Origin: Gemmatimonadales bacterium
Lineage (GTDB): Bacteria > Gemmatimonadota > Gemmatimonadetes > Gemmatimonadales > GWC2-71-9
Assembly (NCBI GenBank): GCA_039794085.1
Contig: JBDIWC010000008.1
Coordinates: 32,001-96,000, forward strand
Reading direction: 5' to 3'
DNA length: 64,000 nt
Shown one piece after another: positions 1 through 64,000 of the stretch. The notes under the pieces are model-generated. The model made no database searches. It was not told where the DNA came from and saw nothing but the letters and a program-made list of their open reading frames with translations. Each line of letters starts with the position of its first letter. Within the stretch, counting starts at the first letter, position 1. Made by a program: the position numbers and the translations under genes.

Positions 1-25
1 GGAAATAGGTTGCGGATCGTACATT
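1..25 (+). promoter_or_regulatory. Putative cassette promoter, copy 1 (-10 TACATT at 20-25; -35 cut by window edge)
   Basis: GG-N17-TACATT, positionally homologous to TTGCGG-N17-TACAAT in copies 2 and 3. Confidence 0.6.
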
Positions 26-83
26 CTCTCACGACTGGGCTGTCGGGGGGCACGTTCCCCTGCAGCTCCAATACTTGTTAGGC
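1..83 (+). repeat. Platform copy 1: end of integrase (TAG at 6-8), promoter and attI-like site (crossover GTTAGGC 77-83)
   Basis: Aligns with 4678-4761 and 5672-5755; all share GCAGCTCCAATACTTGTTAGG; truncated by the window edge. Confidence 0.85.
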
Positions 84-101
84 ATCATACCGAGGTAGCG
101 T

Positions 102-773
102 GTGACGACCACCTCCCCCTTCCCTAGAGCCGTTGAGGCCGCACAGAGCTACCGCCGTCGAGTTGGGCCGCGGCTTCGACAGAGTCAGACGGCTGCTCTT
201 GACGAAGTGGATGCGCGGCTCCAGCGTCTAGACGCGGAATACGCGGAGCTGGTGTCCCTGAATAGTCTGCTGCTAGCTCAGGATGGGCAGGGACTCGTGA
301 TGCACCGCAATCCCGTCAGCGGAGAGGTCACAGTCAGGTTCGGCAGTGCGGGGCCGGGATTCACGCTCCAGCCTGCAGATCCAGCCGTACCAATCGAACT
401 TGACAGCCACTCACGAGTTGGCGGGTATTTGCCGGGAAGCTCTTCTGCGGACGGTGCCGAGACCCCAGGTTACAAAAGGCGAATGGAGGAGTTGCTAGAG
501 GCTTTTTACAGCGGTGCCCATAGGATTCAGAAATTGATGCGGGAGGTTCTGGGTAAGCCGCATAAAGGATCGATGGGCATAACGACAGTTCGGAACCATC
601 TCGTCGAGCATCCCTCCACAGGCTCGTTGTATTCCTTTGGCTACTCCACTAATGGGCCCGTCGTGAAGCCTATCCAGCGCGGCCAGCCGGAATGGATCGA
701 CGCTGGCCTGTTCGCAAACGCCGAGGAATTTGTTACTTCGCTCGAGACTGCTTTTGGTGGAGCGATGCACTGA
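102..773 (+). CDS. Cassette 1: hypothetical protein with HEPN-like motif (RNHLVEH)
   Basis: 223-aa ORF, GAGGT RBS before GTG, fills the cassette; Rx5H motif after a helical segment. Confidence 0.75.
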   Translation: MTTTSPFPRAVEAAQSYRRRVGPRLRQSQTAALDEVDARLQRLDAEYAELVSLNSLLLAQDGQGLVMHRNPVSGEVTVRFGSAGPGFTLQPADPAVPIELDSHSRVGGYLPGSSSADGAETPGYKRRMEELLEAFYSGAHRIQKLMREVLGKPHKGSMGITTVRNHLVEHPSTGSLYSFGYSTNGPVVKPIQRGQPEWIDAGLFANAEEFVTSLETAFGGAMH

Positions 774-774
774 T

Positions 775-870
775 GCCTACCCCGCGCTTCCTGCCGACGG
801 CGCGGTCAGGTTCAGCCCGTTGGCATTAGAATCCAGTGGCGCGCCGCAGCAGAAGCGCGCTGCGTTAGAG
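775..870 (+). other. attC site 1 (R'' mutated to GCCTACC; R' GTTAGAG)
   Basis: Arms CGCGCTTCCTGC and GCAGAAGCGCG pair with one extra base; lies directly after the stop codon. Confidence 0.85.
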
Positions 871-904
871 AGCGCCACAGCAACCGACAGTGTGGGCGAG
901 GGCA

Positions 905-1966
905 ATGAAGACGATCCTCGATATCGTGCAGGAGTTCCGGGAGTCTGACCCGCCGCTGACCTATTTGGGCCAGGACGAGTCAGTGGCCTACGGCAAGTTC
1001 CTTGAGTTCGAGGTGCTGGACTGGAACGGAACGACGCGGATCGTCCCGAGCGAGGCCCTGAATCTCCCAGGGCGCCCTGGCAACCGCTCCTTCATGTACA
1101 GAGGCCAAACGACTCGTTACCCGACTTGTCAGGCATCCCTGCTTCGAGGTGCACCGGACGACGAGTGGCAGGTCAAGGCGCTTTTGACCCTTGAGCGTTT
1201 CCGTGTGGCGGAACTTGAGCTTGTTCTTCGCGAACACCCCTTCAAGGCGGTAGTGGACAAGCGCGGATTCCACGTCGACTACCACGGTCTCGCTCAGCAC
1301 TACGGCATCCCCACGTCATTGTTGGACCTGACTTCGAACGTGGAAGTTGCGGCCTTCTTCGCCGTCGCGAGGTGGGATCGCGAGGCGGGGTCCTTCCGTC
1401 CGATGGAGAGCGGAACCGGTGTCATGTATCGCTTCGACTGGGCTGCGTTCGGCCCGGAGTACGCGAAGTTCTTCGAGCCAGTCGGGTTCGGACCAGGACT
1501 GAGACCCGCCCGCCAGCACGCATGGACGTTTCGGCTGCGGCACGGCGTCGACTTTCAGAATGTCCCCCACGTGTCGGCGTTCGAATTCAGCCATTCCAAG
1601 GCAGCGTCTCTCGAGATGTTCGAGAGGTTCGACGGCGGCGCATGGCTGTACCCGCCGAATTGTCTGGCCTCGCTCGTCGAGAAGCTTCGGGACTTGCCAT
1701 TCGTGACGATGCACGCGATCCGACACGCCGCGAAGCAGGACGGCCAGAGGTCGGAAGACATAGAGACGGGCGCGGAAAGAGCGGCCCACTTCCTCAACGC
1801 CAAGCTGGGCCTGGACATCGTGGACGGGTACGAGCTTCAACCCGAGGAGGAAGATCTTGCGGTCGCCCAGCAGCAAGCATCCGCGCTGGACGAGTCGCTT
1901 GGAACGTTACGCTTCGGGTGGCGGCTTGTTCGGACGGCGGGCAGCGACGACGAGCCGGCGCGGTGA
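905..1966 (+). CDS. Cassette 2: FRG domain protein
   Basis: Motifs YRGQ and LAQHYGIPTSLLDLTSNVEVAAFFA. Confidence 0.9.
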   Translation: MKTILDIVQEFRESDPPLTYLGQDESVAYGKFLEFEVLDWNGTTRIVPSEALNLPGRPGNRSFMYRGQTTRYPTCQASLLRGAPDDEWQVKALLTLERFRVAELELVLREHPFKAVVDKRGFHVDYHGLAQHYGIPTSLLDLTSNVEVAAFFAVARWDREAGSFRPMESGTGVMYRFDWAAFGPEYAKFFEPVGFGPGLRPARQHAWTFRLRHGVDFQNVPHVSAFEFSHSKAASLEMFERFDGGAWLYPPNCLASLVEKLRDLPFVTMHAIRHAAKQDGQRSEDIETGAERAAHFLNAKLGLDIVDGYELQPEEEDLAVAQQQASALDESLGTLRFGWRLVRTAGSDDEPAR

Positions 1967-1972
1967 GGCGCT

Positions 1973-2036
1973 ATCTAACACACTGTTGCAGCGGACAGTC
2001 CGCTGCACGGCCCGCCGCTGACTCGGCGCGTTAGTC
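1973..2036 (+). other. attC site 2 (R'' ATCTAAC, R' GTTAGTC)
   Basis: 64-bp site with TTGCAGCGG...CCGCTGA arms between intact AAC and GTT cores. Confidence 0.9.
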
Positions 2037-2060
2037 GTCAGCACTTGCCTGGAAGCAGCT

Positions 2061-3098
2061 ATGGTCCTTGATCCCGAGACAATCATCGCGACTGCAGCCC
2101 TAAGCGAAGTGGGTAAGGGGGTCGTCAAGGGGCTCTCCCAGCTCGGTCGCAAGTGGATAACGGACCTGTTCGGAGACACCAAGGGCCCGGCCGTGGCGAA
2201 AGCCGAGAGCAACATGGCCGCGTTCCTCATTCAGCTTGCAACCAGGATTGGCCGTCTCGAGCAAGCAGCTGCTGATTCGGCTGCCCTCGAGGCCCGCCTA
2301 CGTGACGCCCAAGCGGACCCGGACGTTCTCGTCACCACCAAACTGGCTGTCCTCGCTGCGGCCCGGTCCTCCGATTCTACCAAGCGTGATCTGCTCGTTG
2401 AAGTCGTCACCCGACGCATTGCCTCGGCATCGGAATCAGCAGAGGCTATTGCCGCGAACGTAGCGGCAGAAGCTGTTCCAAGAATGAACGCAGCCGACCT
2501 CGACACGGTTGGCCTCCTCGCCCTCGTAGCAGGGGTCCGACCGAGCATCCTGCCCCCCGATTCTCCCCCGCCCGATAAGCCTGACAACGCGCCTCTTGTG
2601 GGAATTGGCCGGTGGTACTGGGCAGCGACGCAGGAGCTAATCGCTGACCTTTGGTCCGGTCACGATCGACTCCTGCACTTGGCATCGATTGGTCTTTGCT
2701 CTATCCACCTTGGTCTCAGGCGCGATCTATTCGATGAACTGCGACGCGGAATACCTTCATGCCAAGGCCTTGCCGAGGGCCACCACATTGTTGACATCAA
2801 TCGGTTCCTCACGTTCTTTGACGCAGGCAGGAATCTGAGGCGTGCATGGCTTCAAGGAATGCAGGAAGCGCTGTTGACCCCCGCTGGCATTCTCATTGGC
2901 AGGACTGTCGTTGACATCCGGCTGCCAACAGACGTTCCCAACCGGAGGTGGGTATCGGACGCGAGCGCGCTACGGGAAGCCCTAGCCAGGTCATCGCCCT
3001 GGGATGGCCATACCCTAAATAGGCGTTTTGTGGAACTCCTTGATCAGGAGCTTGCAAGGCGGGTCACCGAGGCGAAGCGCGCGCAAGGGCGGCTCTGA
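2061..3098 (+). CDS. Cassette 3: LPO_1073/Vpar_1526-like (Abi-alpha-like) helical protein
   Basis: 345-aa ORF; segment DPDV...AAARSSD...DLLVEVVTRRI...AVPRM resembles that family; family call from recall. Confidence 0.6.
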   Translation: MVLDPETIIATAALSEVGKGVVKGLSQLGRKWITDLFGDTKGPAVAKAESNMAAFLIQLATRIGRLEQAAADSAALEARLRDAQADPDVLVTTKLAVLAAARSSDSTKRDLLVEVVTRRIASASESAEAIAANVAAEAVPRMNAADLDTVGLLALVAGVRPSILPPDSPPPDKPDNAPLVGIGRWYWAATQELIADLWSGHDRLLHLASIGLCSIHLGLRRDLFDELRRGIPSCQGLAEGHHIVDINRFLTFFDAGRNLRRAWLQGMQEALLTPAGILIGRTVVDIRLPTDVPNRRWVSDASALREALARSSPWDGHTLNRRFVELLDQELARRVTEAKRAQGRL

Positions 3099-3099
3099 C

Positions 3100-3143
3100 G
3101 GCTGCCGCCACACCCCCCGCAGCTCAAATCCAGCTCGTTACGT
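3100..3143 (+). other. attC site 3, degenerate (left arm largely lost; R' GTTACGT)
   Basis: CTGACGGCTGCC at 3095 is a decayed complement of cassette start GTTAGTCGTCAG; right arm GCAGCTCAA...CGTTACGT remains. Confidence 0.65.
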
Positions 3144-3163
3144 TGCATCCCGAGGTGCCTAGA

Positions 3164-3775
3164 ATGACCTACTACGATATCGATCGCCTTCGTCGCCTAC
3201 CTCTGACAACAGGTCTGCTGCTACTGACCTGGTCTGCGGCAGCTGTGAGTATCGTGGCGCCCGCGAACGTGCAAATCCTCGGCCTGCCATTCTCGATTGG
3301 CCGCCCGGAACTCCTTCCGATTGGCCTGGCCGTCGCGGCAGTCTACGGCGGGCTCCGCTACTACTACTATGCGATGATGCTCGAGCTGAGTCCCTATCGC
3401 CGCCGCCGCGACCTCCTTGATGGGCTTTGGGCAAAGGGGACAAAGAAGCCCGGCCTGAGTGGAACCTACTGGGGGCCAATAGCCTTCGAGGGATCGAGGT
3501 CGTTCGGGAAGTCTTCTGAGGCAGAAGCATACGGGAAAGAAGTAGCCTTGGCATTTCCGAAGTTTGCAGGTGCGCGAGTTACGTCACGAGCTGAGTATCG
3601 CCCAGGCGTTGACCAAGATGGGGATGAGTACACGAGTTTCGAGGTCTTTCTGAACATTCCCGTGCGTTGTCGCGCGGCCGCCCTTCTTCAAGATCTAGAC
3701 TACTCCTCGCCAGCATGGCTGCCGTTGTCTAGCGTGCTGCTGTACGTCCTACGTTCTCTGCCGAACGCCACCTAG
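3164..3775 (+). CDS. Cassette 4: hypothetical membrane protein (two N-terminal and one C-terminal hydrophobic segments)
   Basis: GAGGT RBS then ATG; ORF fills the cassette. Confidence 0.75.
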   Translation: MTYYDIDRLRRLPLTTGLLLLTWSAAAVSIVAPANVQILGLPFSIGRPELLPIGLAVAAVYGGLRYYYYAMMLELSPYRRRRDLLDGLWAKGTKKPGLSGTYWGPIAFEGSRSFGKSSEAEAYGKEVALAFPKFAGARVTSRAEYRPGVDQDGDEYTSFEVFLNIPVRCRAAALLQDLDYSSPAWLPLSSVLLYVLRSLPNAT

Positions 3776-3906
3776 CAGAGGGTGACAGTCTGGCAGCCGG
3801 GAGGCGCTCCTCTTCCGGCGTCGCGGCCGTGCCCACATGTTGATTGGTGGATGGCGCGGCCGCTCAGTTCCCAGACGGCTGCCGCTGAAACCCAAAGTCG
3901 TTAGCA
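3770..3906 (+). other. attC site 4 (R'' decayed ACCTAGC; R' GTTAGCA)
   Basis: Inner inverted repeats GGCAGCCG/CGGCTGCC and GCGGCCG/CGGCCGC; ends GCTGAAACCCAAAGTCGTTAGCA. Confidence 0.7.
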
Positions 3907-4340
3907 GCCCGGAGTGCCAGCGCGGGGCAGCATCGAAGCCTGGGGATCGCCGGTCAGGTGATCCCGGATCATCCGCCGCAACAGCTTTCCTGAGGGTCCC
4001 CGAGGCAGCATCGGCGCAAAGAGAACCCGGCGCGGAACCTTGTAGGGCGCGAGACGCCCCCGGCAGTGGGCAATAAGGGACTCGGCTCCGGCCTCCACGC
4101 CGGGACCAAGGACCACAACCGCCACCACCTCCTCATCGAGCCGGTGATCGGGCACGCCCACCACGGCCACATCGGCCACGGCGGGATGGCCCAGCAGCGC
4201 CTCCTCCACCTCCCGCGGCGACACATTGAATCCGCCATGGAGGATGAGATCCTTCTTCCGGTCCACGATGAAATAGTCCCCGTCCTCATCCCGCGTCGCG
4301 ATGTCCCCGGTCCGGAGCCATCCATCATGAAGCGCCTCGG
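3901..4340 (-). pseudogene. 3' fragment (440 bp) of the acyl-CoA ligase gene, diverged copy of 7536-7975
   Basis: Colinear and indel-free with about 38 mismatches by hand count; no 5' part. Confidence 0.95.
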
Positions 4341-4685
4341 ATGTTCGTGCGTTTCTGGGATGGTTGGCGGAGCAGCGCCGGGTGGCGGCCTCGATTCAGA
4401 ACCAGGCTGGGGGTATAGCGGAGCTCCGAACGAAGTATCCGGCGGCGGGCCGGTCGTGGTCCGGGCAGTGGCTCTTTCCGGCGAGAAACGACGTCGCGTC
4501 AATCCTTCGCCACCCACCTTCTCGAACGAGGCTACGATATCCGGACGATCCAGGCACTGCTGGGTTATCGGGATCTGTCCAGCACGATGATCTACACTCA
4601 CGTCCTGAACCGGGGAGGCCAAGGAGTCCGGAGTCCGGTGGACGACCTGGCGGAGGGGTCCGGTCCGGCCGTCTTGCGGAACCAG
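4340..4685 (+). pseudogene. intI: Integron integrase remnant with internal deletions and a frameshift
   Basis: Encodes DVRAFLGWLAEQRRVAASIQNQA, then [17 protein letters not shown] (IntI-specific region), then in another frame [45 protein letters not shown]. Confidence 0.93.
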
Positions 4686-4702
4686 GCTGCGGACCGTACA
4701 AT
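4674..4702 (+). promoter_or_regulatory. Putative sigma70 cassette promoter, copy 2
   Basis: TTGCGG (4674-4679), 17 nt, TACAAT (4697-4702). Confidence 0.7.
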
Positions 4703-4761
4703 CTCTCACGAATGGGCTGTTCGAGGGCATGTTCCCCCGGCAGCTCCAATACTTGTTAGGC
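4686..4761 (+). other. attI-like site, copy 2 (crossover GTTAGGC 4755-4761)
   Basis: Homology to copies 1 and 3 ends at the GTTAGG core, where a different cassette begins. Confidence 0.8.
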
Positions 4762-4806
4762 GTGTTCGATCGGCTGCTCGACAACCCGGCCTCAAGGGGA
4801 TAATCA

Positions 4807-5034
4807 ATGACGTACAAAGTGGTTCCGTTCAATGCAGCTCTCGGAAACTTGGAGGATGCCTCCCACCTTGCCGCACACATCGAGGGGATCATTACCAGCC
4901 ATGCGGCCGACGGGTGGGAATACGTTGGCGTTCATCAGCTCCAGACGTTCAAGGCAGGGTCGGGTGGGTGCTTCGGTCTTGGGGCTACTCCACCGACGAC
5001 CGTCGCGACGGAGTTCGTTGTGTTCAGGAAATGA
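4807..5034 (+). CDS. Cassette 5 gene A: small DUF4177-like protein
   Basis: 75 aa, MTYKVV...AADGWEYV...FVVFRK pattern; AGGGGA RBS. Confidence 0.75.
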
Positions 5035-5360
5035 GGCATCTTTTTCTCCTCCTGATTCGTGCGTACTGGGCCTTCTGGCCACACGGACTCAGGCGGCAGT
5101 GTCTCTATCGCGAGTCCTGCTCGCGACATGTGTACCGTGTCGCGAACGAGGTAGGAGCGTCTGCTGGTTTTCGAGCCCTGCTCTACCGCGTCCGGAAATG
5201 CCGACCTGGTTACACCATGTCCGCCAGTGAGACCGGAATGGGCCTTCTTCTGCGAGACGGGTCGTTCCTACCAGGGCACATGGTCGCCCCTGGTGTGATC
5301 ACGAGAGTGCCCAGTCCTCGGCGCGGGGCCGACTGGCGCACTCACGGACGAAACGCTTAA
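5031..5360 (+). CDS. Cassette 5 gene B: YidD-like (haemolytic-domain) protein
   Basis: ATGA overlap with gene A; LLLIRAYW...[12 protein letters not shown]...RVRKCRPG matches the three-Cys YidD pattern. Confidence 0.75.
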
Positions 5361-5527
5361 CTTCCAAATGGAGCCGACGAGCGCTGGCTCATAGACGCGC
5401 GCAGCTCATTTTTGCACGCCCTATGTCGCAGTAGCCGACAGCGGCGGCTAGAACCTCAATGAACCAGACCACCGGTTCAACGATCCGCCTGTGCACGCGT
5501 TAGCGGGCGCCTTCTTGCTCACCTAAC
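5355..5527 (+). other. attC site 5 plus attC debris
   Basis: R'' GCTTAAC 5355-5361; arms AAATGGAGC/GCTCATTT; expected R' missing; later GTTAGCG (5499-5505) and an orphan ACCTAAC (5521-5527). Confidence 0.6.
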
Positions 5528-5536
5528 CACTGTTTG

Positions 5537-5679
5537 GGACGATCCTGGAATTCCTGGGTCATCGGGATGTGTCCACGACGATGATCTACCCGCACGTCCT
5601 GAACCGGGGAGGCCGAGGGGTCCGGAGTCCGGTGGACAACCTGGCGGAGGGGTCCGGCTCGGCCGTCTTGCGGAATTAG
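5537..5679 (+). pseudogene. intI: Integron integrase C-terminal fragment
   Basis: [50 protein letters not shown] (TAG 5677-5679). Confidence 0.9.
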
Positions 5680-5696
5680 GCTGCGGACCGTACAAT
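5668..5696 (+). promoter_or_regulatory. Putative sigma70 cassette promoter, copy 3
   Basis: TTGCGG (5668-5673), 17 nt, TACAAT (5691-5696). Confidence 0.7.
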
Positions 5697-5755
5697 CTCT
5701 CACAAATGGGCTGTTCGAAGGGCATGTTCCCCTGCAGCTCCAATACTTGTTAGGT
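5680..5755 (+). other. attI-like site, copy 3 (crossover GTTAGGT 5749-5755)
   Basis: Homologous to copies 1 and 2 up to the GTTAGG core. Confidence 0.8.
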
Positions 5756-5797
5756 GGACAGTCTGACATGACCCCCAGCACGCGATGAGGAGACGAG

Positions 5798-6796
5798 ATG
5801 AAGGTATTCATCAGCTGGAGTGGTGAGCGGAGCCACCTTCTTGCGCAGGCGCTGCACGGCTGGCTGCCCCTCGTCTTGCACTATGCCAAGCCTTGGCTGT
5901 CCGAGGCGGACGTCTCGGCGGGCGACCGATGGGCCCAGGCCGTGGCGAAGGAGCTTGAGTCCTCGAATTTCGGCATCATCTGTGTGACCCCGGAGAATCT
6001 CGGCTCTCCATGGGTTCTCTTTGAGGCCGGAGCCCTTGCGAAGTCTATGCAAGGCGCCAAAGTCATCCCGCTGCTCTTCAACTTGGAGTTCAGCGATATC
6101 AGCGGCCCGTTAGCCCAGTTTCAGGCCAAGAAGGTCGAGCGAGGTGGTTTGGCTGAGGTCATCAACTCCCTCAACCAATCAGCGGAACAAGGCGTGCCTG
6201 AGGATCGGGCGAAGCAGCTCTTCGGTGCATTGTGGCCAGAGCTTGAGAAGCAACTGGAATCGATCCCGGACGAGGCGCCTACCGAGAAGCACATGAGGCC
6301 GCAGCACGAGATCATGGAAGAGCTTGTGACCGGTGTCCGAGGACTCGACGTGCGATTTCGAGACCTCGAAGCCTCCGTTTCAGAGCCGAGCCTCCGGTCG
6401 CGTCGCCGCCGATTCCGCCACTTCCATCCAATGATGTTTGACGAAATGGCGATGATGGTCTCCGAGGAAGGGGACGACCCCATCTCGCTTCTCATGTTTG
6501 GTGGACTCCTCCGAGACGATTTCCCTTGGCTGTACGAGATTATCGTTGAGGCCTACCGTGAGGTCCGAGATGGGGACGAGAAGGCGGCACAGAAGGCAAT
6601 CGACCGCCTTCGTCGCGTCATGAAGGCCGTTGGCCGCGGTCAGTTTATGGAGGAGTTCGCCGGGTCGAAGGAAGGACACATGATGATGATGGAGATGCCA
6701 ATGATGCTGGACCACTTTCTACATCGCTTCGAGTCTCGCCGGCTCAAAGGTAAGCCCGACACGGACGCGGGCGCGGCGGATGATTCCAAGGAGTAA
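5798..6796 (+). CDS. Cassette 6: TIR domain protein with helical C-terminal region
   Basis: MKVFISWSG...PWLSEADVSAGDRW...SPWVLFEAGAL with the putative catalytic Glu; GAGGAG RBS. Confidence 0.9.
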   Translation: MKVFISWSGERSHLLAQALHGWLPLVLHYAKPWLSEADVSAGDRWAQAVAKELESSNFGIICVTPENLGSPWVLFEAGALAKSMQGAKVIPLLFNLEFSDISGPLAQFQAKKVERGGLAEVINSLNQSAEQGVPEDRAKQLFGALWPELEKQLESIPDEAPTEKHMRPQHEIMEELVTGVRGLDVRFRDLEASVSEPSLRSRRRRFRHFHPMMFDEMAMMVSEEGDDPISLLMFGGLLRDDFPWLYEIIVEAYREVRDGDEKAAQKAIDRLRRVMKAVGRGQFMEEFAGSKEGHMMMMEMPMMLDHFLHRFESRRLKGKPDTDAGAADDSKE

Positions 6797-6798
6797 CC

Positions 6799-6859
6799 GC
6801 CTAACAGCAGCATGAGGAGGCCGGGCGCCGCGCGCCGCCGCTGATGCTGAGCGTTACGT
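6799..6859 (+). other. attC site 6 (R'' GCCTAAC, R' GTTACGT)
   Basis: Arms CAGCATGAG/CTGATGCTG; CCGCCTAAC complements cassette start GTTAGGTGG with one mismatch. Confidence 0.85.
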
Positions 6860-6887
6860 AGCAACAACCTTCGGCGGACGGCAGCGC

Positions 6888-7415
6888 ATGGCGACAATAC
6901 TAGAACGCCAGAAAGCGGCTCAGATGCGCGCCGCCGAACGCGCCACGAAACGGGCGCTGTCGCTCTCAATTGCGCTACTTCGTGCCGACGCTCTCTACGA
7001 AGCGTTCACGACCGCAGCCAAAGACGTCGATGCGGCGGATGCCGGCGCGCGCGCAGAAGCGAGTGATGCAGCGCTCAAGCTGCGCAACACCGCATTCTCT
7101 CGCGCCGACGCAATGGCAACGGTGCATTTCGGTGCCCTCTACGCTGTCGCCGATAAATGGCAGGAATGGAAGTTCAGCGACCCAACGGTCGACAAACTCC
7201 TCGCCGATCCAAACCTCACGTTGCTAAAACAACATCGCCACGCGGTGTTTCACGCTGATCACTACGACCACGGGAGCTTCAAAGCTCTCGGAGAAAAGCC
7301 CGGCGCCTTTGAGTGGGCCGCGCGCACCGCCGCCGCCATCCGGGCGTACCTGAAGCGGTTTCACGCCGATCCGGCCAAGCATGTCATCGACCACATCAAG
7401 CGCACCGGCTGGTAG
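6888..7415 (+). CDS. Cassette 7: hypothetical protein with HEPN-like motif (RHAVFH)
   Basis: 175-aa helical ORF; GALYAVADKW...DKLL...LKQHRHAVFH. Confidence 0.75.
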   Translation: MATILERQKAAQMRAAERATKRALSLSIALLRADALYEAFTTAAKDVDAADAGARAEASDAALKLRNTAFSRADAMATVHFGALYAVADKWQEWKFSDPTVDKLLADPNLTLLKQHRHAVFHADHYDHGSFKALGEKPGAFEWAARTAAAIRAYLKRFHADPAKHVIDHIKRTGW

Positions 7416-7436
7416 TGCGCGGTGCCGCGCGCCGCT

Positions 7437-7541
7437 TCCTAACAGGCGTTGATGCTGACCAACGCGGGTCTGTCGGAAGCGGTGGCTTGCGTTGCCGCAT
7501 TTTGTTGATAAGCGTTGGCAGCATAACACTATTCGTTAGCA
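7437..7541 (+). other. attC site 7 (R'' TCCTAAC, R' GTTAGCA)
   Basis: Arms GTTGATGCTGACCAACGC/GCGTTGGCAGCATAAC with extrahelical bases; R' overlaps the ligase stop codon. Confidence 0.9.
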
Positions 7542-9110
7542 GCCCGGAGTGCCGGCGCGGGGCAGCATCGAAGCCTGGGGGTCGCCGGCCAGTTGATCCC
7601 TGATCATCCGCCGCCTCAGCTTTCCCGAGGGACCCCGCGGTAGTACCGACACAAACAGAACCCGGCGCGGAACCTTGTAGGGCGCGAGACGACCCCGGCA
7701 GTGGGCAATTAAGGACTCGGCTCCGACTTCCACCCCGGGACAAAGGACCACGACCGCCACCACCTCCTCGTCGAGCCGGTGATCGGGCACACCCACCACG
7801 GCCGCATCGGCCACGGCGGGATGCGCGAGCAACACTTCCTCCACCTCCCGCGGCGACACGTTGAATCCGCCGTGGAGGATGAGATCCTTCTTCCGGTCCA
7901 CGATGAAGTAGTCCCCGTCCTCATCCCGTGTCGCGATGTCCCCGGTGCGGAGCCATCCATCATGAAGCGCCTCGGCCGTGGCCTGGAGCTGGTTCCAGTA
8001 TCCCTTCATGAGCAGAGGTCCGCGGATTTCGATCTCCCCCCGCACTCCACACTCGCCGAGCACCTGTCCCCCGTCATCCACCAACCGGAACTCCACGCCG
8101 TCGAGCGGGATCCCGATGCTCCCCGCCTTGCGCGGCCGACCGATCCGGTTCTGCGACGCCACCGGTGACGTTTCGCTCAGGCCGTACCCCTCCAGCACGG
8201 CCACTCCGAAGCAAGCCTCGAAGGCGCGCATGACCTCCGCCGGCATCGGGGCCGCCCCCGAGATACACTGCCGAAGGGAGACGGGTACCGGAAGCCTAAG
8301 TTCCTCCACATAGCGGTACAGCGAGAGGTACATGACCGGCACGGCGGCGAGGAACGTGACCGCGTGACGATGTATCGCCTCCATCGCCGCGGCCGGAGTG
8401 AAGCGCGGCAGGAGCACGGAGGTGCCCCCCGCCAGGAGAACCGCATGCTGGATGACCGTGTGTCCAAAGCTGTGGAAGAGCGGGAGCACGCCGAGTGCCA
8501 CCGTGGCCGGGCCATCCGGCAGGAAACCCGCTGCCACGGCACGCGCATTCCAGAGGAGGCTCCCGTGGGAGAGTTCCACTCCCTTGGGGCGCCCGGTGGT
8601 ACCGGAGGTGTAGAGAATGAGCGCGGTGTCCTCCGGGCCCGCGTCGTGTCCCGTCACCACAGGTTCAGCGGCACAGGCCTCATCCCAGCGAGTCACACCT
8701 GGATCAGGACCCGAGGGGACGGCTCCCACCGCGATCACGGGCACCGCCACTCCCATCCGATCAAGAGCGCCACGCGCCGCTCCGAGAGACTCGACCGACG
8801 CGACGACCAAACGCACTCCCGCGTCGGAAAACTGCCACCCCAGCTCGTCGGCCGTGAGCTGCGGGTTGAGAGGGACGAGTATGCACCCCGCCTCGTGTCC
8901 GGCGAAACAGGCCACCGTGAACTCAGCACAGTTGGGAAGAAGAATCGCGAGTCGATCCCCGGGGTGCAGCCCGATCTGACGAAGATGGGCCGCGAGACCC
9001 ACCGCCGTTTCGTGAAGCCGCCGGGCGGTCCAAATCTCGTTCCGGACGATGAGGGCAGGATGGTCGGGGGACGTGCGAACCCGATCCCGGAGGATGGAGG
9101 CGAGGGTCAT
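7536..9110 (-). CDS. Long-chain fatty acid-CoA ligase (AMP-binding enzyme)
   Basis: YTSGTTGRPKG, EGYGLSETSP and GWLRTGD motifs. Confidence 0.92.
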   Translation of the reverse strand: MTLASILRDRVRTSPDHPALIVRNEIWTARRLHETAVGLAAHLRQIGLHPGDRLAILLPNCAEFTVACFAGHEAGCILVPLNPQLTADELGWQFSDAGVRLVVASVESLGAARGALDRMGVAVPVIAVGAVPSGPDPGVTRWDEACAAEPVVTGHDAGPEDTALILYTSGTTGRPKGVELSHGSLLWNARAVAAGFLPDGPATVALGVLPLFHSFGHTVIQHAVLLAGGTSVLLPRFTPAAAMEAIHRHAVTFLAAVPVMYLSLYRYVEELRLPVPVSLRQCISGAAPMPAEVMRAFEACFGVAVLEGYGLSETSPVASQNRIGRPRKAGSIGIPLDGVEFRLVDDGGQVLGECGVRGEIEIRGPLLMKGYWNQLQATAEALHDGWLRTGDIATRDEDGDYFIVDRKKDLILHGGFNVSPREVEEVLLAHPAVADAAVVGVPDHRLDEEVVAVVVLCPGVEVGAESLIAHCRGRLAPYKVPRRVLFVSVLPRGPSGKLRRRMIRDQLAGDPQASMLPRAGTPGC

Positions 9111-9134
9111 GCGGGGGACGGGTGGAGCGGCGGG

Positions 9135-11426
9135 TCAGCCGCAGTATTCGTCGAGCTGTTCAAATCCGATCAACGTCTCGCGCGGCTTGCTTCCATCGGG
9201 CGGGCCGAGAATGCCGGCCGCGTGGAGCTGGTCGATGATCCGGGCGGCCCGGCCATACCCGATCCGCATCTTGCGCTGCAGGAGAGAGGTCGAGCCCCCC
9301 TGCTGCTGCAGGCAGATCTCGGCCGCCTCCCGGAACAGGGGATCGCGTTCCTCACCCGAGCCACCGTCCGCCGGCCCCCCCCCCTCCCGTTCCGCCTCCT
9401 GGGCCCGGATGAACTCCAGGATGTCGACCTCGGCCGCGGCACCCGCCTCCGCCTCCGCCACCCGGGCATCGCGCCGGGTCTCGAACCAGTCCATCACCCG
9501 CTCGGTCTCCTCGGTGGCGATGTAGGCCCCCTGCAGACGCATCGGCTCGCTCTTGCCCGGCGGGAGGAAGAGCATGTCCCCGTTGCCGAGCAGCGCCTCG
9601 GCGCCGTTCTGGTCGAGGATGGTCCGACTGTCCACCTTCGAGGCCACGCGGAAGGCGATCCGGCTCGGGAAGTTGGCCTTGATGAGTCCGGTCAGCACGT
9701 TCACGGAGGGGCGCTGAGTGGCGAGAATCAGGTGGATGCCGATGGCGCGCGCCTTCTGGGCCAGCATGGCGAGGGGAGTCTCGACCTCGCCCTGGACCGT
9801 CATCATCAGGTCGGCGAGCTCATCCACGATCACCACAACGAAAGGGAGCACTCCGTCGGAGTACTCGACCGGAACCGTCTCGGGAGGCGGGGTATCCGGA
9901 GCCTCCGCCGCGATCGTTTCGAGTGTGATCCGGGGCGGTTCGGGATGCCGGAGCGGCTTCCCCTCCACCACCTTGCGGTTGAAGTCTCCGATGTTCCGGG
10001 CCCCGTTGGCATGGAGCAACTCGTAGCGCCGGTTCATCTCGTGAACCGCCCATTTGAGAACCCGGGCGGCGTCGTGGTTGTTGGTCACCACCCGATGCCG
10101 GAGGTGCGGGAGGGCGTTGTACATCGACAGTTCGACCATCTTCGGGTCGACCATCAGGAACCGCAACTCGGCGGGCGTATACTGATAGACCAGGCTGGTG
10201 ATGATCGTGTTGATCGCCACCGACTTCCCCGCCCCGGTGGCGCCGGCGATCAGCAGGTGGGGCATCTTGGAGAGGTCGGCGATGACCGGCTTCCCCTCCA
10301 GGTCCCGGCCCAGCGCGAGGGGAAGCGTGGCGCGGGTCCGTTGCCACTCCGGGGTGTCGAGCAGTTCCCGCAGGGAGACCATGCGCGGCGTCGGGTTGGG
10401 AACCTCCACACCCACGGCGCCCTTGCCGGGGATCGGTGCCACCCGGATGCTCGGCGCCCGCATCTTGATGGCCAGGTCGTCGGAGAGCCCCATGATCCGG
10501 TTGACCTTCACCCCGGCGGCGGGGATCACCTCGAACTGGGTCACCACCGGACCGCTGGTGCGCCCGGCGATCTCCCCGTCCACCTTGAAGGTGCGCAGAG
10601 TGTCCAGCAGCAGCACCCCGAGCCGGTCGAGCTGCGCGCTGTCTTCGGCCACGTTGGTGACGGGGGGAAGTTCGAGAAGTTCCAGCGGGGGGAGTTCCGT
10701 CTCGTCGTCCTCCACGCCCTTCCGGAGCGCGGGCGGTGCGGGTGCCCGCTTCGCCGCACGGGGGTGCGGCTCGGTCTCCGGGAGTACCGTCAGCGGCGCC
10801 CCCAGTGCCTCCACGGCGAAGGAGGCCGGAATCACCCCATTCCCCTCCTCTTCCAGGGTTACTTCGGTCGCCTCGACCGCAGGCGCTTTCCGGGCCCGGC
10901 GCCGCGGCACGGGCTCCGGATCGGGGTCGGGGTCGGCCTTTCGTTCCAGGCGGTGGAGGGGATGCCAGGCGATCGTCATCAGGGTCAGCGCCGAGAGGGC
11001 CAGAAATCCCACCAGGATTCCCCCGGGCTCCCCCACCACCTGCACCATTCCCCGGGCCACGAAGCCGGGGAGAATGCCGGTCAAGCGCGCGGCGAGGGAC
11101 CATTCAGCCCAGGGTCCCAGAAAGGCTTCCGCATCGACCCCGGTCAACACTCCGGCCAGGAAGGGAACGAGCAGGCTCAGACCGAGACCGAGCGCTGCCG
11201 CCCGCTTCATGTCGAGGCGCGGGAGCCGATCGAACCCGGCGAGGCCCAGCCCCAGGCCCAGCAGGGGAACCCCCACGGCGCCGATACCGATTCCCTGCCA
11301 GAGGGTCCCGCCCAGGAGGGCCCCGAGCGGGCCGGTCGGGATGGCGGGTATCAAGGCAAGGCCGGCGAACACGCCGAGCACCAGGGCGGTGATCGCGCCG
11401 AGCCGCCGGCGATCCTCCGGTCTCAT
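9135..11426 (-). CDS. ftsK: DNA translocase FtsK
   Basis: N-terminal TM segments, HLLIAGATGAGKS, ATQRPSV, gamma domain LLQRKMRIGYGRAARIID. Confidence 0.97.
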   Translation of the reverse strand: MRPEDRRRLGAITALVLGVFAGLALIPAIPTGPLGALLGGTLWQGIGIGAVGVPLLGLGLGLAGFDRLPRLDMKRAAALGLGLSLLVPFLAGVLTGVDAEAFLGPWAEWSLAARLTGILPGFVARGMVQVVGEPGGILVGFLALSALTLMTIAWHPLHRLERKADPDPDPEPVPRRRARKAPAVEATEVTLEEEGNGVIPASFAVEALGAPLTVLPETEPHPRAAKRAPAPPALRKGVEDDETELPPLELLELPPVTNVAEDSAQLDRLGVLLLDTLRTFKVDGEIAGRTSGPVVTQFEVIPAAGVKVNRIMGLSDDLAIKMRAPSIRVAPIPGKGAVGVEVPNPTPRMVSLRELLDTPEWQRTRATLPLALGRDLEGKPVIADLSKMPHLLIAGATGAGKSVAINTIITSLVYQYTPAELRFLMVDPKMVELSMYNALPHLRHRVVTNNHDAARVLKWAVHEMNRRYELLHANGARNIGDFNRKVVEGKPLRHPEPPRITLETIAAEAPDTPPPETVPVEYSDGVLPFVVVIVDELADLMMTVQGEVETPLAMLAQKARAIGIHLILATQRPSVNVLTGLIKANFPSRIAFRVASKVDSRTILDQNGAEALLGNGDMLFLPPGKSEPMRLQGAYIATEETERVMDWFETRRDARVAEAEAGAAAEVDILEFIRAQEAEREGGGPADGGSGEERDPLFREAAEICLQQQGGSTSLLQRKMRIGYGRAARIIDQLHAAGILGPPDGSKPRETLIGFEQLDEYCG

Positions 11427-12181
11427 CCGGCCGCCGCCGTACCTGGGGACACCGGCAGGGTGACCCGGCGTTCCATGAACAGGGGAAGCACCGACAGGGT
11501 GCTCTCGGCCGCCACGGCCACGAGGTCCTCTCCCAATCCGTTTCTCATCAGGTCCCGGCCGGCCCGGGAGCGTTCGAGGGGTCGTGTCCAGTTGTGCCCG
11601 TAACGGCGGACCAGATCGAGGCCGACCTGCGCGGCATCATTCAGGCCCCGGCGGATCCACCGACGGCCCAACGCCTCGAACAGCAGGCGCCCCGCGGTGT
11701 AGGCATCCTCCAAGGCAAAGGCGGATTCCCGGCCGGCACAGAGGATGAGCAGGGACCGGGTGTCGGCGATCAGTTCCCGGGCCCGGCGGGCCGCGGTCTC
11801 GAGGTTGAGTGGAGAGGCGACGAGAACCACCGAGGCGCCCTGGGTGGCGAGCAGCGCCCCGGTCCCGTTCGTGGTGCACATGACGAGTGTCTTCCCCGCC
11901 ACGACATCCGGGGTCATCTCGCGCGGGCTGTTTCCGAGAGCGAACCCCTCGATGCGAACCGTATTCCTCTCGCCGGCGAGGAGGACGTCCGCGTTCTCGA
12001 GGTTTTGCGCGATCCGGATCGCATCTTCGGTGGAGGCGGCGGGAATGACCGCCCGAGCCCCCGCCGCGAGGGCCGCGCAGATGGTGCTCGTGGCGCGAAG
12101 GGTGTCGATGACGACGACCGGTCGCCCATGCACGTCGTTGGCGGCCAGACCGTGCGGAGTGAAGGCGACGTCGAGTCTCAT
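11423..12181 (-). CDS. comB: 2-phosphosulfolactate phosphatase family protein
   Basis: [30 protein letters not shown] overlap with accC stop. Confidence 0.9.
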
Positions 12182-13533
12182 TCCTCGGGGCGGAGCAACT
12201 GGGACTCCCGCTCCAGGAACCGGGTGTCCACGCTCCCCGCGACAAAATCGGGGTGACGGATCACCCGCGCCAGGAACGGGATGGTGGTCATCACGCCTTC
12301 CAGGATGAAGCTGTCCAGGGCCTGCCCCATCCGGGCGAGCGCCTCCGGCCGGTCCCGGCCGTGTACGATGACCTTGGCCAGCAGCGAATCGTAATGGGGA
12401 GGCACCGTGTACCCGGCATACACATGGGTGTCCACTCGCACCCCGGGCCCCCCGGGAGGATGATAGGCCGTGATCACTCCCGGACAGGGCTGGAAGTTCC
12501 GGTAGGGGTCCTCCGCATTCACCCGGCACTCGATGGCGTGACCGCGCAGGCCATTCGGTTCCTGGATGCTGAGCGGTTCTCCCGCCGCCACCCGGATCTG
12601 TTCCTTCACGATGTCGCACCCGGTGACCATTTCGGTCACCGGATGCTCCACCTGGATACGGGTGTTCATCTCCATGAAGTAGAAGCTGCCGTCGGTGTCG
12701 AGCAGAAACTCGATCGTGCCGGCACCGACGTACCCGATGGCGGAGGCGAGCCGAACGGCGGCGTCCCCCATGTCGCGGCGGAGAGTGTCCGTGAGCGCGG
12801 GGCTCGGGCTCTCCTCGATCAGTTTCTGGTGGCGTCGCTGGACGGAACAATCGCGCTCGCCGAGGTGAATCACCGTCCCATGCTGATCCCCGAGGATCTG
12901 GATCTCGACATGCCGGGGACGCTGCAGGTACTTCTCGACGTAGACATCGCCGTTGCCGAAGGCGCTGAGGGCCTCGTTCTGCGCCAGGCCGAAGAGCTGC
13001 AGGAAGTTGTCCTCGGACGAAGCGATCCGCATCCCCTTCCCTCCCCCTCCCGCCGTGGCCTTGATGATGACGGGGAAGCCGATGTCCCGGGCCACGGCGA
13101 GCGCGTCCTCCGGATCCTGCATCACTCCGGGGGATCCCGGCACGGTCGGGACGCCCGCCTCGGCGGCCAGGCGCCGCGCCGAAGCCTTGTCGCCCATCTG
13201 GCGGATCTGCTCTCCGGTCGGGCCGATGAACGTGATGTTCGATGCGGCACAGGTATCGGCGAATTCGGCGTTCTCGGCGAGGAAACCATACCCCGGGTGA
13301 ATGGCGTCGGCACCCGTGATTTCCGCGGCCGCGATGAGCCGGGGGATCTTCAGGTAGGACAAGCGCGCCGGTGCCGGTCCGATGCACACGTCATCGTCCG
13401 CGAAGCGGACGTGCAACGATTCGCGGTCGGCCTCGGAATACACGGCCACGGTCTGGATTCCCAGTTCCCGGCATGCGCGAATGACCCGCAGCGCGATTTC
13501 ACCGCGGTTGGCGACGAGCACCTTCCGGAACAT
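12178..13533 (-). CDS. accC: Acetyl-CoA carboxylase biotin carboxylase
   Basis: [36 protein letters not shown]. Confidence 0.97.
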
Positions 13534-13535
13534 GG

Positions 13536-14708
13536 TCAGCGCGCGGGGTCGGAGGTTCGCTGCACCTCGCCGAGTCCATCACGGTCGGCCGAGGAGGCGG
13601 AATGGATGCCGGAGGCGCGGAGCGCGAACTCACTCGGATTGGTGGAGTAGAACATGGCGCTTTCGTAGGTGATGACTCCGGTATTGTACCAGTTCATCAG
13701 GGATTGATCGAACGATTGCATCTGGTAGGAGACCATTCCCTCGGCGATCAGGTCGGGAATGCTGAGCGTCTTCTGTACGTCCCGCAGGCTCTCCGAAACC
13801 GCCGCGGTGTTGATGAGTACCTCGGCTGCGGGGACCCGTCCGGTCCCGTCGGACCGAGGAACCAGCCGGAGACTGACGATGGCCGCCAGCGCGGTGGAGA
13901 GCAGCATCCGGATTTCCTGATGCTGGTGAGGCGGGTAGAAGGACAGCACGCGGTTGATGGTCTGGGTGGCGTCGGTGGTGTGCAGGGTCGAGAACACGAG
14001 GTGCCCGGTATCGGCCGCCTTGAGAGCCGTGTCCAGGGTGTCGAGATCGCGGATCTCGCCCAGAAGGATCACATCGGGATCCTGCCGCAGCACGTGGCGA
14101 AGCGCCATGCTGAAGGACATGGTGTCGCTTCCCACTTCGCGTTGCGAAATGTTGGACAGCTGGTCCCGGTGCAGAAACTCGATCGGATCCTCGATGGTGA
14201 TGACGTTGACCCGGCGATGCCGGTTCAGGTGATTGATCATCGCGGCCAGCGCCGTCGACTTCCCGCTGCCGGTCACCCCGGTGACCAGCACGAGGCCGCG
14301 GGGCTTGAGGGCGATCGTCTCCAGCACCTCGGGCAGATTCAGTTCGTGGATGGCCTTCACCTCATAGGGGATCGCCCGAAAGGCGAAGGCCAGGGTTCCG
14401 CGCTGCTGATAGATGTTGGTCCGGAACCGGCCGACCCCGGGGACACCGATCGCGAAGTCCGCCTCCTTCTTCTCGGAGAACTCCTTGATCTGCCGGGGCG
14501 TCATGATCTGCTCGGCGAGGGTCTTCAACTCCTCGGGACGCACCGGCGCCATGTCGAGGGAGCCAAGTTCCCCGTTAACGCGGACCGTGGGCGGACGGCC
14601 TACCTTGAGCAGGAGATCGCTTCCGCCCTGCTGCACCATCTGGGCGATCGCGCGCTTGAAGCTGAACGGGGGGAGTTCCAGTCCTTCGTCCGCGGGGAGG
14701 TCAGCCAT
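13536..14708 (-). CDS. pilT: Type IV pilus retraction ATPase, PilT/PilU family
   Basis: [51 protein letters not shown]. Confidence 0.9.
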
Positions 14709-15222
14709 GGGGATCCACCCGATAGAGGACCTGGCCGAATTCGACGGGTTGGGAATTCTCCACGCAGATCTCCCGGACCACCCCCCCGAGTTCGGCCTCG
14801 ATCTCGTTCATGATCTTCATTGCCTCGATGATGCACACGGTCTGGCCCGGCGCGATGCGATGGCCGATCCGGACATAAGGATCCGCCCCCGGTTCCGGGG
14901 CCGAGTAGAACGTTCCCACCATCGGGGAGCGGATCTCCTTCAGGGGGGAGGGAGCCGGAGCGGTCTCCGCAGGCGCAGGCACCGGTGCGGTCGAGGCGGC
15001 CGGAGACACCGGTGGCGTTGGCAGCGGCGAGGCGAACGGTGTCGCCGCGGTGCGGGTGATGGTCACCCCCGTTCCGAACAACCCCTTCAACTCGATCGAG
15101 CCGATCTCCGGGGAATCCCGAAGCAGTTGGGCCAACCGGCGGACGTCCTTGATGTCGATCCCCTTCGCCCCGGGAAGTCCCCGGAGGAGGTCGGCGAGTT
15201 GCTGCGTGTCCTCAGGCGTCAT
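14701..15222 (-). CDS. accB: Biotin carboxyl carrier protein
   Basis: IRSPMVGTFY and EAMKIMNEI biotinylation motif; Pro/Ala linker. Confidence 0.96.
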   Translation of the reverse strand: MTPEDTQQLADLLRGLPGAKGIDIKDVRRLAQLLRDSPEIGSIELKGLFGTGVTITRTAATPFASPLPTPPVSPAASTAPVPAPAETAPAPSPLKEIRSPMVGTFYSAPEPGADPYVRIGHRIAPGQTVCIIEAMKIMNEIEAELGGVVREICVENSQPVEFGQVLYRVDPHG

Positions 15223-15307
15223 GCGCAGTCAATTTCCGGGCGATGGCGTGCCTCACGAGACGTTGCCCTTGAGGCGCGCACAAGGTTGCAGGTGGGGTGC
15301 CCCGGCG

Positions 15308-16396
15308 TCAGTCCAGGACCATGAGGTCCGGGGCACCACGGGAGAGGCATCGGGGCCCCTCGGGGGTGAGGAAGATGTCGTCCTCCAATCTGACACCTCC
15401 CCAGCCCGGAAGATAGACCCCCGGCTCGATCGTCACCACTGCCCCCGCCGGGATCACCCCCGGGGCGGTCGGGGCCAGCCGCGGCGACTCATGCACTTCC
15501 AGCCCGATCCCATGGCCCAGGGCATGTCCGAAGGCATCGCCGAACCCGGCCGATTCGAGCACTCCGCGCGCCAGGGCGTCGGCCTCCCGGCCGGTCATCC
15601 CGGGCCGGAGCCGGGTGCGGGCCGTGGCCTGGGCTTCCCGCACCGCGCCGTAGACTTCCCGTTGCCGATCGTCGGGCGGAGCCCCGACCACGACGGTGCG
15701 GGTCAGATCGGCACAATACCCACGGCATCGGCTTCCAAAGTCCATCAGGACCAATTCTCCCGTCCCGATGACCCGGTCGGTCGTGCCGGCATGGGGGAGC
15801 GCACTCCGAGGTCCGGAGGCCACAATAGTCGGAAAGGGATGCCACTCGCTTCCCCGTTCCCGGAGGGCCATTTCCAGGCGCGCCGCGACCGAGCGCTCGG
15901 TCTGGCCGGCATGAATCCCGGGGAGCACCGAGTCCAGCGCCGACTCGGCGATCGTGATGGCCTCGGTGATGGCGGCCACCTCGCCGGGATCCTTGACCAC
16001 GCGCATGGTTTCCACGAGATCCTGCACCGGTTCCAGAACGCACCCGCTCAGGGGAGCCAGCCGACGCCGGTCCCGCAGGGAGAGGCTCTCCTCCTCGATT
16101 CCGACCCGACCACCCTCGGGCACGACCGTCTGAATGAGGGAGAGGAGCCGATCCCACACGTTGCGACGCTCCACCACCACCTCGACGCCCGGACCCGTTT
16201 CCGCGGGGGCCTGTTCAGCATAGCGAAAATCGGTGATCAGCAGGGAGGTTTCGGGAGTGATCAGGCCGAGCCCCGCAGTTCCGGAAAAGCCGAGCAGGTA
16301 GCGGATATTGGGAAGGGAGGTGACGAGGAATCCCGCCAACCCGGTGCCGACGAGGTGGTCCTGGCAGGCGCGCAGTCGTGCCGCGTCAGCCGCCAC
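15308..16396 (-). CDS. Xaa-Pro aminopeptidase (M24 family)
   Basis: [31 protein letters not shown] start chosen by overlap with aroQ. Confidence 0.92.
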
Positions 16397-16823
16397 CGAA
16401 CCGCCGGTGGAGGGCGTGAAGTGCCGCCACGTAGCCATCGGCTCCGAGGCCCGAGACCACACCCACCGCCAGATCGGCCATCAGAGACCGGTGCCGCATC
16501 GGCTCCCGGGCGAAGACGTTGGACAAGTGGACTTCCACGAAAGGAATGCGCACGGCCAGGAGGGCATCCCGGATCGCCATGCTGGTGTGGGTGTACGCCC
16601 CCGCATTCAGGATCAGGGCATCGGCCGAGCCGGACAGCGCCTGGATCCGATCCACCAACTCTCCTTCATGGTTCGACTGGCTGCAGGAGAGGGTGATTCC
16701 CAGAGGCTGGGCGGCCGCCCGGATTCCCGCCTCCAGATCCGCCAGGGTGGCCGCGCCGTACACCTCGGGTTCACGCACCCCGAGAAGATTGAGGTTGGGC
16801 CCGTGGATGACGGCGATGCGCAC
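16386..16823 (-). CDS. aroQ: Type II 3-dehydroquinate dehydratase
   Basis: [29 protein letters not shown]. Confidence 0.97.
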
Positions 16824-18793
16824 TATCGCTTGAGTCCCTTGAGCCAGTCGTTGAAATGCTGGAGATCTTCGCTGTCGGAGGCGGAAGGGGTGCCGGAGGG
16901 GGGGGCGACCACCGGCGGCCGGTCGCTGAAGAATTCATCGAAGGAGGGAGAGGTGCCTTCCCCCTCGTCCTGGGCGGCCGCAGGAGCGTTGGCATCCGAG
17001 GGGTCATCCCCAAAGACGGAATCGAGGCCGAAGTGTTTGTCCGCGGGCCGAGTCGGTTCTCCCTCCTTCGGCCGGTCCATGGCCGGGGGAGTGATGGCCA
17101 AGGGGGAGGTCGGTTCCCTCACGGCGAGAACACCGGCGAGAAAATCGCCCAACGATTCCCCCCCCGTGCTGGATGCCGCGAACCGGGCCGGAGCGGGTTC
17201 GGCGGACGGAGTGTCATCCTCCGCGGCGGGGGGCGGAGTGAGGCGGCCGATGGCCTCCTGCAGCCGGGCATTCTCGGGATCACGGCGGGCCAGCTCGGTG
17301 TACACCGCCAGGGCAAGTTCGTCGTGGCCCTGCCGCAGGAAGATCTCCGCCATGCTCTCGGTGACGACCAGCGCGTCCTCATCATCCTGGTCCTGGTCCG
17401 ATGCCTCATCGCCGGGTTCCTCGAGCTCCTCGGCTGACATCTCCATCAGGGCCAGTTCCGGGGTCTCCCCTCCCTCGGCATTTCCCTCCACCGTCCGGTC
17501 ATGTGATTCCTCCGGCGGCTCCGCCGCCGCGAAGGACCGATCGCGCTCGGTGTCACTCGGGAGGGAGGTCTCGCTCACGGCGGGCGGGCCCTCGGGCCAG
17601 GTTTCCGGCCCCACTTCCTCCCGATGTTCGGGGAACCCGGTGTCGGTCGGATCCGGCAAGGGCAGTGCCGCGTCGACAACGCTGGCGGGGGTGTCGGGAT
17701 CGTCAGGGATCCTCCCCGTCAACGGTTCGCCGTCCTCGGCCGGGACGTCCGACTCCCCCGTTTCCGGGGGCAGCTCCGCCGGCGTCCAGGGATTGGCGGA
17801 CAGATCGTCCTCCGCGTCCAGAAGCCGCAGAGTCCCCTCGTGCAGGTCGTCGGCATCCGGGGCCGGGACCTCTCCCGGTTCTGACTCGGCCACCAGGTCC
17901 ACCCGAACCCCTGGCACCTCGGAGTCATCCTCGGAATCGGGAATCGCCGACTCCGTCCGGGAGACCCACCCCGATTCGGCATTGGGCTCCGTCGTGTCGG
18001 CCTCCATCTCCGTCAGATCCTTCAAGGTGGGCACCACGTCGATGTCCATCGACGGGAGGGAGAGGCCATCCCCTTCCGAATCCGTTTCCCCATCCGGCGC
18101 GCCGGCCTCCTCGGCCGGTGCGGAGAGCGTCTCGCTGTCATTGGCGAGGGCGAATTCGTTCCTGGCGCCGGGGGAGGACCACTGCTCGTCGATGTGCAGG
18201 TCGAGGGGGTCGGTCTCGGTGTCCACCTCGACCAGCGGGAAGCGGTCGTCAGGGATCTCCCGGTCGACCTCGGATTCGATGAGGTTCACCAGGGGAAAGG
18301 CCGATTCCCCGAGTGTGGAGTCACTCGGAGAAGATGGCGGCCCCATGTCCGAAACCGGAGGGGCATAGTCCGTGGCCGGAGCGGGCGGTGCCTTCGCCTG
18401 CAGTTCTGCGAGTCGTGCCGTTGCCTCATCGTCGGTCGGATCGGCCTCGAGGAGACGTCGCAAATGGAGGACGGCTTCCTGCGGTCGCCCGGACCGGAGG
18501 GAAATCTCGGCCAGACCCCGAAGGGCAATCAGGTTGAGGGAGTCGAAGGAGAGGACCAGAGCAAAGGCGGAGGCCGCCATCGTGTCGTCTCCGGCGGCCA
18601 GAGCGCACCGGCCGCGAACAATGTGCGCCGGGACATAATCCGGGTGATGGGCAAGACCCAGTTCGAGGGTCTGGAATGCCTCATCCAGCCGCCCGGCCTT
18701 GCGATATGCCTCGGCCAGAGGAGCAAAGGTAAGCCCCTGCATGTTCTCGAGCCACCGTCGTTCGAGCTTCTCGATTTCGCCTGGACTTGCCAT
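16823..18793 (-). CDS. TPR protein with long acidic linker
   Basis: N-terminal TPRs ([12 protein letters not shown]), Asp/Glu/Pro-rich middle, [13 protein letters not shown] repeat, C-terminal FNDWLKGLK. Confidence 0.85.
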
Positions 18794-18950
18794 CCGCCGG
18801 TTTCCGTAAGTTGTTGTCAGTGCGACACTCAGACTAGCCCGATCGCCGGGCGGTGTCAACGGGTGTGGACCAGGGATCCTTGAGGAAAGTCCCGGCCCTG
18901 CTTAAACTTATCGCCTTCATCTGCCACCGGATCAGGAGTGTCCGCCGATC

Positions 18951-20786
18951 ATGATGCAAGCGTTTCGAAACAGTGCCAAACCCATCGTGCTGATCCTGAC
19001 CGTCTCGTTCTTCGGCTGGCTCGTTTTTGACCTGAGCGGCCTCAGTGGAGGGACAGGCCTGCTGACTCAGACCTCGGTCGGCAAGATCAATGGACGCACG
19101 ATTGATGCCCGGCTCTTCCAGGAGGCCGTCCAGCAGGCCACGGAGGTGCAGCAACGTCAATCCCCAACACCACTTGGGGTATCTGACCAAGCCCAGATCC
19201 GGGACCAGGTGTGGGAGCAGTTCATTCAATCCACCATCCTGGATGAGGAGTACCGCCGGAGGGGACTGCAAGTTTCGGCAAACGAGATCGCCGATGCAAT
19301 ACGAAACGTTCCCCCCCAGGAGATCCGAGCCGTCCCGACCTTTCAGACCGACGGCCAGTTCGACATGTCCAAGTACCAGGCCTGGCTCGGAACGACCGAG
19401 GGAATGAGTTATGTCCCGGTCCTGGAAGCCCGGTATCGCGACGAGATCCTCCGATCCAAACTGGTCCAGGACCTCATTTCCACGCTCTACGTGTCGGACG
19501 CTCAACTGTGGCAGCAGTACCGGGATGCCAACGACTCGATCTCCGTGGAGCTTGCCACCATCGACCCTCTCTCGGTCATCCCCGATACCGAGGCGCCGGT
19601 GACGGATAGCGAGGTCGAGAACTGGTTCCGCTCCCACCGGGATGACTTCCGGCGCCAGAGAACGGCCTTTCTCAGCTTCATTGCCGTCGACAAGCAGGTC
19701 AACGCGTCCGACTCCGCCGCTGCATTGGCCAGGGCGGAGGCCCTCCGGGCGGAGATCCAGGGTGGAGCCCCGTTCGCGGAAGTCGCCCAGCGGGAATCGT
19801 CCGACACCGTTTCCGGCAGCCGCGGAGGTGATCTCGGCGAGTGGACCCGGAACACCTTCGACCCCGCCTTCGAGGCGGCCGCCTTCCGGCTCCCGCTCAA
19901 CACGGTTTCGGAGCCGGTCCTGACGCCGTTCGGCTATCACCTCATCGAGATCACGAGCCGGAAGGGTGACACCATCTCCGGCCGGCACATTCTGGTCCCG
20001 ATCGAGCTCGCCGGCTCCCACCGCGACCTGGTGGACGCTCGCGCCGACAGCCTGGAGTTGCTGGCCGCCGACCGGCTGGACCGGGCAGCACTCGATACCG
20101 CCTCCCGGGCTCTCGGGCTTCCCATCGTCGAAAGCGGGCCGGTCGTGGAGGGTGGCTTCGCTCCGGTGCACATCGACGCGACGATCTGGGCCTTCCAGGC
20201 CAAGCGGCATGAGCATAGCCCGGTTTTCGAGGCCCCCGCATCGTACCTGGTCTACCGGGTAGACAGCCTCTGGCCGGCTGGCGTTCCCGCGCTGGGGGCC
20301 ATCCGCGGGGAGGTGATTGCGGCGGTTCGAGCGGACAAGAAGAGGGCCCAGGCCCGGCGGTTGGCCGACTCCCTCGCAGCACGGGTTCGAGCAGGCACGA
20401 CTCTCCGGGAGGCGGCAGCGGGACTCGGCGTTCCGGTCGAACCCCTGGGCCCCTTCACTCGGTACACCGCCCCGCTCCAGAGCGGACTGACCCTGGGAAC
20501 GGCCTTCGGGTTGGAACCGGGGCAGACGAGTGGCACCATCGAAGAGAATGACCGTTTCTACCTGGTTCACGTCCGGGAACGATGGGCCGCCGACAGCAGC
20601 GCCTTTGCCAACTCCCTGGACAGCCTCCGCACCTCGACGTTGCAGACAGTTCGGCAGAATTATGTGCAGCGCTATTTTGCGGCCCTGCGATCCCAGGCCA
20701 AGCTCGCTGACTATCGGTCAGAGCTCTATCGGACGGCGGCTCAGAACGAGGCTCTCGCGCCCCCCGTTCCTCCTCCGGCCTATTGA
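18951..20786 (+). CDS. ppiD: PpiD/SurA-like peptidyl-prolyl isomerase
   Basis: N-terminal membrane anchor, SurA-N region, parvulin motifs GGDLGEW and TPFGYHLI. Confidence 0.88.
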   Translation: MMQAFRNSAKPIVLILTVSFFGWLVFDLSGLSGGTGLLTQTSVGKINGRTIDARLFQEAVQQATEVQQRQSPTPLGVSDQAQIRDQVWEQFIQSTILDEEYRRRGLQVSANEIADAIRNVPPQEIRAVPTFQTDGQFDMSKYQAWLGTTEGMSYVPVLEARYRDEILRSKLVQDLISTLYVSDAQLWQQYRDANDSISVELATIDPLSVIPDTEAPVTDSEVENWFRSHRDDFRRQRTAFLSFIAVDKQVNASDSAAALARAEALRAEIQGGAPFAEVAQRESSDTVSGSRGGDLGEWTRNTFDPAFEAAAFRLPLNTVSEPVLTPFGYHLIEITSRKGDTISGRHILVPIELAGSHRDLVDARADSLELLAADRLDRAALDTASRALGLPIVESGPVVEGGFAPVHIDATIWAFQAKRHEHSPVFEAPASYLVYRVDSLWPAGVPALGAIRGEVIAAVRADKKRAQARRLADSLAARVRAGTTLREAAAGLGVPVEPLGPFTRYTAPLQSGLTLGTAFGLEPGQTSGTIEENDRFYLVHVRERWAADSSAFANSLDSLRTSTLQTVRQNYVQRYFAALRSQAKLADYRSELYRTAAQNEALAPPVPPPAY

Positions 20787-20811
20787 CGCCGGGCCGTCGG
20801 CCACCCATGCG

Positions 20812-20845
20812 AAACGCGGTGCCTGCAGGCACCGCGTTTTCTTTT
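20812..20845. terminator. Intrinsic terminator between convergent ppiD and tatA
   Basis: AAACGCGGTGCC-TGCA-GGCACCGCGTTT followed by TCTTTT. Confidence 0.85.
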
Positions 20846-20863
20846 CACCCCTCTCCCACCGAC

Positions 20864-21121
20864 CTATTGGGAGAGGCGCTTCGGCTCCCCGGAGGATGCG
20901 GGAGGCTGCTGCGAGGCGGCATCCATTTGCCTGCCCGGGGGAAGGTTTCGTTCCTCTCCCGTGCCGGTCACGGCGTTTTCCACGTCGCTGAAGCTCCTCT
21001 TGAACTCACGGATTCCCTTCCCGAACGACGCCCCGATCTCTGGAAGTCGCTTGGCCCCGAACACGAGCAACACGACCAGCAGGATGATCATGATCTCGCC
21101 GAAACCCAGATTTCCCAACAT
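20864..21121 (-). CDS. tatA: Twin-arginine translocase TatA/TatE
   Basis: LLVFGAKRLPEIGASFGKGIREFK; AGGAGG RBS. Confidence 0.95.
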   Translation of the reverse strand: MLGNLGFGEIMIILLVVLLVFGAKRLPEIGASFGKGIREFKRSFSDVENAVTGTGEERNLPPGRQMDAASQQPPASSGEPKRLSQ

Positions 21122-21138
21122 GGTGTCCTCCTGCAAGC

Positions 21139-21411
21139 TTAGAACAGCGATTTGGCGATCAGGTAGGCCAGAACCACCCCGATCAGGCTCAGCAGTGACA
21201 CATCGACACCAGCCGGCCCCAGAGTGAAGTGTACCACAAGGAGATCGACCGGAACAGGCCCGACTCCGAAGGTCACTCCGTAGGTAAAGAAATCCCGGGT
21301 GGGACTTTCCGGGAGGAATCGCCGGAGAAAGGCCGTCAGGAAGCCCCCCAGGACGAAGCCGGCCAGGAGGACCGACAGGTAGAATCGGGGTCGGCGGGGT
21401 CCGACAGCCAT
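21139..21411 (-). CDS. Small membrane protein, DUF4321-like
   Basis: 90 aa, TM-loop-TM, VDLLVVHFTLG...SLLSLIG. Confidence 0.7.
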   Translation of the reverse strand: MAVGPRRPRFYLSVLLAGFVLGGFLTAFLRRFLPESPTRDFFTYGVTFGVGPVPVDLLVVHFTLGPAGVDVSLLSLIGVVLAYLIAKSLF

Positions 21412-22403
21412 CAGCTCCTCCGTTCGAGAATGTAGCAGAGACTCGCCCGGAGCGTCTCCCGCGCGGGAGAGGGTGGCAGGACGGCCAATTCCGCCTCCGC
21501 CTCTTCCAGGAGGGCCTGGGCGCGGTCGCGTGCGTAGGCCAGCCCGCCGCGGTCGGCGACAATGCCAATCACCGCGCTCACCTGGTCGCCACGGGGATCG
21601 GGATTGGCGAAGAGTTCGTCGACCACCGCGCGCTCGCCCCGGGACAGCCGGGGAAGGACATGGATGAGGGGGAGGGTGATCTTGTGCTCCCGAAGATCCA
21701 GGCCGGCGGGTTTCCCCGTGATGGTCGCATCGGAGGTGAAGTCGAGCAGGTCATCGACGATCTGGAAGGCACGGCCGAGCCGGTCCCCGAAGCGAGCCAT
21801 GGCCTCGCGCCGCCCCGCGGGCGCGCCGAGCGCACCCACCTCACAGGCACCGGAGACGAGGGAGGCCGTCTTCGACCGAATGAGGAGGTTGTAGTCCTCC
21901 TCGGTGAAGGCGAGAGGGTCGACGGCCAGGAGCTGCCGCATCTCCCCCACGGTCATCTCATTGGTCACCCGGGCCAGGACCTGGAGGGGGACAAGGTCGT
22001 CCAGGCGAACCAGTTCAATCACGGCCCGGGAGTAGAGATAGTCTCCCATGATCACCGAGACCTGGTGACTGAAGAGGGAGTTGATCGTGGGCATTCCGCG
22101 ACGAAGCACGGAATGATCCACCGCATCGTCATGGACCAGCGTGGCCAGGTGAATCAGTTCCACCACCGCGGCAAGCCGCACGGCCGTGGCCGGATCGGTT
22201 CCCTCGCTCGCATCCCGTGAGAGGAGCACCAGGGTGGGGCGGAACATCTTGCCCTGCATGCGGAGGAGGTGAGCATTGACTTCCACGATCAACCCGAAAT
22301 CGGCCACGATGAGCTGGGAGAGCCTGTCCCGCACCTCATCGAGACGCGATTCCAGTCCGGCCTGGATGTCACCGAGGGTGACCGGCGAGGTTCCGCTCGT
22401 CAT
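21411..22403 (-). CDS. Polyprenyl (octa/heptaprenyl) diphosphate synthase
   Basis: ATLVHDDAVD...RRG and FQIVDDLLD aspartate-rich motifs. Confidence 0.95.
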   Translation of the reverse strand: MTSGTSPVTLGDIQAGLESRLDEVRDRLSQLIVADFGLIVEVNAHLLRMQGKMFRPTLVLLSRDASEGTDPATAVRLAAVVELIHLATLVHDDAVDHSVLRRGMPTINSLFSHQVSVIMGDYLYSRAVIELVRLDDLVPLQVLARVTNEMTVGEMRQLLAVDPLAFTEEDYNLLIRSKTASLVSGACEVGALGAPAGRREAMARFGDRLGRAFQIVDDLLDFTSDATITGKPAGLDLREHKITLPLIHVLPRLSRGERAVVDELFANPDPRGDQVSAVIGIVADRGGLAYARDRAQALLEEAEAELAVLPPSPARETLRASLCYILERRS

Positions 22404-24748
22404 CGTCCCCCTCCCAGGGCGTGGACCCGGGGCCCCAGATCGAGAAACCGGATGTCCACCGCCAGGGCTCGTTCGTACCAGGGCAACGCCTCCCCGCCGC
22501 GTTCCAGGGCCTCAAGGGACCGCCCCAGCCAATAGATCAGCCCGATCTTCTCGTCATCCGATCCCGGCACGGACTCGATCGCCCGGCGCAGTACCGCCTC
22601 CGCAATGGCGTATCGCCCCTTCTCGTAGAAGGAGATCCCCAAGGCCTCCGAGGCCCGGAGGCGTCCTTCGGGAGAACGGAGAGCCTTCTGAAACTGGGCG
22701 ATCGCCTCATCGAGCAGGCCCATCTCCTTGAAGGCGATTCCGAGGTCGTACTGGGCCTGGAAGTCCTCACTGTCGAGGTTCTCCTCGATTCCTCTCTTGA
22801 ACTGGCTCAAGGTTTCGAGGAAGTCCTTGTCCTCATCGCCAACGGGTTCCTCCGCATCGACCCGCATCCGGGTATCCCGGGCCGGGACCGGATCCATGAT
22901 GAGGGCGCCCAGGTCCACGAAATCGTTTCCGCCCGTCGGCTCGGCCGGTGCCAGGGGCGCCGCGGCCGGAGGAATGGGGCCGGAGGTGTCCGGAGAACGG
23001 GACGGGGAAGGCGCCTGCAGGGTGAGAATGGCTGCCTGGGCCACGGCGTTCCCCGGATCGAGCTCCTCCACGCGCCGATAGACGGCCAACGCGTTCTCCG
23101 CCGCACCGATGCGCAGAAGGGCGTCGGCCAGACCGAGGTAGCTCCGCACCAGGAGAACGGGGTCACCGGAGTGATAGGCCAGCTCCACCCGCTTCTGGAA
23201 TCGGGGGAGGTTGTCGGGTTCGAGAGTAATCAGGTCCCCCGCCACCACCAGCGCCTCCTCCCACCGGGACGCCACCTCGTGCAGCCGGAGCAGGTCTTCC
23301 AGCACCTCGATTCCGCCCGGGTGGTTTCCCCGCTCCAGGAGGGCGGAGGCCTCTCGCCGCAGGGCGACCGGGTCGGATCGATCGAGGGCGGCTTCCACGA
23401 GGTCGGCGGCATCGAGGGACTCGAAGAGCGCCTCGTCGGTCCCGGGAACCGGCTCCCGCTCGACCGATGCCGTCTCCCGTCCCGAAATCTCCGGAGCCTC
23501 CGTCAACTCGAAATCATCACGGCCGGTGTCCGCGGCCCCGTCCCATTCCCCGCCCACCTCGGACCACTCCTCCCCGGAGGGGGGAAGGATCACTTCCACT
23601 CCCCCCAGGTCACCGTCCACTTCCGAGACCCCGGGGAGATCGACATCCAGGGCCTCCGCGGCCAGCTCCACCGCAAGATCAGGCAGGGAGGAATCGGGCG
23701 CCCCCTCAAACTCAAGGAGTGGCTCGGGTTCGACCTGGTCGAGTTCGAGGGAGGGGAGATCCTGCGCATCGTGCGAGGGAGCAAAGTCGTGGTTGGTGAC
23801 GAAATCCAGGGGCGCCGTGTCGACGACCTGTATCTCCTCGGCGGGCACCTCCCACTCGGGTCCCCGGGAGGTGGGGTCCTCCAGGGTCGTGGCATCGGGA
23901 TCCTGGATGATCTCCACCTCATCGCCCGAGCCATCCCACCGCAGATCACGCGAACCATCCAGATCGATTCCGGAATCCTCCGCGGCCCCCTCCCCGGACT
24001 CCACCACCTCTGTCGCCTCATTCTCGGGACCAACCTCCGCCCTCCGCGTCGGTACGATTCCTGGCACCCCCGACCCGGTATCGAGGAACACCAGCCCCGA
24101 TCCCGCCAAACTCGGTGGGATGTCCTGCATTCCCCCGGTTTCGATGGCCTCGGCCCGTTCCCGGGTTCGGCGGGCCCCCCGCACGTCACCCTGGACCTCG
24201 AGATGGGAGGCGAGCTTCTCCAACTGTTCCCTGGCCTCGTCGGTCCGGGAGGCCGCCCGGAGGAGCTCGCTCAGCATCAGTCGAATGTCGGGATTGCCCG
24301 AGAAGGTGTCGGCAAAGGCCTTCACCGACTGGAAGGCATCCTCGAGACGTCCCACCGAGTGCATCCGCTCCACATATTCGAGGAGGTTCCTCTTCGCCTC
24401 CGGAATGACATTCTTGCGGGAATGGAGCTGGGCGAGGCGGAGATAGGTTTCGGTACGACCCGGGTTGACCCGGAGGATCTTGCCACAGAGAGCGATCGCG
24501 TTGTTGTAGAATCCCTGGTCCGCGTAGAGCTCCGCGGCCTGCTCATAACCCCGGAGGGCGGCCGCCGAGTCCCCCGCCTTCATCTCGAGATCGCCCACCT
24601 TGTTGTACAGGCTCGGGTCCACGCTCTCGGACCCGGTGCCGAGTCCCTGGATGGCCCTGTGGTAGACCTCGATGGCTCGACGCCACTCCTCCCGTTGCTC
24701 AAACCGGCGGGCCTGTTCCTTGAGCTTGTCGAGATTCATCCGGGCCAC
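22400..24748 (-). CDS. Multi-TPR protein with acidic linker
   Basis: N- and C-terminal TPR blocks (YDLGIAFKEMGLLDEAIAQFQKA) around an acidic spacer. Confidence 0.88.
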   Translation of the reverse strand: MARMNLDKLKEQARRFEQREEWRRAIEVYHRAIQGLGTGSESVDPSLYNKVGDLEMKAGDSAAALRGYEQAAELYADQGFYNNAIALCGKILRVNPGRTETYLRLAQLHSRKNVIPEAKRNLLEYVERMHSVGRLEDAFQSVKAFADTFSGNPDIRLMLSELLRAASRTDEAREQLEKLASHLEVQGDVRGARRTRERAEAIETGGMQDIPPSLAGSGLVFLDTGSGVPGIVPTRRAEVGPENEATEVVESGEGAAEDSGIDLDGSRDLRWDGSGDEVEIIQDPDATTLEDPTSRGPEWEVPAEEIQVVDTAPLDFVTNHDFAPSHDAQDLPSLELDQVEPEPLLEFEGAPDSSLPDLAVELAAEALDVDLPGVSEVDGDLGGVEVILPPSGEEWSEVGGEWDGAADTGRDDFELTEAPEISGRETASVEREPVPGTDEALFESLDAADLVEAALDRSDPVALRREASALLERGNHPGGIEVLEDLLRLHEVASRWEEALVVAGDLITLEPDNLPRFQKRVELAYHSGDPVLLVRSYLGLADALLRIGAAENALAVYRRVEELDPGNAVAQAAILTLQAPSPSRSPDTSGPIPPAAAPLAPAEPTGGNDFVDLGALIMDPVPARDTRMRVDAEEPVGDEDKDFLETLSQFKRGIEENLDSEDFQAQYDLGIAFKEMGLLDEAIAQFQKALRSPEGRLRASEALGISFYEKGRYAIAEAVLRRAIESVPGSDDEKIGLIYWLGRSLEALERGGEALPWYERALAVDIRFLDLGPRVHALGGGR

Positions 24749-24823
24749 GGGTCAGAGACGAAGGATGTGGTGAACCTGTTGCAACCTCGCAAGATAGATC
24801 CCCTCTCCGGGCCGGGCAAGCAA

Positions 24824-26356
24824 TTACCCCGCCGTCCGGGCCGGATCCAGACGTCCCTCGGCAACCAGGGCCGCCAGCCGCTCCAGATCCACCCCGGGTG
24901 GCCGGTCCACCGTCAGCGGGGCTACACCACCAGGTCCTCGGACAAGGTCGAAGAGCCGGCGCACGCCGCGACCGGGCTGGAGCGGGCGCAGGATCTCCAA
25001 CCCTTGGGCGCCGCAGAGAAACTCGGCCGCCACCACCAGCTGGGCGTTCGCCAGAACTCGGCGGGCCTTGAATGCGGCGGCCATTCCCATGGGCACAAAG
25101 TCCTCCTGGTTGGCATCGGTGGGGATCGAGCCGATGCTGGCCGGATAGGACAAGGTTCTCGATTCGGCCACCAGGGAGGCCGCCGTGATCTGCACCATCA
25201 TGAATCCCGAGGAGAGGCCGGCCGACGAGGTCAGGAAGGCGGGGAGCCCCTGACTCAGATCGGGGTTGACCAGCCGCTCGATGCGCCGCTCACTGATAGT
25301 CTGCAGGGTGGTCAGCGCGATGGTGACGAAGTCCATAGCCTGGGCCACCGGCTGGCCGTGGAAGTTGCCCCCCGACAGCACCTCGGACCCGAACACCAGG
25401 GGATTGTCGGTCGAGGCGTTGAGCTCGACCGACGCCACGCGGCGCGCGAACGTGATCGCATCCCACACGGCACCCAGCACCTGAGGAGTGCACCGGAGGC
25501 TGTAGGCATCCTGGACCCGGGAGTCGCCCTGACGATGGGACTCCCGGATGGGGCTGTCGTGGAGGAGGTCGCGCATCAGGCGGGCGGCGATCCCCTGCCC
25601 CTGGTGGGGGCGGGCCTCATGAATCCGGGGATCGAGCGGGGTCGGGGTCCCTCGCAGCGCCTCCAGGCTCATCGCCGCCGCCCCGATCGCGGAGCGCCAC
25701 AGAACCTCCGCGTCGTGCACCAGGAGGGTGAGGACGGCGGTCTGGGCCTGAGTTCCGTTGATGAAGGCCAGACCCTCCTTGGGGCCGAACGTGAAGGGCT
25801 CCAGCCCGCATTCCTTCAGGACGAGGTGCGATGCGTCAACGGTGCCATCCGGCCGGGCGAGGGTGCCCTCCCCCATCAATGCCAGCGCCAGGTGGCTGAG
25901 AGGTGCCAGATCCCCGCTCGCCCCCACGCTGCCCTGTTCCGGCACGACTGGGATCGCCCCGCTGTTGAGCAGCGCCACCAGCGCTTGCGCCAGCGCCGGG
26001 CGCACGCCACTGGTGGGTCGGAGCAGCACATTGGCGCGGAGGCACATCATGGCCCGTACCACGTCCCGCGGGAGGGGAGTCCCCACGCCCGCCGCGTGAC
26101 TGCGGATCAGGTTGGCCTGCAGCGCGGTCAGGTCGTCCGGACCGATGCGGACATCCGCCAGCTTGCCGAATCCGGTGTTGATGCCGTACATGGTGTCGCC
26201 CCGGGCCACGGCTCGCTCCACGACGGCACGGGTGCCGGCCATGGCGTCGAGGGCCCGGGGGTCGATGTCGATCCGGAGATCCGGATTCCGGGCAATGCGG
26301 GTCAGGTCCTCAATGGACAGCGACAGGCCGGTCAGGCGAAGGGGGGTGTCGGTCAT
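24824..26356 (-). CDS. hutH: Histidine ammonia-lyase
   Basis: YGINTGFG, GASGDLAPL (MIO), QDAYSLRC, GGNFHG. Confidence 0.95.
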   Translation of the reverse strand: MTDTPLRLTGLSLSIEDLTRIARNPDLRIDIDPRALDAMAGTRAVVERAVARGDTMYGINTGFGKLADVRIGPDDLTALQANLIRSHAAGVGTPLPRDVVRAMMCLRANVLLRPTSGVRPALAQALVALLNSGAIPVVPEQGSVGASGDLAPLSHLALALMGEGTLARPDGTVDASHLVLKECGLEPFTFGPKEGLAFINGTQAQTAVLTLLVHDAEVLWRSAIGAAAMSLEALRGTPTPLDPRIHEARPHQGQGIAARLMRDLLHDSPIRESHRQGDSRVQDAYSLRCTPQVLGAVWDAITFARRVASVELNASTDNPLVFGSEVLSGGNFHGQPVAQAMDFVTIALTTLQTISERRIERLVNPDLSQGLPAFLTSSAGLSSGFMMVQITAASLVAESRTLSYPASIGSIPTDANQEDFVPMGMAAAFKARRVLANAQLVVAAEFLCGAQGLEILRPLQPGRGVRRLFDLVRGPGGVAPLTVDRPPGVDLERLAALVAEGRLDPARTAG

Positions 26357-26443
26357 GGGCGGAAAGTGCGGGGCCCCGGGACCGGGGGCAAGGTCGGGGT
26401 CCTCCCCGGAGCGATGGCGCATGTGGCGATGTGTCAGGCGTCG

Positions 26444-29400
26444 CTACCGGACGGAGGTCTGGTTGTAGTCGAACTTGATGTCGGGAAGGTCGATCAGGTG
26501 GATCGAGAAGAAGAAGGAGAAATTGCCGTTGGCGTTCTGCGCGAAATTGAACGCGGCCTGCCAGTCGTGAAGATCCCGCTGGAGCCGGAAGATGTGGCTC
26601 TCGAACTTTCCGTCCGTCGCGTTGTAGTTGGTGTCCCAGGCCACGGCCCAGAACGCGGTGGGGCTGAAGGTGGTGTTGAAACGGATGTTGCTCTTGGTGG
26701 GCTGACGAACCGACAGGGTGTCCCCCTTGAGTGGGGGGCGGCTTCGGTTGATGGTGACGTTGATCGTGGAGGAGAACCCCCGGCCGCTCGGGAACCGCCC
26801 GAAGTCGCGGGCGCTGGTGATGGGCGCCTGGAACGGGGCTCCGGCGTTCGGGCTCATCCCCGGCGGGACCGTGGGGCGGTTGGCGTCGGGGGCATCCCGG
26901 TCCGCGATACCGAACAGGGAGCCGATCCCGCGTAGAGTGCGCCCGGTGAGGGTGAAACTCGCGTTCACGCTCTGGAGGAACGGTTCGAAGCGCGAGCTGT
27001 CGAACCCGGCCACTCCACGCCAGAGGTCGTGTCCCAGAGTGAGGTCAAATCCGGGCAGCAGATCCGAGTCGAACCGGTTGGTGATGAACTGGGTGACCCA
27101 CCCGTTCCGCCCCGGCTTCTTGGCCTGCTCGAAGTCGAACGTGATTCCCGACGTGGAAATGCCGAGGAGCCGGAACTTCCGCTGGGTACGACTCGTGGTA
27201 TCCCCGGGAGCGGGCCGTTCCTTCGCCTCGAAGTTCTGGGACAGGGAGAGCGTGAGGGTCGTGACCGCGGGACTCTCGCGCGTCACCACCTGCCCGGGGT
27301 TCGCGACCGCTTCGGCGAACTCCTGGGACACGGTGGCCGTGGGCGAATGATTGAACGAGAGAGAGGGCGCAATGCTGTGCCGGATCCGCTCAATCGGTCC
27401 AAACCCGGGAAAGAACCCGAAGAAGGTCGGGGCCGCGGCCAGACTGAAGGAGAGCCGCTTCCCCTGCACCAGGTAGGCCCCTCCGGTCCGCTCGTTTCGG
27501 ATGACGAAGGGTTGTCCCGCCAACTTGTTCGCGATCCCGACGGACGGGGTGACCTTCCACGAGCTCCGGAGGAGGAGCGGGAGGTTGATCCCGGTGTCCC
27601 AGTTCAGGGTGGTCGCGAAGGTCCCGGTGGTCACTTGCTGGACGCTGATCGAGTCATCCGGCTCCGGGGTGGAGAGATCGGGGACCTTCCGAGTGACGGT
27701 GCGGGGGCTCCGTTCCTCCCGGTCCGCAATGTTGACCGCGTTCCGCCAATCAAAGGTTCCGATGCGGAGCGGTGTCATGATGTTGATCGTTGTGTTGCGG
27801 GTCGTGGCGCGAAACGTCAGGGAGTCCAGTTCTCCCACCGGGGTCGCCAGGGAGACGATTCCATCCCGCCGTGTCGTCGCATTGCTCAACCGGAACGTGG
27901 GAGACCAGGTCACCGACCCCCCGAGATCGATCGGATTGGGGTTGAGGGACAGTTCCGGAAAGTTGGTCCGCACCTCGCTGTCGTTCGGGCTCTGGCTCCG
28001 GGTGCCCCCGAGGGAGGCCGTCCCCCACCGGAATCGGCGATCGAGATTCATCGAGGAGCGGATGTTCTGGGTGTTGACGATCGGGTCGATGGCGTTGTTG
28101 TTCAGGACTCGGGTGTTGCTCGCGACATCGAGGTTGAGCGTCAAGCGCGTGGCCACCCCGAAGCTCTGCCGGTGGTTCCAGGCGATGCGCGTGTTTGACT
28201 CCCCGCTGCCGTCGATCTGTTTCAGCCGTGACCAGGAAAGGTTTCCCTCCAGAAACCGGTCGAGCCACCGGTACTGCCCCGCGACCTCGATTCGCGTGCT
28301 CCGGTTGGCCAGCCAATCGAAGGTCCCCACAAAATCGAAGTAGTCGCTGGCGGCCCAGTAATACCCCATGTTGGTGACCTGGCGATTGAAGTTCCGGGTG
28401 GGGCGCACGATGTCGTTGAAGCCGAACCGCGGCACCAGAATGCCGGAGCGACGTCCCTGCTTGGTATCCTGGAAGATGAAGGGGAGCCAGAGCACCGGCA
28501 CATCCCGGATGTAGAGCACCGCGGGGCGCGCCACCATCGTGGACTGCGAGACCCATTTCACCTCTTTCGCGGCGAAATGATAGTGCGATTCGGGGAGGTC
28601 GCAGCTGGTGATCTCCTTGGCGGCGGCATACAGGCGGCTCGAGACCGAGTCGACGGCCAGGTTGCCCCGGATGAACCAGTTGGCGCCCTGCTGGTTGAAG
28701 GAGGTGAGGGCGTCGGACAAGACCCCGCGCTCGACACAGGTGTCGTAGCGCACCGTGTCCCCGATGGCCACCTGGTTGTTCTGGAAGAGTCGCGGTCCCC
28801 CGGTGGCGGTGAAGCGGCAGGCCGGGTCGTCGTACTCGATGATCTCCGCCTCCAGGATCGCTCCGCTTCGTTCCGTCATGGCCTGGCCCTGCAGCCGCAG
28901 CAGGCGGGTCCCGGCGTTCACCGACGCCGAATCGGCCATGTAGCGCGTCACCGCGAAGCCGGGCCGGGTAAGGAGACGTTGGAGAATGGAATCCCCGGGT
29001 CCGAAGCTCTTGCTCGGGCCGGTCGGGAGCCCCATGCGCTGGGCCGCGGCGGAATCCCGGGCCACCTGCGCCGCCCGGATGGAGTCCTGGGCGGTCATCG
29101 AATCGGGCACCACCCGGGTGGTGTCCTGTTGTGCTGTGGCGGATCCGGAGGGGACCCCCATCAGGAGCACCAGGGCTCCCACCGCGGCCGCCACCCGCCG
29201 GCGCCGGTGAATCACCATCGCCCCGGCCACCCCGACCTCGTAGAGCAACAGCAGCGGGAGGGTCATGATCAACATGGAGAAGACATCGGGACCCGGAGAG
29301 AAGAAGGCCCCCCCCACGAAGGCGAGCACCATCCAGTAGCGCCGGAACCGGTGGAGAATCACCGGGGTCACCACGCCGAGCGCCGCCAGCGTGATGATGA

Positions 29401-29935
29401 TGAGCGGCAGCTCGAAGGAGAGTCCCATGCCGAGCATGATCCGGATGACGAAGCCGAAGTACTTGTCATACGTGATCATGGTGGTGAACGATCCCGCCTC
29501 GATGCTGAGGAGGACGCTGATGGCCTTGGGTACCACCAGCAGGAACGAGAGCACCGCCCCGGTCAGAAAGAGCAGCAGCCCCGCAAAGAGACTGGGGACG
29601 ATCGCCTTCTTTTCCTTCTCGTAGAGGGCCGGAGAGAGAAACGCCCACACCTGCCAGAGGATGACCGGAGACGCCAGCACCAGGCCGGTGATGAATCCCA
29701 GCTTGAGCACGATCATGACCGGTTCGGTCGGGCTCAGGACGGTCAGTTTCCCGTCGGGAAGGAACGGGGCGATCGGCCCCTTGAGAACGTCGATCAGATG
29801 CAACTGGTCGACGAGAAGGAGGCCCAGGCCAAACCCCGCCACCACGGCCAGCAGCACCCTCAGAATGCGGGTGCGCAACTCCTCGAGGTGGTCGAGGAAC
29901 GGCATCTCACCCTCGACAGCGGGAGGTCGGGACAT
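26444..29935 (-). CDS. tatC: TatC fused in frame to an LptD-like outer-membrane beta-barrel protein
   Basis: N-terminal MPFLDHLEELR, WAFLSPALY, FELP; C-terminal TSCDLPESHYHFAAK, RSGILVP, RDLHDWQA; no stop between the parts. Confidence 0.88.
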   Translation of the reverse strand: MSRPPAVEGEMPFLDHLEELRTRILRVLLAVVAGFGLGLLLVDQLHLIDVLKGPIAPFLPDGKLTVLSPTEPVMIVLKLGFITGLVLASPVILWQVWAFLSPALYEKEKKAIVPSLFAGLLLFLTGAVLSFLLVVPKAISVLLSIEAGSFTTMITYDKYFGFVIRIMLGMGLSFELPLIIITLAALGVVTPVILHRFRRYWMVLAFVGGAFFSPGPDVFSMLIMTLPLLLLYEVGVAGAMVIHRRRRVAAAVGALVLLMGVPSGSATAQQDTTRVVPDSMTAQDSIRAAQVARDSAAAQRMGLPTGPSKSFGPGDSILQRLLTRPGFAVTRYMADSASVNAGTRLLRLQGQAMTERSGAILEAEIIEYDDPACRFTATGGPRLFQNNQVAIGDTVRYDTCVERGVLSDALTSFNQQGANWFIRGNLAVDSVSSRLYAAAKEITSCDLPESHYHFAAKEVKWVSQSTMVARPAVLYIRDVPVLWLPFIFQDTKQGRRSGILVPRFGFNDIVRPTRNFNRQVTNMGYYWAASDYFDFVGTFDWLANRSTRIEVAGQYRWLDRFLEGNLSWSRLKQIDGSGESNTRIAWNHRQSFGVATRLTLNLDVASNTRVLNNNAIDPIVNTQNIRSSMNLDRRFRWGTASLGGTRSQSPNDSEVRTNFPELSLNPNPIDLGGSVTWSPTFRLSNATTRRDGIVSLATPVGELDSLTFRATTRNTTINIMTPLRIGTFDWRNAVNIADREERSPRTVTRKVPDLSTPEPDDSISVQQVTTGTFATTLNWDTGINLPLLLRSSWKVTPSVGIANKLAGQPFVIRNERTGGAYLVQGKRLSFSLAAAPTFFGFFPGFGPIERIRHSIAPSLSFNHSPTATVSQEFAEAVANPGQVVTRESPAVTTLTLSLSQNFEAKERPAPGDTTSRTQRKFRLLGISTSGITFDFEQAKKPGRNGWVTQFITNRFDSDLLPGFDLTLGHDLWRGVAGFDSSRFEPFLQSVNASFTLTGRTLRGIGSLFGIADRDAPDANRPTVPPGMSPNAGAPFQAPITSARDFGRFPSGRGFSSTINVTINRSRPPLKGDTLSVRQPTKSNIRFNTTFSPTAFWAVAWDTNYNATDGKFESHIFRLQRDLHDWQAAFNFAQNANGNFSFFFSIHLIDLPDIKFDYNQTSVR

Positions 29936-29974
29936 GGCAGGCTCAGGCGCGCGGCCGGCCTCGGGCACCGCCGG

Positions 29975-30760
29975 TCAGGGCCGGAGAGCCGAGAGCCGGT
30001 CGCGGGCGAGGTTGGCTTCCGGTGCCCGGGGATAATTGCGAACAACCGTCTGGTAGGCATCGCGGGCGGCCTCCAGGTCCTGCCTCAGTTCGGCGAGTTG
30101 GCCGATCTTGTACCACGCCGTGGGGGCTCGCTCCGAGGACGCATACCGCGTCGTGACCTCGCGGAAGTAATGGGCCGCGGAGTCGGGGTTCTCCACGGCG
30201 AAGGTTTCCCCCAGGGAGAGGAGCGCGAAGGGAACCTGTTCGCTGGTGGGCCAGGCCCGGAGGAAGTCGCGGAAGGCGGCACGGGCCGTCCCGAGGCTCC
30301 CGCGGAGGTGCATGGCCCGGGCGGCCTGGAACATTTCGTCCGCCGACGGGGTGGGGGCCGGGGCCAGACTGTCCCCGAGCAGCGAATCGGGTGTGGCCGG
30401 AGCCTGCAGTTGCTGCCCCCGGGTGTCCAGTTGCACCTTGAGCTCGGACAGGCGCCGCTGGCTCTGGCCGGTGAGCTCCTGGATCTGCAGCAGCTGCTGC
30501 TGGATGTTGAAGAGATCCTCCGCGAGCTCCCCCTTCGAGATGCGCACCGATTCCCGCACCGACCGCAGGGAGTCCATCACCGCCTCCTGGGTCCGGAGGA
30601 TGGCGCCGATGTCAGCCGCATGCGCACTGTCGCGCCGCGCGGCCTCGGTGCGGAGGACGAGAACCTGGGTCTCGACCTTCCGCACCGCGCCGTTGGTGGC
30701 GCACCCGCCCAGCAGCAGGGCGCAGGCGCCACCGACCAGCAACCGACGTCCGCTCATCAC
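29975..30760 (-). CDS. cpoB: Tol-Pal system protein CpoB/YbgF-like lipoprotein
   Basis: Lipobox LGGC, coiled coil, C-terminal TPRs; follows pal. Confidence 0.8.
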   Translation of the reverse strand: MMSGRRLLVGGACALLLGGCATNGAVRKVETQVLVLRTEAARRDSAHAADIGAILRTQEAVMDSLRSVRESVRISKGELAEDLFNIQQQLLQIQELTGQSQRRLSELKVQLDTRGQQLQAPATPDSLLGDSLAPAPTPSADEMFQAARAMHLRGSLGTARAAFRDFLRAWPTSEQVPFALLSLGETFAVENPDSAAHYFREVTTRYASSERAPTAWYKIGQLAELRQDLEAARDAYQTVVRNYPRAPEANLARDRLSALRP

Positions 30761-31317
30761 GGGGTGGGCCGGATGCTTTCCCGCCCGGCGAGGATCTCGA
30801 ACTCCCCGCGACGGTTCATGGCCCAGGCCGATTCGTTCTGCCCCCGGTCGAGGGGCCGCTCCTCGCCAAAGGAGATGATGGTGATCCGGTCCTCGGCGAT
30901 CCCCTTGGCCACGAGGTACCGCTTGGCCGAGGCCGCGCGCCGGTTCCCCAGCGCCAGGTTGTACTCATCCGATCCCCGGTCATCGGCGTGTCCGGCGATC
31001 CGGATCCGCAACTGGGGATAGGTCCGGAGCAGATCGGCCTTCCGGTCCAGCACCGCCTGATCCGCGGGACGAATGTCCGAGCGGTCGTAGTCGAAGTGCA
31101 CCATCGCCGCAAGATCGTTGACCACCCGGGTCCGGAACGCTTCCAGTTCCGCCGCACTGTTGTCCGGGGCCGGGGGGGGCGGCGGCGGGGGGGGCGGCGG
31201 GGGGGGAGGGGGCGGGGGGGGAGGGGCCGGGGCGGGAACCACCTCGGGCTGCTTCTTGCCGCACGCTCCCGCTGTCAGTGCCATCAGGCCGAGCAGCAGT
31301 ATCGTCCGCATCCGCAT
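30757..31317 (-). CDS. pal: Peptidoglycan-associated lipoprotein
   Basis: Lipobox AGAC, polyproline linker, GHADDRGSDEYNLALGNRRA. Confidence 0.95.
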   Translation of the reverse strand: MRMRTILLLGLMALTAGACGKKQPEVVPAPAPPPPPPPPPPPPPPPPPPAPDNSAAELEAFRTRVVNDLAAMVHFDYDRSDIRPADQAVLDRKADLLRTYPQLRIRIAGHADDRGSDEYNLALGNRRAASAKRYLVAKGIAEDRITIISFGEERPLDRGQNESAWAMNRRGEFEILAGRESIRPTP

Positions 31318-31341
31318 TGCAAACTCCTCGTTGAAGTCATC

Positions 31342-32637
31342 CTACCGTGGGCTCAAATATCGCGACCAGGACGGCAGCCGCGCCACTCCGGGTGTCGGGA
31401 TCTGCCGCACCCGAAAAGTATCCAGATCGATCACATGCAACTGTCCCCGACCGGTCCGATCGGACACGAACACCAGATGCCGCCCGTCGGGCGCCCAACT
31501 CGGATCCTCGTTCCGCCCGCTGGACGAGAGCTGCCTCGCCTGCCGCCGGGCGATATCGAAGACCCAGATCTGCGGAGTCCGGGCGGTTTCCCGGTGAAAT
31601 GCGACCGTGGTACCGTCCGGTGACCACTCGGGGGCATTGGAACTCCCCGTCCGTCCGAAATCGAACGGGACGAGCAACTCCTGCTGAGTGCCGTCGCTCG
31701 CCATGGCATAGATCTGCTGCCCCCCGGCACGCGTCGACACGAACCCGATCCGGCGTCCGTCAGGAGAATACGCAGGCGAGAGATTATCCGCAAACGGTCC
31801 CGAGGTGAGGCGCTCGACGCAGCACATCTCACCCACATTGACCCGCACGAGGTTGGTGCCGCGTTCTCCCGACTGGGCAAACACCACGAAGCGACCGTCC
31901 GGGGAAAAAACCGGAGTGATGTTGGTCTGGCTGTCGGTGGTGGGCAGGGTGGCCCGGGACCCCGTGGCCAGGCGCTGCAGCACCACAGACCACCCGGACT
32001 CATGCAGGTGGACATAGGCGAACTGACTCCCGTCGGGCGACCAGGCCGGGCTGAGGGCCGTCTGCCCCCCGGGAGTCATGGGTGTGAGGCCGTACCCATC
32101 GCTGTCGATCCGAAAGATCCGGCCTCCGGAAACGAACAGGATCCGGCTGGCCGCGTACCCGGTGACCCCGGCCCCCCACTGGACGATCTCATCGGCCAGA
32201 CGGTGAAGGCTCAGGCGGCTCTCTCCGGCTCCGGTCACATCGAGGGGTCTGGTGACTTCGACCCGGACCTCCCTCCGTTCCACGTCATGAAGCCGGACGT
32301 TCACCCCGCTCGCGGCCTCCCGCAGTTCCAGGACAAGGATCGCGCCCAGGGTCTGGTAGAGCGCGTAGTTGATGGAATCCACGGCGGGGGCGACGATAGT
32401 GGAGTCCGACCGGAGAGTGATGACCTCGAATCGATCCGAATAGTCCAGGTCCCGGGCAAGAATCGTCCGGAGGGAGTCAAGCCGCGGGATGGTGGGAAGA
32501 ATCACGATGCCCGGACGAGCCCCGGGGCGATATTCGGTACCGAGAATGATCCGGTCCGGGGTCCGGGTCGTGTCCTGCCCGGCCAGGGGACCGGCCAGTC
32601 CGGCCAGGGCCGCCAGCAGGGGAAGGAACCGCCTCAC
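31342..32637 (-). CDS. tolB: TolB beta-propeller protein
   Basis: Repeated PxWSPDG (PD40) motifs; operon context. Confidence 0.92.
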   Translation of the reverse strand: MRRFLPLLAALAGLAGPLAGQDTTRTPDRIILGTEYRPGARPGIVILPTIPRLDSLRTILARDLDYSDRFEVITLRSDSTIVAPAVDSINYALYQTLGAILVLELREAASGVNVRLHDVERREVRVEVTRPLDVTGAGESRLSLHRLADEIVQWGAGVTGYAASRILFVSGGRIFRIDSDGYGLTPMTPGGQTALSPAWSPDGSQFAYVHLHESGWSVVLQRLATGSRATLPTTDSQTNITPVFSPDGRFVVFAQSGERGTNLVRVNVGEMCCVERLTSGPFADNLSPAYSPDGRRIGFVSTRAGGQQIYAMASDGTQQELLVPFDFGRTGSSNAPEWSPDGTTVAFHRETARTPQIWVFDIARRQARQLSSSGRNEDPSWAPDGRHLVFVSDRTGRGQLHVIDLDTFRVRQIPTPGVARLPSWSRYLSPR

Positions 32638-33311
32638 GGTGTTGTCCTTGGCTTGAAGTAGAAGGTGATCGGGAGAGCGTCGGCTTCGAATCCCTCCGGG
32701 AGCGGCCCGAAGGCCCCCGCCAGGGCGGCCGCTTCGACGGCGCCCCGGGCCTCCAAGTCGAAGCTGTAATTCCGGGAGCTCCGGGTCACCTGGATCTCGC
32801 GGACCGTCCCGTCACGCAGAATGGTGAAACTGACGTCGGTTCGAAGAGCCGCATTGCTGACCGGACGGTCCCACCGCCGGAGGATCTGGGTCACGATGTT
32901 CTGGAGATACTCGGGAAAGGGAAACGCGAGTCCCTTCAAGTCCACCGTGGCCACATCGGATCCGGTGCTCGGGGTTTCCCCCGGGAGCGGAGTTGCCGGG
33001 TTGGCCGTGGCGGGGGCGCGCTCCACCGGTTTCGGCGTCGCCTTGGCAGGTGGAGTCGGGGTCACCGGCTTGATTGCTGGCTTGGGGGGAGGGGCAACGC
33101 GCTCCACAGGCCGGGGGACCGCCTCGGCGGCGAGCCGGCGCTGGGTGGTCGGCGCCGGAGCCGCCGTGAGCTTGACGGCGTAGGTCTGCGGCAGAGGTTG
33201 CGACGCGGAAGCCGACCACAGGAGGGCCACCGCGGCCGCGGTGTGGATTCCCGTGGTCCAGAGGAGCCCCGCCATCAGCTGGCTCCGCTCGAGGGTCCCC
33301 TGCCCTGTCAT
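32634..33311 (-). CDS. TolA/TonB-like energy transducer
   Basis: TM with His, Pro-rich linker, C-terminal FTILRDG...SS...FDLEA. Confidence 0.85.
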   Translation of the reverse strand: MTGQGTLERSQLMAGLLWTTGIHTAAAVALLWSASASQPLPQTYAVKLTAAPAPTTQRRLAAEAVPRPVERVAPPPKPAIKPVTPTPPAKATPKPVERAPATANPATPLPGETPSTGSDVATVDLKGLAFPFPEYLQNIVTQILRRWDRPVSNAALRTDVSFTILRDGTVREIQVTRSSRNYSFDLEARGAVEAAALAGAFGPLPEGFEADALPITFYFKPRTTP

Positions 33312-33742
33312 GGCAGCCGCTCATCCTCCGTCACCAGATTCACATCCACCACTCCCGACTCCCGGATGGCAGCCAGCACCCGGACCACCTGCCCGTAGGC
33401 GGCACGCCCGTCGGCCCGGAGATAGACCCCATTGGACTGGCGGGAACGCGCGAGGGCCCCGAAGGTGGAGCGGAAGTCGTTGTAGGAGATCTCGGTGTCG
33501 TCCACGAAGATCGTCCCCCGGCGATCGATGCTGACGGTTACCCCCTCCCGCGGGGAGAGCGGACGCGCCTCGGCCCGAGGCAGCTGCACCTCCACACCGC
33601 CCTGCATGATCGGCGCGGTGATCATGAAGATGATGAGCAGCACGAAAGCCACGTCCACCAGGGACGTCACGTTGATGTCCGCCGAAGGGGTGAGCCCCCG
33701 TCTCCGGCCTCCCCCGAGGTGCCCCTGCCCGACGCCCGCCAT
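33308..33742 (-). CDS. tolR: TolR/ExbD
   Basis: DINVTSLVDVAFVLLIIFMITAP. Confidence 0.92.
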   Translation of the reverse strand: MAGVGQGHLGGGRRRGLTPSADINVTSLVDVAFVLLIIFMITAPIMQGGVEVQLPRAEARPLSPREGVTVSIDRRGTIFVDDTEISYNDFRSTFGALARSRQSNGVYLRADGRAAYGQVVRVLAAIRESGVVDVNLVTEDERLP

Positions 33743-34449
33743 CAGATCAGGCCCTCCCGGGCCATCCATCCGATGAGTTCATTCCCGAAACCCTCCAGCT
33801 CTCCCTCCAGGCGCGAGATCCGGCTCGCGAAATAGTTGTACGCCATCACGGCGGGGATCGCCGCCGCCAGCCCGGCCACGGTGGTCACCAGGGCTTCCGC
33901 CACCCCGGGGGCCACGGCGGCCATGTTGCTCGACCCCCCCGTCGAGATCCCGATGAATGAACGCATCACCCCGAGCACCGTTCCCAGGAGACCGAGCAGG
34001 GGACTGACCGATCCAATGGTGGCCAGCCAGGTGATGTAGTGCGATACATGGTCCCGTTCGGACGCCACCTCCTTGCCGAGCACCATCTTCAGGGCCTCGA
34101 GCTGGCTCTCCGACAGGGTGTGACGGGCCGTGTCCGCTTCGGTCAGCGCTCCGGGACGGAGCTCGGAGTAGAAGGTGATTCCCTCCCGGAAAAGGCGATT
34201 GTAGGGAGAGGGAGGAAGCTTCATGGCCGCCCGGTAGGCGTCATTGAGACGGGGAGACCTCTCCAGTTCCTCGAAGAACCGCGTGGCCTGTCCCCCGAGA
34301 CGCCTCATCTGCCACCATTTCCACCCGATCAAAAACCAGGAGGCGAAGGAGAACACCGCGATCGTGATCAATACGATCCGGGTCTCGGTGTTGGCGGTCA
34401 GAATGAGTTCCGCCGCGGACGACGGGAGCGGGCCTGGCGCCTGCAGCAT
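33742..34449 (-). CDS. tolQ: TolQ/ExbB (MotA family)
   Basis: SPLLGLLGTVLG, VAPGVAEALVTT. Confidence 0.92.
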   Translation of the reverse strand: MLQAPGPLPSSAAELILTANTETRIVLITIAVFSFASWFLIGWKWWQMRRLGGQATRFFEELERSPRLNDAYRAAMKLPPSPYNRLFREGITFYSELRPGALTEADTARHTLSESQLEALKMVLGKEVASERDHVSHYITWLATIGSVSPLLGLLGTVLGVMRSFIGISTGGSSNMAAVAPGVAEALVTTVAGLAAAIPAVMAYNYFASRISRLEGELEGFGNELIGWMAREGLI

Positions 34450-34567
34450 GGGCGGTCCTGGCGAAGGGTCCGGAACAACGACGAGTGCTGCCCGGTAAGA
34501 TAGCATCACCCGGCCGGCATCCGGCACAGGCAACGTTGAACCCGTCCCGATCCACACGGCTCATGCC

Positions 34568-34601
34568 AAACATCCCGATCCCCCTGAGGGGGACCGGGAT
34601 G
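34568..34601 (-). terminator. Putative terminator after the LysM gene
   Basis: CATCCCG.TCCCCC/GGGGGA.CGGGATG stem with a short U tract on the minus strand. Confidence 0.55.
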
Positions 34602-34624
34602 AGGACGTGCGCACCCAGGTGACT

Positions 34625-35716
34625 TCAGCTGGGCAGCTTGGCGACCTGCCGAGCCAGGGTCTGCGGAGGGATGTCCGGGGAAACGACATGGAGCAGGAGG
34701 AGGGTGGCGGACCGACTCCGGACATGGACCACCTGACCCACCGCCATCAGTTCGTCAATGGTGTCCGCCGCACGAATGCGAGGTCCCGCTTCCCGGCGAA
34801 TCTCGAAAAGGTCTCCCTCGGCCACTCCGGCGTCCCGGCCGATGTCGATGAAGAGCACGTTCTGGAGGTGCTTGAGGACGCGGAGCTCCCGCCCTCCGAT
34901 GACCCGTCCCTCGATGCCATTCTCGACGGGAGCCGCCCGTGACGATCCCGGTCCGGGGAAACGCCCCGCCGGCAGGACCACCTGACCATTCTCGATGGCG
35001 CCGTACATGGCCACCACCTCTGCCACGTACTGATCGTTGTTCGTTCCCGTGACCCGGGCAAGACCGGTGGGAACGACGATGTCCCCGTACCCTCGCTCGG
35101 CGACTTCCAGGCGGGCCACCACCAGGGAATCCCCCGGTGCATAGGTGGCGCCATCCGGAGGGCGAATCCCGACGATGGAGTGAAGCGTGATGGTCCCGCG
35201 ATTCGAAATCGACCGGATCTGCGGCGGGGTGACCGGGCCGAGGAGCCGTCCCAGGGGAAGCCGCTCCCCTTCGGTCAGGAATCCGGAGGAGAAGAACTCA
35301 CCGGGCCGGAGAGGGCGGTATTCATCGTCGATCGCCACCCGAAGCGAGATGTCGGAGGAGGTGGGGCGACGCTGTTGCCAGAAGGGGACCCCGTCAACCG
35401 GGGCCTCTTCGGTCCGGACGGCCTGAACCTCGTCGCCCGGCGCATCCGGTACGGCGGAGGGTTGGTCTCCGCCCGGGACCAGGCGCAGCACTTCGCCGGG
35501 ATAAATCCAGTGCGGATCCTCCACGATATCCGTGTTGAGCCGAAAGATCTGGGGCCAGAGGAAGGGGTCGCCCAGATACCGACCGGCGAGGTCCCACAGG
35601 GTGTCCCCCCGACGCACGGTGTGCGTGGCGGGAATGTCCTGCGCCGCGGCAGGAGTGGCCGCGACCATGGCCACTCCCACTCCCAGCGCGATCAGACTAG
35701 AACGGCAGATCGTCAT
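34625..35716 (-). CDS. LysM domain exported protein, TsaP-like
   Basis: Signal peptide; HTVRRGDTLWDLAGRYLGDPFLWPQIF...PHWIYPG; beta-rich C-terminus. Confidence 0.8.
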   Translation of the reverse strand: MTICRSSLIALGVGVAMVAATPAAAQDIPATHTVRRGDTLWDLAGRYLGDPFLWPQIFRLNTDIVEDPHWIYPGEVLRLVPGGDQPSAVPDAPGDEVQAVRTEEAPVDGVPFWQQRRPTSSDISLRVAIDDEYRPLRPGEFFSSGFLTEGERLPLGRLLGPVTPPQIRSISNRGTITLHSIVGIRPPDGATYAPGDSLVVARLEVAERGYGDIVVPTGLARVTGTNNDQYVAEVVAMYGAIENGQVVLPAGRFPGPGSSRAAPVENGIEGRVIGGRELRVLKHLQNVLFIDIGRDAGVAEGDLFEIRREAGPRIRAADTIDELMAVGQVVHVRSRSATLLLLHVVSPDIPPQTLARQVAKLPS

Positions 35717-36170
35717 CCTCGGCATCCAGTGCCTCCGGGAAATCGTCGAACGACTCGTCCTTCCGGGCGGGGGTTGTCGCCATGCGAGGTGACGAACCCG
35801 CATCACTCCCCCCATCAGCGCCCCCCCGACCGGAGAGAAGGATCAACTCCCGGGCGATGATCTCCGTCGTGTACCGGGTCTGGCCTTCGCGATCCTGCCA
35901 CGACCGGTACTCGATGCTCCCCTCGACGTAGATCTTGTCGCCCTTCTTGCAGTACTTCTCCACGATGTCGGCCAGGCCCGACCCCTTGTTGTTCCAGAAG
36001 ATGATCCGGTGCCACTCGGTTTTTTCCTGGCGTTCACCATTCTGGTTCTTCCATTGCCGGCTGGTGGCCAGCGACAGGTTCGCCACCTTGGAACCTGTTG
36101 AAGTAGTGCGGACTTCGGGATCCGCCCCCAAATTGCCAATAAGGGTGGCTTTGTTCAGACTGCGGCTCAT
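35697..36170 (-). CDS. ssb: Single-stranded DNA-binding protein
   Basis: SLNKATLIGNLGADPE, KTEWHR, C-terminal DDDLPF. Confidence 0.97.
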   Translation of the reverse strand: MSRSLNKATLIGNLGADPEVRTTSTGSKVANLSLATSRQWKNQNGERQEKTEWHRIIFWNNKGSGLADIVEKYCKKGDKIYVEGSIEYRSWQDREGQTRYTTEIIARELILLSGRGGADGGSDAGSSPRMATTPARKDESFDDFPEALDAEDDDLPF

Positions 36171-36221
36171 GGTGTCCTCCAGGGTGGAAAACTGGGTCAG
36201 AACAGCTTGGGACCCGAACAC

Positions 36222-36249
36222 AGTATAGCGTTCTAAGTTATTTTGTCAA
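36222..36249 (-). promoter_or_regulatory. Near-consensus sigma70 promoter of ssb
   Basis: Minus strand TTGACA-N16-TATACT in an AT-rich intergenic stretch. Confidence 0.75.
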
Positions 36250-36275
36250 CCAAAGATACGCCATCCGGACCGAAT

Positions 36276-36737
36276 CTACGCGTGCCCTTCCAGCACCCTG
36301 CGGAGGACCAGAGCATCCTCTGTCGGATGATCATAGTAGGCACGTCGCATGCCAACCCTTTCGAACCCGTTGCGTTGGTACAACACAACGGCGGTTCGGT
36401 TCGACTCCCGCACCTCGAGATAGATCTCCCGCGACCCGGCCGCCTCCAGCCGTGACACCCCCTCCTCCAGGAGGGCCTGTCCCACACCCGCGCCACGGGA
36501 GGCGGGATCGACGGCAAGGTTCAAGATCTCGCTCGTGCCGGAGATGTCGCGGGCCAGGAGGTAACCCAGGATCCCCTCCCTCCCGACGGCCCCGAGGGCC
36601 ACGAGATGCCCCCCTTCGGCGAGGAGTTCCACGAAGCTTCTCTCGCTCCAGGGATCGGAGAAACTCCGACGTTCGATGACCGCCACCTCCGGCAGGTCAC
36701 GTCGCGACAGATCACGGATGCGGAAAGGGTCGCCCAT
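36276..36737 (-). CDS. rimI: Ribosomal protein alanine N-acetyltransferase
   Basis: GNAT; LEVRESN...LY...GF...RRAYY; next to tsaB. Confidence 0.9.
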   Translation of the reverse strand: MGDPFRIRDLSRRDLPEVAVIERRSFSDPWSERSFVELLAEGGHLVALGAVGREGILGYLLARDISGTSEILNLAVDPASRGAGVGQALLEEGVSRLEAAGSREIYLEVRESNRTAVVLYQRNGFERVGMRRAYYDHPTEDALVLRRVLEGHA

Positions 36738-37446
36738 GGCTCTCCTCCCATCGAACCTGGGCCTCGGCCGGGCGACCGTACTGGGGCTCCCAGACGGACG
36801 GATCATGGACGGTCAGCAAGGCCCCCGGAACGCGGTCGAGCTCGAGCAGGTCCGCGGCATTCCCCTCACCCTCCACGACACTTTCGACCGCCGGCCATCC
36901 CTCTCCACATCCTCCCACACCAGTTCCCCCGATGCTGTTCGCAAAGGCGCCCGCTCCGGTCAGTCCATCGCACCCCGACTCGCGGAGCAGAACGGCCGCG
37001 GTCGTCACGGTCGGAGAGGCGAGCACCGCGAACTCGTCACCCGGCCCGAACCGGTAATCGCCGGCGTAGAGTTCCCCTCGCAGCGCGGATCGAACAGCCC
37101 GTACCCGAAAAGACCCCGTCCGCTCCCGCGATCGTGCGAGGTGCCAGGCATCCAGCAGAAGGAGGGAGGCCACTCGCAGCGGATGGTTGGTCCCGGCCAG
37201 GAGCGCCTTGGCCACACTGGCACCCACCCGCAATCCCGTGAAGCTCCCCGGACCATCCGCCACCCGCACCTCGCCAATCATGGCACGATCGGCCCCGATC
37301 GCCTCGAGGGTCTGATCCAGGAGGGACAGGATTCCCTTGCCATGGATCCGCGCCCCGTCGGCGGTCCGGACCTCGGAGGCCCCGCCCGGCTGGCGTGCCG
37401 CCACGGAGAGCCGGTCTGTTGCCGTATGAAGCGCCACCGTGATCAT
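36712..37446 (-). CDS. tsaB: tRNA threonylcarbamoyladenosine biosynthesis protein TsaB
   Basis: GPGSFTGLRVG. Confidence 0.92.
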   Translation of the reverse strand: MITVALHTATDRLSVAARQPGGASEVRTADGARIHGKGILSLLDQTLEAIGADRAMIGEVRVADGPGSFTGLRVGASVAKALLAGTNHPLRVASLLLLDAWHLARSRERTGSFRVRAVRSALRGELYAGDYRFGPGDEFAVLASPTVTTAAVLLRESGCDGLTGAGAFANSIGGTGVGGCGEGWPAVESVVEGEGNAADLLELDRVPGALLTVHDPSVWEPQYGRPAEAQVRWEESHGRPFPHP

Positions 37447-37880
37447 GTCACCTCCACCGCTCTTCGGTCGGGATCGTCGACGTGCGACAGCCGGATCGTG
37501 TGCGTGGGACCGGGAACCCACCCCACTCCCCGTTCCGGCCACTCCACCAGAACGGCCCGGGCGTGTGCCATCGTCTCCCACTCCAGTTCGGATGCCTCCT
37601 CGGGATCGCGCAGGCGATAGCAATCGAGGTGGTAGACGGGTGCGCCTCCACCCGAACCGGGATAGCGGTGCACCAGGGTGTACGTGGGCGAGGACCCCCA
37701 GCCGGTCCCCTCCCCCATCGGCGATTCCACTCCGAGGCCTTCGAGAAGGGCGCGGGCGAGGGTCGTTTTCCCCGCGCCGAGATCTCCGACCAGCCACACA
37801 ACACTGCCGGCGGGGAGATCGCGACCGGTGTCCCTCCCCCAGCGCCGCAGTTCCTCTTCGGTCAGGTGCGGCTCGGTCAT
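37443..37880 (-). CDS. tsaE: tRNA threonylcarbamoyladenosine biosynthesis ATPase TsaE
   Basis: [29 protein letters not shown]. Confidence 0.94.
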
Positions 37881-39949
37881 CGCCGGTGGCGCCCCCCCCC
37901 TCCGCCGCCCATGCTCCGGGCGGGACGTTGGGTCGCCCACGGCCGCGGTCGGTCCGGGGCATCGAGGGCCCGGAGATCATTCAGCTGATCGCGCAGGAGG
38001 GCCGCGACCTCGAACTCCAGATTGAGGGCGGCCTCCTTCATTTCCTGTTCGAGGGCGGCCATCGCGGCGGCCCGCTGGGCTGGATCGCGGAGGTTGGGAG
38101 CGGGCGTGCTCCGGGCCGCCGCCCGGCCGAGCCGGGCATCCGCCACGGGGGTCGAGCGCCGGACCTGATCGAGGGACTTCACGATCGAGGTCGGCGTGAT
38201 CCCGTGCTGCCGGTTCCATTCCTCCTGTCGCGCCCGGCGCCGATCCATTTCGGCCATTGCGCGCTCCATCGACCCCGTGATCCTGTCGGCATACAGGATG
38301 GCACGACCATGGATATGACGGGCCGCCCGGCCGACCGTTTGGATCAGGGATCGTTCCGATCGGAGGAACCCCTCGGTGTCCGCGTCGAGAATCGCCACGA
38401 GGGACACCTCCGGGAGGTCGAGTCCCTCCCGGAGGAGGTTGATACCCACGAGCACGTCGAAGTCGCCGAGCCGGAGGGAGCGGAGGATCTCCACGCGCTC
38501 GATGGCGTCGATGTCGGAATGGAGATACCGAACCCGCACGCCGGCTTGCTGGAGAAAATCGGTCAGATCCTCGGACATCCGCTTGGTCAGGGTCGTCACG
38601 AGGACCCGCTCCTGCTGAACGACACGCGCGCGAATCTCGCCGAGGAGATCGTCCACCTGGCCGCGCACCGGGCGCACCTCCACGGGGGGATCCACCAGCC
38701 CGGTCGGCCGGATGATCTGCTCCACGACCTCGCCACCGGAGAGCCGGAGCTCGAGATCTCCGGGCGTGGCCGAGACATTGATCACCTGAGGGACGAGGGC
38801 GAGAAATTCGTCGAAGGTCTGGGGTCGGTTGTCGAGTGCCGAGGGCAGGCGGAACCCGTACTCGACCAGGGTCAGTTTCCGTGCCCGGTCCCCATTGTAC
38901 ATCCCGCCAATCTGTGGGAGAGTGACGTGAGATTCGTCCACCACCACCACGTACTCCGGGGGCATGTAGTCCAGGAGACAGGCCGGTCGCTCCCCCTCGG
39001 CCCGGCCGGTCAGATGCCGAGAGTAGTTTTCCACTCCCGGGCAGGTGCCGATCTCCAGCAACATCTCCAGATCGAAGGTCGTGCGCGCCTCCAGGCGTTG
39101 CGCCTCGAGCAGCTTCCCCGCCCCGCGGAGCTCGGTCAGGCGCTCCCGCAGCTCCGCCCGGATCAACCCCACGGCCCGCTCCACGGCGGGTCGTTCGGTC
39201 ACGAAGTGCGTGGCCGGAAGGATCCCGCACCGATCCAGCTGGGCGATCGTGGTGCCCGTGAGGGGGTCGATCTTGCTGATCCGTTCCACCGAGTCGCCCC
39301 ACAGCTCGATGCGGACGGCCTGGTCCTCGTAGGCGGGAAAGATCTCCACCGTGTCGCCGCGCACGCGAAAGGTTCCCCGCTCCAGGCTCATGTCGTTCCG
39401 GTGGTACTGGATCGCGATCAGGTCCCCCAGGATCGCATCGCGCCCGCGTTCCTCCCCGACCGTCACGACGGTCATGAGGCTGCGGTAGGAGATCGGATCC
39501 CCGAGCCCGTAGATGGCGCTCACCGTGGCCACGATCACCACATCCTCCCGCTCCATGAGACTCGACGTGGCGCGTAGCCGCAGCCGCTGGATGTCCTCGT
39601 TGATGGAGGCATCCTTCTCGATGTAGAGGTCGGTGGAGGGAACGTAGGCCTCGGGTTGGTAATAGTCGTAGTAGGAGACGAAATACTCGACCGCGTTGCC
39701 GGGGAGAAACTGTTTGAGTTCCCCGTAGAGCTGCGCGGCGAGCGTCTTGTTGTGGGAGAGGACCAGGGTGGGTCGGCCATACCGGGCGATGGTGTGGGCG
39801 AGGGTCATCGTCTTGCCGGATCCGGTGACCCCCAGCAAGGTCTGATACCGGTCACCCCGAGCCAGTCCCCGGGAGAGGGCTTCGATGGCCGCGGGCTGGT
39901 CGCCGGCGGGTTGGAAGGGGGCCTCGATCCGGAACGCCTGGGTTGCCAT
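37877..39949 (-). CDS. uvrB: Excinuclease ABC subunit B
   Basis: [31 protein letters not shown]-terminal UVR domain. Confidence 0.98.
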
Positions 39950-40003
39950 GGCGGAGAATATAACGGGGAGATCTCGGTATTTCTTCGGGACACGGAGGAC
40001 GGG

Positions 40004-40417
40004 TCAGCCGGCCCCCGCAAGCTCCAGCAGGGCCCTCCACTGGTCGCGGGACACGGGGACCACCGAGAGCCGGCCCTGTCGGACGAGACCGAGGTTGGCA
40101 CACCGCGGATCCGCCTTGACGTCCGCGAGGGAAACCGGGCGGGGCAACGGTGCCCCCGCCGCGATGTCCACGACCGTCGCCTTCGGATCCTCCCCGGCCG
40201 GGTCGGTATACGGGGGAGAGGAGACCCGTGCCAGCCCCACGATCCGGCGCTCCGATCCGGTGTGATAGATCATCAGCTCATCGCCGGGTTGCATGGATCG
40301 CAGGTGGGTGCGCGCCACCGGGTTGGCGATGCCATCCCACCGGGTCATGCCCTCACGGGCCAGATCGGCGAACGAGAAGGTGCCCGGCTCCGTCTTCAGA
40401 ATCCAATACTGGGTCAT
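40004..40417 (-). CDS. EVE domain protein
   Basis: YWILKTEP, WDGIAN, IYHTG, RLSVVPV. Confidence 0.9.
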   Translation of the reverse strand: MTQYWILKTEPGTFSFADLAREGMTRWDGIANPVARTHLRSMQPGDELMIYHTGSERRIVGLARVSSPPYTDPAGEDPKATVVDIAAGAPLPRPVSLADVKADPRCANLGLVRQGRLSVVPVSRDQWRALLELAGAG

Positions 40418-40438
40418 GGCATCCTCGCGGTGGTCGGG

Positions 40439-42604
40439 TCAGACCCCGATCGGGGCTTCGCGGCGCTCCACTTCGTGCACGCCCTTCACCTTCCGCACGG
40501 CCTTGAGCACCTTGGCAAGGTGGGGGAGGTTCTCCACCTCCACGAAGATGGTTCCGAAGGCCGACCCATCCTTGGTGTGGAGATCGGCGCCGCGGATGTT
40601 GGTGCCGGTGGTGCTGATCGCCTGCAGGATGTCGGCGTAGAGACCGCGCCGGTCCACGGCGTTGAGGAGGAGGCGCACGGCGAACGACTCGCCCTCGACC
40701 TCGCGCCAGTCGATCTCGACCCGGCGATCGGGGTCATCCAGCGCCAGGAGGTTGGGGCAGTCGGCGCGATGGATCGAGATGCCCCGGCCCTGCGTCACAT
40801 AGCCGACGACGGGGTCGCCGGGGACCGGCTGGCAGCACTGGGCGTATCGCACCATCAGTCCGCTCACCCCCTCGATCCGAATCCCCCGGCCGAGCCGGAA
40901 CCGATCGAGCATCCGTCCGAACACGGTGGGTTTCGGCTCCGCCACCTGCTCCGGTGTGAGGTCGGGATAGAGGGCGCGCATGACCTGTCCCAGCGCCAGG
41001 TCACCGCGGCCCACGGCGATCTCCAGCGCCTGGGCGTCCTCGAGGTTCAGGGCGGGTGCCGCCTGGTCCAGGGCCCCCTGACCCGGTGGCGCCAGCCGGC
41101 GGCGCCGGACCTCCCGGGCCAGAATCTCCTTCCCGAGCTGGAGGCTCTGCGATTCCTCGGCCATGCGCACCCACTGCTTGATCTTGTGCCGCGCCCGGGC
41201 GGTGGTGACGTGAGCCAGCCAATCCCGGCTCGGGCGCGGAGTCGTTCCGGTGAGGATCTCCACCGTGTCCCCATTACGCAACTCGCGGTGCAGCGGGGCG
41301 ATCCGCCCGTTCACCTTGGCCCCCTGGCATCGCAGACCCACCTCGGTGTGAACATGGAAGGCGAAGTCGATGGCCGTGGCACCCTTCGGGAGCCGCTTGA
41401 CATCCCCCTGCGGGGTGAACACGAAGATCTCGTCCTGGTACAGATCCACCTTGAGGAACTCGAGGAACTCCTCCGGGGTATGGGTGTCCTGCTGCAGCTC
41501 GAGGAGCTGGCGGAACCATCCCAGATGCCGGTCCAGCTCGTCATCCTCGGCATCGGCCTTGTAGAGCCAGTGGGCCGCAATGCCGTATTCCGCGGTCCGG
41601 TGCATTTCCCGAGTCCGGATCTGCACCTCGAACAGGTGGCCGCTCGGCCCGAAGATGGTCGTGTGCAGGGACTGATATCCGTTCGACTTGGGACTGGCGA
41701 TGTAGTCCTTGATCCGCTCCTGCAGCGGAGTCCACCGGTGATGGATCAGTCCCAGCACCTGGTAGCATTCGGCCACCGTGGGCACGATCACCCGCACGGC
41801 CATCATGTCGTAGATCTCTTCGAAGGGCGTGTTCCGCTTCCGCATCTTCTGATAGATCGACCAGAGATGTTTGGGGCGACCGGTCACCTCCGCGGAAATC
41901 CCCTCCCGCTCGAGTTCCGCCTGCAGCGGTGTCTGGAGGGTCCGGACCAGTTCCTCCCGTTCGGCACGCCGGGCCGCCACCTGGCGGGCCAGCTGGACGT
42001 AGTCCTCCGGTTCCAGGAACTTGAAGGCCAGATCCTCCAGATCCGCCTTGATCCCCGCCATTCCGAACCGGTGAGCGAGGGGGGCGTAGATCTCCCGCGT
42101 TTCCAGGGCGATCCGTTCCCGGCGTTCGGGCGTCAGGTGCTGCAGGGTCCGCATGTTGTGGAGCCGGTCGGCCAGCTTGATGATGATGACCCGCGCATCC
42201 TTCGCGATCGACAGCAGAAGCTTCCGGTAGTTCTCCACCTGGCGCTCGGCGGTGGATCGGAAGGTGAGGTGTGAGATCTTGGTGAGGCCATCCACCAGGC
42301 CCGCCACCTCGGCCCCGAACTCCTGGGCCAGGTCCTCCGCCCCGACGTCGGAATCCTCCACCACGTCGTGCAGGAGCGCCGCCGCGATGGACGTGGCATC
42401 GGGCAACTGTTCCACCAGGATACTGGCCACCGCGATCGAGTGGGAGATGAAATCCTCCCCGCTCATCCGTTTCTGGCCCCGGTGGGCACTCGCGCTGAAG
42501 GCCAGAGCCCGGTCGATCAGGTCCAGATCCACCCGCACATTATGCCGGGCCAGGAGCTCCCGGAATTCGATCGCCTGGGGGTGATCCAGTATCGCGTCGG
42601 TCAC
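40439..42604 (-). CDS. rel: Bifunctional (p)ppGpp synthetase/hydrolase
   Basis: LHDVVED, KDYIASPKSNGYQSLHT, TGS and ACT domains. Confidence 0.96.
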   Translation of the reverse strand: MTDAILDHPQAIEFRELLARHNVRVDLDLIDRALAFSASAHRGQKRMSGEDFISHSIAVASILVEQLPDATSIAAALLHDVVEDSDVGAEDLAQEFGAEVAGLVDGLTKISHLTFRSTAERQVENYRKLLLSIAKDARVIIIKLADRLHNMRTLQHLTPERRERIALETREIYAPLAHRFGMAGIKADLEDLAFKFLEPEDYVQLARQVAARRAEREELVRTLQTPLQAELEREGISAEVTGRPKHLWSIYQKMRKRNTPFEEIYDMMAVRVIVPTVAECYQVLGLIHHRWTPLQERIKDYIASPKSNGYQSLHTTIFGPSGHLFEVQIRTREMHRTAEYGIAAHWLYKADAEDDELDRHLGWFRQLLELQQDTHTPEEFLEFLKVDLYQDEIFVFTPQGDVKRLPKGATAIDFAFHVHTEVGLRCQGAKVNGRIAPLHRELRNGDTVEILTGTTPRPSRDWLAHVTTARARHKIKQWVRMAEESQSLQLGKEILAREVRRRRLAPPGQGALDQAAPALNLEDAQALEIAVGRGDLALGQVMRALYPDLTPEQVAEPKPTVFGRMLDRFRLGRGIRIEGVSGLMVRYAQCCQPVPGDPVVGYVTQGRGISIHRADCPNLLALDDPDRRVEIDWREVEGESFAVRLLLNAVDRRGLYADILQAISTTGTNIRGADLHTKDGSAFGTIFVEVENLPHLAKVLKAVRKVKGVHEVERREAPIGV

Positions 42605-43299
42605 AGCAACCCCGCCGCGGCAAAGCTGGTGTAGCAGTCCCCCGCCACGATGATGTGGTCCTGCACCGGAACGTCGAGGAGTTGTCCCGCGGCCACCAGC
42701 TGGCGGGTCACGATCTGGTCCTCCGCCGAGGGAGTGGGATCCCCGCTCGGATGATTGTGGACCAGAATGACCCCGGCGGCGGCTTCGGCGAGCACCGGCC
42801 GAAACACCTCGCGAGGGTGCACCAGGGAACTGTTCAGCAAACCACGTGTCACCAGGATCTCCCGCAGTATCTGACTCTGGCTGTCAAGTGCCAGCACGCG
42901 AAACTCCTCCACCGTGAGGTCACGGAGTTGCGGCCCCACCCACCGGACCACATCCGCCGGGCTCCGCACCCGCCGCACCGGGGGCAGGACCTCCTCGGTC
43001 ATCCGCCGACCGATTTCCAGGGCGGCCAGCAACCGCGCCGCCTTGGCGGGCCCGACCCCGGGTGACCGCAACAACTCGGCCGGAGGACGGGCGCCCAGTC
43101 GCCGGAGGGACCCTCCGGTGGAGGCGAGCAGGCGGGCGGACACCTGGAGGGCGTCCCGGCCCACGCCGCCGGTTCCTACAAGGATTGCCAGAAGTTCCGT
43201 TGCCGTCAATGCAGCCGGCCCGAGACGCCAGAGGCGTTCCCGGGGCCGGTCGGCCGGCCGGTCGGCCAGACTGTCAGGAGTGTCCGCGTGGAGGCCCAT
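42601..43299 (-). CDS. radC: RadC/JAB family protein
   Basis: RPRERL, VHPREVF, HNHPSGDPTPSAED. Confidence 0.94.
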   Translation of the reverse strand: MGLHADTPDSLADRPADRPRERLWRLGPAALTATELLAILVGTGGVGRDALQVSARLLASTGGSLRRLGARPPAELLRSPGVGPAKAARLLAALEIGRRMTEEVLPPVRRVRSPADVVRWVGPQLRDLTVEEFRVLALDSQSQILREILVTRGLLNSSLVHPREVFRPVLAEAAAGVILVHNHPSGDPTPSAEDQIVTRQLVAAGQLLDVPVQDHIIVAGDCYTSFAAAGLL

Positions 43300-43371
43300 C
43301 CCCAACTCTATCCGAGTCAGGGTGGAGACGCGGATCCTTTCACCGCAGGACGGATGATCCCGACGAGGGAC

Positions 43372-46520
<3,149 letters not shown>

Positions 46521-46524
<4 letters not shown>

Positions 46525-47093
46525 GCCTCATCTTCCCGATAGAGCCGATGGGTGGCGATGTACTCCGCCACGGCATCGGGAACCCAGTACCGTATCGACC
46601 GTCCGGCGCGCACCCGGGCCCGGATCGCCGTCGAGGAAATGTCAATGGCGGGGACCTCGACAGGGTCGAAGCTCCCCGGAACGGTCCTCCCGTTCCGAGC
46701 GAACACCACCACCCGGGACACCCGAGACCGGATCACCTCCGGCTCCCTCCAGGTCTCGAAGTCCGCGGCGGCATCGGCCCCGAGCAGAAGTACCCACTCG
46801 GTTCCGGGCTCCGCCTGCGTGAGCAGAGCGAGGGTGTCCACCGTGTAGGAGGGACCGGGGCGGTCCAACTCCGTCCGATCGATCCGCAACTGGGGGTGCC
46901 CTCGCACCGCCGACTCCAACATGGCCGCGCGATGTTCTCCCGAGGCGGCGTGCCGTCCCTCCTTCAGGGGCTGGTGCCGCGCCACCAGGAGCCGGACATG
47001 ATCGAGCCCGATCCGGTCCGCCAGCGTTTGCGCCACGATCAGGTGGCCGTGGTGGATCGGGTCGAACGATCCCCCGAAGATCCCGGTCGCCAC
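46521..47093 (-). CDS. nadD: Nicotinate-nucleotide adenylyltransferase
   Basis: [25 protein letters not shown]. Confidence 0.95.
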
Positions 47094-47094
47094 G

Positions 47095-47892
47095 TCAGGG
47101 GGTGACCAACCGGGGGGGAACCGAACAGGCCCCTCCCACCCCGGGTGCTCCGGCGTGCTGGCGGAGAAGATAGTCGCAGGTTTCGCGCAGATCCTCCTCA
47201 TACCCGAGTCTGTCGTAGGTCTCGACCATCTTGATCAGCGCCTGCGGAGCGATGGACGTCCGGGGATACTCGGACACCAGGTTGCGCAGCGCCAGGAGGG
47301 CACTGTCCCACGCCTTGAACCGGAGATAGAACAGGGCCGTCTTGAACTCCTTGAAGGCGAACTTTTCGTTGAGATCGGCGATCCGCATCGAGGCGATCCG
47401 CGCCGCGTCCGTCCCCGGGTATCGCTCCGTGACCTCGCGGTAGATACTCATCGCCGTCGCCCCGTAGGTGGGATCGAGTTCCGGCCGACGCCAGAGCCCG
47501 GCATAGGCATCCCCGGCTCGCAACAACGCCTGGGGAGCGAGGGTGTGACCGGGAGTTTCGTCGGCCAGGCGGCGGAACGCCCTGACGGCCAGGAGGTTCT
47601 CGCGCCGGGCAAGCTGGATTTCGGCAAGGAAGAAGCTGGCCTCCACCAAGCGGGGATCGGTGGAGGGCAACTGGATCTGTGCCACCTGGAACGCGGTCGC
47701 CGCCTTCGCCCATTTTCCGGTCCGATAGAGCTGCACGGCACGGAGCCAGGACGAATCGGCCTGGGACGCGGTCACGTCGCTCGAAGCCAGGACCGGGTCC
47801 AGAACGCCCGGTCTCCCTCCTCCTCCAAAGCAGGACGCCCCACTGAGCAGGAGGGCGAGAGACAGGACAACGACCTCGGAACGACGGGTCAC
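47095..47892 (-). CDS. bamD: Outer membrane assembly lipoprotein BamD-like
   Basis: Lipoprotein-like signal ending in Cys, TPRs, RPELDPTY...ERYP pattern. Confidence 0.8.
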   Translation of the reverse strand: MTRRSEVVVLSLALLLSGASCFGGGGRPGVLDPVLASSDVTASQADSSWLRAVQLYRTGKWAKAATAFQVAQIQLPSTDPRLVEASFFLAEIQLARRENLLAVRAFRRLADETPGHTLAPQALLRAGDAYAGLWRRPELDPTYGATAMSIYREVTERYPGTDAARIASMRIADLNEKFAFKEFKTALFYLRFKAWDSALLALRNLVSEYPRTSIAPQALIKMVETYDRLGYEEDLRETCDYLLRQHAGAPGVGGACSVPPRLVTP

Positions 47893-48836
47893 GTCCCGCT
47901 CTTCCCGCCGGGTCGCGACGTCCCCGTGTCGGGACGGAGGGCGGCCATCCTCTCCCATGCCATTGTCGTCACGCTGTCCAATCCATCCTCCCCGATGCTG
48001 CCGTGATCCAGGACCCATTGCCAGGCCAGAAGCGCCCCCAGGACGTCACCCTGCCTCAACCGCGCGTCCCCCACTCCCACCCGGGCCCGCCGACCGGGAG
48101 CCCCGAGCGAGTCGGTCCGGAGGACCGTACGGAACCAGGTTTCCGCCACCTGAGGCTGGTCCGCGTCGAGGGCATCCATTCCGAGCCGTAGTCCGCAGGA
48201 CGTCAGACCGTCTCGGGCGGCTGCGCGCGCCTCCACGCTCCGGGTCCTCCGCAGCGCCACCGCATAGCTCTGGGTCGCGGCGTCGCACGCGGTGGTTTCC
48301 CGGAGCGCGTTTCCCCACGCCAGGAGGAGGGAGTCGACCAGCCGAGGATTCCCCGCCGCGCCGAGTGCCGCCGGGATCAAGACAACCGATTCACTCACCC
48401 CGAGTGTCCCTCCCCGTACCACGGTCAGCGAGGCGATTCCGACCGGTCGCTCCGGTGCGAGGCGCCGCAGCACGAGGATCGCCTCCCGTGCGGAGGTGAG
48501 GTCGGCCGGACGCTCGCGCAGGGCAGCCCGCACGATGCGCTCAATCCCGATGACGGCCTCCCCGGTGCGCTCGGGATCGGCGCTTGCCAGCTCCTGGAAC
48601 GCCACGGTGGCCATCCGGTACTGGTCGGCCGCGAGAGCCGCCGCCCCGGCCTTGGCCCAGACCGTGGCGACCGGCCGCGACTGGGCGGCCATCTGATACT
48701 CCGCGCTGGCAGCCCCAAACCGGCCCTCCAGATAGGCGGCGTCCCCCAGCCGCTCATGATCGGCGGTCGTCCCTTCGCACCCGGTCACCCCCCATGCACA
48801 GACCGACACCAGCACCAGCCCAGCTCGTGTCCTCAT
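47889..48836 (-). CDS. TPR-like lipoprotein
   Basis: VTGC lipobox; helical repeats; start and stop overlap both neighbours. Confidence 0.7.
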   Translation of the reverse strand: MRTRAGLVLVSVCAWGVTGCEGTTADHERLGDAAYLEGRFGAASAEYQMAAQSRPVATVWAKAGAAALAADQYRMATVAFQELASADPERTGEAVIGIERIVRAALRERPADLTSAREAILVLRRLAPERPVGIASLTVVRGGTLGVSESVVLIPAALGAAGNPRLVDSLLLAWGNALRETTACDAATQSYAVALRRTRSVEARAAARDGLTSCGLRLGMDALDADQPQVAETWFRTVLRTDSLGAPGRRARVGVGDARLRQGDVLGALLAWQWVLDHGSIGEDGLDSVTTMAWERMAALRPDTGTSRPGGKSGT

Positions 48837-49546
48837 CACCCCTCGATCCGGCCAGCCATGGCGAGGTAGGCGGACACGCGGGCATGGCCGGGGCGTTTGG
48901 AGAGGCACTCCTTCCAGATGTCCCGCGCACCGCCAGGATCGCCTGAAAGGTAACGGGCCAGCCCGAGAGACGCCTGGGCATCGAGAAAATCGGGGTTGGC
49001 GTCGACAATGCGCTCCAGCTCATCCCGGGCCGCGAGCGCCTGGCCCGCCTCGAGGAGGAGCCGGGCCAGCCGGTAGCGAAGGTCATGGAATCCCGGGCCC
49101 AGCTCCACGGCCCGGCGCAGCTGCTCCACCGCCTGGCGGAGCGCTCCCGCGCTGGCATACGCCTGGCCCAGGGCGGCGTGCTGGTTGGCAAGGGCCGAGG
49201 CCACCGGAGCGCTGAATCCTTCCACGCGATCGGGGGGGTGATGGGACGCGGCGGTGCGGAAGGCCTCTTCGGCCTCGTCCGACCGGCCCATTTCGTTCAG
49301 GACGATCCCCCGGTGGACGTGGGCCTCCAGATACCGGGGGTTGATGGCCAGGGCGGCATCGAAGGCTTCCACCGCCCGGTCATGATGACCCAGCATCGAC
49401 CGCGAGAGGCCCAGGAGGTGGTACACGTCGGCGAAGGCCTGCCCCTCGCCGAGAAGTTCCTCCAGAAAGTGAGCCGCCCCATAATAGTCCTGCACCGCAA
49501 ATCGCTCACGGGCCTGGGACAGACGATGTTCAACACTGATGTCCAT
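48836..49546 (-). CDS. TPR protein
   Basis: FADVYHLLG...ALAINPRYLEA and PGFHDLRYRLA repeats. Confidence 0.85.
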   Translation of the reverse strand: MDISVEHRLSQARERFAVQDYYGAAHFLEELLGEGQAFADVYHLLGLSRSMLGHHDRAVEAFDAALAINPRYLEAHVHRGIVLNEMGRSDEAEEAFRTAASHHPPDRVEGFSAPVASALANQHAALGQAYASAGALRQAVEQLRRAVELGPGFHDLRYRLARLLLEAGQALAARDELERIVDANPDFLDAQASLGLARYLSGDPGGARDIWKECLSKRPGHARVSAYLAMAGRIEG

Positions 49547-50498
49547 AGGTCTCCTGAAACCACGCAGCGAAACGCGCCACCCCGTCCTCCAGCGGGACTC
49601 GGGGCCGAAAGCCCAGTTCGGCGGCGGCACGGGACAGATCGGCGGCCGTGCGTTCCACATCCCCAGCCGGAAGGGGCGACCAGATCACGACCGGGGTCAC
49701 GCCAAGGACCCGGGCCAGCGTCGTGAGGAGCGTCAGGACGGGCACCGGGTTGCTCCCCCCCAAATTGTAATATCGCACCCCAGGTGATGCCGTGGCGGTC
49801 CATTCCATCGCCGACAGGACCCCCGCAACGATGTCACTGATGTAAGTATAGTCGCGGGCCTGACTTCCGTCGCCGAACAACGTGACGGGCTCCCTGGCGG
49901 CCAGGCGCCGAGCAAAGGTCTGCAGGGCCAGATCAGGCCTCTGGCGTGGTCCGATCACGGTAAAGAAACGCAGTGCGGCCACGCGAACCCCGACATGCGG
50001 GGCCAGTGACTCCAGCATCAACTCGGCACTCCGTTTGGAGGCGGCGTAGGGGGAGATCGGGTGTGCCGCCGCGGCATCCTCCCGGAACGGACTCGGGGTC
50101 GCGTTGCCATACACGGAGGAACTCGAGGCAAAGACGAGCCGGGTGGCCGCGCGGCGGCGCATCGCTTCCACCACAGACAGGGTGCCCGTCACATTCGTCC
50201 GAGCGTACCCCATGGGATCGCGGAGAGAAGGTCGTACTCCGGGACGGGCCGCGAGGTGGATCACTGTGGTGTCCCCTTCGATGAGCTCCGTCAGGAGATC
50301 GGTGTCGAGGATGTCGCCCTCAACCATCCGGTACCGGGGGTGCGACAGAAAGGCGGACAGGTTCCGCAGCTTGATGGCCCGGTCATAGAAGGGGTCAAAA
50401 TTGTCGAGCCCGATGACGTCGTGCCCCTGCTCCAACGCGGTTTCCGCCAGATGGGAGCCCAGGAACCCGGCCGCTCCGGTCACCAGGAGCCGCGTCAC
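49530..50498 (-). CDS. NAD-dependent epimerase, UDP-glucuronate 4-epimerase-like
   Basis: [39 protein letters not shown]. Confidence 0.88.
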
Positions 50499-51430
50499 GG
50501 AGCAGGATGGCCCTGGAAGAAGGCGATGGTGCGCTGCAGTCCTTCCTCCAACTGCACCGTGGGCTCCCACCCCAGAATCGTGGACGCGTGGGTGATGTCC
50601 GGCTGCCGCACCGTGGGATCATCGACCGGGAGCGGTTCCTCCCGAATGGGAGAGGACGACCCGGTCAGGCGGAGCACCAGGGCGGCGAGTTCCCGGATGG
50701 TGAACTCGTTGGGGTTCCCGATGTTGGTCGGGTCGACTCGTTCGCTGTGGAAGAGGCGGGTGATCCCGTCCACCAGGTCGCTGACGAAGCAGAAGGACCG
50801 GGTCTGGGAGCCGGAGCCATACATGGTCAGGGGCTCGCCTCGGAGTGCCTGCACGATGAAATTGGACACCACACGACCGTCTTGCTCCCGCATCCGTGGT
50901 CCATAGGTGTTGAAGATCCGGACGATCCGCGTTTCGACACCATGGGCCCGGTGATAGGCCATGGTCATGGCTTCGGCAAACCGCTTGGCTTCGTCATACA
51001 CTCCCCGAGGCCCTACCGGGTTGACGTTGCCCCAATAGGTCTCGGGCTGGGGGTGGACCTTGGGGTCCCCATACACTTCCGAGGTCGAGGCGAGGAGAAA
51101 GCGGGCCCCTGCGGCGCGAGCCAATCCGAGAGCATTGTGGGTACCGAGGCTCCCCACCTTCAGGGTCTGGATCGGGTACCGGAGATAGTCCACCGGGCTC
51201 GCGGGGGAAGCGAAGTGGAGCACTCCATCGAGCGGTTCCGGAACGGTGAGGTGGGTCGTCACATCCTGCTGGATGAGCCGAAACCTGTCATGGCCCGCCA
51301 GGTGGGCGACATTCTCGGGACGTCCGGTCAGAAAGTTGTCCACACCGATGACCGTGTGTCCATCGGCCAGGAAGCGGTCCGTCAAGTGGGATCCGAGGAA
51401 GCCGGCGGCCCCGGTGATGAGGACCCTCAT
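50495..51430 (-). CDS. UDP-glucuronate decarboxylase (UDP-xylose synthase) family
   Basis: [32 protein letters not shown]. Confidence 0.9.
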
Positions 51431-52734
51431 GCCCCCCCCCTCCCCACGCCCAGGTATCGAAACCCGTGCCGGGCCATCCGGTCCGGAGAGTAGAGATTGC
51501 GGCCATCCACGATGCAGGGGGTCTCGAGAAGATCGCGGAGGCGCTCGAAGTCGGGGTTCCGATACATCAGCCACTCGGTCACGATCACCAGGGCCGACGC
51601 CCCGCGAGCGGCCTCATACGGATCGGTGTGGTAGGTGATCCGGTCCCCGAAGTGAACGCCAAAGGTGTCCAGGGCCTTGGGGTCGTGCACATGGACGCCT
51701 GCCCCGGCCTCCAGCAGACTCTCCACCAGCGGAATGGCCGGACTCTCCCGCACATCGTCCGTGCCCGCCTTGAAGCTGAGTCCCCACACGGCGACCCGTC
51801 GTCCCGCCAGATCGGGGCCGAGGGCCACCCGCACTTTCCGGAACAGCATGCCCTTCTGGTGCCGGTTGACCGATTCCACCGCTTCCAGGAGGGAGGGGGT
51901 GATGCCCGCCTCTCGCGCCGTTCCGATCAGGGCACGAACGTCCTTCGGAAAGCAGGACCCGCCGTACCCCGGGCCGGGAAAGAGAAAGGAGCTGCCGATA
52001 CGGGAATCGGTGGCCATGCCATGCCGCACCAGGGAGACGTCCGCGCCCACCCGTTCGCAGATCTCCGCCACCTGGTTCATGAAGGAGATCCGGGCGGCCA
52101 ACATCGCATTGGCGGCATACTTGGTGATTTCGGCGGAACAGATGTCCATGAACAGGATCGGATTCCCGGTCCGCACGAACGGAGCATAGAGCTCTCCCAT
52201 GATGTCGCGGGCTTCGTCCGAATCCACCCCGATCACGACACGATCGGGCTTCATGAAATCATCCACCGCCGCCCCCTCCTTCAGAAACTCGGGATTGGAG
52301 CACACGCTGAACGACACATCGGTTTCGGCGGCGATCGCCTCCCGCACGCGGGCGGCGGTGCCGACCGGCACGGTCGACTTGGTGACCACCACGGTCGGTT
52401 CCCGCATGTGGCGGCCGATGGCCCGGGCCACCGCCAGGACGTGCTGCAGGTCGGCCGATCCGTCCTCCTGGGGAGGCGTTCCCACCGCGATGAAGATTAC
52501 CCGGGCGTGGCGGACCGCCAGGCCCACGTCACTGGTGAACCGGAGGCGGCCGTCCGCCAGGTTCTGGCGCACCAGCGGCTCCAGCCCCGGCTCATAGATG
52601 GGAATGTCCCCGGCTGTCAGCCGCGTTACCTTCGCCTCGTCGATGTCGGCGCAGATGACGTCGTTGCCGGTCTCGGCGAAGCACGCCCCGGCCACCAGAC
52701 CAACATATCCCGTTCCCACCACGGCGAGGCGCAT
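51427..52734 (-). CDS. ugd: UDP-glucose 6-dehydrogenase
   Basis: [25 protein letters not shown]. Confidence 0.93.
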
Positions 52735-52738
52735 CCGA

Positions 52739-54025
52739 TCACCGTACCGTCGCGAGGGCGTTCCGGGTGTCGACCACCAGGCGCGCCCGGGTCCGCACCA
52801 GGTCATAGTCGATCGCCGAATGATCGGTGACGATCATCACGCAGTCCGCGGCCGCCAAGGCATCCGCCGTGAGGGGGATCGAGGCCAGATCGTGCCCATC
52901 CTCCCGGAACTGCGGCACATAGGGATCATGGTACTGAACCCGGGCTCCCTGCCCCTCCAGCAGGCGGATGATGTCGAGGGCGGGACTCTCCCGGAGATCC
53001 TCGATGTCCCGCTTGTAGGCCACCCCCAGAATGAGAACCGTGGACCCCCGGACGGGACGGCCTCGGGAGTTGAGGGCATCCCCCACCTTGCGGACCCAGA
53101 ACACCGGCATCTCCGTGTTGACCTCGCCGGCCAGGTCGATGAAGCGGGTTTTGTAGTTGAGGCCCCGCATCTTCCACGCGAGGTAATGCGGATCGATCGG
53201 AATGCAGTGCCCGCCCAGTCCCGGTCCCGGAAGGAACTTCATGAAGCCGAACGGCTTGGTGGCCGCCGCCTCGATGACCTCCCAGACGTTCACGCCGAGC
53301 TTGTCGCACACGATCGCCATCTCGTTGGCGAGGCCGATGTTCACGCTGCGGAAGGTGTTCTCCAGCAGCTTGACGAGTTCCGCGGCCTCGGTGGTCGTCA
53401 CCGGCACCAGCGTGTCGATGGCCGGCTGATAGAGCGCCATGACGACGCGGGTGCAATCCTCGGTGATTCCGCCCACGACCTTGGGCGTGTTCCGCGTTCC
53501 GTACACCGGATTTCCCGGGTCGACGCGTTCGGGAGAAAAGGCGAGAAAGAAATCCTTCCCCACCACCAAGCCGGTGCTCTCGAGGGCGGGCAACAGGATC
53601 TCGCGGGTGGTCCCGGGGTACGTCGTGCTTTCCAGGATCACCGCCTGTCCCCGGCGGAGGATCTTCTTCACCGCGTCGGTCGCCGCGACGATGTAGCTGA
53701 CGTCCGGATCCTTGAACTTGGAGAGAGGAGTGGGGACGCAGATCGACACCACATCGGCCTCCGCCAACCGGGCCGGATCGGTCGTGGCGGAAAATCGGCC
53801 CGCCTTCACCACGGCCTGGAGCGCGGAATCGGAAACATCCTTGACGTGGGAATGTCCCCGGTTGAGGCCCTCCACGACGCCCGGATGGATGTCATACCCC
53901 AGCACCCGATACCCCGCCTGCGCGAGTTCCACCGCCAGGGGAAGCCCCACGTACCCCAGTCCGATGATGCCAAACAGCGCTTCGCGTCGCTCCGCCAGAC
54001 CAACCAGATCATCCGCAACCGACAT
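52739..54025 (-). CDS. UDP-N-acetylglucosamine 6-dehydrogenase, WbpA-like
   Basis: GLGYVGLPLA, SPERVDPG, GGHCIPIDP. Confidence 0.88.
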   Translation of the reverse strand: MSVADDLVGLAERREALFGIIGLGYVGLPLAVELAQAGYRVLGYDIHPGVVEGLNRGHSHVKDVSDSALQAVVKAGRFSATTDPARLAEADVVSICVPTPLSKFKDPDVSYIVAATDAVKKILRRGQAVILESTTYPGTTREILLPALESTGLVVGKDFFLAFSPERVDPGNPVYGTRNTPKVVGGITEDCTRVVMALYQPAIDTLVPVTTTEAAELVKLLENTFRSVNIGLANEMAIVCDKLGVNVWEVIEAAATKPFGFMKFLPGPGLGGHCIPIDPHYLAWKMRGLNYKTRFIDLAGEVNTEMPVFWVRKVGDALNSRGRPVRGSTVLILGVAYKRDIEDLRESPALDIIRLLEGQGARVQYHDPYVPQFREDGHDLASIPLTADALAAADCVMIVTDHSAIDYDLVRTRARLVVDTRNALATVR

Positions 54026-55039
54026 CTAATCTTCCTCCACCTGAACCGGTGAACCATCCTGAGACAACGAACGGGTGGCCGCCTCCAGCACCCGGACGAC
54101 ACGAACGCCATCCGCCGCATCGGCTCGAGCCACCTCCTCACCCCTCACCACCCCGACAAAGTGGCTGAACTGAACCGACAGGGGCTCCACATTCGACACC
54201 CGGGGAATGAAGATGTCCCCCTCCCGGATCGCCAGACTCTCCCCGAAGGACCGATAGTCCGGGGGACGGTCCACCCCCTTGTCATAGATTCGAAGCTTCT
54301 CCCGGGGGGCCATGTCATCGAACACCGCCATCTGCCGGGATCCCACCACCGTGAATCGCCGTTCCTTGTGGGGGTCGAGCCACGACATCTGCGCGTGTGC
54401 CACAGTCCCCGACCGGAAGGTCATGGCCAGGAACACCACATCCTCGATACCGGGCTGCAGGAAGGAACTCCCCTGCGCCGCCACCCGTATCGGCATCTCC
54501 CCCAGCAGGTACAGTGCCACGGACACATCATGCGGGCCAAAACTCCACAGCGCGTTCTCGTCGGGACGAACCTGGCCCAGATTCACCCGCTGGGAATAGA
54601 GATAGTACACGTCACCCAATGTTCCCTCTGCAATGAGGGTCTTGAGACGGTCCACGACAGGGTGGTATTCCAGCAAGTGCCCCACCAAGAGCGGCACCCC
54701 GCTCCGTGAAGCAGTCTCGGCCAACCGCTCGGCATCCGCCACCGTCAGCGCGAACGGCTTCTCCACGAGGGTCGGGATGCCCGCCGCGATCGTCTGCTGC
54801 GCAAGGGGCGCATGGGTTCGGGCGGGAGTGGCCACGATCACCGCCTCCACCACTCCCAGAAGCGCCTCGAGGGACTCGGTGACCATCACCCCGGGATACT
54901 GCCGCTGCAACCGCTCCCGAATCACGGGATCGGTCTCACACACGCCAGCCAGTTCGGCCGCGGGATGGCTCGCCACGGTGCGGACGTGGTTCCGTCCCCA
55001 TGCGCCCGCTCCCACGACCCCCACTCTCACGCGGCTCAC
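54026..55039 (-). CDS. Gfo/Idh/MocA oxidoreductase, WbpB-like
   Basis: GAGAWG, VEKPFA, SFGPHD. Confidence 0.85.
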   Translation of the reverse strand: MSRVRVGVVGAGAWGRNHVRTVASHPAAELAGVCETDPVIRERLQRQYPGVMVTESLEALLGVVEAVIVATPARTHAPLAQQTIAAGIPTLVEKPFALTVADAERLAETASRSGVPLLVGHLLEYHPVVDRLKTLIAEGTLGDVYYLYSQRVNLGQVRPDENALWSFGPHDVSVALYLLGEMPIRVAAQGSSFLQPGIEDVVFLAMTFRSGTVAHAQMSWLDPHKERRFTVVGSRQMAVFDDMAPREKLRIYDKGVDRPPDYRSFGESLAIREGDIFIPRVSNVEPLSVQFSHFVGVVRGEEVARADAADGVRVVRVLEAATRSLSQDGSPVQVEED

Positions 55040-56151
55040 CGGACCGCCTCGGCGAGGGCGTGCACCACGGCCTCGCGCTGATCCGAAGACAGCTCGGGAT
55101 ACACCGGCAGCGACAGCACCTCGGTCATCGCCTGCTCGGTCCGGGGCAGGCTCCCCGCGCGATACCCCAGCTCGGCGAAACAGGGCTGGAGATGCAGGGC
55201 GGTCGGGTAATAGACCGCACACCCGATCCCGGCGGCCCGGAGACGAGCCTGCACCGCGTCCCGATCGCGGACCCGAATGGTGTACTGATGGAAGATGTGC
55301 TCGTTCGCGGGGTCGGTGACCGGGGGCACCACCCCGGGAACCGAGGCCAGGGCGGCGGAATACGCCTCCGCGTGAGCGCGCCGCGCCGCGCTCCAGGAGG
55401 CGAGATGGGGCAGCTTGGCCAGGAGGACCGCCGCCTGCAGGGTGTCGAGGCGGCTGTTGATTCCCACTTCCTCGTGGTGATACTGCTTGGCCCCGCCGTG
55501 AAGCCGGAGACGGCCGAGCCGTTCCGCCAAGCCCAGGTCCTGGGTTACCATCATCCCCCCATCCCCGTAACCACCGAGGTTCTTGCTGGGGAAAAAGGAG
55601 AAGGCCCCGACCCACCCCAGCTCACCCGCCATCCGCCACGTTCCCTGAACCTGGCGCCGGGCCCCGATGGCCTGAGCGGCATCCTCGATGACGGCCACTT
55701 CATGCGCCTGGGCGAGGGGCAGGATGCGCTCCATCGACGCCATTTGACCGAACAGATGGACCACCACGATGGCCCGCGTGCGCGGAGTGATGGCCTGGGC
55801 CACCGCATCGGGGTCGAGATTGAAGGTGTCGGGATCGATGTCCACGAACACCGGCGTGCCGCCGGCGTTGGCGATGGCCCCGGCGGTGGCAAAAAAGGTG
55901 AAGGCCGGGGTGATCACCTCGTCGCCCGGGCGGAGGCCCAAGGCCTTCAGCGGGAGAAGGAGTGCGTCCGTGCCGGAGGCGCAGGCCACGCCGGCTCGTG
56001 CGGCCGACAGTTCGGCAATGCGACGCTCCAGGTCCCCCACCTCGGGTCCCATGATGAACTGCTGACGCTCTATCACCTGCAGGATGCGCGGAACCACGTC
56101 ATCCCGAATCGTCTCGAACTGGGCGCGGAGATCGAGGAGAGGAACGTTCAC
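55036..56151 (-). CDS. DegT/DnrJ/EryC1/StrS aminotransferase, WbpE-like
   Basis: EDAAQAIG, SFFPSKNLGGYGDGG, NSRLDTLQAA. Confidence 0.9.
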   Translation of the reverse strand: MNVPLLDLRAQFETIRDDVVPRILQVIERQQFIMGPEVGDLERRIAELSAARAGVACASGTDALLLPLKALGLRPGDEVITPAFTFFATAGAIANAGGTPVFVDIDPDTFNLDPDAVAQAITPRTRAIVVVHLFGQMASMERILPLAQAHEVAVIEDAAQAIGARRQVQGTWRMAGELGWVGAFSFFPSKNLGGYGDGGMMVTQDLGLAERLGRLRLHGGAKQYHHEEVGINSRLDTLQAAVLLAKLPHLASWSAARRAHAEAYSAALASVPGVVPPVTDPANEHIFHQYTIRVRDRDAVQARLRAAGIGCAVYYPTALHLQPCFAELGYRAGSLPRTEQAMTEVLSLPVYPELSSDQREAVVHALAEAVR

Positions 56152-56275
56152 GGACTCACCATCGGGAGGGGGGGGCACCGGTGCCACAGCGCCCGTCCAG
56201 GAACCGGGGAGAGGCATCCTCAAACGGGCGGCTCGGTATCTCGTAAATCATGGCAAGAGGGAAACTTAACCGCAC

Positions 56276-56872
56276 TCATCCCCGCTCGGCAATCAGGCCA
56301 GGCCCGTCCCCCCCCTCCTCCCGCCGATAGTCGAGACCACACTCGGAGCACCGTCCCCGTCCGGTCTGGTCCACCTCGGGCCCGAGCCGGACCCCACACC
56401 GGCACATCCACCCGATGCGACGAGCCGGCACTCCGACCACCAGGGCGTGAGGGGGGACATCCTGAGCCACCACCGCCCCGGCCCCGACGAAGGCGTATTC
56501 CCCCAGGGTGGTCCCGCAGACGATCGTGGCATTGGCACCGATCGTGGCCCCCCGGCGCACCAGGGTACGCCGGTATTCTCCCCGGCGCGACACATGGCTC
56601 CGGGGGTTCATGACATTGGTGAAGACACAGCTGGGACCGCAGAACACGTCATCCTCCAGTTCCACTCCTTCATAGATGGAGACATTGTTCTGGATCTTGA
56701 CGTTGGCTCCGATGCGGGTTCCGGGCATGACCACCACGTTCTGCCCGAGGTTGCACCGGGGCCCGATGACGGCTCCGGGCATGATGTGGCAGAAGTGCCA
56801 GATCCGGGTTCCCTCGCCGATCTCGGCCCCCTCATCCACATATGCCGACTCGTGCGCTCTGTATGCTGTCAT
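56276..56872 (-). CDS. Hexapeptide N-acetyltransferase, WbpD-like
   Basis: [28 protein letters not shown]. Confidence 0.9.
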
Positions 56873-57836
56873 CGCGGATCCTCATCCTCCTGAAGGGAAC
56901 CGGGCCGGCCTTGCGCCGTGATCACCCGTACTTCCAGCTCGAGGCGAACCCCGAACCGCTCCCACACCTGCTGTCGCGCCCTGCCGATCAGGGCCACCAC
57001 ATCGTGCGCCGTCCCGCCGCCGGTATTGACGAAATAATTGGCATGCATCCGCGACACCTCGATCGCCCCGCACCGATGTCCCTTGAGCCCGGCCGCCTCG
57101 ATCAACTGGCCCGCCGTCCGTTTTCCGCCCTCGGTTGTATGGGCCGGATTGCGGAACACGCTTCCACAACAGGGCTGATTGAACGGGGTGCCCTCCTGTC
57201 GCCAGGAGAAGAGTTCGGAGACGCGCGCCTCGAGAAGGGCGGGATCCTCCTTGGCCAGAGCTACCTCCGTGTCCACGACGATCGCATCCCCCAATCCGCT
57301 GGTCCGGTAGCCAAACGTCAGATCACGGCGGAGGATCACCTGGTCCTCACCCCGGACCGGATCGATCACCGTCACCGAGTGGACAACCGAAGCCCAGTCC
57401 CCTCCGTGGCATCCCGCGTTCATGTACACGCCACCCCCGACGGTACCGGGGACACCGACCATCATGTGCAGACCGGACCAGCCCGCCGCCGCGGTCCGCC
57501 GGGCTGCCAGCGGAGCGGGGGCACCCGCCCCGAGCCTCCAGAGTCCGGCGGCACCGGGAGTGATCGCATCCATTCCCTTCCCCATCCGAATCACGAGGGC
57601 CGTCATCCCCTCGTCGGGAAGCAGCACGTTGGAGCCGAGCCCGAGAGGGAAAATCCTCACCCCCCGTTCCGTGGCACGCCGCACCGCGACCGCCACGTCC
57701 TCCGGGGTGGCCGGATGCAACACGGTCGCGGGTCCTCCGATGCGGTACGTACTGTATCGCCCGAGCGATGCGACGGACCGCACCTCCCCCCGGACCTCTG
57801 CCTGCAGCGCACGGACGAAGGCGGGGTCCCGCGCGG

Positions 57837-57840
<4 letters not shown>
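56869..57840 (-). CDS. murB: UDP-N-acetylenolpyruvoylglucosamine reductase
   Basis: [38 protein letters not shown]. Confidence 0.95.
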
Positions 57841-63092
<5,252 letters not shown>

Positions 63093-63094
63093 TC

Positions 63095-63289
63095 ATGGCG
63101 CGGATTTGCGAAGTATGCGGCAAGGGCCCGATCACGGGCAATAATGTGAGCCACGCCAACAACCGGACCCGGCGGCGTTGGTATCCCAACCTGCAGAGCT
63201 TTCGGACCATGGTGAATGGCGCCCCGCGCCGGATCCGGGTCTGCACACAGTGCATCAAGGGCGGCAAGGTGGCCAAAGCCGCATCCTGA
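63095..63289 (+). CDS. rpmB: 50S ribosomal protein L28 (Zn-ribbon type)
   Basis: [10 protein letters not shown]...GNNVSHA...PNLQ...VCTQC. Confidence 0.97.
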
Positions 63290-63357
63290 CGGGGCGTCCT
63301 CCGGAGCCATCGCACGGTGGCGGCTCGGGGGTCCGGGATTCCGGGACAGTGGCTGTG

Positions 63358-63384
63358 AAAAAGGGGACCGGAAGGTCCCCTTTT
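63358..63384. terminator. Bidirectional intrinsic terminator between rpmB and rplQ
   Basis: AAAAAGGGGACC-GGAA-GGTCCCCTTTT. Confidence 0.9.
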
Positions 63385-63414
63385 CTGCGTTCCGCGGGAA
63401 CCGAGGATCCCCGG

Positions 63415-63771
63415 TCACTCGGAGAGCAACTCGATCCGGGCGGTTTCCGCGCCATCTCCGACCCGGTGCCCGATCTTCAGGATCCGGGTGTAACCACCGG
63501 GCCGGGATGCGAATCGGGGTCCGATCTCGGAAAAGAGCCGGGAGAGGACGTCCCGGTCGTGGATGCGGCGCCCCACCAGTCGCCGGGCATGGAGATCCCC
63601 GCGGCGTGCCAGGGTGATGAGCCGCTCCGCGAACGGACGGAGCTCCTTCGCCTTGGCCGTGGTCGTCACGATGCCCCCATGGGCGAAGAGACTCGTGGCC
63701 AGGTTGTTGAGCAGCGCCTTCTTGTGGCTGCTGGTCCGGGAGAGTTGTCGCCCCTTTACACGATGCCGCAT
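63415..63771 (-). CDS. rplQ: 50S ribosomal protein L17
   Basis: MRHR...TTTAKAKELR...RPGGYTRI. Confidence 0.98.
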   Translation of the reverse strand: MRHRVKGRQLSRTSSHKKALLNNLATSLFAHGGIVTTTAKAKELRPFAERLITLARRGDLHARRLVGRRIHDRDVLSRLFSEIGPRFASRPGGYTRILKIGHRVGDGAETARIELLSE

Positions 63772-63772
63772 G

Positions 63773-64000
63773 TCAGGTGGTCTCCTCGTCGTCCGTCTTC
63801 ACGGTGACGCCCGGCGGGGTACCCGGGTTCACGATGTACAGGGCGTCGTCGGTTTCCTCAAAAACCATTCCGAGATTAAGGCCCTCGGTCGCAAGGAGCT
63901 CGCTGATCTCGGCCATCGCCTTCTCGCCGACATTCTTGACCTTGAGCAGCTCCTCCTCGCGGAACTGCACCAGGTCGCGCAGCACCCGGACATCGGAATT
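63773..64000 (-). CDS. rpoA: RNA polymerase alpha subunit, C-terminal part (runs off the window)
   Basis: DLVQFREEELLKVKNVGEKAMAEI alpha-CTD motif; directly upstream of rplQ. Confidence 0.9.
   Translation of the reverse strand, partial: NSDVRVLRDLVQFREEELLKVKNVGEKAMAEISELLATEGLNLGMVFEETDDALYIVNPGTPPGVTVKTDDEETT

Follow-up and report, generated by a model that had tools for sequence, protein, structure and literature searches.

How does a chromosomal integron come to hold three attI sites in one row? Models of integrons assume that an array has a single attI and a single Pc, which would leave its distal cassettes silent. The decayed locus considered here lies at the start of the window, i.e., the 64,000 nt of contig JBDIWC010000008.1 that we analysed from a Gemmatimonadales metagenome bin, and it carries three near-copies of a block of attI and predicted promoter, at 1-83 (B1, reaching upstream to -412, outside the window), 4338-4761 (B2) and 5537-5755 (B3), all on the plus strand. 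BLASTN comparisons between the copies gave E-values of 1e-65 to 1e-84, any two copies are 85-88% identical as far as the GTT, and the homology stops 3-4 nt past it; each copy stands behind a broken integrase stub and ahead of different captured genes. The repeats as such agree with the initial annotation, which had reported copies diverged by substitution, with a homology break at the GTT and different cassettes behind each. Its statement that every platform has its own integrase end, promoter and attI held for the attI-position sites and the predicted promoters, but the integrase ends turned out to be pseudogene remnants. It had overlooked the internal deletions and frameshifts of the integrases, a copy of the 3′ end of a ligase gene, as well as a fourth platform, of a different sequence type (A-type), which closely precedes the window at about -2850 to -2490.

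The 3′ part of B1 (1-83) is the tail of the intI remnant starting at -412, which corresponds to nt 580-1005 of the intact gene with several frameshifts. Its predicted promoter (-35 box at -3 to 2, -10 box at 20-25, 17-nt spacer) was read from the letters and is unscored by the promoter scan, and its attI core lies at 63-79 with a predicted crossover at 77/78. The following cassettes, all on the plus strand, are bounded by attC sites. Cassette 1 (102-870) holds a 223-aa ORF (102-773) that belongs to no known family, and its attC at 775-870 has a degenerate inverse core and limits read by eye. Cassette 2 (905-2036) encodes an FRG-domain protein (905-1966, PF08867, with a weak PADLOC match to PDC-S15) ahead of an attC at 1973-2036, also read by eye. 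Two further ORFs of no known family occupy cassette 3 (2061-3143; 345 aa, 2061-3098, degenerate attC ending at 3143) and cassette 4 (3164-3906; ORF 3164-3775, attC 3770-3906). B2 comprises intI pieces at 4338-4407, 4424-4483 and 4491-4685 (intact-gene nt 158-227, 628-687 and 814 on), a predicted promoter at 4674-4679/4697-4702 and an attI core at 4741-4757. Behind it, cassette 5 (4807-5425) carries a DUF4177 ORF (4807-5034, under the Pfam cut-off), a YidD-like ORF (5031-5360) and an attC that starts at 5355 and whose core end is degenerate, followed by two remnants without a gene (5426-5536), the last attC of which ends after its left arm and is fused to the integrase remnant of B3. B3 retains the final 140 nt of intI (from nt 866 of the intact gene), a predicted promoter at 5668-5673/5691-5696 and an attI core at 5735-5751. 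It is followed by a cassette (5798-6859, attC 6799-6859) for a TIR-domain protein (5798-6796, PF13676; PADLOC TIR-TM, E 3e-62), a candidate anti-phage gene, and by a last cassette (6888-7541), whose 175-aa ORF (6888-7415) belongs to no known family and whose attC lies at 7437-7541. The cassette counts of 4, 1 and 2 given earlier were thus recovered behind B1 and B3, while behind B2 one gene-bearing cassette with two ORFs and two remnants were found. End-to-end attC hairpins are formed at 6799-6859, 7437-7541 and 3760-3906, with weak shuffle z-scores (-0.2 to -2.3); we located the remaining attC sites by eye, several of them degenerate, and the attC scan overlooked some evident ones. An Rfam scan of 1-9000 yielded only three chance matches below the gathering scores.

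All three integrase pieces carry internal deletions or frameshifts, with 8 gaps in 510 nt for B1, and the left flank of B3 is deleted. The remnants are 87-93% identical to the intact intI of a sister species (G001), which precedes the same attI core. The product of this intact gene scores 444 bits on TIGR02249 (cut-off 265) and 362 on NF011946, which we take to be the class 1 integrase model, under its cut-off of 435, and is hence not assigned to class 1. The intI genes are oriented like the cassettes (the 'inverted' integrase arrangement), so that promoter and attI sit behind the integrase 3′ end. A full-length IntI was not found in the genome, which is 94.7% complete. At the matching locus position the sister species has a single remnant, with the deletion of B2, and the lesions are distributed among B1, B2, G001 and a groundwater contig (run X5) in ways that conflict as to the order of events and the resident module. 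A 31-aa query from the IntI tail matched twice within 20 kb on one contig, in the source genome only (0/125 other genomes, with 41 further genomes of the family left out); the same query fails to detect B1, one of the G001 tails and the second tail of G087, and absence is therefore not shown by it.

The origin of the stack is best read from the right flank. The chromosomal gene next to the array encodes a full acyl-CoA ligase (AMP-binding; 7536-9110, minus strand), the stop codon of which shares letters with the last GTTAG core. A second copy of its last 146 codons lies between cassette 4 and B2 (3901-4340, minus strand); these 440 bp are 91% identical to 7536-7975 of the full gene and free of stops, frameshifts and indels, and they are joined to the intI of B2 via a 3-nt microhomology. 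Copy and full gene differ with a dN/dS of 0.18 (Fisher P 9e-7) and a dS of 0.25, in line with most orthologue pairs formed with the sister species (mostly 0.1-0.3, range 0.05-0.45). The copy deviates from the full ligase at 10/128 residues and from the orthologues of three other species at 11-13. The intact reading frame and the low dN/dS argue that it came from a working orthologue, and modules that include pieces of the chromosomal right flank point to recombination between allelic loci rather than to new integron activity. Growth by stacking of platform-plus-cassette modules, as proposed initially, is thereby retained, but these modules contain flank pieces that shift the explanation towards the allelic loci.

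We therefore consider it rather probable that the stack combines alleles of the locus that belonged to sister lineages and were joined head to tail by illegitimate recombination, with decay afterwards. The starting point would have been co-oriented integrons as observed in this lineage, with promoter and attI behind the integrase 3′ end. The locus version of another lineage would have entered the cell, probably by transformation, and recombined through homology on one side and the short ligase-intI microhomology on the other, which would leave module 1, the ligase piece and module 2 in tandem. Every integrase copy would then have decayed via the observed deletions and frameshifts, while promoter and attI may have been retained because the first cassettes are expressed from them and because an intact IntI encoded elsewhere still acted on them in trans. 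An active IntI would be predicted to excise the DNA between direct attI repeats, and the stack presumably persists because no intact IntI remains. Genes for ComEC and DprA are present, but they are common (10/14 and 11/14 control genomes) and do not demonstrate competence. The groundwater contig mentioned above has a single-platform form of the locus, with a TA pair, an intI remnant, another cassette, cassettes 3 (about 95% alike) and 4 and the full ligase gene, which cassette 4 abuts. None of the cassette genes of the window was found in G001, G002 or G087, and relatives of cassette 3 were not found in the metagenome contigs. Another contig and the sister species also have stacks, and a looser form was seen in a different genus.

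A tandem duplication in place, by sister-chromosome slippage at the ligase/intI microhomology, after which the copies would have diverged and turned over their cassettes, a foreign allele perhaps replacing one copy, appears unlikely but accounts for several observations. Both ligase ends share an extended C-terminus (a ~50-nt deletion relative to G001) that is absent from the five closest orthologues, so that either the donor was a close sister outside those compared or the duplication began in place. The members of the C14 pair have a frameshift in common ahead of different cassettes, the flank-gene copy on C11 is a decayed pseudogene with indels, and many pseudo-integrons were ascribed to intragenomic duplication by Nemergut et al. 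in the available part of that study (PMC2426708). A frozen copy, however, should decay neutrally, yet the private changes of the ligase copy are 7 synonymous and 3 non-synonymous without any indel (P 0.006 against neutrality, from a small count of 10). Moreover, B2 holds a 5′ piece of intI that is missing from module 1 and hence is not a plain copy of it.

Alternatively, IntI could excise the DNA between two attI copies as a circle and reinsert it at another att site, spreading platforms as mega-cassettes. IntI1 fully excises attI1-aadB-attI1 and reinserts it, according to the accessible text of PMC12901181, and this genome contains 11 platform tails on 6 contigs. In addition, the TA pair and 43 nt of a gene upstream of B1 flank the C22 integron as well, which needs a transfer between non-homologous loci in permuted order. 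Nevertheless, none of the three left junctions (0/3) shows an intact attC followed by a G/TT crossover, all being deletion or microhomology joints; besides the missing intact IntI, no excision joint was found among the source-sample contigs, and this route needs a prior stack and so cannot start the process. We regard it as quite improbable as the origin of the array.

A chimeric assembly of co-occurring strains, which the binning from a metagenome and the absence, among the contigs listed, of one spanning the whole stack (with breaks inside B1 and B3) might suggest, is very improbable: contigs of the source sample tile the locus contiguously with an even coverage of about 7-8 in X1 and X2 and without alternative letters in the listed pieces, the ligase/intI junction and the B3 junction are each crossed by single contigs in two runs, no exact repeat is longer than 35 nt, the outer synteny from YraN to the ligase is the same in a distant congener, and the contamination is 0.07%. 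That the repeat is an unusual attC or a cassette part is hardly credible, since its GCAGCT...GTT end resembles the right arm of the local attC sites but no hairpin exceeds shuffled controls (z -1.5 to +0.3, six platform segments, both strands), the five B-type segments have no inverse-core partner for the GTT at the far end, and in G001, as in an unrelated Gemmatimonadales record, the repeat comes immediately after the stop codon of an intact IntI.

In104 of SGI1, a complex class 1 integron, has a truncated second intI1. It holds two attI sites in one locus, each with its own cassette, comparable to the several sites described here, and its duplicated conserved segments, which collapse by homologous recombination, can be likened to the stacked copies; as far as the consulted part of PMC7056807 goes, it is a clinical element that is mobile and has nearly identical repeats, whereas our copies are chromosomal and 12-15% diverged. 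The duplicated flank is here the end of a housekeeping gene. Neither IS nor ISCR elements were seen where the three junctions lie, and no transposase ORF or repeated IS was noticed in the locus. Stacked platforms in a chromosomal integron were not found in the literature searched (mostly open-access papers), in agreement with the initial impression of an undescribed architecture as far as chromosomal integrons go, whereas a duplicated attI is known from the mobile In104. A description of double attI sites by Elsaied et al. 2011 was not supported on checking. In integrons of the Treponema denticola type (PMC3607928, PMC4889954), intI is likewise transcribed toward attI and the attC-bounded cassettes that follow, but Wu et al. 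give only one attI per integron; the inverted-integrase group is reported to be paraphyletic (PMC4889954). Here, three attI of one type and a fourth of another accompany exclusively dead integrases. Pseudo-integrons and CALINs share the decayed intI, the occurrence of several per genome and arrays perhaps served in trans, but have, in the available text, a single platform per locus, and that text describes neither stacking nor conservation of an orphan attI core (PMC2426708, PMC4889954, bioRxiv 10.1101/2025.06.18.660453). The delta-attI-type cassettes and attI1-ORF-attI1 also place attI sequence that can recombine inside an array, but are, in the portion of PMC12901181 seen, single resistance cassettes with attI pieces replacing attC, unlike multi-kb modules with promoter, integrase stub and flank piece. 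The T6SS effector-immunity arrays of Vibrio cholerae consist of serial horizontally acquired modules with gene-end remnants as markers, as proposed here, and homology-facilitated illegitimate recombination is the route proposed in the accessible text; they are non-integron arrays without stacked site-specific recombination sites (PMC5361080).

The sites are identified as attI by their position between intI and the first cassette, with homology ending at the GTT, and by their conservation. The attI 17-mer has 0/68 mismatches in four dead copies compared with 75/752 in the neighbouring sequence (P 0.001, for a region picked after viewing the alignment of related copies), which suggests that the core is still used in trans despite the dead integrases, and several of these sites may be active integration points. 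A promoter pair resembling TTGCGG-17 nt-TACAAT was recognized by eye in all three B copies, below the threshold of the promoter scan, in which the upstream A-type platform promoter reached 9/12; the predicted boxes are conserved no better than background (3/48 mismatches). Stacked docks would put several cassettes, including the candidate anti-phage TIR cassette, in first position at once. We entertain only tentatively that the platform itself is a mobile unit, with integrase-less promoter-attI docks that selection maintains and an integrase serves in trans, and that are stacked through capture of alleles between species and moved as attI-bounded mega-cassettes. If so, a locus could have several strongly expressed first positions, and array growth would have a second, integrase-independent route. 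The locus provides natural sequence evidence on two points that can rarely be tested: an attI outliving its integrase and used in trans, and a whole array added from a sister species while the resident one is kept. Software that looks solely for intact IntI and attC clusters would probably call one integrase-less array and overlook this structure.

A pattern scan for the attI region gave 0 matches in the metagenome contigs. An 18-mer scan of genome contigs listed 80 of 119 stretches, mostly chance matches, among which 5/80 were from Gemmatimonadota and 3/80 had an IntI-like match; an archaeal one of the latter was set aside because it lies inside a recombinase gene. Among the matches listed, the 18-mer follows intI in two Gemmatimonadota records and stands at the head of cassettes without intI in two further ones.

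The repeat block that the initial annotation placed at three positions is real: platforms B1 (window positions 1-83, extending upstream to -412), B2 (4338-4761) and B3 (5537-5755), each consisting of an intI remnant, a predicted promoter and an attI core, match one another in sequence comparisons with E-values of 1e-65 to 1e-84. Pairwise identity is 85-88% up to GTT, and homology ends 3-4 nt past it, in line with the claimed stop at the GTT core. The proposed cassette counts of four, one and two hold for B1 (four) and B3 (two), but B2 is followed by one two-gene cassette and then two remnants. Similarly, each platform does have its own integrase 3′ end, but all are dead remnants: compared with the intact gene, B1 retains nt 580 onward with frameshifts, B2 three pieces and B3 the last 140 nt only. 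No full-length IntI was found in this genome (G000, a metagenome bin, 94.7% complete), and its C22 orthologue of the intact intI of the sister species G001 carries a 70-bp deletion and a frameshift. Half of the 150 family genomes (75 by our own count) contain an IntI-like match of near full length, and integrase decay is reported to be widespread (PMC2426708, PMC3510236, bioRxiv 10.1101/2025.06.18.660453). G000 contains 11 platform tails across 6 contigs and ranked highest of 126 genomes with a 31-aa tail query (8 hits).

B1 and its four cassettes form module 1, which ends in a 440-bp copy (3901-4340) of the 3′ end of the acyl-CoA ligase (AMP-binding) gene, present in full in the right flank (7536..9110, minus strand). 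The copy is joined to intI through a 3-nt microhomology, has neither stops nor indels, and shows a dN/dS of 0.18 (dS 0.25) against the full gene; when G001 is added as a third sequence, ten changes prove private to the copy, 7 of them synonymous and 3 non-synonymous (P 0.006). It differs at 10 of 128 residues from the resident gene and at 11-13 of 128 from other species' orthologues. This selected pattern, together with the similar distances to resident and foreign orthologues, indicates that the copy probably belonged to a functional gene in another lineage until recently. Counting against such an origin is a C-terminal extension that is common to both G000 ligase copies and absent from the five closest orthologues; the donor must therefore be a close sister, and none was found among the relatives compared. 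The extension (7536-7595) came about through the loss of roughly 50 nt that G001 retains, which places the ligase stop codon across the last cassette core site. The ligase piece also holds a 121-aa ORF over the AMP-binding C domain, which might yield a stand-alone product under selection.

A groundwater contig from another study represents, judged from alignment tables only, a single-platform form: after a TA pair comes an intI remnant whose best alignment is to B2, then 1.3 kb of other DNA, and finally cassettes 3 and 4 with the full ligase. In G001 the TA pair is likewise present with a single intI remnant, which combines the deletion seen in B2 with the left-end lesions of B1 and is followed by a sequence that recurs at several G000 contig ends and that we interpret as an insertion sequence; the ligase end of G001 adjoins a different cassette. 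As aligned, these conflicting lesion patterns show that recombination took place among alleles, which prevents a unique history. Locus by locus, synonymous distances between G000 and G001 orthologues take values of 0.05-0.45; this mosaic suggests frequent recombination between the two lineages. At -1228 to -413 (L001:3770-4590) lie an AbrB-type gene, a PIN-like toxin gene (PIN being our reading) and a 43-nt fragment of a dehydrogenase-like gene; all three have homologous sequence in the C22 integron's right flank. At synonymous sites the toxin gene is nearly identical to that of G001, suggesting recent exchange.

The best reading, which we consider reasonably probable, is that allelic integron loci from sister lineages were stacked and then decayed. 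For T6SS arrays, homology-facilitated illegitimate recombination has been put forward as the way in which modules are captured one after another (PMC5361080), and chromosomal integrons gain cassettes through transformation (PMC12614218). Duplication in place would fit the C-terminal extension common to both ligase copies, but it is unlikely, since B2 has an intI 5′ piece that is missing from module 1 and so could not arise by plain copying of that module. Slightly less credible again is that attI-bounded modules were moved by IntI. The initial annotation had also raised a chimeric metagenomic assembly. Three runs, all from a single hot-spring sample that is probably the source and hence not independent, yield contigs that cover the locus at roughly even depth, without alternative letters among the pieces listed; in both X1 and X2 the ligase/intI and B3 junctions are each contained within one contig. 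Exact repeats reach at most 35 nt, and in a distant congener YraN and the ligase are 2 kb apart with no integron between them. A chimera is thus very unlikely, although run contigs are interrupted within both B1 and B3, and none of the pieces listed spans the whole stack. Depth rises to 44-53 over the attC at 6799-6859 (L001 about 6780-6860, depth bin 11617-12100), pointing to an attC sequence common to other DNA in the sample. Least plausible of all is that the repeat is an ordinary attC, the other objection foreseen, as folding gave no attC-like structure.

An intact 335-aa integrase in G001 (TIGR02249, 444 bits) directly precedes the same tail and core as in the B platforms and then different cassettes, so the platform layout is the known co-oriented (inverted-integrase) type (PMC3607928, PMC4889954). 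The 18-nt core also lies 3′ of intI in two named Gemmatimonadota records, where the surrounding tail differs, which supports its identity as attI and hints at a Gemmatimonadota host. By eye, every copy shows paired boxes resembling TTGCGG-17 nt-TACAAT; because they score under the threshold of the promoter scan and are conserved no better than background, the promoter in each B platform is a prediction only. The locus shares the working layout of inverted-integrase chromosomal integrons, but no functional IntI was found for it. In104 is a known case of a locus with two attI sites (PMC7056807), and Gemmatimonadota integrons are on record (PMC8618304). The initial annotation knew of no description of this architecture, and our literature search likewise turned up no paper describing platform stacks in chromosomal integrons.

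Stacks occur on G000 contigs C8 and C14, probably on C11, on G001 contig C230 and, loosely, in G087, a genome of another genus. A fourth platform, of another sequence type (A-type), lies upstream of the window on C8 at about -2850 to -2490 (L001:2150-2510); it comprises a stub of the intI N-terminus, a tail, the boxes TTTACA-17-TACACT and an attI-like core, and has two cassettes. On C14 (23290-26370, L003), two A-type platforms are stacked, 92% alike and with a frameshift in common; their first cassettes are toxin-antitoxin-like and different from each other. C11 (24003-41898, L004) has several A-type intI pieces across 15 kb, one of them preceded by a degraded second copy of a flanking gene. 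On C230 (L036:3840-4500), one small gene lies between a stacked pair of intI tails that belong to a further type, and the orthologous place on G000 contig C18 has a single tail. Among 125 other genomes, the 31-aa query, which misses three known tails, gave no same-contig tail pair within 20 kb. Many short heptamer tandem repeats are intergenic on C17, C36, C10, C40 and other G000 contigs, including just before the A-type stub.

The 17-nt core has 0/68 mismatches in the four dead copies versus 75/752 nearby (P 0.001, for a region picked after inspection and related copies). From this invariance, the differing cassettes of the C14 pair with its common frameshift, and orphan cores at the head of cassettes in two other Gemmatimonadales records, we infer that the docks may be used in trans. 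These orphan cores, with no intI found nearby, lie at L137:8001 and L139:4613; the L139 genome has, on a separate contig (L143), an intact IntI with this core. Since attI1-aadB-attI1 is completely excised by IntI1 (PMC12901181), we predict that loss of the cognate IntI would be a precondition for such stacks to last. In G087 (C1; L087:4880-5050 and 18760-19780), an intact IntI is followed 13.8 kb downstream, in the same orientation, by a second tail that is 75% alike and carries an attI-like core, an arrangement that neither supports nor contradicts this prediction. Two cassette genes are candidate anti-phage genes by PADLOC matches, namely a TIR-domain gene (5798-6796, TIR-TM) and an FRG-domain gene (905-1966, PDC-S15), the latter with a second homologue on C24.

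Follow-up and report, generated by a model that had tools for sequence, protein, structure and literature searches.

The nearest analogue of the gene described here would be FbcH of Bradyrhizobium japonicum, a cytochrome b-c1 precursor reportedly described by Thony-Meyer, James and Hennecke in 1991 as one gene for two proteins. FbcH is said to consist of a polytopic inner-membrane protein and an internal signal-like sequence, cleavage of which frees an exported C-terminal protein, and the two products are reportedly subunits of one inner-membrane complex. The TatC-LptD gene has a similar layout, with one frame, a polytopic membrane protein, an internal signal and an exported protein. However, its two halves, one of them an outer-membrane beta-barrel, serve unrelated machines in two different membranes; the join also appears to have been repeatedly gained and lost across a phylum. 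Viral polyproteins (e.g. the structural region of flaviviruses) are cut by the host signal peptidase at internal signals, and there too an internal signal peptide doubles as a product boundary, but the setting is a virus in the eukaryotic ER and not a bacterial housekeeping gene.

Dual Sec-Tat proteins, which include the actinobacterial Rieske protein, Sco3746 and a polyferredoxin (PMC5449189) and correspond to the 'Class IV' of a 2026 Tat review (PMC13673990), likewise have an internal export signal after helices that Sec inserts, and an origin from adjacent genes has been suggested for them (PMC5449189). These signals have a twin-arginine consensus, are weakly hydrophobic, remain uncleaved (PMC13673990) and move folded cofactor domains, and an internal Tat signal needs about eight residues between the preceding helix and the arginine pair, along with low hydrophobicity (PMC5449189). 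The TatC-LptD linker fails the tests of consensus, loop length and hydrophobicity, and it is predicted to differ further in being cut and in moving no folded cofactor domain. The haloarchaeal 14-TM double TatC is also a natural TatC fusion, but according to the review (PMC13673990) it joins TatC to TatC and is without the F94/E103 residues, whereas TatC-LptD keeps both and has LptD as partner. No description of a TatC-LptD fusion was found in the literature covered (main texts, largely outside subscription journals); in the main text of the 2026 review (PMC13673990), LptD and Gemmatimonad have 0 occurrences.

Split tatC and lptD genes (LptD_2 type) in other Gemmatimonadota resemble the fused gene in gene order (often including hutH), in the basic tail of TatC and in the type of LptD signal peptide, which mostly ends before Q. 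They differ in that the tatC stop overlaps or adjoins the lptD start, whereas in the fusion of the window's own family a single basic run serves as both TatC tail and signal n-region, and no start codon is left.

The window, meaning the whole 64,000-nucleotide stretch analysed, contains one frame that encodes TatC and LptD. Comparison of related sequences argues with fairly high confidence that the two are joined by LptD's former export signal, and that signal peptidase I would free both by cutting at A268/Q269. The parts of the gene are as follows; the n, h and c regions were called by our own rules, and the 67 fused loci used for comparison were chosen from the listed matches, not randomly, and include kin that are not independent.

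26444..29935, minus strand: tatC-lptD fused gene (P0001, 1163 aa), with its junction in contigs of X1, X5 and X7
29210..29935, minus strand: TatC moiety, residues 1-242 (PF00902, TIGR00945, PDB alignments, Foldseek)
29216..29218, minus strand: in-frame ATG (M240), a candidate internal start that is not conserved
29195..29209, minus strand: basic run H243-R247, the positive-inside tail of TatC after TM6 and n-region of the internal signal
29153..29194, minus strand: h-region V248-V261 (best 10-residue Kyte-Doolittle mean 2.34-3.41 in 67/67 fused loci)
29132..29152, minus strand: c-region P262-A268, ending A-T-A, with the predicted signal peptidase I cut A268/Q269
26444..29131, minus strand: predicted mature LptD of the LptD_2 type, 895 aa from Q269 (PF19838, model, Foldseek)

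An earlier note on this DNA had described a single TatC-LptD frame of about 1160 codons, and this is confirmed: translation of 26444..29935 on the minus strand yields one open frame of 1163 codons (1163 aa) with zero internal stops, and profile searches match both domains. The placement of the linker and of the ATG likewise holds, with H243-A268 at 29209-29132, Q269 from 29131 and the M240 ATG at 29218. The frame can be extended 11 codons upstream via a GTG at 29968, and the start codon is likely M1 (29935) or M11 (29905). The genome's sole TatC match and sole LptD_2 match both lie in this frame. A stop codon erased by an assembly or sequencing artefact could create such a frame; the source genome is a metagenome assembly, and the fusions of G113 and G196 rest on one genome each. 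For 26444..29935 itself this explanation is refuted and has virtually no chance of being right. The X1 contig (X1 is possibly the source sample) spans 27138-29269 with 0 differences, and X5 and X7, from a separate study and a relative about 94% identical, also cover the junction. The possibility that reads would show a stop or frameshift at the junction had been raised earlier, and the contigs of X1, X5 and X7 all cross it without an indel (the comparison took in 4 of 10 listed runs, including X8, which has no coverage there); the only X5/X7 indels within the frame fall between 27286 and 27303 and amount to 12 bases in all. In addition, 120/120 listed homologues are fused, as the best 120 of 1500 protein matches all contain PF00902 and PF19838, at 1148-1179 aa and 52-91% identity. 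Among the matches listed, the named homologues are annotated as TatC only, and the family's LptD is thereby hidden.

The TatC half matches PF00902 over residues 15-227, covering the entire 208-position model (E 4e-60), and scores 195.9 bits with TIGR00945 against a cut-off of 132.7, while NF008174, the model of E. coli type, gives 135 bits where its cut-off is 432. Foldseek aligns the fold with 4b4a at an rmsd of 3.7 and a TM-score, normalised by target length, of 0.78. F99 and E108, which align with F94 and E103 of E. coli TatC (numbering from the 9dzz alignment), are invariant in 67/67 fused loci; the E. coli residues are given as twin-arginine binding (PMC13673990). The genome offers one PF02416 match as candidate TatA-family partner and, by a crude rule, 11 twin-arginine-like N-termini as candidate Tat substrates. 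In the encoded chain TatC is without a free cytoplasmic C-terminus, the frame running into a seventh hydrophobic segment and then LptD. Given the one TatA/B match in the genome, the linker was also considered as a TatB-like helix. This was rejected, by reasoning only, because its basic residues precede the helix, the opposite of TatA/B topology.

The second half is a predicted LPS inserter. PF19838 (LptD_2) matches with E 1e-35 and 123.8 bits against a cut-off of 22.5; the proteobacterial LptD equivalog models score far below their cut-offs, and PF03968 matches with E 0.16 only. The 15 best Foldseek matches are LptD or LptDE entries (E 4e-22 to 7e-17), in keeping with the periplasmic beta-jellyroll and large barrel of solved LptD, although the fit is loose, with rmsd 14-18 and a TM-score normalised by target length of 0.39-0.47. 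The predicted mature protein consists of a low-confidence spacer, a beta-rich periplasmic domain with three conserved cysteines (373, 400 and 445) and then a beta-barrel. The AlphaFold model has pLDDT < 50 at 251-294 and is uninformative on the linker, and the spacer after the linker varies widely in length and sequence among fused loci. A candidate LptE partner is encoded in the genome (PF04390, E 3e-10).

The gene lies in a conserved neighbourhood, and the order tolB-pal-cpoB-tatC-lptD is common to fused and split relatives:

29975..34557, minus strand: upstream tol-pal-type cluster, ending with tolB, pal and cpoB (profile matches)
24824..26422, minus strand: hutH (histidine ammonia-lyase), the usual downstream neighbour (TIGR01225 above cut-off)
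20864..21112, minus strand: tatA/B-family gene some 5.3 kb downstream, with the sole PF02416 match of the genome

The tolQ/tolR-like ORFs of the upstream cluster are named from sequence and position only. Between 26300 and 30200, 0 promoter-like sites were found; terminator-like sites numbered 4, where 2.2 +/- 1.6 would be expected.

By its sequence, the linker resembles a functional signal peptidase I site, placed internally after residue 242 with no free N-terminus. Its n-region has a net charge of +1 to +6 in 67/67 fused loci, the predicted cut lies 15-21 residues from the start of the h-region in 66/67, and the best 19-residue hydropathy is 1.29-2.29 (median 1.77). In a 100-row alignment (A2), modal identity at -3/-2/-1/+1 is 0.81/0.39/0.94/1.00, compared with 0.41 for the c-region and 0.38 for the positions that follow immediately; the Q269 column is invariant in 100/100 rows, a figure that is inflated because alignment programs tend to stack Q residues where gaps are frequent. 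Our first linker rule also preferred Q at +1, and an unaligned motif test is fairer. In that test the first Q past the h-region has A or G at -1 in 64/67 loci, and [AL]x[AG]Q occurs in 59/67 loci and 36/40 genus labels, against 7.4 +/- 2.5 in shuffled controls (maximum 16 in 1000 shuffles) and 33/580 at later Qs. The +1 Q is encoded by CAG in 49 loci and CAA in 18. The strict motif is missing in 8/67 loci, one of them in G002, a genome from the same genus as the window, where W-T precedes Q. Ordinary N-terminal signal peptides of the same genome, as called by rule, have Q at +1 in 87/159 cases vs a 3.5% background, and the same cut-site pattern is found at the LptD N-terminus in split relatives. 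A Q rule has been published for signal peptidase I substrates of Bacteroidetes (PMC5837995, PMC10653852). The genome encodes LepB and a glutaminyl cyclase. Among 41 related genomes, type I glutaminyl cyclase (PF05096) gave 3 strong and 2 weak matches, and cyclisation is not established family-wide because the match is strong in only 3/41. A search of 2510 ORFs for the same internal-signal device elsewhere in the genome returned 1 match, the tatC-lptD gene itself. A conserved cut site is also compatible with incomplete cutting.

The earlier note had allowed that all relatives might encode two separate genes. This is not so: the gene is fused in 111/122 sampled own-family genomes with a TatC match, vs 4/172 other Gemmatimonadota. 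Among split relatives, 22/24 have an in-frame ATG, GTG or TTG at -5 to +19 of the tatC stop (13 of these as NTGA overlaps), with an ordinary signal peptide after it. From this pattern and the trees we infer that tatC and lptD were ancestrally adjacent with overlapping stop and start, and that the fusion was gained at least 4 times and reverted at least 4 times. AU tests rejected a single origin of all fusions, with p values of 2e-54 and 2e-46 in one set and 6e-8 and 7e-43 in a second; they used quick LG+G4 trees built on selected rows (25 and 32), and the groups were defined once the tree had been seen. Monophyly of the own family has SH-aLRT 98 in two trees and < 80 in two concatenated trees. 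Another concatenated tree omitted 13/100 rows without > 600 aa of LptD; locus L053 (G010) was dropped, its TatC being truncated at a contig end. In six own-family genomes TatC is matched solely by a free-standing paralogue at another site, and cpoB is followed directly by an lptD with an N-terminal signal ending in A or G and then Q. Five of the six could be placed in the tree, nested among fused lineages at three places, and three lineages with a second tatC lost the TatC half and kept LptD with an ordinary signal peptide. A weak search for long TatC proteins elsewhere found 31 among 1684 candidates, including 3 TatC-LptD_2 proteins and 2 singletons with another Pfam family. The proposal that fusion serves to fix 1:1 synthesis of the two proteins is unsupported, as the stop and start of split relatives already overlap or lie nearly side by side and fusion was gained and lost repeatedly; such gain and loss fits a tolerated, near-neutral join just as well.

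LptD could instead be translated from an internal start, M240 or the nearby GTG, as an ordinary pre-protein, with the long frame being incidental. M240 (ATG) and V241 (GTG) sit just ahead of the arginine run, 47/67 fused loci have some in-frame ATG, GTG or TTG in the interval, and the recent fusion in G196 keeps a TTG at the old start with a Shine-Dalgarno-like word upstream. However, 20/67 loci have no ATG, GTG or TTG from TM6 E+4 to the h-region (14.6 +/- 3.2 for random TatC windows), and 22/67 have no start codon before the last basic residue. The ATG proposed in the earlier note (MVIHRRRR) fares poorly, with ATG in just 13/67 loci, scattered from +4 to +19. Shine-Dalgarno-like words occur in 9/67, mostly from invariant TM6 Glu codons, the GTG share of Val codons is 0.55 vs 0.54 in the gene body, and synonymous conservation does not rise (0.63 vs 0.61). 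GTG usage and synonymous conservation are both at background. Internal initiation was rejected as a general mechanism and is very unlikely to account for LptD; a TatC started upstream would in any case still bear the whole of LptD and need a cut. The arginine run could also be a twin-arginine signal, with LptD passing from the Sec to the Tat route, like dual Sec-Tat proteins. An even number of helices precedes it, RR is found in 59/67 linkers and a basic c-region residue in 24/67, but neither RRx[FL][LIVMF] nor the strict motif occurs in any of the 67 linkers and a loose pattern in only 6. The last RR lies no more than 5 residues from the first basic residue in 57/59 linkers, and the h-region is strongly hydrophobic. 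The run is present without any fusion, as RR follows TM6 in 20/24 split and 9/9 lone TatC proteins, and beta-barrels are exported unfolded via Sec. The earlier suggestion that the run engages Tat is therefore extremely improbable.

The chain might remain wholly or partly uncut, the linker being a seventh helix that tethers LptD to TatC across the periplasm. The fused state kept in 111/122 own-family genomes would fit such a tether, as would the low-confidence spacer after the linker (pLDDT < 50, 251-294) and a 19-residue hydropathy (median 1.77) that could anchor it in some members. Yet a tether gives no reason to preserve -3, -1 and +1 while adjacent positions drift, the spacer varies widely in length and sequence, and at least 4 re-splits and three losses of the TatC half show the tether to be dispensable. 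As an account of the gene it is very unlikely, and it is unlikely too that a share of chains is left uncut or slowly cut, covalently tethering the Tat receptor to the LPS translocon; if this were true, an envelope-spanning TatC-LptD would co-locate folded-protein export and LPS insertion, with signal peptidase setting the balance. Cutting by another protease (rhomboid, RseP or periplasmic) or autocatalysis at or near the linker is highly improbable. The identity of an enzyme is not readable from sequence and 8/67 loci miss the strict motif, but the small residues at -1 and -3, the spacing from the h-region and the +1 Q match both the ordinary signals of this genome and the LptD signals of split relatives.

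Comparison lends good support to the probable cutting of a polyprotein by signal peptidase I, as first proposed in the earlier note (the motif in 59/67 loci, the signals of split LptD, the +1 Q of the genome). From general knowledge of Sec, the ribosome would be targeted through SRP by the first helix of TatC, and Sec/YidC would insert TM1-6. By remaining on the cytoplasmic side, the arginine run would set the linker N-in/C-out as a seventh helix, and some 895 residues would pass through to the periplasm. LepB would then cut, the exposed Gln would cyclise, and LptD would pass to BAM and LptE, with TatC either retaining the signal helix or having it trimmed. The likely outcome is TatC in the inner membrane and, free of it, LptD assembled normally in the outer membrane. 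The trees suggest that the fusion arose when an ancestral tatC/lptD pair with overlapping ends lost its tatC stop, a change that would be tolerated since a signal peptide in this internal position remains functional.

Once the chain is cut, what follows is probably ordinary biology, and a fusion gained and lost so often points to tolerance more than to a novel function. If the cut is real, TatC-LptD would be a polyprotein occurring naturally in bacteria, with its two products bound for different membranes and different machines. Signal peptidase I would routinely process a signal preceded by six membrane helices, and a 900-residue outer-membrane barrel would tolerate export that is probably co-translational, where outer-membrane proteins are usually said to be exported post-translationally. 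The many fused, re-split and TatC-deleted variants amount to a series of natural alleles on which both points could be tested.

The TatC-LptD fusion is real and conserved. As the earlier note had claimed, tatC and lptD occupy a single frame in the window, where the relevant features are:

29935-26444, minus strand: tatC-lptD, single frame of 1163 residues, translated without a break
29218, minus strand: in-frame ATG (M240), candidate internal start
29209-29132, minus strand: linker, H243-A268
from 29131, minus strand: Q269, the residue after the predicted cut

The two halves are members of the TatC and LptD_2 families. In a profile search, the TatC model PF00902 aligns over its full length to residues 15-227 (E 4e-60), and this half also scores above the TIGR00945 cut-off; its signature residues are intact, with F99 and E108 in the places of E. 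coli F94 and E103. LptD_2 (PF19838, E 1e-35) is found in the C-terminal part, and the sole TatC and sole LptD_2 matches of the genome (94.7% complete) both lie in the fused gene. The AlphaFold model of the fused protein (mean pLDDT 77, pTM 0.53, low confidence in the linker region) has solved LptD/LptDE as its best structural match, with a loose fit (E 4e-22), and also matches A. aeolicus TatC (TM 0.78, target length). Of 10 listed sequencing runs, 4 were compared with the window. A contig from run X1, possibly the source sample itself, crosses the junction with zero differences; in a separate study, runs X5 and X7 contain a relative about 94% identical, with indels that are all in-frame and confined to 27286-27303. 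The junction is free of indels in all of these contigs. Cys 373, 400 and 445, in the periplasmic domain of LptD, are conserved in 98, 98 and 100 of 100 alignment rows, and the barrel is without Cys.

Each of the top 120 among 1500 protein hits combines TatC with LptD_2 (1148-1179 aa), and the organism-named ones are Gemmatimonadales. In a draw of 300 genomes from the phylum, a gene was called fused when its frame was open for about 700 residues or more, or stayed open beyond the junction at a contig end; genomes with no fetched region were called from frame length alone. The earlier note would have been refuted by two separate genes in all relatives, and this is not the case: among the 122 of 124 genomes of the window's own family with a TatC match, 111 are fused, 4 are split yet adjacent (G131, G076, G012, G165), 6 carry tatC free at another place, and a contig end truncates the remaining 1. 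Fusion was called in 4 of 172 genomes with a TatC match from other families (G035, G243, G113, G196). The gene order tolB-pal-cpoB-tatC-lptD is common to fused and split genomes. At one locus (L134, genome G079) the frame is broken in the N-terminal part of tatC with the junction still fused, either an error or a pseudogene. G035 carries, besides its fused gene, a second, free tatC (L044) followed directly by a tatA-like gene. Two further long TatC proteins, P0126 and P0143, carry PF01121 or PF00270; these are singletons and could be assembly joins.

The genome's single TatA/B-family match lies in the window (20864-21112, minus strand), which suggests a minimal TatAC system. A TPR protein of 782 aa, acidic in its middle part (22400-24748, minus strand), resembles SgmX/MamA-type TPR models in its C-terminal part, with scores under the cut-offs. 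Very long antisense ORFs at 22421-26935 and 28577-31021 (plus strand) are most likely shadows of GC-rich coding strands.

The linker was compared across the 100 TatC loci present in the window and 100 regions fetched from listed matches. TatC and LptD are fused at 67 of these loci and split at 24; the other 9 have no adjacent lptD, one of them lying at a contig end. Every fused linker carries a net-positive stretch after TM6 as well as a hydrophobic core, and in an alignment-free test the first Gln past the core is preceded by A or G in 64 of the 67. The motif [AL]x[AG]Q is present at 59 fused loci, which represent 36 of 40 genus labels; shuffled sequences give 7.4 +/- 2.5, and only 33 of 580 Gln residues further along fit it. 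The 8 loci that miss the motif include G002, from the window's genus. Conservation in alignment A2, inflated by the aligners, peaks at -3 (0.81), -1 (0.94) and +1 (1.00) and is close to 0.4 on either side. A Gln at +1 carries weight because the genome's ordinary N-terminal signal peptides also expose Gln (87 of 159 by a crude rule, background 3.5%); examples in the window are TolB (31342-32637) and a LysM protein (34625-35815). This pattern resembles the Q-rule described in Bacteroidetes (PMC5837995, PMC10653852), in papers whose accessible parts do not mention Gemmatimonadota. LepB, LptE and a type I glutaminyl cyclase are all encoded in the genome, the cyclase having a strong match in just 3 of 41 related genomes. 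A scan of the genome's 2510 ORFs for other genes with such an internal signal gave 1 hit, the fused gene itself.

It is probable that the TatC part is inserted co-translationally, that the linker serves as a seventh helix (N-in/C-out), that LptD is translocated, that LepB cleaves A268/Q269, and that the freed barrel assembles normally. The linker would then work like a Sec/SPase I signal, but from an internal position. The single frame, the TatC signature residues, the LptD fold, the conserved cut-site pattern and the lack of a conserved internal start all support this mechanism. Of the cut polyprotein proposed earlier, the cut-site pattern stands, and cleavage itself is what we infer. The closest precedent is Bradyrhizobium japonicum FbcH, which is reportedly processed in a similar way. 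No description of a TatC-LptD fusion was found in the literature searched, mostly open-access main texts, and the main text of a 2026 Tat review (PMC13673990) mentions neither LptD nor Gemmatimonadota.

The window's ATG at M240 had raised the alternative that LptD is made from an internal start. This is very unlikely as the general route: in 20 of 67 loci the stretch from mid-TM6 to the core lacks any in-frame ATG, GTG or TTG, a number no lower than in random TatC windows (14.6 +/- 3.2); ATG occurs in 13 loci at scattered positions, GTG usage is at background, SD-like words occur in 9, and synonymous sites show no conservation peak at the junction. Such a start may be a side route in single lineages, the window's own included. 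An uncut chain, with LptD tethered to TatC, would leave both the cut-site pattern and the re-splits unexplained, and is very unlikely. The suggestion that the Arg run engages Tat, handing LptD over from Sec, can hardly be maintained: the Tat consensus occurs in none of the 67 linkers, the run is common to split and lone TatC, and the linkers do not follow the loop-length and hydrophobicity rules given for internal Tat signals in PMC5449189. TatC-LptD is not one of the dual Sec-Tat proteins.

The join has a history of coming and going. The lptD start codon lies within -5 to +19 of the tatC stop at 22 of 24 split loci, 13 of them with an NTGA overlap, so fusion with the signal peptide in place needs one small change. 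In TatC plus LptD trees the fused forms fall in four places (own family, genus g29, G113 and G196, the last two one genome each), and AU tests on quick LG+G4 trees of chosen subsets reject joining them; support for own-family monophyly varied by tree (1.00 in FastTree, 98, and <80). The g29 and G196 fusions keep a long TatC tail ahead of the signal, and in own-family and G113 linkers tail and n-region are merged. The G196 linker contains a short direct repeat, now translated, ahead of a TTG kept at the old lptD start, and from its sequence this fusion looks like a recent read-through of the intergenic region. Split own-family members (G003, G131, G076 with G012, G165) nest among fused ones, arguing for at least four reversions. 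Six genomes of the family have a free tatC paralogue and have lost the TatC half that stood between cpoB and lptD; their LptD still has an N-terminal signal that ends before Gln. Five of the six were placed in the tree, where they fall at three separate spots among fused lineages. G074 carries fused and free forms together. The own-family free paralogues (in G090, G188, G014, G242, G009 and G074) form a clade that groups with family f2-type TatC (FastTree, support 0.74-0.83). At the position of E. coli D211, 7 of the 9 TatC rows without adjacent lptD have L or M.

The earlier rationale, that fusion fixes 1:1 synthesis, is unsupported, because overlap already couples the split genes tightly and the fusion has been gained and lost repeatedly. 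A ratchet, in which re-splitting requires a new start codon, accounts for the persistence of the fusion equally well.
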